This document shows positions 1 to 26,713 of a DNA stretch of 26,713 bases, piece by piece. Position 1 is the first letter of the stretch, and each line of letters opens with the position of its first letter. The translations under genes were made by a program, and so were the position numbers. Below the pieces are notes generated by a model. It made no database searches. It had not been told where the DNA came from and worked only from the letters and a program-made list of their open reading frames with translations. The stretch is from Nitrososphaeraceae archaeon (GTDB lineage Archaea > Thermoproteota > Nitrososphaeria > Nitrososphaerales > Nitrososphaeraceae), in contig DATGZA010000065.1 in the NCBI GenBank assembly GCA_035297365.1, positions 1 to 26,713 on the forward strand, given 5' to 3'.

Positions 1-360
1 CATTATATTTCCATGAAGTTCAACAATATTTTTGCTGCCAGCTCTTCTATGCAATCCATCTATATTTTGTGTCAAAATGGTGGTATTTTTCAACCTTTCA
101 ATTTCTGCTATTGTTAAATGTCCAAGATTGGGTTCGCAACCTAAAATCAGTTTTTGTCTATCCTGATAAAATTCCCACACCAATTTAGGATCCTCATAAA
201 ATCCGGATATAGATGCAAGTTTCATAGGATCGTATTTTTTCCACAGACCTCCAGGACCTCTAAAGGTTGGTATACCACTTTCTTCTGATATCCCGGCTCC
301 AGTCAGAAAAACAAAATTATCTGAATTTTTGAGAATGGATTTTAGAGACTCTTGCGTCAT
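1..360 (-). CDS. cobB: NAD-dependent protein deacylase (sirtuin, CobB type); 5' part only, runs off the window edge
   Basis: Not in the ORF track. Hand translation from ATG at 360 gives 120 open codons: MTQESLKSILKNSDNFVFLTGAGISEESGIPTFRGPGGLW...TQNIDGLHRRAGSKNIVELHGNIM. These contain the sirtuin motifs GAGIS.ESGIPTFRG, TQNIDGLH and ELHG. Confidence 0.95.
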   Translation of the reverse strand, partial: MTQESLKSILKNSDNFVFLTGAGISEESGIPTFRGPGGLWKKYDPMKLASISGFYEDPKLVWEFYQDRQKLILGCEPNLGHLTIAEIERLKNTTILTQNIDGLHRRAGSKNIVELHGNIM

Positions 361-587
361 TTATTTAATATTTCAGCTACAAATATTTATTTTAGCCTCT
401 TCTAGGATATTATATTGTTTTCTGCAGATAAGATTCAGATCGAATCTATCTCCGCTTACTTTTTTTATGAAGAATTTATGTATCATAATATCAAAATTTC
501 TTTTATTTCATAATCAGATTGATGAAATTATTTTATAAAGAAAATATTGAATTTATTTATGAAAAAAGTACTTTGTGAAGATATGTA

Positions 588-1022
588 TTATTTCATGTTT
601 TCTTTTATCTTATCAACAATTTGTCTCATCGTATTACTGTCTAGATGTGGCCTATTTTTTTTAAACAATGAATGAATAGGACCACCGCCATCCCCATATG
701 TTCTTGGGATGACATGAATATGAACATGAGGTATCTCTTGTCCTGCTTCTCTTCCATTATGAATTGCTATGGTGGAACTATTTACGTTCAAGGATCTTTC
801 TAAGGGTTCTGTTATTTTCAACAACAGATCAAATAATCCTATCGAACATGCTTTGCTCATCTGATTAATTTTTGAGTAGTGAGTTTTTGGGATAATAAGA
901 GTATGACCTACTGCTAGTGGATATGCATCAAGAAATGCTAAAGCTTGGTCATTTTCAGTGATAAAATTAGTTGGGATTTCATTTCTGACAATCTTACAAA
1001 AAATACATGGTTGTTCATACAT
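588..1022 (-). CDS. HIT family nucleotide hydrolase (Hint type)
   Basis: CIFCKI, GHTLIIPK.H and the histidine triad HVHIHVIPR. The ORF track opens at 1055, but ATG 1022 (MYEQPCIFC) fits the usual family N-terminus better. Confidence 0.93.
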   Translation of the reverse strand: MYEQPCIFCKIVRNEIPTNFITENDQALAFLDAYPLAVGHTLIIPKTHYSKINQMSKACSIGLFDLLLKITEPLERSLNVNSSTIAIHNGREAGQEIPHVHIHVIPRTYGDGGGPIHSLFKKNRPHLDSNTMRQIVDKIKENMK

Positions 1023-1349
1023 ACCAAATTTATCAAAATTAAATAATAAAATCATTTATTTTTTAAAATGTCAAGGCAGGCTACGACTCTCCTGAAGTCT
1101 AGATCTATCTGAACTTTGTCTTAAATTCTTTATTTGACTTCAATTAACTAATTATTTCTCTATAACTGATTTGATATATCTTAAATGTTTAGATATTTGA
1201 TTGATATAAAACTAATTCTTTTTTTTAAAAACTAATATCCATTAATCTACATTGATTTAATATTTTTTTACTAGATAAGATTGATTAATCATTATAAATA
1301 AACCTTCATTAATATAACCTATTTCTAATATAAAATATATATTAAAAAT

Positions 1350-1637
1350 ATGGGAAGATACAGGAACCACTCTAGTTCAGCTAATAATGGTCTACTAATG
1401 CGATTACTAGGATATGCTTTAACTAAATTTATTATTCCGTTTGTCATTCTAATAATGCGAGCAATAGCATATGCCATAATTACATTTATTATTCCGTTTG
1501 TCATTAATTTGATAAAAACAAAACTCGGTGATCAACAACGTCTTTTATGTACTAAATGTCATAGAAAATTAGAAGTAATTGATAAAGGCAATCTTTATTG
1601 CAGAAATTGCAAAATAATTAAATTTGATCCCTATTAA
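1350..1637 (+). CDS. Small membrane protein with two repeated hydrophobic helices and a C-terminal zinc ribbon
   Basis: Hydrophobic 19-aa repeat twice, then CTKC...CRNC. ATG start with AT-rich TATA-like sequence upstream. Confidence 0.6.
   Translation: MGRYRNHSSSANNGLLMRLLGYALTKFIIPFVILIMRAIAYAIITFIIPFVINLIKTKLGDQQRLLCTKCHRKLEVIDKGNLYCRNCKIIKFDPY
1396..1505 (+). repeat. 57-bp period in-frame tandem duplication
   Basis: Identical 22-mer atttattattccgtttgtcatt at 1427-1448 and 1484-1505. taatgcga and atatgc also recur at the 57-bp offset. Confidence 0.85.
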
Positions 1638-2123
1638 TTAGCAGAAACTTTAAATTCATTAATTTTATTAACCTAAAACATTTAATTTTTCTACAGAAAT
1701 GTTGACATCTAATTACTAGAAATAATAACGGTAATCTTAATCATGATTTTAAGTAAAATTAACTAAAAATACTTTTACTGATTTTGAATTGTATAATTTA
1801 TTATGTTCTCAAATCAAAGTTGTGATTGAAAATTTGTCTTGGAAAAATGAACACAATAAAAAACTTTTAATTAGTGTTGTAAATATAAAAAAATTTGTAG
1901 AATTAAAAATCTAACCGATGTAAAGAAATTTAACAAATATTTATGATATAGTAATAAAAGGCATCATATCATCAATGATAAAATGCATTAGAAGAAACAG
2001 GCTTTCAAAGATTTCATATACTCATTTTCGTTAGATCGCAATTTTTGCCATTTAATTTTTTTATTTACAACATTTTTTTACTTCATTTTCTTTTTTTGTT
2101 CTTTTTATACAATAAAATAACTA

Positions 2124-2324
2124 TCACAACTGTATCATCTTATTAAAATTATTTCCATAAAAATGATTGAATCTCTTGAAAATAACAAGACATTGTTTAT
2201 TATCAAAATAATAATTTGATCCTGAAATATATTCGATAATAATATCTTTATCGTCAGTACATAATAGTGGTTTGCCACATAAGGAACAGACTGATTCAGA
2301 AAGATTTGTAATATTCATATCCAT
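2124..2324 (-). CDS. Stand-alone TRASH/YHS-like metal-binding domain protein
   Basis: CSLCG-x23-D-x3-C-x3-FKR-x4-YG. Clearly homologous to the kinase N-terminus (8484-9953) and to ORF 10034-10219. Alternative start ATG at 2318. Confidence 0.8.
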   Translation of the reverse strand: MDMNITNLSESVCSLCGKPLLCTDDKDIIIEYISGSNYYFDNKQCLVIFKRFNHFYGNNFNKMIQL

Positions 2325-2491
2325 GTTTTACTCTTATATAAAAAAACGAGAGAATCATCACAATCGCCATCATCATGATATTTGTGAATATATAGTGGAA
2401 GGATATCGCTATCTTGTTCCTTTCCTTTCATGACTTCAAAATCTAAAGTTTTCCATCTCCTTCCAAGAAATTCTGCTTGAGATAATTGCAT
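2315..2491 (-). CDS. Putative 58-aa small protein (below the ORF-track cutoff)
   Basis: MQLSQAEFLGRRWKTLDFEVMKGKEQDSDILPLYIHKYHDDGDCDDSLVFLYKSKTWI*. Minus-strand TTTATATT lies 22-29 nt upstream. Its TGA overlaps ATG 2318 of the next gene (ATGA). Confidence 0.4.
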   Translation of the reverse strand: MQLSQAEFLGRRWKTLDFEVMKGKEQDSDILPLYIHKYHDDGDCDDSLVFLYKSKTWI

Positions 2492-2647
2492 ATACTACAG
2501 TTGACATACTGAAATATAAAGCATATTATGTTTTTGGTTAACATATGAAAAATAAATCACCTGATCAGTTAACGTACATTAAGTCAAATATATGATATTG
2601 CCATAAAAAAAAGGTTAATTTGTATTTAGATACATTATTCAAGACAA

Positions 2648-2815
2648 AGCTTACTACGGTATCTTTACAATTTCCAAAAACATAAACGTCAGCTCCTGAT
2701 TTATCTATCAAGACATTATCACCATTTTCTCTAACCTAATACCATCTCCTTTCTCGCCAACAAGGATTTCATTATCACCTCTATCGTACAATACATCGTT
2801 TCGTTCAAATTCAAA
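2648..2815 (-). pseudogene. Degenerate remnant of an RTX/hemolysin-type Ca-binding repeat protein
   Basis: Two adjacent frames read NDVLYDRGDNEILVGEKGDG and ENGDNVLIDKSGADVYVFGNCKDTVVSF, resembling decayed GGxGxDxLx nonapeptides. There is a frameshift between them. Confidence 0.4.
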
Positions 2816-2932
2816 GGATCTTGCCAGTTGATGGAGAACTTTTTTGTGAACACATCGGTAATAATACCTATTTATTATTAAGATTTTTTATCAAAAATGA
2901 CCTGAACTATTCTTACGACGTTATTTGAATAA

Positions 2933-4039
2933 TTAGCCACCCATTACAGGTGGTTGTCGTAATAGCCATAGCTTCTTCTGATCATAAAATGACATTTGTT
3001 GTTCATCTGACTGTTCAAAATTGAGGTCATAGTGTGCATACAGAGCTAAAATTACAGGGGATCGAGACAAACCTGATTCTCCTGGAGTAGCATAGAGTAT
3101 AGAGTCTCCGTCGTCTCCACAAATAAACTGGCCTAAATTTGACTTCCAGAATATCCTAGGACTAATAACTATATCATATAATGGATGTTTTTTGTATTTA
3201 GAACCTGTTATTGTAGTAGGTGAACAATTATTAGTTTCTCTTAACGCAGTAAATTTTATAATTTCCGACGTAATTAGATAACTCTTTGAAATATTTATTC
3301 GCACAGGGTTGTTAAAAGCTCTAAAAAGTATTCTTAAATTGCAGATATTACAACTTTTTTTTGTTTTTATTGACACAAGATTACCATATCTTTCAGCAAT
3401 TATCAATCCATTATTTTCGGTCTCAAAATTATCAACGGTTGTAGACGATAAACATAAATCATTTTTTTCACAAGAATCAGAATAGTCTTTTTGTAATGAG
3501 ATCCTAGCTTTGCATAAACTTTTTAGAAATTTTTTGAAAATTGTTATTTCTATATTTATTAGAAATTTGTATTGTTTTTTCCCCTTAAAAGATTTTAACC
3601 CAATTTGAGTGGCAGTTAAAAAAATTTTGATATTTTTCTTGGCCTGATTATTTTTGATGTCATTCAACTGAGGATAGAAAAGTACGCAATTTCCAGTATC
3701 CCTTGTCATATACTCTGCATTCGTACCATATCCAATTTTGAAAGCGCCGTTTTCCTTATCTTCCTGTTCTATCTTCCAATTTATTTTAGAGTCCGCTGGC
3801 AACTTAAAAATATGACTTTGTTGATGTCTGCATAGTGCTTTTATGATAACATGACTTTTTACATCCAATTTAATTGAAATAGCATCTCTGATTCCAAAAC
3901 TGATTTCATTAATTGGAAAGGCAATATCAATATCACAATAACGATGTATTTCATAATCAACAGAGTAAAGATAATTGGATTCACTAACATGATCATCCTC
4001 ATAATTACCAGCACCATAATGTGATATATTATTAAACAC
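2933..4039 (-). CDS. Hypothetical protein, 368 aa
   Basis: Long open frame in very AT-rich DNA, GTG start. No family motif recognised. Confidence 0.7.
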   Translation of the reverse strand: MFNNISHYGAGNYEDDHVSESNYLYSVDYEIHRYCDIDIAFPINEISFGIRDAISIKLDVKSHVIIKALCRHQQSHIFKLPADSKINWKIEQEDKENGAFKIGYGTNAEYMTRDTGNCVLFYPQLNDIKNNQAKKNIKIFLTATQIGLKSFKGKKQYKFLINIEITIFKKFLKSLCKARISLQKDYSDSCEKNDLCLSSTTVDNFETENNGLIIAERYGNLVSIKTKKSCNICNLRILFRAFNNPVRINISKSYLITSEIIKFTALRETNNCSPTTITGSKYKKHPLYDIVISPRIFWKSNLGQFICGDDGDSILYATPGESGLSRSPVILALYAHYDLNFEQSDEQQMSFYDQKKLWLLRQPPVMGG

Positions 4040-4310
4040 TAGATTATTGAATACAGATTATTATTAATTAAGTATAGCTATGTTATTTATGTCAGCAACC
4101 AAATTTATAGTTGATAATTCAATCAAATTCTTTTTTTATTATTTAAGATTGATGAAATTTTATAACGTTTGGAGAAATTTAGATCTATTAAAAATCAATG
4201 ACAGAGGATAATCATGACATTCAACTTCAATGTGAAAGATATCATAATACTGAATTCATCTCTGAAAGATAAACTAGATTAAGCAACCTTCTGATAAAAA
4301 TAAGATTTCT

Positions 4311-5708
4311 CTATTCTATAGCACATGTTACGACTTTCTCTAGTAACCAAATTTTCTCAAAAGAGATAATATATGTAAATATAGATTCTTCTTTATTAGT
4401 ATAAACTGCAAAATATTTCTCTGTATCTTGTGTAGAATCTTTTTTTGTATCCAATACCATAGCTTTTTCTAAATCTACTAACATTATCATGGCGTCTGTT
4501 TTCAAAGGTTTTTCAAAGTATCTCAAATTTATATTTGGATTTTTAAATATTAACCTCTGTAAATTATTGTCTTTAACAAATGCAGATACATGCAGCAAAA
4601 TTCTAATGAATAGTCCTTCATTCGCTCTTTTATTAACAAGATATAACAGATCTTTTATTTCTGTCGCTTCCAACCACTTAGGTGCACAAATCAGGATACT
4701 TATTTCGCTTTTTGAATAATTTATCAATTCAAAAAGAAGAGTGTGAATTCTTTCTTTATGTTCTATATTTTCTATAAATGGCTTATTTTCTCCTAAAAAT
4801 TCCTTAAAATTTCCTCTAGAAGAAATTACCTGTCTATTGGATTCATCTGCATTAAACGTATCATCAAGGTCTTTATTTAGTAAATGACTGAGTTTGTAGT
4901 ACCAAATCAAAGCTGCGCTTAGAAACAAATATGCAAATGCATATATCAAATTCCATAGCCACTCAGTAACCAAAATAAGATCATCACTAATAGTTGATGT
5001 ATATGTATATCCAAAGTCTGCAATTGTTACCAATGTCATTGAAACACAGAATAACATCCAATGATAAATGAAAGGATCTTTTTTTGGTAACTTGTAAATA
5101 ATAAGAAGAGCAGAAATAAGCAAGATTGTATCCAATACATAGTACAAGATATTGATAGCAATTTCTAAAGATTCAGAATTGAAATCAATTCCATTGATTA
5201 TCATATGAACGGTTGTTACTACAGGAATTAAAGAAACCACAAAAGATACAAAAATAATAGTGCTACGAGAAATCGATTTATTCTTATTAACAACATTAAA
5301 CGATTTGTAAATATGATAAATGAGGAAACCGTATCCTATAAAATAAAACAATTCTGCAATAGACGGGTAAGGAACAGGAATATTTAGTACCGATTGATAG
5401 AACAAGTATGTAGCTTCGCCCAAAAACCAAAAAACTATGCCGATTAAAACAGCTTTGAACTTTCTGATCTCCATTTTTTTAATATGAGTAGTTATCAAAA
5501 GCAGCGATATCGCCGTACATATACCTAAAAATATTAATGTGACCATACTATTGTATTTATTAGTTTTTTCTATATCAATCAAATAGATTATTAAATAGAT
5601 AAAAAATGTGCTTACGGCAGCAGTTAGTAAAAAACCAGAGAACAGATATTTTAATTCATATTTTACTCTGAATAGGACATCTGTTTTTGAACTTTCGAGA
5701 TTATACAA
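4311..5708 (-). CDS. Multi-pass membrane sensor-like protein with a C-terminal PLD/TrmB-effector-like domain and no kinase domain
   Basis: About 8 hydrophobic segments including W.LGE...PYPSIAELFY. The C-terminal domain (SKSEISILI...IRILL...IMLVD...YTN...FEKIW) parallels the middle domain of the kinase. TTG start. Confidence 0.8.
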   Translation of the reverse strand: MYNLESSKTDVLFRVKYELKYLFSGFLLTAAVSTFFIYLIIYLIDIEKTNKYNSMVTLIFLGICTAISLLLITTHIKKMEIRKFKAVLIGIVFWFLGEATYLFYQSVLNIPVPYPSIAELFYFIGYGFLIYHIYKSFNVVNKNKSISRSTIIFVSFVVSLIPVVTTVHMIINGIDFNSESLEIAINILYYVLDTILLISALLIIYKLPKKDPFIYHWMLFCVSMTLVTIADFGYTYTSTISDDLILVTEWLWNLIYAFAYLFLSAALIWYYKLSHLLNKDLDDTFNADESNRQVISSRGNFKEFLGENKPFIENIEHKERIHTLLFELINYSKSEISILICAPKWLEATEIKDLLYLVNKRANEGLFIRILLHVSAFVKDNNLQRLIFKNPNINLRYFEKPLKTDAMIMLVDLEKAMVLDTKKDSTQDTEKYFAVYTNKEESIFTYIISFEKIWLLEKVVTCAIE

Positions 5709-5926
5709 CTATTTGTTATATATTACTGATCCAATGATAATTATTTATTCTTTTTTCCATTCTTTTTTCCAGTATGATTTTCTCGTGTTTCTAATGTACT
5801 ATTATTTTTTTCAACCAAAAATATTGAATTAAAAAAATTTCAAATAACATATTCGATGTTTACCTAGAAGACATGTTTATTATTATCAGACTTTTTGTAA
5901 TTTGTATCAACAATAATATTTTACTC

Positions 5927-5950
5927 AAATTTTTCGGCGCCGAAAAATTT
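5927..5950. promoter_or_regulatory. Perfect 24-bp palindrome AAATTTTTCGGCGCCGAAAAATTT; candidate ParB-binding (parS-like) site
   Basis: Self-complementary over all 24 bp with no loop. It has an 8-bp pure-GC core in AT-rich intergenic DNA and lies about 106 bp past the parB stop. The palindrome is certain; the function is inferred. Confidence 0.6.
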
Positions 5951-6056
5951 TTGTTTGAAAAAATTACACATCCTGAAGTAAAATGATAGAAAAAATATAC
6001 AAAAAATGAAAATGAAAATAATGATAACGAAAATAATGGAAATGGAAAAAAATTAT

Positions 6057-6920
6057 CTAGATTTTCTTTTTCTCTTTTAGCAAGATATCTATCTGACTAT
6101 GAAGCATGTTTTTGTGCTGCATCAATATCTCATACACGGTCCAGTTATCCTCAACATCTTCAATTATGGAGGCCAGTTTATTCATTGCTACTCTCACTGC
6201 AATGATAGCCTTGTCAAAAGATTTCTGCGTCCTTGCATCAATATCAACGATCTTGGTTTGAAAATCAAAGATTTCTTCAGGATGCTCGGAGTTTTTCATC
6301 TCATCTTTTAACATACGTACCTGTCTTGAAGAAAGCTTTCTCTTTTTAATCAATTCAGCCAATTTAGATTGAATTTCTTTCTCTTTTATTGGAAGCAATT
6401 CCTCTGCAAGACTTGGTTTTATCTCGTTGTTTGAGATTGATTCGATTAGAGTTTCGGGAAAAGTTAACATCCTTATGCGTTTATCAATATAACTTGCACT
6501 TTTACCCAATTTTGTAGCAAGCTCAGATATTCCACCCCAACCGTAGGTAGATACGTAATCTTTGAATGCACGTGCTTCATCTATTGGATTTAGATTTTTA
6601 GAGTGAATATTTTCCATCAGGGATACTTCAAAAGCATCTTTGTCATCAAGTTCTACAACATGACAGAGAATTTTACGCCATCCAAGCATTTTACAAGCAT
6701 TGTATCTTCTTGTACCAGCAACAATTTCGTATTTTGAATCATCAGTCATCCTTACAATTATAGGCTGAAGAAGACCTTTTTCCTTTATAGAATAACATAA
6801 TTCATGCATATCCTCATGCAGATTATTTCTGTAATAGTACTTGAATGGTTTAATCTTTGAGATGTCTACATTCTCTAGGACTCCAATTACACTGTTTGAA
6901 GTGGAATGGATTTTTTGCAT
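6057..6920 (-). CDS. parB: ParB/RepB/Spo0J family partition protein
   Basis: SIKEKGLLQPIIVR, YEIVAGTRRY.A (GxRR CTP-binding motif), EN...LNPIDEA, and HTH SELATKLGKSASYIDKRIRML. Own TATA-like TTATATA about 22-28 nt upstream. Confidence 0.93.
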   Translation of the reverse strand: MQKIHSTSNSVIGVLENVDISKIKPFKYYYRNNLHEDMHELCYSIKEKGLLQPIIVRMTDDSKYEIVAGTRRYNACKMLGWRKILCHVVELDDKDAFEVSLMENIHSKNLNPIDEARAFKDYVSTYGWGGISELATKLGKSASYIDKRIRMLTFPETLIESISNNEIKPSLAEELLPIKEKEIQSKLAELIKKRKLSSRQVRMLKDEMKNSEHPEEIFDFQTKIVDIDARTQKSFDKAIIAVRVAMNKLASIIEDVEDNWTVYEILMQHKNMLHSQIDILLKEKKKI

Positions 6921-6996
6921 GTGAAATATTCAGTTACAGACTATATAACCTTGTTGGACCTACGTAAGAACTATAAAAAGAATTATTTTTTATTTT

Positions 6997-7863
6997 CTAG
7001 TCATTTGTTTCTAATTTTTCTATAAGTGCGTAAATCTTGCTTGTAAATGGATGTTCAGGATATAGCAAACTGGTAAGAAATTCTTTTTGACTAAACTGGA
7101 TATCACAATAACATGGTATTTCTGAAATAATATCCAGATTTATGTCGCGGGATAATTTTTGCAATGTACTTTGTTGAGTTTGTTGAGAAGAAAAAGAAGA
7201 CCCATCTTTTCCTTTATTATTTAATGTTATCAATGGATGATGCTGCTCTGGAGGAATGGTACAGTAACCGGAACCTCTATTTAGTAAAAGATAACACATT
7301 GTTCCAAATTTAGTAAATGAGCCATAAATCTCACTGGCCATTCTTTTGGTACCGTCAACATCAAGGTCACCCATTTTCAATGTCAAAAGAACGACGTCGG
7401 AAACAGCAAGAGCATTGATTGACCAATATCTCACTCCTGGACTTGTGTCGATGATGATAAAATCAGCATTTTTTTTCATTATCAGTTCTTCTCTTAATAG
7501 TATAAAGTTTCTAAGGAATTGCATTTGAGAACCTTGTTTAGATATGTTTCCATCCAGTTTGTAAATTTCTTCCTTATTGGAGTTTGCCATACTTACAAAT
7601 AATTTACCTTTTATATCAGATGAAATTGTTTTAGTAATATCAATACAAATGTCATCAACTGAGGCATTACCGAAAAGAAAATCATTTATCCATTTTTTTG
7701 GATCTTTTAAGTCAAAATATGAACCCAAACTTGGAGCATAAACATCGAGATCTAAAAGAAATACCCTATATCCTTTCTTTGCCAATAGTACACTGAGATT
7801 GGTTGCTATTGTTGTCTTGCCTGTTCCACCTTTGTAAGAATGAAAAGCAATGCATCTAGTCAT
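6997..7863 (-). CDS. MinD/ParA family ATPase
   Basis: Deviant Walker A KGGTGKTT, LLDLD, and Walker B IIIDTSPG. Directly upstream of parB. Confidence 0.92.
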   Translation of the reverse strand: MTRCIAFHSYKGGTGKTTIATNLSVLLAKKGYRVFLLDLDVYAPSLGSYFDLKDPKKWINDFLFGNASVDDICIDITKTISSDIKGKLFVSMANSNKEEIYKLDGNISKQGSQMQFLRNFILLREELIMKKNADFIIIDTSPGVRYWSINALAVSDVVLLTLKMGDLDVDGTKRMASEIYGSFTKFGTMCYLLLNRGSGYCTIPPEQHHPLITLNNKGKDGSSFSSQQTQQSTLQKLSRDINLDIISEIPCYCDIQFSQKEFLTSLLYPEHPFTSKIYALIEKLETND

Positions 7864-7936
7864 TTCCTTACAGAAAAAGGTGCCATAAACCCACTAATAA
7901 ATGTGTGATAGATATATCGGGATTATACTTCATTTT

Positions 7937-8305
7937 TCATACTAGTACTTTTTCGATATGTTTCAAGAGCTCATCTATTGAGATAGGCTTTTGTATAAAG
8001 CACTTATGATCCATATTTGGGTATTCCTCTAATAATCCTTCATAATATGCCTTAAATGAAGTTATGAAACAGACTCTCAGATTGGTATCTATTTTTTTTA
8101 ATTCCTGAACTAGTTCAAATCCGTTCATTCCTTGCATTCTGATGTCTATAAGAGATAAATCGTAAATTCCAGGTTTAAAATTATTTAAAGCAATTTCAGG
8201 ATCATTAAAGGTATCAACGCTATAACCACTGTTTTCTAATCCTAACTTGAAGGATAAAGTAGTACCTTGATCATCGTCAACAATGAGGATCTTCTTTTTT
8301 TCCAT
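7937..8305 (-). CDS. Single-domain response regulator (receiver only)
   Basis: ILIVDDD acidic pocket, phospho-acceptor in LIDIRM.GMNG, FITS and KP. 122 aa with no output domain. Confidence 0.95.
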   Translation of the reverse strand: MEKKKILIVDDDQGTTLSFKLGLENSGYSVDTFNDPEIALNNFKPGIYDLSLIDIRMQGMNGFELVQELKKIDTNLRVCFITSFKAYYEGLLEEYPNMDHKCFIQKPISIDELLKHIEKVLV

Positions 8306-8404
8306 AATGAAAACTCGTTTACAAAATTTAATAATGATTATATATAAAAATATTTACCACAAAAAATATAGAATTGTAACTATGAAGTTTAAAACGAATT
8401 GGAA

Positions 8405-8426
8405 ACTGACTGACTGACTGACTGAC
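8405..8426. repeat. (ACTG)5.5 tetranucleotide simple sequence repeat
   Basis: actgactgactgactgactgac, intergenic between the kinase and the response regulator. Confidence 0.9.
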
Positions 8427-8483
8427 ATTATGGAAAAAGGAAACCGGAAATTGCAGGAAACGTAGAAAGATGATTAAAGAAAG

Positions 8484-9953
8484 CTATTTTTCTGTTTTTA
8501 TAGGGATAGTAAAACTAAATGTCGCACCTTTGTCTTGATTATTCTCTGCCCATATCTTTCCGCCATGTTTTTCTATTATATTTTTGCAAATATATAGTCC
8601 TAGTCCTGTTCCTGATTTTGAACCCGTTACAAACTTTGTAAATAGCTTATCTTTTATCTTTGATGGAATACCAGGACCGTTATCTGTGATCTTTACAAGC
8701 ACATCGTTATTTTGTCTCTGTACCGATACAATTACTTGGCCTTCTTCTAAAATCTTTATGGCATTATTGATAATATTTAAAAGAACTTGGTTTACACGTA
8801 ATTTGTCCGCAACCAGTCTAACTGACTTTTCTTTACTCTTTAAAACTAAACTAATATTTTTACCTTTGGTTTGATTTTCCCAGTCACTTAATAGATCTCT
8901 TAAAGATTCCATTAAATCAAATTCTTCAAGATTAAGAGTTAAAAGCTGACCATCGATACGAGCCACATCTAAAAGATTATCCGTAAGAAACTGAAGTTTT
9001 TTAGCATTGCTGACAATTATCCTAAGTAAGTCCTCCTTCTTATCAGGATCAAGGTTCTTGTTAGAAAGCATAACTTCGGCAAGACCTAAAATAGGCTGAA
9101 TTGGATTTCGTATCTCGTGTGCTGCTTCATTAATAAATTGTCTTTGTGTCTGGCTTGTCTCTTTTAATTGCTGGTAGAGGTCATCTGCTTTTTTATAGAT
9201 ATCAGCCTGTTTCCACAAATTCTCGAATATAGACACATAATATAATACTGTTGACTTGCTATTTGAATACGTGGATAATCCAATCGCATCAATAGAATCT
9301 TCGGCTGAATCTTTTTCTAGTTCAACTGCAAGAGAGAAACTTCTATCAATTATTAAAATAGTGATTTTGAGATGCAATGGTTCTGGTAAATACTTTATAT
9401 CTATTGCATAATCATTTTTCAGATTATCAACGGTTGTTTGTATTTTTTCATCGAAAGGAGTTAGAATTCTAATATTAACATTTTTTGATGGATCCTCTTT
9501 TATCTTTTTTATAATGGAAAATCCGTCTGCTTGATTTATTCGCCTGTAAAAGGCATTTGCAGAAGAAAATAGTAACAGAACTTCTTTTTCTGCGGATCGA
9601 ACCAGTTTAATAGCCGTTGCTAGTGCCTCTTGAGGATTCTTGATTACTTGGATATAATGTTCTTTTGATTCAATATCTATTTCTCTTATTTCATCATAGG
9701 AAGGTACAACTTTGTTCCAAAAAGGATCTGAAATAATTTCTGTATTTCCTGTAAAACTTGTAATATTTTTTCCATAAAAATGGTCAAGTCTTTTGAACAT
9801 GGTGACACATTGATTTGTATCAAAAAAATACTTAGATCCAGAAATAGATTCTTGAATAATTTCGTTAGGGTCCCTATTTATTAGAGATTTGCCACACAGG
9901 GAACATTTGAATTCAGTTTTGTTATTTGAAGTATTTATATGATTACTCATCAT
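8484..9953 (-). CDS. Soluble sensor histidine kinase: TRASH/YHS-like + PLD/TrmB-like + HisKA + HATPase_c
   Basis: H-box FINEAAHEIRNP, N-box LLNIINNAIK, G1 DNGPGI, F-box LFTKF, G2 GTGLGL. No transmembrane segment. N-terminal CSLCG...FFDTNQC. Confidence 0.95.
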   Translation of the reverse strand: MMSNHINTSNNKTEFKCSLCGKSLINRDPNEIIQESISGSKYFFDTNQCVTMFKRLDHFYGKNITSFTGNTEIISDPFWNKVVPSYDEIREIDIESKEHYIQVIKNPQEALATAIKLVRSAEKEVLLLFSSANAFYRRINQADGFSIIKKIKEDPSKNVNIRILTPFDEKIQTTVDNLKNDYAIDIKYLPEPLHLKITILIIDRSFSLAVELEKDSAEDSIDAIGLSTYSNSKSTVLYYVSIFENLWKQADIYKKADDLYQQLKETSQTQRQFINEAAHEIRNPIQPILGLAEVMLSNKNLDPDKKEDLLRIIVSNAKKLQFLTDNLLDVARIDGQLLTLNLEEFDLMESLRDLLSDWENQTKGKNISLVLKSKEKSVRLVADKLRVNQVLLNIINNAIKILEEGQVIVSVQRQNNDVLVKITDNGPGIPSKIKDKLFTKFVTGSKSGTGLGLYICKNIIEKHGGKIWAENNQDKGATFSFTIPIKTEK

Positions 9954-10033
9954 TTTCCACGAGGTACAATATTAAATATATATAATTTCTATCTTTTTTA
10001 AACTATTTGAATTATAAAGTAAATTTGATATTG

Positions 10034-10219
10034 CTAATGAGAAGAGGTTACCAGATCCATGCAGAATTCATTGCCATAAATTCCTGAAAACCTTTCAAAG
10101 AGAATTTTACAATTTTTTTTATCAAAAAGAAACTCGTATGTAGTATCGTCTATGGATCTGAGGGTTTTTATAAGGGTATCAGTATTTTCTATTGTACAAC
10201 CACATAAACTACATTTCAA
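10034..10219 (-). CDS. Stand-alone TRASH/YHS-like domain protein (second free copy)
   Basis: CSLCG-x25-D-x3-C-x3-FER-x4-YG. Lies immediately upstream of the kinase. TTG start. Confidence 0.75.
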   Translation of the reverse strand: MKCSLCGCTIENTDTLIKTLRSIDDTTYEFLFDKKNCKILFERFSGIYGNEFCMDLVTSSH

Positions 10220-10422
10220 TTTCAGTATAATATATAATGGTCATTAACAAATATAAAGGCTAGTATAAATTTTTATTTATAGCATAATTAAAATTCAATT
10301 TACAGTATATCTTATTTTACGATCACAGATAACAATATTATTGTATTTTTCCATATAACTATTATCACATGAAACAGCAATTAATAAAAAAGAATCCTAT
10401 TAAAGTAAATCCATGATGTTTC

Positions 10423-11286
10423 TCATAGCTTCTTTGAACAAACAATTCCATAACGTAATAATCCGTTATTAAGACAATTACATTCTAGAATACTTCTATC
10501 TTGCTCTTCATCAATATGTACCCTTAAAATTGGATCGCTGATATCTTCATGTAATCTATCCAATCGTATTATTCCCTCCTCATAAGATTTTTTTACATTC
10601 AGACTGACATCTTTGGTACTGACATCACCATATCCAGCAAGTTGTAAGAGTAGACTGATTTGATCCAGTGAGCAAAGATCGATACAAGATTTTTTGCAGA
10701 TCTTGGTTAATAGCTCGTTTCCATCAGTAGAAATGTAACCATTTCTAGAAAAATAATCAGAGATTATTAGTCGTCCACCTTTTTTAAGAACTCGAAAGGC
10801 TTCCTTCACGAAATTGTTCTTATCAAGAGCATAACAAAAACTCTCGATAGCTATCACAACATCAAAGGATTCTTGGTCAAATTTTAGATCAGTAATATCC
10901 ATTGTTTCAAAAGTTACCATACTATCTATTTTTTTATCTGCTGAAAGTTTTTTTGCCAGAAAGATCTCATTGTCAACTAAAGAAACACCTTTGACTTTAC
11001 ATCCTCTATTCTGTGCCCACCAGATGGAGCTCCCTCCTACTCCACATCCAGCATCCAAAACTAGATCACCTTCCTGAAGTTTAGCTGCGTCTGAAACAAT
11101 TTCGTTCAATTTCAAAAGTGATTCTTCATGAGAAATTTCCTTTTCATCGTCTTCGTAATATCCCATGTGTAGAGCAAGGTTATCATAATTTCCCCAAATA
11201 TCAAGATACAGTTTATGATATATCTCATAAAATTTGTAAACTTCATTTATCCTATTTTCATGAGTATATTCCAAATTATATATCAC
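10423..11286 (-). CDS. Class I SAM-dependent methyltransferase (tocopherol/sterol/small-molecule MT-like)
   Basis: LHMGYY, VLDAGCGVGG motif I, FDVV.AIES, RVLKKGG.LIISD. Confidence 0.88.
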   Translation of the reverse strand: MIYNLEYTHENRINEVYKFYEIYHKLYLDIWGNYDNLALHMGYYEDDEKEISHEESLLKLNEIVSDAAKLQEGDLVLDAGCGVGGSSIWWAQNRGCKVKGVSLVDNEIFLAKKLSADKKIDSMVTFETMDITDLKFDQESFDVVIAIESFCYALDKNNFVKEAFRVLKKGGRLIISDYFSRNGYISTDGNELLTKICKKSCIDLCSLDQISLLLQLAGYGDVSTKDVSLNVKKSYEEGIIRLDRLHEDISDPILRVHIDEEQDRSILECNCLNNGLLRYGIVCSKKL

Positions 11287-11403
11287 GATGGTTTTCCTCC
11301 ACTAGCTTTAAGAATAAAATCATATTTTGTACTAAAGCCTATTATAAAAATATGATAAGGTTATTATAGGTAGGTGTATTGGTACTAATCTAAAATATGT
11401 CTT

Positions 11404-12366
11404 TTAGTTTTTTCTTGAACTGATATAAAAATAAGTATGCATGTGTATAATAAAGATTCCAAAAATTCCCAAAACACCTCCGAATAATGCCAGTATCACG
11501 TTATCTGGAAGAGTATTTTGAATTGCTAAACGAGTTAGAAGAATTTGAATAATCAATGTTAACAATATTCGTGATGAAGCAATTGTGGACGTTAAAGAAG
11601 CACCAATCCTCTTCAATCCTTCAACATATAGAATGGTTCCTAGTAATGGTAACAGAGAAAAAATAAAAAATATATACCAATAAGATACAAGTGATTGAAA
11701 GGATAATTCCGGGGAGAATATCATCATGATTACAATCAATATTGATCCCGATATCAGTAGACACATTCCAGAAATTTCTATTGGAGAGTGTCTTGTTGAC
11801 AACCTTGTCAAAAAGAAAACTGCAAGTGCAAAGAAGATTGCTGAAAAAACGGCTTCTATATCACCAAATTCAATAGAAAATTGAAATAGATCAAAATTAA
11901 CCCTTAAAATTGGAACACCTATACTATTATCAACTATACTATTGTCACTTAATAGTACTATGACAAAACCAGTAATAGCTACTGCTACTCCAGTAAATTG
12001 TACTTTATTCAGTCTTTCATGTAAAAACAATCTTGCTAAGAATAATATTGTTATTGTTTCCATTGGACCAGACAAAAGACTTTCTTTTGAAGCTCCGATT
12101 CTACTTACTGCATCATACCATGTAAAAATACCCATTGAAAGAAAGATGGAAGCGGGAATGAAATCCTTCCAAGATTTAAAAATAGAAAATTTCTTCTTTG
12201 TAAAGATAATTGACGATAAAAGAAGTAGTGTTCCTGACATAGCAATACTAAAAGCTGAAATTGACAAAGGAGAGATTCCTAGTAAGCGAGTAAGATACTC
12301 TATGAGGATAGATTCTATTGATAAAACAAATGCAAATAAAAAAACTATCCACGATCTTTTAATCAA
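11404..12366 (-). CDS. DMT/EamA family transporter
   Basis: About 10 transmembrane segments with duplicated signatures AVSRIGAS / GLKRIGAS and LFLHERL. Confidence 0.85.
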   Translation of the reverse strand: MIKRSWIVFLFAFVLSIESILIEYLTRLLGISPLSISAFSIAMSGTLLLLSSIIFTKKKFSIFKSWKDFIPASIFLSMGIFTWYDAVSRIGASKESLLSGPMETITILFLARLFLHERLNKVQFTGVAVAITGFVIVLLSDNSIVDNSIGVPILRVNFDLFQFSIEFGDIEAVFSAIFFALAVFFLTRLSTRHSPIEISGMCLLISGSILIVIMMIFSPELSFQSLVSYWYIFFIFSLLPLLGTILYVEGLKRIGASLTSTIASSRILLTLIIQILLTRLAIQNTLPDNVILALFGGVLGIFGIFIIHMHTYFYISSRKN

Positions 12367-12620
12367 TTACTAATTACTAGTAGTCTAGATTTCCATCTAA
12401 AAATAAACCTTGCTAAGCAAAAAAATTGCCTATAGATGACACATAGTACCATAAATTCCATAATGCCACATACCAATTTTGTAGTTGAAAGATAGATATA
12501 TTATATAATATCGGTATTTAAAATAGTATATTGAATTACAATAACATATTCATTAATGAAAAAATATATAGTTCTAAAATAGAGATATATATGATATAAA
12601 TAACTCATTAGAAAAAATCT

Positions 12621-13511
12621 CTACGGCATATTCATATTCATGTTCATATTTGACTGTCCATCCATCATATTCATATTCATGTTCATATTCGTTCTAGTTT
12701 TCAAATTGAAGGCATCTTGCAATTCTGGATGTATAGTTAGGTGCACCAACCTCATCAGATCTCCAGCAGATCCAACATTTGATAAAATACTATGCAAATT
12801 GTCTATGTCCTTTTCCAATTTATCTAACAACAAAGAATCAGTTTTGGATTCAACAGAAACCGAGTCTGTGGATTTTAAATAATTAAATATATTTTTCACC
12901 TCCATGGTCAATGCAAGAGCTGTCTCATAATTATCATAATTGAAAATTGTATTATTTGTTGAAATGAGTTTTTGATATTGCTTATAGTTAGGACTGGAGT
13001 AGTTGATAGGAATATTAGAATTTATATATTTTTTAAAATGATCCAAAACACCCAAGTTAGACATATTGGTTAAATCAACATCCAAAATAATTGCTGAGGC
13101 GTATTCACGTAGAATTTGATCAATTAGATCAGCTGTTACTAAAGAGTGAATAGTACTGTTTTTACTAGATATCTCCTTGTTGTATCTTTTAATAAAATCG
13201 TTATCATCGACTATATCATCGTCAACGTAATAGACATCATTTACTAGCCTCGCAGCATTGTCAGAGTGATCCATTGATAGTGTTATATTTACTGGAAAAT
13301 TCTTCTTTGCAAGTTCTAGCTGAATCGCTGCTTGTTTTGACATCGCAAGAAATGTTACAGAATCATCAGAAGTAAAACTATGACCAAATGCATAGTGATG
13401 GTTGTCAGTATCAGTATTTGAAATACTATTCAAAGAGAAAATTAAACCTATTCCAAATAAAGTGGATAAAAGTGAGGTATTATGATTGGTATAATAATGG
13501 CTACTACTCAT
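12621..13511 (-). CDS. Putative secreted helical protein with a C-terminal Met-Asn repeat tail
   Basis: N-terminal hydrophobic stretch and possible cleavage at AFG|HSF. VHLTIHP motif. Tail NMNMNMNMMDGQSNMNMNMNMP. Confidence 0.75.
   Translation of the reverse strand: MSSSHYYTNHNTSLLSTLFGIGLIFSLNSISNTDTDNHHYAFGHSFTSDDSVTFLAMSKQAAIQLELAKKNFPVNITLSMDHSDNAARLVNDVYYVDDDIVDDNDFIKRYNKEISSKNSTIHSLVTADLIDQILREYASAIILDVDLTNMSNLGVLDHFKKYINSNIPINYSSPNYKQYQKLISTNNTIFNYDNYETALALTMEVKNIFNYLKSTDSVSVESKTDSLLLDKLEKDIDNLHSILSNVGSAGDLMRLVHLTIHPELQDAFNLKTRTNMNMNMNMMDGQSNMNMNMNMP
12627..12689. repeat. Two identical 24-bp direct repeats, each encoding (NM)4, at a 39-bp period
   Basis: catattcatattcatgttcatatt at 12627-12650 and 12666-12689. 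Confidence 0.9.
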
Positions 13512-13648
13512 AAACTACGAACTAGAAATTAATTTTCTCTAATAAAACTATTTTGAAATAAAATTTGTTGGATATCTTCCAAGGCAGTTTATTAAACGAA
13601 ATAAATCTAGTGTTTAAATTTATTTATAGGATTTGTTTATAAAAAAAT

Positions 13649-13834
13649 ATGCCAGTAATTCAAATTACTATGAACGAGGGAAGGAGTATTGAACAAAAAA
13701 GAGAATTGGTAAAGGTTTTAACAAGGGAAACAGCTCGCATATTACAAGCTAAAGAAGAAAACATGAGAATACTAATTTACGAGATATCAAAAGAGAATTG
13801 GGGCAACGGCGGAATCCTAGGATCTGACTTTTAA
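13649..13834 (+). CDS. 4-oxalocrotonate tautomerase family protein
   Basis: Catalytic Pro1 (MPVIQI), EGRS.EQK.EL and I.E...NWG.GG. 61 aa. Confidence 0.93.
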   Translation: MPVIQITMNEGRSIEQKRELVKVLTRETARILQAKEENMRILIYEISKENWGNGGILGSDF

Positions 13835-14025
13835 CTTTAAATCGAAAAGATCGCTTAATTTTCTTATTTTATGCCTAAATTACATATACAAAAATTGAGG
13901 ACAAAGTAAAAGTCTACCAGAGAAATTTATACCAACCAAAAATCTTTATACATCTACTGATAATAATATTTATAAAATTCAAATGTTTGTCTTTATTCAT
14001 ACCGACAATCATAAAAATCAATTAA

Positions 14026-14247
14026 CTACACATACACAATACCTGCGAATTCCTTTTTTGTCTCGGTAAAAATAATCTTTCCGACATATTCATCGATTCC
14101 TAGATCTTGTGCTATCTTTGAGGGTTCGTTACCTAATATCGATTCAATGGTGAATCCTGCATTATTTAATGCATCTTTTAAGCCTCGAGATATTTTTATC
14201 AGACTGATTCTGTTGTCATTAGTCATTACCTGTTTATTTATGAACAT
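14026..14247 (-). CDS. Small helix-hairpin-helix domain protein
   Basis: LKDALNNAGFTIESI...IAQDLGIDEYVGKII resembles the HhH domain found at the RadA/Rad51 N-terminus. Confidence 0.6.
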   Translation of the reverse strand: MFINKQVMTNDNRISLIKISRGLKDALNNAGFTIESILGNEPSKIAQDLGIDEYVGKIIFTETKKEFAGIVYV

Positions 14248-14371
14248 CGTAGAACAAAAATTTATCCTATATACTATATTTAAAATACTTAGATCTATAT
14301 ATCATGAATTATAACACGTAAAAAAACAGCATAAAACATATGTTGGTTGTCATTTAAGATTAAAATGCAAT

Positions 14372-14776
14372 TTGAACGATATATTAGATGTATATTTTGA
14401 CGATTTGAATATGAAAATCTATATCCGTTTAGATTGTTCATGGTCTCCAGAAACTGTAAAGAAAATTGTTATGAATTTACCTATTAAAACGTACATGAAC
14501 CAATGGGGAGAAGAACTCTATAGCGACGATACAAAAATCGATGTCAAATACGAAAATCCGAAAAAAGAAGTAGAAATTTTTGATGTTGCTTTCTGGCCTG
14601 AAGGAAAAGCAATTTGCTTATTTTTTGGTTTAACCCCAATAAGCAAAACCGATAAGATATTACCTTATTCACCGGTAAATATTATTGGAAGAGTAATTAA
14701 TCCCGATCAAAATATTATAGAAGTTTTAAAACACAAAAACAGAATGCGTGTGACTATTAGCAAAAGTTCACAATAA
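14372..14776 (+). CDS. Cyclophilin-like fold protein (DUF369/TM1367-like)
   Basis: NQWGEELY, DVAFWPEGKAICLFFG.TP.S and SPVNIIGRV. Confidence 0.88.
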   Translation: MNDILDVYFDDLNMKIYIRLDCSWSPETVKKIVMNLPIKTYMNQWGEELYSDDTKIDVKYENPKKEVEIFDVAFWPEGKAICLFFGLTPISKTDKILPYSPVNIIGRVINPDQNIIEVLKHKNRMRVTISKSSQ

Positions 14777-14859
14777 GATGATATTTCATTACCATTTCCA
14801 AACAATTTTTAGAAGAGCTGATTCAATCAATAATAAAATACAGTATAATTGTCTTTAAG

Positions 14860-15534
14860 ATGTTGTTACATTTGAAAGGAATAATTTTTGATATGGATGG
14901 AGTATTGGTTGATTCTATGCCATCTCATTCCCGGGCATGGCAATTGGCTTTTGAAAATGTAGCAAATATTCAAGTAGAAAGTAAACTCATTTACAAAAAT
15001 GAGGGAAGAAGGGGAATGGAATTAGTAAGAGAGATTCTTGCTACTAAAAGTATTTATGTTACAGATATATCCATCATAGAGAAAATAGTTAGAAAAAAGA
15101 GTGAGATTTTTAAAAATATAGGTAGTTTCAAGTTATTTCCGGGTGTTAAAAAGGTAATATCCAGTTTACCTTGTAGAAAGGCAGTAGTTAGCGGGTCTAC
15201 AAAGTCTGACGTTTTTAATATCATAAATCATAGCTTTGGAAATAAGATATTTGATGTCTTGGTGACTGCAGATGATATTGCCAATGGAAAACCAAATCCT
15301 ATGCCGTTTATCAAAGCTTTACAAGAACTAGGTTTAGAACCAGAAAATACTCTTGTAGTTGAAAATGCACCTTTAGGGGTACTGGCTTCAATAAATGCAG
15401 GAATAGAATGTATTGTGACATTAAATAATACTCCTTTATCCTATGATGATTTTAAACCCATGATTTCAAATCACAGAATATTTAGTAATTTGAAATCTGC
15501 AAATAAATTATTGATTAATTGGTGTATTAAATAA
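14860..15534 (+). CDS. HAD superfamily phosphatase (beta-phosphoglucomutase-like)
   Basis: FDMDGVLVDS motif I, AVVSG, GKPNP, VVENAPLG. Confidence 0.92.
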   Translation: MLLHLKGIIFDMDGVLVDSMPSHSRAWQLAFENVANIQVESKLIYKNEGRRGMELVREILATKSIYVTDISIIEKIVRKKSEIFKNIGSFKLFPGVKKVISSLPCRKAVVSGSTKSDVFNIINHSFGNKIFDVLVTADDIANGKPNPMPFIKALQELGLEPENTLVVENAPLGVLASINAGIECIVTLNNTPLSYDDFKPMISNHRIFSNLKSANKLLINWCIK

Positions 15535-15635
15535 TAATAGCAAGGATCAAATCTGAAATCGAGAATAGTATAAAATTATTTATCAGAACTAAAAAGAAAA
15601 CAAAATAAGGTAAAAGATATTGGAAGAATACTGGA

Positions 15636-16778
15636 TCAACCTGTATTTTTCGCAAAAGATACTTTTTTACCTTGAAATTTTGGATCAAACCAGCGAGGTT
15701 CAATCTTTGAGAAAATTACAGAGCCCATCACACCCATGACAGTACCTATAGCTATAGTAAAAAAAGATAGTGGCACAAGGGTATTTAGAAAGGTTGGTAA
15801 TACTCCATTAATTGAATCTAAATTGGCATTTAATGCATTCCCATAGGTCCATGTAATCATAGGGTAATTGAAAAAATAAAAAACCGAACCCATTATTGCT
15901 CCCACCGCCAGTTTATTATACTTAAATTTTAATTCATTTTTGAACAATCTAGAATTCAATATAATATCCGAAAGAAGAGATGCGCTTAAAATAGTAACAA
16001 TGTACCACGGCAAAACAGGTGACAATAGACCATTAGCAGGGATTATGTCTGCAAAAATATTAATAACAAGCAATAGTGACGCAATGACAAATCCACTGCC
16101 AAAACCATTATTTAACGCTTTAGAGGAACTTAAAAATATTATAGAATTGATTAATGGAAGGGATATGCTAGCAATTATTGTTGCACTATAAGAATCGAGA
16201 TTAAAGTTAAAAAAATCGGAATCAGAAAATGGCAATACAAACATGAAAGTATACCATATAGATGTATACCACAATGATGTAAGAGAAGGAATTAGAAAGA
16301 ATTGTATTAAACGCTTTCTTTTCGGGATATAATTCATTAATCTATATAATCCCATGAATACTGCAACGGAATTCACTAACATTCCCGTAACCAAAGTAAC
16401 ATGTGATGGACTCAAAAGACCATCAAAGCCAAAGGTGTTATGCCATAGAAAATCAGAAGGACCTGCAATAACAGCCAACGAAGATCCTATTAACAAAAGC
16501 TTGAATGCTCCTGCAAGAGATGTATTTTTTATTTCCTGGCTTCTCATTAAGATACAACCCAATAAAGCAGAAAGCGAGATTAGACCAACTCCAGTATATA
16601 GCATAGTATGAGATGGTGTAAAGAATGATTCTGGTTCTTGTAGAATATGGGATGTTACATCCCAACTACCTCCACTAATTTGTACAAGAGAACCGATTGA
16701 AGATACAATTAGAATAAAAAGAGATATTTCAAAACGAGAGTGCGACAGAAAAACAGATTTTGCACTGCTAATATTCAT
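15636..16778 (-). CDS. Multi-pass membrane protein with two D-x3-H-x12-H putative metal sites (AmoC/PmoC-like motifs)
   Basis: About 10 hydrophobic segments. WDVTSH...FFTPSH gives D40/H44/H57 and SDFLWH...LLSPSH gives D109/H113/H126. The CDS is secure; the family link is inferred. Confidence 0.8.
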   Translation of the reverse strand: MNISSAKSVFLSHSRFEISLFILIVSSIGSLVQISGGSWDVTSHILQEPESFFTPSHTMLYTGVGLISLSALLGCILMRSQEIKNTSLAGAFKLLLIGSSLAVIAGPSDFLWHNTFGFDGLLSPSHVTLVTGMLVNSVAVFMGLYRLMNYIPKRKRLIQFFLIPSLTSLWYTSIWYTFMFVLPFSDSDFFNFNLDSYSATIIASISLPLINSIIFLSSSKALNNGFGSGFVIASLLLVINIFADIIPANGLLSPVLPWYIVTILSASLLSDIILNSRLFKNELKFKYNKLAVGAIMGSVFYFFNYPMITWTYGNALNANLDSINGVLPTFLNTLVPLSFFTIAIGTVMGVMGSVIFSKIEPRWFDPKFQGKKVSFAKNTG

Positions 16779-17115
16779 AACAAATCTAATTTGATAGAAC
16801 TAATAAGGATAACTAAAAAGAGTATGAAGAGATTTTTTATATGGATGGATACTTTTAATATCTAAAATGACAATAACAACCTCTAATAGTAAAAGTAAAA
16901 GCTGACAGTTAATTAAAAATCTATCAAAATTTCACTTCTAGTGGTTGGACCCGTAAAAAAATAGTATCGCTTTTCTGATATGCCAAATAACAAAAAGCAT
17001 GTTTGAAAGATTACCTGTCGACAGATGTTTGCCCAAATATATAATTTATAGGATAATACAAGTAATTTGATTATAAAAGAAACATATAGAAACAACAATA
17101 ATAATTATTTCATGG

Positions 17116-18228
17116 ATGGCAAAAATCATCAATCATGGTATTATTTTTGTTGTGATGTCAATATTTTTTGTTACATGCACGTTGGGATCTGTAAATGCTC
17201 AAAGCTCTAACAATACAGAAAAAGAGGATTTATCCCTTAACGGCTTGTTTGACCTAGTTGAAAATTCCGTTGTACAGATAACTAAAACAATACCCTCTGT
17301 AAATCCATTTGGTCCAAACAATGAGAATAGTACTTCTCTAGGATCAGGATTCATTTACAGCAAGGATGGACATATAGTTACAAATAATCATGTAGTAGAA
17401 CATGCAAAATCTGTAGATGTGACTTTCATTAACGGTGATAGATATACTGCTAATGTAACTGGGACGGATGTTTTTAGCGATTTAGCTGTAATCAAGATTA
17501 ATGAAAATGTTACAAAATTACCCTTGGTATTAACTCTTGGAAATTCATCTCAGCTTAAGGTCGGAGATCAAGTAGTTGCAATAGGAAATCCATTTGGATT
17601 AGAAGGATCGATGACAACAGGTATCGTAAGTCAAATAGGCAGGCTTTTGTCTGTTGATGATAAAGGATTTTCAATTCCAAATGCAATTCAGACTGATGCA
17701 TCTATTAATCCAGGCAACTCTGGAGGGCCATTATTAGATATGAAAGGTCAGGTAATAGGGGTAAATACTGCTGGAATTTTTCCAGGAGGAATTGGACTTG
17801 CTGTTCCTTCCAATACTGTAGCGCGCATAATTCCAGTACTTATTGAACACGGAAATTATACCCATCCATGGCTTGGAATAACAGGAACCACGCTTACATC
17901 AGACCTCGCCAAGAGAGAACATTTGGATAGAAGTCAAAAAGGTGTTATACTTGACACTATAGTAAAGGCAAGTCCTGCTGATTTGGCTGGATTAAATGGA
18001 AGTGTGGTAAATCAATATGGTGAAAAGAGAGGAGGAGATCTGATTACTGCTATAGATGGAAAGCCAATATTAAAAATTGAAGACTTGATTTCTTACTTGG
18101 AGATCAATAAAGCTGTAAACGAGAATGCCACTTTATCTATATATAGAGATGGAGAGATTTTGGAAAAAGATGTTATGTTGAAGAGTAGACCAGTACCCAC
18201 ACCACCTATCAATCAAACGAAGAGTTAG
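17116..18228 (+). CDS. htrA: HtrA/DegP-like trypsin serine protease with PDZ domain
   Basis: Signal peptide. Catalytic triad in TNNHVV / SDLAV / GNSGGPL, IQTDA.INPG, and C-terminal PDZ (SPA..AGL...GD.I.AIDG). Confidence 0.95.
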   Translation: MAKIINHGIIFVVMSIFFVTCTLGSVNAQSSNNTEKEDLSLNGLFDLVENSVVQITKTIPSVNPFGPNNENSTSLGSGFIYSKDGHIVTNNHVVEHAKSVDVTFINGDRYTANVTGTDVFSDLAVIKINENVTKLPLVLTLGNSSQLKVGDQVVAIGNPFGLEGSMTTGIVSQIGRLLSVDDKGFSIPNAIQTDASINPGNSGGPLLDMKGQVIGVNTAGIFPGGIGLAVPSNTVARIIPVLIEHGNYTHPWLGITGTTLTSDLAKREHLDRSQKGVILDTIVKASPADLAGLNGSVVNQYGEKRGGDLITAIDGKPILKIEDLISYLEINKAVNENATLSIYRDGEILEKDVMLKSRPVPTPPINQTKS

Positions 18229-18354
18229 AAAACCTTTATTTTCCTATCTTTATTTTTGATTGAATTTCTAATTTTTTTGTTTATTAACTATCAAGTATTA
18301 GAATTATTATAATAAAATTTACATCCATACAAATATAATTCCATTCATTATATT

Positions 18355-18372
18355 TGTTAGACTAGGCTAACA
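18355..18372. promoter_or_regulatory. Near-perfect 18-bp palindrome TGTTAGACTAGGCTAACA; candidate DtxR/MntR-family operator
   Basis: 8 of 9 pairs are complementary. It sits between TATA-like sequence and the oxidase start. GTTAG...CTAAC arms resemble DtxR-family boxes, and a cognate regulator ends the operon. Confidence 0.7.
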
Positions 18373-18379
18373 TTTATTT

Positions 18380-19600
18380 ATGCATGAAAGCTATTATATT
18401 TGTATGAATTTATCTAAATCCATTATCATTCTTTTTTCTTTAGCATTCATTTTTATAGTTTATACCGGTATCAAATTAGTTAATCCAAATATATCATCTC
18501 ACTCTCAAGAAGAAAAGGTACAAAGAATTATTGGAGGTCACACGCCTGGATATAGCACTTCAACAACAAATGGGGAACTTATTGATCCAATTTCTCAAAT
18601 GATACCAATCGAAGATGCAGTGATAGATCCTGATAAATACTTGAGAGATTTTAATTATGGAAGAGTATCAGTCTCAGATAATGGCACGACAATAAGAGAT
18701 TTTACAATTGTAGCTTCTGATCAAGACATAAAGCAAATTTCACCAGGTGTATTTTATAATGTTTGGACATTTAATGGAACAGTACCTGGACCAACAATCC
18801 GTGCTGTTGAAGGAGATATTGTGAGGATCAATTTCATAAACAATGGATCGAAATTTCATACAATGCATTTTCATGGGATTCATAAGGCAGAAATGGATGG
18901 AGTATTTGAAGGGGTAGCTCCGGGAGGAAAATTTACTTATGAATTTATAGCTGAGCCGTTCGGAGTTTTTCCATATCACTGTCATATCCAACCACTGGAA
19001 GAACACATAGTTCATGGTTTGTATGGAGTTTACATAGTAGATCCCAAAATTCCTAGACCTGAAGCTGATGAGATGGTCATGGTAATGAATGGTTATGATA
19101 CTGATTTTGATACTGAAAATAACTTCTATACTGTAAATGGCATTCCGTATTATTACATGCATCATCCTATTCAGATTAAGAAAAATGATCTAGTTAGAAT
19201 TTATCTAGTAAATATGCTGGAATTTGACCCCATTAATAATTTCCATTTACATGCAAATCTTTATAATGTATACAAGACCGGAACAAAAACAACTCCAGAC
19301 GAATATACAGATATGATAACCATGAGTCAGGGAGAAAGAAGTATCTTGGAATTCAAATACATGTATCCCGGAAAATATATGTTTCATGCTCACAAGACGG
19401 AATTTGCTGAGAAGGGATGGATGGGTTTATTTCTCGTAAAAGAATCAGTTAATGAAAAAAATAATACAAGCTACACAAATACTGCCGATACTCTGTATGA
19501 CGAAAATGACGAGAACTTGAGTATTGGAACCTATAATAAGATAACGCAAAAAGAATCAGCAGCAAAGATTCTGAAAAATTTAACCAATGGAGGTAACTAA
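18380..19600 (+). CDS. Two-domain multicopper oxidase, membrane-anchored
   Basis: FNGTVPGPTIR; four HxH motifs (HTMHFH, YHCH, FHLH, FHAH); type-1 Cys only in domain 1; N-terminal TM helix. The start may be ATG 18404. Confidence 0.93.
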   Translation: MHESYYICMNLSKSIIILFSLAFIFIVYTGIKLVNPNISSHSQEEKVQRIIGGHTPGYSTSTTNGELIDPISQMIPIEDAVIDPDKYLRDFNYGRVSVSDNGTTIRDFTIVASDQDIKQISPGVFYNVWTFNGTVPGPTIRAVEGDIVRINFINNGSKFHTMHFHGIHKAEMDGVFEGVAPGGKFTYEFIAEPFGVFPYHCHIQPLEEHIVHGLYGVYIVDPKIPRPEADEMVMVMNGYDTDFDTENNFYTVNGIPYYYMHHPIQIKKNDLVRIYLVNMLEFDPINNFHLHANLYNVYKTGTKTTPDEYTDMITMSQGERSILEFKYMYPGKYMFHAHKTEFAEKGWMGLFLVKESVNEKNNTSYTNTADTLYDENDENLSIGTYNKITQKESAAKILKNLTNGGN

Positions 19601-19605
19601 AAAGA

Positions 19606-20916
19606 ATGAAAGACATAGAGAACAAACAAGAAAAAAAAGAAAGTAAAAACAATATAGAATTCTCTAAAAAAAAGATATTTCTCTATGGTATAATTCCTTT
19701 TATCATACTAGCAGCTCTAATTGCTTTTATCTTAAGTCCAAATAGTCAAGTCTTTCTGAATGCAGGAATAGCACTACCAAATCTTACAATAGAAAAAATA
19801 GAATTTCAACAAGATTTTATAATTGCACATGTCAGAAATACAGGACAGTTCGATACTGTTATTTCGCAGGCCGATATAAATGATAGAATTCATCCTGCGG
19901 GTGTAGAACCATCTAAACACCTTTTAAGATTTGAATCAGCAAAAATAACCATTCCATTTTCTTGGAATGTAGGCGAACCCTATGAGATAGGAATTACAAC
20001 AAGTGATGGTACAAGATTTAGCAAAATCATTGACGCCGCTGCTCCGACTCCAAATCCAAATTATGAACAATTCTCGATATTTGCCATCATAGGTACATAC
20101 GTCGGAATCATACCAATACTGATAGGTTTATTGTGGTATCCCTTTATAAAAAAGTTAAATCAGAATAAGTATAATTTCTTTCTAAGTCTTACTGTAGGAT
20201 TACTAGTCTTTCTTGGAATTGATGCCTTGTTAGAAAGTAATGAGATTGTAGTCTCAAATGTTTCTAAAATCTTTAATGGACAAATGCTTATCATAATAGG
20301 ATGTATTATCACTTTTCTGGGACTAATCTACATCTCAAATAGATTTACACAAAGAACTCAAAAGAGTAAATCGTTAATTGAAGATAAGAATACAGACTAC
20401 AACGAATCTGTGTCATCATTTTCATCCATGTCCACCAGGCAAGAACAAAAAGACATCATCAAACCAATTACATTGTCTTTGATGATAGCCATAAGCATAG
20501 GATTGCATAACTTTGGAGAAGGATTGGCTATTGGTTCTGCAATTTTGATCGGCGAGGTTGCACTGAGTACTTTTCTTATAGTAGGTTTTACCATTCATAA
20601 CACAACAGAGGGTTTAGCAATAGTTGCACCATTGACTAAAAGCGGAAAGATAACGATACGAAAATTAATAATGCTTGGAGTAATAGCAGGTGGACCAACA
20701 ATAATTGGAGCTTGGATTGGAGGCTTCCTTTATCATCCCATTGCTTCCGTGATCTTCTTGGCCATAGGAGCCGGTGCAATCTTTCAGGTAGCATATCAAG
20801 TATATTCATGGTTTTCATCCTATCTAGGAAATAAAAATACTTTGACAAATGGATATATTATCAGCGGATTTATTGTAGGGATAATGATTATGTATCTAAC
20901 AGGATTATTTATATAA
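19606..20916 (+). CDS. ZIP family divalent metal transporter with an N-terminal extracellular domain
   Basis: IGLHNFGEGLAIG and IHNTTEGLAI metal motifs. Starts 5 nt after the oxidase stop. Confidence 0.93.
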   Translation: MKDIENKQEKKESKNNIEFSKKKIFLYGIIPFIILAALIAFILSPNSQVFLNAGIALPNLTIEKIEFQQDFIIAHVRNTGQFDTVISQADINDRIHPAGVEPSKHLLRFESAKITIPFSWNVGEPYEIGITTSDGTRFSKIIDAAAPTPNPNYEQFSIFAIIGTYVGIIPILIGLLWYPFIKKLNQNKYNFFLSLTVGLLVFLGIDALLESNEIVVSNVSKIFNGQMLIIIGCIITFLGLIYISNRFTQRTQKSKSLIEDKNTDYNESVSSFSSMSTRQEQKDIIKPITLSLMIAISIGLHNFGEGLAIGSAILIGEVALSTFLIVGFTIHNTTEGLAIVAPLTKSGKITIRKLIMLGVIAGGPTIIGAWIGGFLYHPIASVIFLAIGAGAIFQVAYQVYSWFSSYLGNKNTLTNGYIISGFIVGIMIMYLTGLFI

Positions 20917-20947
20917 AAAAAAAGGAGATGAAAGAGGTAATCCGAAA

Positions 20948-21445
20948 TTGAATATAATGAATACAAAAGGTCTATCGAGTAGCAGCAAAAGTATCAAAGA
21001 AAGTACTAGATTGACTTCCATACGTAATGCTAATTCCTCCAAGAAATATACAAAAGATAGAACTCCAAGGATGGAGGATTACCTTGAAGTTATTTATGAA
21101 TTAGTCCAAAGCAAAGGATATGCAACAACCGTAGACATATCTCAGTATCTGAATGTAAGTTCTCCAAGTGTCACAAAAATGGTACAAAGATTGGATGAAG
21201 CAGAGATGCTTATTTATGAAAAATATAGAGGAATAAGATTGACTGAACATGGGATTTCTATCGCTATTAGTATTAGAAATAGACACGGGCTTTTATCAGA
21301 ATTTTTCAGATTAATAGGTGTTGATGAAAATACTGCAAATGAAGATGCAGAAGGTCTCGAACACCATTTACATCCAGAAAGTATAAAGAAATTAGAAAAA
21401 TTGGTAAATATTATGAAAAACAATCCAGATATCTTAGATATTTGA
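20948..21445 (+). CDS. mntR: DtxR-family metal-dependent regulator, MntR-like (no FeoA/SH3 domain)
   Basis: MEDYLEVIYEL, HTH LNVSSPSVTKMV, RH..L..F and DAEGLEHH. The true start may be downstream of 20948. Confidence 0.9.
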   Translation: MNIMNTKGLSSSSKSIKESTRLTSIRNANSSKKYTKDRTPRMEDYLEVIYELVQSKGYATTVDISQYLNVSSPSVTKMVQRLDEAEMLIYEKYRGIRLTEHGISIAISIRNRHGLLSEFFRLIGVDENTANEDAEGLEHHLHPESIKKLEKLVNIMKNNPDILDI

Positions 21446-21654
21446 ATTACTTTTTAAATTAAAAAAGAAAAAATCAAATTAAGCGAATTTATTGCGATTT
21501 ATGGTTACAAAATAAAATTACAAAAGAACATAATTCCTAGTATCAGAAAAAATAATTTATAAAAAAACTAAAAATAAAAAATGTTCTTGTTTTACAAAAT
21601 TTTATTGATGTTTCATTATCTGGTGTTAATTGGTTAATTGGTTGAATTCTCAAT

Positions 21655-22386
21655 TTATTTTTTTCTTGCTTTGTTAATCATATCACGAAAATTCACATAA
21701 ACTAATTTACATAGACTCGATAGCTCCTCGATTTGGGATAGATTTTTGGGCATGATAGAATCTACTGGTATTTTGGAATCCTCAATTTCTTTTGAATATT
21801 GATTTATCCAATCCTTTATCATATTGACATCTACTTCAATATGAAACTGTATTCCTATAGCATTCTTGATCCTAAACGCTTGAACATAGTCACGTGATTT
21901 TGCTAAAATGGTAGAACCATCTGGAAGATGAAATGTGTCTCCATGCCATTGAAAAATTTTAACGTTGTTTGTAGATAAACCACTAAATATTTCTCTTTTA
22001 CCATCATTAGTTATTTCTATATCATACCAGCCAATCTCTTTTGTTTTTCCAGCATGAACGCTACCTCCTAAAGCTTGCGCAATTAATTGAGATCCTAGAC
22101 AAATCCCCAAGGTTGGAATATTCATGTCAACTGCTTTATTTATCAAATTTTGCTCCTCTTGTAAATATTCGTAATTATCATAAACAGACATTGGACCACC
22201 CAAGATTACGATGCCTGAATAATCAGAGATATTTTGAAAAATATTTTTTATGTTTCTAGCATCAATCACAGAAATATCATATTTATCAGATTCAAAAAGT
22301 TTTTTAAACCGGCCTAGGTGTTCACATTGAATATTTTGAACTACTAAAATACTATCTTTCACGGGAAGAGATAAAGACAAATTCAA
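21655..22386 (-). CDS. Stand-alone class I glutamine amidotransferase
   Basis: ILGGPMSVYD, nucleophile elbow GICLGSQL, FQWHGD, and QFHIE completing the Cys-His-Glu triad. Start uncertain. Confidence 0.92.
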   Translation of the reverse strand: MNLSLSLPVKDSILVVQNIQCEHLGRFKKLFESDKYDISVIDARNIKNIFQNISDYSGIVILGGPMSVYDNYEYLQEEQNLINKAVDMNIPTLGICLGSQLIAQALGGSVHAGKTKEIGWYDIEITNDGKREIFSGLSTNNVKIFQWHGDTFHLPDGSTILAKSRDYVQAFRIKNAIGIQFHIEVDVNMIKDWINQYSKEIEDSKIPVDSIMPKNLSQIEELSSLCKLVYVNFRDMINKARKK

Positions 22387-23127
22387 GAAAGATACAAGCT
22401 TTTAGAATATAAAGCTATCAAAGATCAGAAAATAAAGGTAAATCAGATCACATCAACTTTAAACAGATAAATTTATAATAATTTTGTCTGTATATAAAAA
22501 TTCAAAATAGTAAAGTGACTTAAAATTAAAGTTTTTGTTCCAAAATTTAAACTATTTTGGGTTATTTAATCAAGAATTATATCTATTTTCTAAAAACATC
22601 AATCTGAAAAAATAACAGATATTCAAGTTATAGATGCCTATTTTTGTAGACATCCAGAAGATTTCCTTTCTAGAGAACAATGTAGATGAATTAATAGATC
22701 GATCAAGGATGAGTTTGGCGTCACACATATTGCATTTTTTTCAATAGAGATGAGATAAAGCTATCGTATTTTAGATGCATCTAACAAAAAACCAGAAGAA
22801 TAATTCATTTTAAGATCGATATAAATCTGAGTGGATCATCGAAGTTAAGACTGCTAAAAAGACTAGGAATTAATCCTAGAATAGGATAAACACAAAATAA
22901 AAATAGAATCAACTTGGCTTTATATCAGTAATTGAACATATTATATATCTTTAAAACTTTTTCAATAAACAGTTTTTTGTTTTGCTTGGTCTTGTGTATA
23001 GGAAATAAATAGCTATGAATCTTTTGTGGAAATAATTTTATATTATTTGAAATACGTTGTTTAAAATAAAGTTGCAAAAATACATATACGTAACATTTGA
23101 ATTAGATAATGCTTTTTATTCAACTGA

Positions 23128-23577
23128 TTGAGTCGATTTACCAATAGATTTATCGTTAGTGCTCCAATAGAAAAAGTTTGGAATTTTTATACAGATATAA
23201 AACATTTGGAAATTATCACTCCACAAAAACTAAATTTAAAAGTTATCGATACAACAAATGATAAAATTTCTACAGGACAGGAATGTACTATATCTGCAAA
23301 AATGCTAACACGAAAGAGATGGCGTTCTAAAATTGTAGCATGTTCCCCCTATGAATACACAGATGAAATGTTAGAAGGACCTTTTAAGAAATGGAAGCAT
23401 GTTCATAAATTTAATGAAATTAGCAGGAATGAGACAGAAATTATAGATGAAATCGATTTTGAATTATCTTATGGAATAATTGGAAGATTAGCAAATTTTT
23501 ACATAATACATGTTCTTGAAAAAATATTTGAAAATAGGAGAGTAGCTACCAAAATTCACCTAGATAAAAAATATTGA
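23128..23577 (+). CDS. SRPBCC (START/Bet v1-like) ligand-binding protein
   Basis: APIEKVWNFY....L..ITP and DEMLEGPFKKWKHVHKF...IIDEIDF. Confidence 0.88.
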   Translation: MSRFTNRFIVSAPIEKVWNFYTDIKHLEIITPQKLNLKVIDTTNDKISTGQECTISAKMLTRKRWRSKIVACSPYEYTDEMLEGPFKKWKHVHKFNEISRNETEIIDEIDFELSYGIIGRLANFYIIHVLEKIFENRRVATKIHLDKKY

Positions 23578-23886
23578 TAGATTGACATCACAAGCCATGA
23601 ATTACAATCATATCTTTTTTAATTTGGGAAAGTTTTTTGAACTAATTATATGAAAGATTATTTTTCGTTTGAATAGTAGATTGTCCTTTGGTTGTATATT
23701 GTATCTTATTATTGTGTATGACTCATAACTTTATTATTAGTTAGGATGTCATCTTGTAAATGATGGTTTTATATCCTATTATGATTCCATAGAAAAACAT
23801 TTACAAAATACTAAAAAATCAATTTATTGTCAAATCACAAGTACATTTAAAGGGAGAAACACTCTAACAATTCATGGATAGAAATA

Positions 23887-24366
23887 ATGGTTATTATAGT
23901 AGATGAAAAATTGATGATTAATCACCATCAGGATAAAAAACTAGCAAATGTAACGGTAACTGGAGAAATAAGATTTTCTCCACAAGAATTGTATCAAATG
24001 AATACATCCGAGAAAAGATTATTTAAATTAAAATGTGAATTATGGGGACAAGATATGATTGCTAAAGATAAGTTATATACATTTAATCCATTAAAATATT
24101 ATCCAGGTGTCTCTCAGAATATATCCGAAACATTTACATTCAAAGAAATATTATCAGAAGGCGTTTTAGATGAAGATTTAGGAAAAAATGAGGTATATGC
24201 TAAGCTTATTTTGACCAATCTATCTACGGGAAATCAAGTTGTAGATAAAACCAACACTGTAAGTTTAGGAAAAAGTAAAGAATATGCTAAGCTTATTTTG
24301 ACCAATCTATCTACGGGAATACTTTATTGTGTAGCCCATTTCATAAATCATTTTTTATACATTTAG
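23887..24366 (+). CDS. Hypothetical protein with an internal 29-aa duplication
   Basis: 159-aa ORF, ATG start. YAKLILTNLSTG appears twice. Confidence 0.65.
   Translation: MVIIVDEKLMINHHQDKKLANVTVTGEIRFSPQELYQMNTSEKRLFKLKCELWGQDMIAKDKLYTFNPLKYYPGVSQNISETFTFKEILSEGVLDEDLGKNEVYAKLILTNLSTGNQVVDKTNTVSLGKSKEYAKLILTNLSTGILYCVAHFINHFLYI
24177..24319 (+). repeat. 87-bp period direct repeat with an identical 38-bp core
   Basis: atatgctaagcttattttgaccaatctatctacgggaa at 24195-24232 and 24282-24319. tttaggaaaaa at 24177 and 24264. Confidence 0.92.
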
Positions 24367-24728
24367 TGGATAAGATATAGTTACCCGACATATTTTTCAA
24401 TATAGTCTAGGTAAAGCTGGTAGAAATATCTACAAATCCACTGAGTATTATTTTGTATTTTGTTGACCTCCTCGTATTTTGATGGATTTTTAACAGGAAT
24501 ATCGTAATTGCAAAGTATTTTATAGAAAGTAAACCAATAAAAATAAGCTTTGAATAATTTTTATTTGTGTAATTAGTCGTATTAAAGAATTAAATATATT
24601 TTGGCTGAAAGTTCATGACTGATTTTCATATATTACTTATACTCATAGAAAAACATAACTGTCCACGATATAAAATTTAACCAAATTTAGTTATCTGATA
24701 TATATAGAATAATATTAATAAGTATATA

Positions 24729-25228
24729 ATGAAAGTAGCATTAATTGTCCCTCAATTTGGAATAAATTCAACAAAGGAAAAATTAATTATATTTATACAA
24801 CTAGCGAAAAAAGAAAAATTTGAATCATTTTGTGTTTCTGATCGAATGTTATATCCTCTGAATCCTCAACAACCATATCTGGGAACTCCAGATAAAAGAG
24901 AATGGCCTGATTATTTTTAGAACGTCTTAGATCCATTAACAACACTAGCATTTATTACAGCTAATACTTCAAACGCAAAATTGGGAACCTGTATTATTGA
25001 CATGCTTTTTCATATTCCTGTAACCCTTTCTAAAGAATTTACTACGATTGACATCTTATCAGGAGTCAGGATATTTTGTGGTTTAGGGATGGATGCTCAA
25101 AGGATGAATACCTTACAGCAAATATTCCTTATGTGAAAAGAGGAGAAAGATCAAACGAAATTCTTCAAGTGATGAAAAAGATATGGATAGAGGATATTGT
25201 AGAATTTGACGTAAAATTTTATAAAATT
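24729..25228 (+). pseudogene. LLM-class (probable F420-dependent) oxidoreductase pseudogene
   Basis: MKVALIVPQ...VSDRML, in-frame TAG at 24918-24920, then NVLDPLTTLAFITANTSNAKLGTCI...IDILSG.RIFCGLG. After a frameshift near 25090 it reads GCSKDEY...RGERSNEILQVMKKIW...VEFDVKFYKI and is then truncated. Confidence 0.9.
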
Positions 25229-25907
25229 AGTTTTTTTCATCTTTGAAATTTATTATGGAATGATTGCCATCACAAAATGGTTTATTATTGGATGTGCCAC
25301 ATCTACAAAGTGTATAATGTTCTTTTGACGCATCATCTGGAAATTCCTCTCCTACTAGTTCTATTCCACCAGTAATATAATATGGCCCATCTTTACTTAC
25401 CTTAACCAACTGTTTTCCATCGTAATCTCTATATTCAATACCATCAACTGAATAACTAAGCGCACCTGAAGGACATTTTTTTATTGTTTCAATAATTTCT
25501 TTAGTTATTGCTCGATCTGGATCTATCCAGGGTCTTTTATTTAAACTGAATACTGATGATAAATTATTTACACATTCAGCTGCATGGGAACATATCCTCC
25601 TATTATCATGAATAGTAATTTTGCTGCCTACGTAACTTTTTCTTTTTGAACTGGTCTTGTTGTTATTATTGTCGGCATTTTTGCTTGAAAACCTTGTTAC
25701 ACCATGAGTTCCATCACAAAAAGGCTTATTCCTTGAAGCCCCACATCTACATAATGCTATTCCTTGAATATTTGATAGTTTTTCACCCTTGGAATTTTCT
25801 AGATTTTCTATAACTTTAATTTCTCTATCATTGATTAAATATAATGGGCCGTTTGGTAATGGTACAATCATTGGTTTATTATCGGTTTTTTTACTATTAT
25901 TCTCCAA
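25227..25907 (-). CDS. CDGSH iron-sulfur protein: CDGSH + divergent ferredoxin (Fer4_19/DUF1271-like) + CDGSH
   Basis: CRCGAS.NKPFCDGTH, CSHAAECV...CPSGAL and CRCGTS.NKPFCDGNH. Confidence 0.93.
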   Translation of the reverse strand: MENNSKKTDNKPMIVPLPNGPLYLINDREIKVIENLENSKGEKLSNIQGIALCRCGASRNKPFCDGTHGVTRFSSKNADNNNNKTSSKRKSYVGSKITIHDNRRICSHAAECVNNLSSVFSLNKRPWIDPDRAITKEIIETIKKCPSGALSYSVDGIEYRDYDGKQLVKVSKDGPYYITGGIELVGEEFPDDASKEHYTLCRCGTSNNKPFCDGNHSIINFKDEKN

Positions 25908-25990
25908 TGTTAATATAATAATTTATCACTACTCTAATTTATCTTTCATTTTTTTTATTTATGTTCAATAACTATTTGATTTCATTTTAT

Positions 25991-26257
25991 TTATTTTATA
26001 TAGATCTTATCTTCATAACACCATTTCCAGTCTTCTCCAGGTTCGTATGATTTTATAATTGGATGACGTGTTTCTTGAAAGTGTTTTGTTCCATGTTTAT
26101 TGATTGAAGAATCACAACAGCCAACATGACCACATGAAAGACAAAGACGTAAATGCACCCATTTAGAGCCAATTTTTTCACATTCTTCACAACCTTTTGT
26201 ATTTCCATTTATGTTATCATTAACTTGATCAATGTGCGAACATCTATTTTGATTCAT
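25991..26257 (-). CDS. Stand-alone UBP-type zinc finger protein
   Basis: CSH...GCEEC....WVHLRLCLSCGHVGCCDSS..KH...H...HP...S.EPGEDW.WCY.D. Confidence 0.92.
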   Translation of the reverse strand: MNQNRCSHIDQVNDNINGNTKGCEECEKIGSKWVHLRLCLSCGHVGCCDSSINKHGTKHFQETRHPIIKSYEPGEDWKWCYEDKIYIK

Positions 26258-26653
26258 AACTTTATAGAGAGGTTTAATTTATATAAATATAGAGTAATCA
26301 ATTACCAAAAAAATAGTTTATTTAAAAGAACCTAAATTATAAACACATTACAAAAATGAATATTTAAGTTATTTTAAATGATGATTAGTCATACAATCAG
26401 CAAATATGAAAATGAGATCAGGTGAAAATATTGAAAAACCCTAAGGAATGATCTTGTTCTTTATACCTATTAGTTCGATTCTGGAAATTTTATCTCCTGC
26501 TAACATTTCTTCTAATTAATGGATAAAACTACGCATCGTATTAAGGATATTCCAAATTATTAGAGAAGAAATAGTCAAGACTTTTAAAACAGGAAATACA
26601 TTGATTGTACCTCTTCTGGATTTTGTTTAATAAGATTCTTTATTTTGTAACTT

Positions 26654-26687
26654 TATTCTATATTCGGCCTCTATTCTATATTCGACC
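26654..26687. repeat. 18-bp period tandem repeat
   Basis: tattctatattcg(g/a)cc starting at 26654 and 26672. Confidence 0.75.
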
Positions 26688-26713
26688 GAGATTAACATTG
26701 TTTTTTATTATTT

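Follow-up and report, generated by a model that had tools for sequence, protein, structure and literature searches.

In a 26,713-nucleotide stretch of DNA from a Nitrososphaeraceae archaeon (GCA_035297365.1, DATGZA010000065.1:1-26713; hereafter the window), the genes of a two-component pair stand beside those of a MinD/ParA-fold ATPase and a ParB-family protein. The question raised by this locus is whether a signal is passed to a partition system, as proposed in an earlier sequence-only reading, or to some other ParB-based device, or whether the genes are simply neighbours. The gene order is not a product of chance: it is kept in related genomes, and a palindrome within it is strongly over-represented. 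The reading preferred here, which we give about an even chance, is that in these soil ammonia-oxidising archaea the locus encodes a single signalling module, in which a two-component pair controls a chromosomal, KorB-like ParB that regulates and does not segregate DNA.

All genes of the locus lie on the minus strand, and the co-oriented order described earlier is confirmed by the ORFs and their domains. Cys microprotein 1 (10034..10219, a 61 aa ORF with a C-x2-C...C pattern) is followed by a cytoplasmic sensor histidine kinase (8484..9953), a receiver-only response regulator (7937..8305, 122 aa), a P-loop ATPase of a distinct Cys-rich subfamily (6997..7863), a Noc/Spo0J-type ParB (6057..6920), an 18-bp perfect palindrome, TTTTTCGGCGCCGAAAAA (5930..5947), which is the candidate cognate site of ParB, and a membrane protein of 465 aa (4311..5708). 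The gaps flanking the ATPase gene measure 73 and 76 bp, the latter on the parB side, within the 70–80 bp previously noted. The palindrome is positioned 110 bp past the parB stop codon and 222 bp ahead of the start of the membrane-protein gene. GC content is even and no mobile-element genes were seen in the window.

The conserved linkage of two-component genes to these ATPase and ParB families, predicted by the sequence-only reading, was found in other genomes. Within one Nitrososphaeraceae genus, 17 species-level genomes share a five-gene block. The kinase–receiver–ATPase–ParB order was present at 11 same-genus loci in a first scan and, in a wider one, at 17 of the 22 same-genus loci having enough upstream DNA; parB stands without the block at five same-genus loci. 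Outside the genus, receiver–ParB pairs and kinase- or sensor–ATPase pairs are found independently of each other, across several genera and variously arranged, and genome G022 holds all four genes together in another order (receiver<>ParB-kinase-ATPase). A receiver gene lies no more than 1.6 kb from parB at 11 of the 54 more distant loci. Such pairs comprise ten of the 11 best-scoring out-of-genus ParBs and none of the ten lower-scoring ones; the receiver gene is divergent, upstream or downstream. The receiver-linked ParBs fall into one clade (22 rows, support 93/95). A nearby receiver is missing from about half of the whole ParB clade, which means that ParB can function on its own.

This linkage bears on the reading in which the genes are neighbours without a common function. 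An A/T-rich, TATA-like stretch, read by eye, precedes each gene, as had been stated before for most of them, and two ATPase paralogs and a kinase paralog elsewhere in the studied genome are unlinked to two-component or parB genes; both features would suit independent genes. However, the linkage survives rearrangement across genera, and with about 16 receiver genes in the 2.5 Mb of the studied genome, a random 4-kb window has a chance of only ~2–3% of containing one. This reading is already disfavoured and is considered very improbable.

The receiver consists of a Response_reg domain (7.5e-21) with no further Pfam domain in its 122 residues, which bears out the view that the regulator has no output domain. 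Across 27 homologs T82 never varies, and conservation of D11, D54 and K106 is at least 90%; the phospho-acceptor pocket is intact. Together with the HisKA H-box and HATPase_c domain of the kinase, the Asp pocket, T/S and K residues and the conserved adjacency are the features of a two-component pair. In the receiver alignment, one out-of-genus receiver beside ParB is devoid of the acidic pocket. In the receiver tree, the out-of-genus ParB-adjacent receivers are placed in a polytomy with five paralogs of the studied genome, a topology that does not settle their orthology.

The kinase (HisKA 3.2e-14, HATPase_c 4.4e-29; H-box AHEIRNPI) comprises, in order, a Cys zinc-ribbon-like domain, a TrmB-C/PLD-fold domain, HisKA and HATPase_c, and a hydrophobicity scan of the protein found no hydrophobic segment. 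All 14 aligned homologs have C17, C20 and C49. The model of residues 1–262 (pLDDT 78) has TrmBL2, TrmB and PLD/Nuc as its top Foldseek matches (E 1e-8 to 1e-6). Microprotein 1, which has no Pfam or NCBIfam match, is 37.5% identical to kinase residues 16–61 and is a stand-alone copy (paralog) of the zinc-ribbon-like domain, which we take to be TRASH-like. Same-genus loci carry it ahead of the kinase gene, with 28–95% identity, an intact Cys pattern and no stops. Microprotein 2 (2124..2324, minus strand, 66 aa; 55.6% identity to the kinase N-terminus) is the closing gene of the conserved block and has a homolog in the same relative place at three other loci.

The membrane protein has six hydrophobic segments, all within residues 21–269, and no Pfam match; its C-terminal soluble domain is homologous to the middle TrmB/PLD-like domain of the kinase (E 4e-8 to 5e-8). 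It follows parB in some same-genus loci only. The conserved 368-aa protein (2933..4039, minus strand), encoded in this genus beyond parB and the palindrome, has no Pfam or NCBIfam match, and an Atlas search was uninformative (best score 0.88). Its homologs are found downstream of parB at five loci, and at 11 in the wider scan.

The ATPase matches Pfam AAA_31 (8.8e-23), as well as CbiA and ParA, and its deviant Walker A motif KGGTGKT (KGGxxK[ST]) is invariant in 37 homologs. Its earlier label, MinD/ParA, is correct for the fold. The protein cannot be placed in the ParA or MinD family, and it scores under every specific ParA/MinD NCBIfam cut-off: 64.2 bits against 180 for NF041546 (ParA_partition), 50.5 against 348 for TIGR03453 and 55.9 against 201.75 for TIGR01969 (minD_arch). 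The top PDB sequence matches are archaeal MinD proteins, covering residues 1–72 only, and a Foldseek search with the model (pLDDT 79.5) gave matches of similar strength (E 6e-12 to 1e-9) to archaeal MinD, Soj, FlhG and FleN. With sub-cut-off scores and fold matches that do not separate these families, the protein is not assignable as ParA or MinD. The same 37 homologs share C201, C251 and C253 without exception, and at least 90% of them have C4.

Across genomes, the ATPase follows sensor proteins, not ParB. Of 121 family genomes, 110 carry a member of the ATPase family and about 40 a member of this ParB clade, and the two genes are adjacent only in the studied genus (17 loci) and in G022, at none of the 54 other ParB loci. 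A kinase gene lies directly upstream of the ATPase gene at five loci and about 1 kb upstream at three; a sensor-domain-only protein is encoded directly upstream at two loci and ~1.7 kb away, in convergent orientation, at another; and a Cys microprotein gene lies beside it at six. In all, one of these partners adjoins the ATPase in at least six other genera. The C-terminal extension of a longer ATPase relative (524 aa), the only one found in a weak search, is not a REC domain. The earlier view of the ATPase and ParB as the output of this kinase is supported in part: two-component genes are linked to them, but direct adjacency of ATPase and ParB is limited to this genus and a second one.

The ATPase may, then, serve the sensor side only, for example as a metal or cluster partner of the Cys domains, with its adjacency to parB a by-product of joined gene pairs. 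This seems possible but doubtful. It would account for the sensor-type partners that the ATPase has, without ParB, in many genera. Near the four conserved cysteines the model is of low quality, as might be expected if a cofactor is missing from it; ATPase-type HypB, a metal-handling relative, is among the fold matches. The transcripts bear on it as well. All four genes, from kinase to parB, are represented by RNA-library contigs, parB by soil metatranscriptome contigs of four runs from three studies. Receiver and ATPase are bridged in two of four runs, which suits both this role and the preferred reading; among the contigs listed, none joins ATPase to parB, which suits this role only, or kinase to receiver, and both absences count against the preferred reading. 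In four runs contigs end at 8302–8310, the receiver start codon. On the other hand, the four genes come together in two arrangements, in the studied genus and in G022, metal binding is putative, and the Cys positions are unlike those known for CooC, NifH and Nbp35. A sensor-side role also overlaps with the preferred reading of a ParB regulator and does not exclude it.

The attribution of the ParB protein is clear: ParB_N (PF02195, 1.7e-23) and HTH_ParB (PF17762, 9.3e-18) were identified, and TIGR00180 is matched at 130.7 bits (cut-off 58.45). A PDB search returned Noc (1.2e-27), Spo0J (2.9e-27) and KorB (2.7e-8); residues 17–208 align with Noc and Spo0J. The GxxRxxA box of the ParB_N CTPase fold is present; all 32 aligned homologs have G69, R72, E103 and N104, and R71 is at least 90% conserved. 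In the studied genus, the R of the ‘ENIQR’ motif of other ParB lineages, a motif of the CTP pocket, is replaced by S; the chemistry of the clamp may, consequently, differ there. The C-terminus is helical and family-specific, and no Pfam match to the canonical C-terminal domain was found. The first 30 residues of all 32 aligned homologs contain no LG[KR]GL-type ParA-binding motif, the N-terminal ParA-activating peptide as defined in the available text of a published survey; they carry another short conserved N-terminus, M-[QS]-[KR]...G-[IL]-[IL]-E.

The palindrome had been placed correctly in the gene order; its genome-wide, ParB-linked character had been missed. In the studied genome, TTTTTCGGCGCCGAAAAA has 14 exact copies, against ~2e-5 expected from base composition (a ~10^5-fold excess), and 21 with at most two mismatches. 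All 21 are intergenic, though a crude gene call assigns ~70% of the genome to coding sequence. The palindrome is flanked by T5 and A5 runs, has no loop between its arms, and its conservation among aligned copies stops at about 22 bp. The exact 14-mer was found in 32 of 121 family genomes, its reversed control in one. Outside the genus, the motif occurs in 16 of 28 genomes with the ParB clade versus 2 of 79 without, clade membership being set at E<=1e-70, a threshold chosen after seeing the data.

Between −40 and +300 of the parB stop, a T-run/GC-core/A-run palindrome is present at 31 of 70 loci; the same scan gave 3/75 in control windows upstream of parB and 0/48 at 2 kb away. The GC cores observed (CGGCGCCG, CGACGTCG, CGGTACCG, GCGGTACCGC and GCCGCGCGGC) vary with the ParB lineage, and in one genome with two ParB paralogs each parB has its own core 7 bp past the stop. 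Where a genome has further copies away from parB, they are of the same variant as the one at its parB (four in G080, three in G022, none in the control genome G050). The position beside parB, the recurrence, the co-occurrence with the ParB clade and the tracking of ParB lineage by the core make the palindrome a candidate ParB site; on this pattern it is most likely the cognate parS/operator-like site of ParB.

A perfect inverted repeat with T5/A5 flanks, located mostly 3′ of parB, could also be a bidirectional terminator or RNA hairpin, or could serve a different regulator as its operator, with parB a mere neighbour. Symmetric core changes preserve pairing, and a number of copies are found just 3′ of other genes, one of them 15 bp past a thioredoxin gene. 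Generic terminators, however, would not repeat one exact 18-mer at 14 unrelated places, nor would the core switch with ParB lineage or between the two paralogs of one genome; moreover, the 31 loci with a 3′ palindrome have no gene in common except parB, the motif is nearly limited to ParB-clade genomes and the arms lack a loop. We regard this explanation as improbable.

If the palindrome belongs to ParB, the locus might still be a true ParABS-type partition system of the chromosome or of an integrated element, with the ATPase as ParA, parS-like palindromes and a two-component pair that times segregation. The ATPase and ParB genes are co-oriented neighbours 76 bp apart, in an order kept in the genus; parS classically lies right next to parB, as the site does here; ParB is nearest to Noc and Spo0J; and genome G044 clusters ten sites within 64 kb around parB. 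Against this, the sites of G069 lie on five contigs and spread over 0.9 Mb of one of them, and the window, even in GC, holds no mobile-element genes. The ATPase, under all ParA and MinD cut-offs, is far more widespread than the ParB clade and is rarely its neighbour, ParB is without the LG[KR]GL-type motif, and the survey, in the text available, holds chromosomal ParABS to be generally absent from archaea. A partition system is thus judged unlikely, and the link to DNA segregation drawn by the sequence-only reading is not upheld, as the dispersed intergenic sites favour regulation.

For the preferred ParB regulator, the following course is envisaged. The cytoplasmic kinase would sense a ligand or a metal/redox state through its Cys zinc-ribbon-like and TrmB/PLD-fold domains, probably together with the Cys-rich ATPase and the stand-alone Cys microproteins, and would phosphorylate the receiver, which, having no output domain, would act on ParB. 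We infer that ParB, as a KorB-like CTP-dependent loader and clamp and not a centromere protein of chromosome segregation, binds the palindrome beside parB and the other 13–20 intergenic copies, and may from there modulate accessory neighbours: secreted enzymes, redox/copper proteins, signalling genes and defence-like islands. The sites lie 15 to 955 bp from the nearest ORF and are not fixed relative to start codons; with such variable distances, a simple operator geometry is not apparent. In favour of such a role, the gene types near the sites here resemble those near ParB in other genera: tyrosinase, M14 peptidase, HEAT and MAP3K_TRAF_bd with TPR-S.

A more specific, speculative version, to which we assign only a small likelihood, makes the phosphorylated receiver a signal-dependent clamp-locking or loading partner. 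ParB loaded at the 14–21 lineage-specific sites would slide into accessory islands (secreted enzymes, copper/redox proteins, defence-like and tail-like clusters), silencing or activating them, and a sensor complex of the Cys-domain kinase, Cys microproteins and a putatively metal- or cluster-bearing MinD-fold ATPase would report metal or redox state. If true, no earlier chromosomal ParB regulon would have been under two-component control, and the abundant stand-alone receivers of thaumarchaea would gain their first defined output route. More generally, a kinase, receiver, ATPase and ParB kept together with a palindrome suggest a new route from archaeal two-component signals to DNA.

Several known systems resemble parts of this arrangement. 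In FleN/FlhG–FleQ and TadZ/CpaE, a MinD-fold ATPase is likewise linked to a receiver-type protein, and FleN and FlhG are among the fold matches here; TadZ/CpaE, however, is a receiver–ATPase fusion whereas the present genes are separate, the locus has no flagellar or pilus context, and the four conserved cysteines are a feature of the present subfamily. Archaeal receiver-only regulators are thought to work via separately encoded DNA-binding partners, according to the accessible part of a census (Galperin et al. 2018, PMC5847659); the present locus and its relatives resemble them in having a stand-alone REC protein with an intact pocket, encoded beside and often divergently from an HTH-protein gene. 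The partner there is an ArsR/HTH_20 protein, unlike the ParB-family protein found here, and that part of the census makes no mention of a ParB-family partner, its site or an associated ATPase. Bacterial ParABS/Noc systems (Spo0J/Soj, Noc) share ParB_N, HTH_ParB and a parB-adjacent palindrome with the present locus. They differ in the ParA-binding motif and the canonical C-terminal domain, neither of which was found in the present ParB, in the host, here an archaeon, in the sequence of parS, which is unrelated to the present site, in the dispersal of the present sites between accessory genes and in an ATPase that is here mostly unlinked to ParB.

Another parallel is KorB–IncC–KorA of plasmid RK2, a global, long-range repressor system; the present ParB resembles Noc and Spo0J more than KorB. 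The accessible text of PMC11790492 describes KorB as a CTPase clamp of the ParB family, able to silence promoters as far as 1.5 kb from an operator and dependent on a partner that locks the clamp. It shares the ParB fold and HTH with the present protein; to judge from the OB oligo, its operator is a short palindrome with a GC core and T and A flanks, like the present site; about a dozen dispersed sites are found in both cases (12 on RK2, 14–21 here); and a ParA-type ATPase gene is nearby in each. The KorB system is plasmid-borne, with IncC as its ATPase; the present one is chromosomal and archaeal, and its ATPase is not recognisable as ParA/IncC. In RK2, the KorB clamp is altered by a small partner, KorA or TrbA; in the archaeal locus, the candidate for this part is a phosphorylatable receiver.

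The window, 26.7 kb long, is an entire contig (G000:C65); the archaeal genome to which it belongs measures 2.5 Mb and has a GC content of about 30%. The minus strand of the window encodes, in this order, a 61-aa Cys microprotein (microprotein 1; 10034–10219), a 489-aa histidine kinase with HisKA and HATPase_c domains and no hydrophobic segment (8484–9953), a 122-aa receiver-only regulator (7937–8305), a 288-aa P-loop ATPase with a KGGTGKT motif (6997–7863) and a 287-aa ParB with ParB_N and HTH_ParB domains that scores over the TIGR00180 cut-off (6057–6920). A perfect 18-bp palindrome (5930–5947) and the gene of a 465-aa membrane protein with six hydrophobic segments (4311–5708, minus strand) follow. 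The order and common orientation of these elements agree with the sequence-only reading, as do the gaps around the ATPase gene (73 and 76 bp; 70–80 bp had been claimed) and the regulator's lack of an output domain. Overlooked in that reading were a conserved 368-aa protein with no assigned function (2933–4039), for which an Atlas look-up gave a best score of 0.88, under the lead threshold, and a second, conserved Cys microprotein (microprotein 2; 2124–2324). Between the end of the kinase gene and the beginning of the receiver gene, a 178-bp spacer contains five tandem CAGT repeats (8405–8424, minus strand). Eight kilobases from the module, consecutive genes (18380–21445) encode a multicopper oxidase, a metal transporter of the ZIP family and a metal-dependent repressor of the DtxR type; the palindrome is absent from this stretch.

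The linkage of two-component genes to these ParA/ParB families, for which a gene-neighbourhood check had been proposed, proved to be conserved. The survey covered 121 genomes of the family, Nitrososphaeraceae, which are soil ammonia oxidisers; its tallies include G035, G077 and G099, which gave no loci and are counted as lacking both the palindrome and this clade of ParB. Members of the ATPase family occur in 110 of the 121, usually in one to four copies. The block ([microprotein]–kinase–receiver–ATPase–ParB) was found in 11 fetched loci of the window's genus, with ATPase identities of 62–98%. A separate scan, independent of the first and limited to a single genome for each species, yielded 79 ParB loci, including 25 whose ParB is at least 70% identical to that of the window; 17 of these have the block, three are cut by a contig end and five stand alone as second copies.

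Outside the genus, the four genes split into two recurring pairs, receiver with ParB and sensor with ATPase, each seen in at least six genera; counts are given by locus because related genomes are not independent. A receiver gene accompanies ParB in 10 of the 11 best-scoring ParB loci versus none of the 10 lower-scoring ones, and in 11/54 loci of the per-species scan; the arrangement is divergent, upstream co-directional or downstream. The receiver-linked ParBs form one clade in the tree (22 rows, support 93/95). With about 16 receiver genes in 2.5 Mb, the background chance of one falling in a 4-kb window is about 2–3%, and it is hardly credible that the genes are chance neighbours. In genome G022, from another genus, all four genes stand together in the order receiver<>ParB–kinase–ATPase, and its ParB and receiver are sisters of those of the window's genus in trees. 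The block receivers and that of G022 form a supported clade; the remaining receivers make up a polytomy with paralogs of the window's genome, the tree being poorly resolved because the sequences are too short.

On the sensor side, five loci have a full kinase with this architecture immediately upstream of the ATPase gene, and three others have one about 1 kb upstream. A protein made up of the sensor domain only is encoded directly upstream in loci L077 and L078 and about 1.7 kb away, convergently, in L067, and a Cys microprotein adjoins the ATPase in six or more loci. Between six and eight of the 26 ATPase loci have no kinase, sensor-domain protein or Cys microprotein nearby. The deep nodes of the ATPase tree are unresolved, so orthology of the kinase-adjacent ATPases with that of the window cannot be stated. 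In two loci of other genera, further genes are interposed: a ferritin-like gene (L065, 7136–7726) separates the kinase from the ATPase, and a RimK-like ATP-grasp gene (L081, 8507–9619) separates the kinase from the receiver. Within the window's genome, ATPase paralogs on contigs C61 and C94 and a 61%-identical kinase paralog on C58 adjoin neither receiver nor ParB genes; contigs C58 and C61 break off close to the paralog genes, and the DNA at those ends encodes no receiver. A second module in this genome is therefore ruled out.

The palindrome is the most informative feature of the locus. The sequence-only reading had recognised it correctly and had not noticed its genome-wide, ParB-linked copies. 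There are 14 exact copies of TTTTTCGGCGCCGAAAAA in the window's genome, and every TCGGCGCCGA in it is the 18-bp palindrome. Allowing up to two mismatches gives 21 copies, all 21 intergenic in a genome that is about 70% coding by a crude call. Restriction of GGCGCC was set aside as an explanation, since all 14 TCGGCGCCGA copies have full T/A arms; a MITE or other mobile repeat was ruled out because nothing is conserved beyond about 22 bp.

In orthologous loci the palindrome lies just after parB. The exact 14-mer occurs in 32 of the 121 family genomes (its reversed control in one) and, outside the genus, in 16/28 genomes with this ParB clade versus 2/79 without it, a comparison whose clade threshold was chosen after the data had been seen. 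Of 70 loci, 31 have a palindrome of this type (a T-run, a GC core and an A-run) between −40 and +300 bp relative to the parB stop; control windows gave 3/75 upstream and 0/48 at 2 kb away. The core varies with the ParB lineage (CGGCGCCG, CGACGTCG, CGGTACCG, GCGGTACCGC, GCCGCGCGGC). One Nitrosocosmicus genome has two ParB paralogs (L144 and L145), with GGCGCC and GACGTC cores, respectively, each 7 bp past the stop. Additional copies carry their own genome's variant (four in G080, three in G022; none in a control genome without the clade). A terminator, or the site of another factor, could likewise lie just past a stop codon; beside cores that vary with the ParB lineage, this explanation looks rather improbable. 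The simplest reading of these sequences is that the palindrome is the predicted cognate site of ParB and co-evolves with its protein; within the combined reading set out below, we regard this cognacy as very probable.

ParB homologs occur in 101/121 family genomes and fall into two groups, a near-universal 'core' paralog, about 36% identical to the window's ParB, and the window's clade (best E ≤ 1e-70), found in about 40/121. The 'core' paralog of the window's genome (G000:C14:241597–242478, locus L041) follows, co-directionally, three genes that by eye resemble a metal ABC transporter (binding protein, ATPase, permease), and no palindrome of this kind was seen near it. The stand-alone ParBs of the window's genus (L095, L099, L100, L126 and L143) are 73–82% identical and have no kinase–receiver–ATPase upstream; among those with sequence available past the stop, a palindrome lies there at +46 in L095 and as a variant in L100 (same record as L022), and none was found in L099. 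In one genus, a ParB of the same clade without a receiver, with a GGCGCC palindrome directly after its stop, is encoded inside a contractile-injection or tail-like cluster with eCIS core, gp25, baseplate J and PAAR-like genes (L057, G070:C53; L060, G107:C1). The window's ParB is closest to Noc and Spo0J (1e-27), with KorB farther (2.7e-8). It retains GxRR and E-N; ParBs of the window's genus have S at the position of R in the ENIQR of other lineages. The LG[KR]GL-type ParA-binding peptide, a marker in a recent survey, was not found in the alignment of ParB homologs.

The genes beside the sites in the window's genome are mostly accessory. GMC oxidoreductases adjoin four of the sites; other neighbours encode astacin, trypsin-like, M14 and GH5 enzymes, a non-specific endonuclease, tyrosinase, cupredoxin, a Rieske protein, two thioredoxins, two cyclase-receiver proteins, a receiver and a paralog of the membrane protein. 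There is also an island (G000:C48:6455–20373, locus L036) in which three copies flank TIR-SIR2, STAND NTPase + beta-propeller, CHAT, MAP3K_TRAF_bd/TPR-S, HEAT and M14 peptidase genes. Similar gene types (tyrosinase, HEAT, M14, MAP3K_TRAF_bd/TPR-S) adjoin ParB in other genera. Sites are scattered over many contigs, extend across 0.9 Mb of one contig in G069 and include ten within 64 kb around parB in G044; their distances to start codons vary widely. A true partition system, with ParB beside a ParA-fold ATPase, is unlikely: the pattern is more in keeping with a dispersed regulatory or loading site than with a centromere cluster near the origin, and is proof of neither.

The 'MinD/ParA' designation of the ATPase holds for the fold and not for the family. 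Scores were under the cut-offs (64 vs 180 bits for ParA_partition, 56 vs 202 for archaeal MinD), no specific family cut-off was reached, and the model (pLDDT 79.5) resembles archaeal MinD, Soj, FlhG and FleN to much the same degree; 'ParA' therefore serves as a label for the fold. In the alignment of 37 subfamily sequences (A1), the cysteines C201, C251 and C253 never vary and C4 is kept in at least 90%; the motifs are GYC and PCYCDIQF. In the AlphaFold model, pLDDT drops below 50 at 198–206 and 254–260, around the conserved cysteines, which together with this poor local model hint at a metal or cluster site. A distant, 34%-identical relative, P0002 (524 aa), keeps PCYCD and P.HPF; its C-terminal extension of about 240 aa has no Pfam match and, by eye, a nuclease-like D...E.K stretch.

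A C-x2-C...C domain is common to kinase residues 1–60 and both microproteins; it presumably resembles a degenerate TRASH/YHS-type zinc ribbon. A Pfam scan made no call on this part of the kinase, in which C17, C20 and C49 are invariant in the alignment of homologs. Kinase residues ~100–260 have a fold like the C-terminal domain of TrmB, TrmBL2 and PLD/Nuc proteins (model pLDDT 78; Foldseek E 1e-8 to 1e-6), and the C-terminus of the membrane protein is homologous to this domain by sequence comparison. The receiver retains the acidic pocket, D54, T82 and K106. The ParB-adjacent receiver of locus L046 (G043:C1, 5523–5903) lacks the acidic pocket, has E at the position of the phospho-acceptor Asp and is likely a pseudo-receiver.

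The four genes from kinase to parB are expressed. Contigs from four soil RNA libraries (three studies; 95–100% alike) cover parB and the ATPase, receiver and kinase genes; the palindrome, microprotein 1 and most of the membrane-protein gene had no cover, which says nothing about absence. Depth figures were higher for parB contigs than for ATPase and receiver contigs in each run, although such figures cannot rank genes. The contigs stop at 8302–8310, at the receiver start codon, in 4/4 runs, with adapter letters following in two, which weakly hints at a leaderless transcript starting there. None of the RNA contigs listed bridges kinase to receiver or ATPase to parB, a pattern that fits the sequence-only reading, in which most genes appear to have their own promoter; receiver and ATPase genes are bridged in two runs of one study and may share a transcript.

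These elements can be combined into a pathway in which the kinase would phosphorylate the receiver, the receiver would act on ParB and possibly also on the ATPase, and ParB would load at the palindromes and affect nearby genes. ParB is proposed as the target because the receiver has no output domain and ParB is its tightest, most rearranged-yet-retained neighbour; the ATPase is a possible second target because of the possible shared transcript. It is possible, if doubtful, that the ATPase serves the sensor side only, as the sensor–ATPase pairs might suggest; this option overlaps with the pathway through ParB. Searches for longer relatives gave one match each for ParB and the ATPase, both without a receiver domain, which is weak evidence on fusions, and a complex prediction for ParB and receiver (both as alignments) scored 0.00, giving no answer and evidence neither way. 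We consider the chances of the combined reading to be evenly balanced and, within it, a functional tie of the two-component genes to be probable.

According to the accessible text of an archaeal census (PMC5847659), bare receivers make up about three quarters of the response regulators of Thaumarchaeota, and most archaeal receiver-only regulators are in no conserved gene neighbourhood, so their function could not be inferred; the present locus supplies one thaumarchaeal bare receiver with a conserved, testable partner set. A 2025 survey, in its accessible part, reports archaeal parB near parA in 4.8% of cases, judged likely contamination. Here, 17 species-level genomes from a single archaeal genus keep the ATPase–ParB pair, on contigs that reach 349 kb and resemble the host in composition. 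Archaeal chromosomes are seen to carry a conserved ParB whose DNA site is recognisable and co-varies with it, and this ParB is sometimes beside a ParA-fold ATPase. The site variants constitute a natural specificity code, testable in vitro without culturing slow organisms. Supplements aside, no paper was found on the receiver–ParB pairing, the palindromic site or the ATPase subfamily, and the accessible text of a sponge-symbiont paper notes only Spo0J/ParB enrichment. The combination is new on this account: each part is of a known kind, and the coupling and the chromosomal multi-site arrangement are new.

The proposed mechanism is made plausible by two precedents. The available text of PMC11790492 describes KorB as a CTPase clamp of the ParB family: it reaches promoters as far as 1.5 kb away from its operators, and a small partner that locks the clamp turns it into a repressor. 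The census text (PMC5847659) has receiver-only regulators acting via protein–protein contacts, sometimes beside HTH genes. If ParB is the output of this locus, the idea of ParB-CTPase clamps as regulators, embodied by KorB, Noc and BisD, would reach archaea and phosphorylation control.

Follow-up and report, generated by a model that had tools for sequence, protein, structure and literature searches.

A dispersed palindrome as the candidate cognate site of a ParB-family protein on thaumarchaeal chromosomes

A perfect palindrome 106 bp from a parB gene (counted from the parB stop codon) in a Nitrososphaeraceae archaeon is best read, on comparative sequence evidence, as the cognate parS-type site of a ParB-family protein native to thaumarchaeal chromosomes. 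The window analyzed here, a stretch of 26,713 nucleotides, carries the palindrome, a Spo0J-type ParB open reading frame and a ParA/MinD-like one, and each of the three, first reported in a first-pass annotation of this DNA, was recovered at the coordinates listed below. A bacterial-style ParB with a site on an archaeal chromosome is notable, since such systems had been regarded as essentially absent there. Passages of a survey published in 2025 on the ParB-CTPase fold treat archaeal parAB pairs as probable contamination (its supplements may list the present genomes) and consider it improbable that canonical ParBs of archaea take part in segregation (bioRxiv 10.1101/2025.10.10.680097). The literature searched contained no account of a thaumarchaeal parS or of the palindrome motif, the sole match to its 12-mer core being an unrelated virology paper. 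Since the cassette occurs in the majority of the 24 congeneric genomes (in archaeal gene context, with contigs as long as 349 kb), is covered by metatranscriptomes and has a clear candidate site, it offers a directly testable canonical archaeal ParB/site pair. It would also add a new candidate site specificity to the ParB/Noc/KorB family, and an unexpected link from ParB to two-component signalling. The features discussed are the following:

4311..5708, minus strand: multi-pass membrane protein, 465 aa, Nitrososphaerota-specific; downstream neighbour
5927-5950, no strand assigned (.): perfect loop-less palindrome, 24 bp; candidate cognate parS-type ParB site
5931-5946: 16-bp core TTTTCGGCGCCGAAAA, within the 24-bp palindrome
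6057..6920, minus strand: ParB-family protein, 287 aa (Pfam, NCBIfam, PDB sequence and Foldseek matches)
6997..7863, minus strand: ParA/MinD-superfamily P-loop ATPase, 288 aa (Pfam AAA_31, CbiA, ParA)
7937..8305, minus strand: receiver-only response regulator (CheY-like), 122 aa (Pfam Response_reg, 7.5e-21)
8484..9953, minus strand: histidine kinase, 489 aa (HisKA and HATPase_c, Pfam); first gene of the conserved block

The palindrome and its linkage to parB

The 12-mer core CGGCGCCG occurs once in the window even when two mismatches are tolerated, where 0.09 copies are expected and 7 of 100 shuffles held at least one. The first-pass annotation had seen no second copy in the window, which holds, and in the whole genome (G000; 2.52 Mb, 30.5% G+C) CGGCGCCG has 14 copies, all 14 of them within the identical 16-mer TTTTCGGCGCCGAAAA. 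Five more copies differ from the 16-mer by one mismatch and have the same T4/A4 arms. Since the chance expectation for the 16-mer, estimated from base composition, is ~1e-4 copies and a reversed control pattern had no occurrence in the whole of G000, the palindrome is far beyond chance and, with 14 copies genome-wide, is a dispersed genomic motif that is not confined to the parB locus. The exact copies are all intergenic, i.e., 14/14 lie outside ORFs of at least 100 aa, compared with 61/122 of the composition-matched words TTTT[CG]N6[CG]AAAA. Avoidance of GGCGCC as a restriction site was considered and rejected, with 49 occurrences found vs. roughly 30 expected from a composition estimate.

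Comparison among genomes ties this dispersed motif to parB. The 3' end of parB is complete in 20 clade-A loci. Among these, the exact 16-mer lay within 130 bp downstream of parB in 14, a one-mismatch copy in three and a two-mismatch copy in one, so that 17/20 orthologous parB genes are followed by a site that is exact or has one mismatch; the site was absent downstream of parB in two loci, in one of which the available sequence past the gene is just 56 bp long. The clade-A loci L087 and L088, both without ParA, have no good site. The exact 16-mer was present in 24/24 congeneric genomes vs. 0/16 genomes from other families, and an order-wide scan found the 14-mer at 1-3 copies in 9/193 genomes outside the genus. 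In G126, G146, and G043 (5/9 genomes inspected), which represent three other genera, the sole genomic copy lies no more than ~35 bp from where a parB of 47-50% identity ends. Sister clades carry variant cores at the same place (GCGGCGCCGC, CGACGTCG, GCGGTACCGC, and TTTGGTACCAAA), and diverged ParB clades have variant palindromes of TTCG-N4-CGAA design beside or inside parB; in clade B, with a 36-43% identical ParB, these palindromes fall within the parB frame at codon ~160. Perfect palindromes of at least 16 bp were found from -10 to +150 bp of the stop codon at 9/30 sister loci, against a background of 0.019 per 160 bp. In syntenic spacers of three species, the site stands as an island of identity between diverged flanks, and synteny with G000 sites was found for 6/15 G017 sites and 4/7 fetched G012 sites. 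Thus the proposed link between palindrome and parB has strong comparative support. ParB would bind the palindrome, and the best reading of the comparison is that members of the Nitrososphaerales ParB family would all read palindromes of the TTCG-N4-CGAA type located next to, or within, the gene that encodes them. Loci L106 and L120, from MAGs whose labels read Nitrososphaera sp. and Candidatus Nitrosocosmicus sp., have sister ParBs with a single site, and experiments would be feasible if cultured relatives carry them.

The surroundings of the sites are varied. Distances from site to start codon range from 84 to >1000 bp, with a loose group at 84-112 bp (6/37), and convergent gene pairs flank 5/35 sites; because of these broad distances and convergent-gene sites, there is no operator-like register. 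A common regulon was considered and rejected, since Pfam searches of 62 ORFs near the remaining 13 sites of G000 returned heterogeneous functions. Sites do recur upstream of paralogous cyclase-receiver genes and of membrane-protein paralogues. A conserved, repeated small-ORF element of 520-560 bp abuts nine fetched site copies, one such repeat having sites at both ends; 3/14 G000 copies and 5/15 G017 copies lie next to it, and therefore part of the copy number may come from hitch-hiking and not from selection acting at every site. The other 11/14 G000 copies are not beside this repeat.

ParB, the ATPase and the conserved gene block

The protein encoded at 6057..6920 is a true ParB-family member, in agreement with its original annotation: it scores above the cut-offs for ParB_N (PF02195; 82.9 bits, cut-off 26.3), HTH_ParB (PF17762; 64.7 bits, cut-off 22.6), and TIGR00180 (130.7 bits, cut-off 58.45). 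It consists of an N-terminal ParB/Srx nucleotide-binding-type domain with GTRR (AGTRRY) and ENIHS (MENIHSK) motifs, followed by an HTH (GKSASYIDKRIRML) and, at the C-terminus, two long helices. PDB sequence searches matched Noc and Spo0J at ~1e-27, with the HTH helix aligning to the HTH of both, and Foldseek matched its AF2 model (pLDDT 86.3) to Noc, ParB-CDP, and KorB, and to the DNA-binding domains 6y93 and 6s6h. Box II (GxRR) is present, since AGTRRY aligns with aGeRRw of Noc/Spo0J, and G69, R71, and R72 are invariant among 32 family members. Box III (ENxxR) is altered to ENIHS here and in all clade-A sequences listed, while EN[ILVM]QR is retained in nearly all sister-clade ParB sequences listed; the Glu of GERR is kept by no thaumarchaeal clade. 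Judging from work on bacterial ParBs, these losses may impair CTP binding or hydrolysis here, and ENIHS represents a naturally occurring nucleotide-pocket variant. The loss of the ENxxR Arg falls in the same genus-level clade that has the ATPase. The ParA-activating peptide, searched for as [LIFVM]G[KR]G[LIFVM], is absent from the window ParB and was found in 0/76 family members within the first 60 residues of the match. Past residue 209 there is no Pfam match at E ≤ 0.01, a PF23552-type C-terminal domain being undetected, so that by Pfam the protein does not have the bacterial-type C-terminal dimerization domain. Instead, the AF2 model has two C-terminal helices (222-255 and 260-286; block-mean pLDDT ~89-96) that are conserved in the family. 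Therefore, the oddities that had been pointed out in this protein, namely ENIHS, the missing LG[RK]GL peptide and the helical C-terminal tail, are real.

The neighbouring ATPase has a deviant Walker A motif (KGGTGKT), IIDTSPG, and a conserved PCYCDIQF. It belongs to the ParA/MinD superfamily, but the protein scores under every NCBIfam ParA and MinD cut-off (e.g., 64 vs. 180 for NF041546 and 56 vs. 202 for archaeal MinD) and is a MinD-like, lineage-specific ATPase. Its best solved relatives are archaeal MinD proteins, aligned over residues 1-72 only. The ATPase gene lies upstream of parB in 16/21 clade-A loci vs. 0/56 more distant loci, and two paralogues, on contigs C61 and C94, have neighbours that include no ParB, receiver or histidine kinase. 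A complex prediction for two ParA-like chains with ParB gave a median of 0.28, against a mark of 0.32, which speaks neither for nor against a complex.

The conserved order of the block is histidine kinase, receiver, ParA-like ATPase, ParB, and site. The receiver gene is found upstream of parA in 17 clade-A loci and the histidine kinase at the same position in 16, and orthologues of the receiver (46-58% identity) adjoin an orphan parB in seven sister loci. The receiver protein has no DNA-binding domain according to Pfam. These conserved upstream genes were missing from the earlier account of the locus. Metatranscriptome contigs from four runs (three studies) cover parB, parA, and the receiver gene, and the junction between receiver and parA is bridged by RNA contigs in three runs. 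In the contigs of these four runs, 5807-6080 with the palindrome is uncovered and the parA-parB junction is unbridged, the uncovered part proving nothing; contig ends vary by run (6084, 6105, 6195, and 6286).

Past the palindrome, the membrane protein has no Pfam or NCBIfam match, and its Atlas clusters are all 'hypothetical' and from Nitrososphaerota. Its gene occupies this position in only three clade-A loci; in one more locus a 31% paralogue is encoded on the other strand. A paralogue of 31% identity on contig C10 of G000 likewise has a palindrome ~800 bp upstream. Judging from gene order, the membrane protein is outside the conserved cassette and, since the gene past the palindrome differs between species, control of this membrane gene in particular, as the first-pass annotation had suggested, is not indicated. 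An origin of the locus from an ICE with a TFIIB-ParB pair (PMC6563490) was also rejected, as no TFIIB or conjugation genes lie beside parB in the window and 28 sampled loci.

Possible function and alternative readings

By analogy, the ParB-site pair could work like KorB/IncC of plasmid RK2, as a dispersed, signal-coupled system, and we give this reading about an even chance of being correct. The KorB-like traits are the intergenic and dispersed placement of the sites, the gene for a ParA-type partner, the recurrence of sites upstream of paralogous genes, and the linkage to kinase and receiver genes. In such a scheme, the site would have been multiplied within the genus to ~14 exact and 5 near-exact intergenic copies across the chromosome. 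A ParB dimer, joined via the C-terminal helical hairpin, would read the two half-sites through its HTH, while the N-terminal ParB/Srx domain, with its GxRR and box I Arg, probably binds nucleotide, so that ParB may close as a clamp and spread locally. The kinase-phosphorylated receiver and the ATPase would modulate the loading or turnover of ParB, and the output would be local gene silencing or insulation at many intergenic loci, possibly together with a positioning role. The heterogeneous neighbours and the want of an operator-like register count against a KorB-like reading, as do the ParA-type ATPase in the operon and the site after parB, which are classic features of partition cassettes. 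The altered nucleotide motifs, the copies that abut the small-ORF element, and the loci L087 and L088 also weigh against the main reading.

Indeed, the same ParB site could serve mainly in chromosome partition or organization tied to growth signals, either as an ATPase-moved, ParABS-like system or through SMC loading or Noc-like landmarks, which we regard as possible and rather unlikely. A ParA-superfamily ATPase is encoded directly upstream of parB in the 16/21 clade-A loci, and it is in this same clade that the site was multiplied; the site follows parB as it does in partition cassettes, the genomes encode SMC, and the 5/35 sites between convergent genes indicate that not all are promoter-linked. 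The position of the sites relative to the origin bears on this possibility from both sides. G146, a complete genome, has its single site 346 kb away from orc1 (11.5% of 3.0 Mb), and two of the G012 sites are found at 64-71 kb from orc1. However, G017 has its 15 sites on 5/10 contigs, the nearest same-contig site being 470 kb from orc1 on a 1.8-Mb contig, and clade-B parB is remote from orc1 in complete genomes (in G032, parB sits at 871 kb and orc1 at 1.4 kb of a 1.58-Mb genome). The orc1 contig of G000 has no site. Thus, the clustering near the origin that the first-pass annotation had envisaged was not found at orc1/cdc6, the fragmented assemblies leaving room for a loose origin bias; an origin-proximal centromere role is the less likely one. 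Partition is also difficult to reconcile with the lack of the ParA-activating peptide throughout the family (0/76), with an ATPase that falls under all ParA/MinD equivalog cut-offs and has two paralogues standing alone elsewhere, and with sister clades that keep ParB and site without any ParA. A broader view, which we advance tentatively and would not expect to be right in full, is that a native, vertically kept ParB-parS family became a phosphorelay-controlled clamp, and that one soil genus gained the ATPase and kinase, ~15 sites per chromosome and a remodelled nucleotide pocket, forming an independently evolved, signal-controlled machine for partition or organization. If true, Archaea would thereby have their first bona fide ParABS-type system on a chromosome, which runs against the contamination view.

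Readings in which ParB does not recognize the palindrome appear improbable. The palindrome could be a structural or transcriptional element, i.e., a T5/A5 hairpin acting as a bidirectional terminator or the end of a small repeat that travels with parB. In its favour, the site often follows a stop codon by a few bp (by 16 bp at a thioredoxin gene and, at many loci, by 2-50 bp at parB), archaeal RNA polymerase could be halted by the T-runs that both strands carry, and nine fetched copies abut the 520-560-bp small-ORF repeat, one such repeat being flanked by sites at both ends. However, the hairpin of the palindrome RNA is of unremarkable stability compared with shuffles (z -0.54), and a terminator scan gave no terminator-like match (promoter-like matches numbered 9 vs. 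8.6 in shuffles, under a bacterial model of little use for archaea). No Rfam family matched the window or four site-bearing loci. Moreover, the core is identical in 14/14 copies without compensatory variation, which is more readily explained by protein recognition than by a folding element; the clade-B palindrome lies inside the parB reading frame, the sole copy is beside parB in three genomes, and 11/14 G000 copies are away from the repeat. We therefore consider a terminator or repeat end very unlikely. About equally improbable is that some other DNA-binding protein uses the palindrome as its operator, e.g., an unrelated transcription factor found in the genus, which would also control parB. 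Intergenic, dispersed sites do resemble a regulon, but the type of palindrome changes with the ParB clade across genera while staying attached to or inside parB, the receiver has no DNA-binding domain, and among the neighbours scanned with Pfam in a sample of loci no other DNA-binding gene was noted.

Comparison with known systems

The characterized archaeal systems SegAB, AspA-ParB-ParA (pNOB8), and HpaAB (Haloferax) resemble the present one in pairing a ParA-type ATPase with a site-specific DNA-binding partner. According to passages of the papers concerned, their centromere binders are SegB and HpaB (RHH motif) or AspA, and the pNOB8 ParB is not the site reader (PMC13722703, PMC5120986). In contrast, a canonical HTH ParB is the likely site reader here, and the N-domain of pNOB8 ParB (5k5d) is a weak fold match to the window ParB (E 3.6e-6, TM 0.38). 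ParB homologues in Thaumarchaeota have been noted before, and the passages on ParB-like genes of thaumarchaeal ICEs couple them to TFIIB genes and give no binding site (PMC6563490, PMC5797428). Unlike those genes, the parB genes sampled here have no TFIIB or conjugation genes beside them.

The bacterial ParABS system (Spo0J/ParB-parS-Soj) shares with the archaeal cassette the order parA-parB-site, a 16-bp palindrome near parB, multiple copies per chromosome and a ParB_N plus HTH_ParB architecture, with Spo0J (1vz0) matching the window ParB in the PDB sequence search at 3e-27. It differs in the sequence of the site, in the clustering of sites, which is not seen at orc1 here, in its LG[RK]GL peptide, and in that the archaeal system has a MinD-like ATPase and ENIHS for ENxxR. 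Noc of Firmicutes is a ParB paralogue whose numerous palindromic sites are dispersed, and it is the best match in sequence and fold (TIGR04285, 1e-47; 7ng0, 1e-27; 7nfu, 2e-13). The window ParB is not a Noc equivalog, since it scores 162.6 bits vs. a TIGR04285 cut-off of 315. Noc has ~70 sites, whereas about 14-19 are found here, together with a ParA-like partner and no sign of a membrane-binding N-terminal helix.

KorB has been described as a CTP-dependent sliding clamp and long-range repressor (PMC11790492). The archaeal system differs from KorB-IncC in its chromosomal location in an archaeon, its link to a histidine kinase and receiver, its helical-hairpin C-terminal domain and the missing box III Arg; nor was a KorA-like partner noticed here in passing. 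In the Foldseek match of KorB (8qa9) to the window ParB model (E 9e-9), identity over the structural match was only 20-21%. The likeness to KorB-IncC/OB of the IncP plasmid RK2 lies in the arrangement as a whole: in both, an HTH ParB and the gene for a ParA-type partner are accompanied by about a dozen dispersed, mostly intergenic copies of a single short palindrome.

Locus organization and provenance

Four successive genes on the minus strand encode a histidine kinase, a receiver-only response regulator, a ParA/MinD-like ATPase, and ParB, and a fifth gene lies beyond the palindrome:

9953..8484, minus: histidine kinase, first of the four genes
8305..7937, minus: receiver-only response regulator, second gene
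7863..6997, minus: ParA/MinD-like ATPase, third gene
6920..6057, minus: ParB, fourth gene
5927-5950: perfect 24-bp palindrome with the 16-bp core TTTTCGGCGCCGAAAA, 106 bp beyond the ParB stop
5708..4311, minus: membrane protein (465 aa), fifth gene

The 12-mer core was single in the window even when up to two mismatches were allowed (expected count, 0.09). A (CTGA)n microsatellite of ~5 units occupies positions 8406-8426, in the spacer between the receiver and histidine kinase genes. The first-pass annotation described the locus accurately in every checkable detail, including the GTRR and ENIHS motifs, the helix KSASYIDKRIR, and the lack of an LG[RK]GL peptide.

In its available text, a 2025 survey treats archaeal parAB as probable contamination (bioRxiv 10.1101/2025.10.10.680097). 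We rejected contamination as untenable here because close homologues are labelled Nitrososphaeraceae archaeon, the window holds typical chromosomal genes (those for a multicopper oxidase, a ZIP transporter, a DtxR-type repressor, and HtrA among them), and in a relative, G017, the cassette shares a 135-kb contig with a CDC48 gene. Contigs from four metatranscriptome runs (three studies), which attest to presence in RNA libraries and not to transcript ends or levels, covered parB, parA, and the receiver gene; one contig in each of three runs bridged the receiver-parA junction, and the membrane protein gene was represented by short, low-depth contig pieces only. Summed RNA contig depth was several-fold higher over parB than over parA in all four runs (window 6081-7860), and the 76-bp parA-parB spacer (6921-6996) holds a TATA-like TTATATA ~30 nt ahead of the parB ATG, a hint only, since depth of contigs is a poor measure, that parB might be transcribed from a promoter of its own.

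Linkage of the palindrome to parB

The palindrome is a real feature, beyond chance. In the source genome, G000 (2.52 Mb, 110 contigs, 30.5% G+C; the window is its contig C65), a whole-assembly count found CGGCGCCG 14 times, each inside the identical 16-mer, and a reversed control pattern had 0 occurrences. All 14 copies lay outside ORFs of at least 100 aa, versus 61 of 122 composition-matched words. Five more sites were one-base core variants with intact T4/A4 arms, three of them the hybrid TTTTCGGCGTCGAAAA (G000:C7:42969, C48:18920, and C60:52158), which also occurs four times in the related genome G012. It combines one half-site from this genus's core with one from the sister-clade CGACGTCG core, a composition that suggests tolerance at the hybrid half-site position.

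Linkage was counted at 20 loci that retain the whole 3' end of parB and whose ParB is ~70% or more identical to that of the window (clade A). The exact 16-mer lay within 130 bp downstream of parB at 14 loci, a one-mismatch copy at three, and a two-mismatch copy at one; thus, as expected from the earlier proposal of an archaeal ParABS cassette with a new parS-like palindrome, an exact or one-mismatch copy accompanies orthologous parB at 17 of 20 loci. No palindrome was found downstream of parB at two loci, one having just 56 bp of downstream DNA and the other (L087) being an orphan second parB copy without the ATPase. Since the gene past the palindrome changes from species to species, the site travels with parB rather than with the membrane protein gene, and the suggestion that it regulates that gene in particular found no support.

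All 24 congeneric genomes contained the exact 16-mer (1-15 copies) versus 0 of 16 genomes of other families. Within an order-wide set of 201 genomes of at least 90% completeness, the 14-mer occurred in 7/7 congeners and in 9 of 193 other genomes, at 1-3 copies each. Five of these nine were taken for a blind test of copy position relative to parB. In G126, G043, and G146 (a complete, 3.0-Mb genome), a 47-50% identical parB ended no more than ~35 bp from the sole copy, the closest copy in G158 was 1.27 kb from parB, and the copies in G117 were on contigs other than parB's. A covariation scan covered 80 related loci. Sister clades (43-58% identity) had variant palindromes in the same place, with cores GCGGCGCCGC, CGACGTCG, GCGGTACCGC, and TTTGGTACCAAA. 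In a clade of 36-43% identity (clade B; Nitrososphaerales and relatives), palindromes of the TTCG-N4-CGAA type, 14-18 bp long, fall inside parB at codon ~160, directly past the HTH-coding part, and their arm changes are paired so that the dyad is preserved (loci L121, L122, L125, L127, L133, L134, L144, L148, and L149; also L035 and L036). Perfect palindromes of at least 16 bp occurred between -10 and +150 bp of the stop at 12/17 clade-A and 9/30 sister loci, against a background of 0.004-0.019 per 160 bp, and internally in 5/26 clade-B genes. Between species, the palindrome stands as an island of identity amid diverged flanks (three syntenic spacers and the parB 3' end), and 6 of 15 sites in G017 and 4 of the 7 fetched in G012 were syntenic with G000 sites. 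Taken together, these lines of linkage indicate that the palindrome is very probably ParB's own site.

A second ParB paralogue (G000:C14:241645-242460, L029; 36% identity, helix GKSEEYVSHRIQLL) was present in each of the 24 congeners searched; L029 lies ~64 kb from a second, weak Cdc6-like gene, and no palindrome was found adjacent to or inside it.

ParB, the ATPase, and their signalling neighbours

ParB cleared the curated ParB_N, HTH_ParB, and TIGR00180 cut-offs, and its AF2 model (pLDDT 86.3) resembles Noc, ParB-CDP, Spo0J, and KorB. Among the nucleotide-motif residues, which in bacterial ParB have a role in binding and hydrolysing CTP, GxRR and the box I Arg persist here, the Glu of GERR is missing from all thaumarchaeal clades, and the Arg of ENxxR is replaced (ENIHS) solely in the ATPase-linked clade A. 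Given these losses, ParB may use nucleotides differently. It ends in two long helices, conserved as a pair, and not in the bacterial dimerization domain.

The kinase-receiver-ATPase-ParB block was kept in 16 clade-A loci. Where upstream DNA sufficed, the ATPase gene preceded parB at 16 of 21 clade-A loci; it did so at 0 of 56 more distant loci. An orthologous receiver gene (46-58% identity) adjoins orphan parB in seven sister loci, which suggests that receiver and ParB were paired before the ATPase became linked. The link with two-component genes speaks for signal control. Walker A of the ATPase is deviant (KGGTGKT), and the protein further contains IIDTSPG and an invariant PCYCDIQF; it scored under all ParA and MinD equivalog cut-offs, and archaeal MinD was its sole solved-structure match (residues 1-72). 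Two paralogues stand alone elsewhere in G000, one (G000:C94:3016-4257, L151) directly preceding an ArsA/GET3-type ATPase that carries an HSP20-like domain.

Site surroundings, placement, and function

Genes near G000 sites are mixed (receiver and cyclase-receiver, thioredoxins, plastocyanin, CDC48, proteases, TIR-SIR2). Paralogous adenylate/guanylate cyclase-receiver fusions repeatedly have a palindrome 100-1000 bp upstream (G000:C10:6998-8116 and G000:C11:112049-113238; loci L050, L052, L060, L066, and L068), and one copy precedes a 31% paralogue of the window's membrane protein by ~800 bp. At G000:C35:24640-24760, ~130-230 bp left of site 24874, a conserved perfect hairpin precedes a stretch containing GTGATGA; kept in G017 and G012 despite diverging flanks, it could be a C/D-box-like small RNA, and Rfam gave no match for it.

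A conserved repeat of ~520-560 bp adjoins a subset of copies (G000: C20:4143-4700, C14:200250-200808, and C60:46890-47050; L054, L057, L058, L059, and L063 in G017; L068 in G012). Within it are a conserved hairpin and a hydrophobic ORF of 34 aa pointing toward the palindrome:

G000:C20:4430-4534, minus: 34-aa ORF
G000:C14:200404-200508, plus: 34-aa ORF

L063 has a second, one-mismatch palindrome at the far boundary of the repeat. Rfam gave no match for the repeat, which might represent a small module of membrane-peptide or type I toxin-like character, or else a mobile unit spreading sites. In related assemblies, several contigs end <100 bp from a palindrome (G020:C185:3-18, G022:C359:2-17, G024:C143:27-42, G020:C38:58-73, G012:C2:73-84, and G022:C60:82-97). 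Short-read assemblies appear to be broken by the palindrome or the adjoining repeat, and copy numbers in fragmented MAGs are therefore lower bounds.

Clustering of sites near the origin, where the first-pass annotation had proposed testing for enrichment, was not seen: the 15 sites of G017 are spread over 5 of 10 contigs, the closest on its 1.8-Mb orc1 contig being 470 kb from orc1; G012 has two sites 64-71 kb from orc1; and the orc1 contig of G000 carries none. With sites so dispersed, reading the palindrome as an origin centromere is unsupported. A terminator or hairpin is a weak explanation, because the core is invariant among copies, the predicted hairpin is unexceptional (z -0.54), and clade-B palindromes are intragenic. 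A role of the sites in partition, organization, or SMC loading ranks second; SMC is encoded in these genomes, and we regard this role as possible but rather doubtful. Ranked first, at about an even chance, is a signal-coupled system resembling KorB/IncC, the ParB/ParA-type pair of plasmid RK2, in which ParB would bind the dispersed sites.

Our literature search found neither a thaumarchaeal parS nor the palindrome motif described. ParB-TFIIB pairs are described in thaumarchaeal ICEs, in a context that, in the available text, is unlike that of the present cassette (Krupovic et al., PMC6563490). Judged from its genes and sites, the system is an archaeal, chromosomal variant of the ParB/parS-KorB type with a new candidate site, further marked by two-component coupling and a remodelled nucleotide motif. 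As far as the accessible part of PMC11790492 goes, KorB/IncC of RK2 is the closest known counterpart of the system, the two having in common dispersed intergenic sites, a ParA-type partner, and recurrence near paralogous signalling genes.
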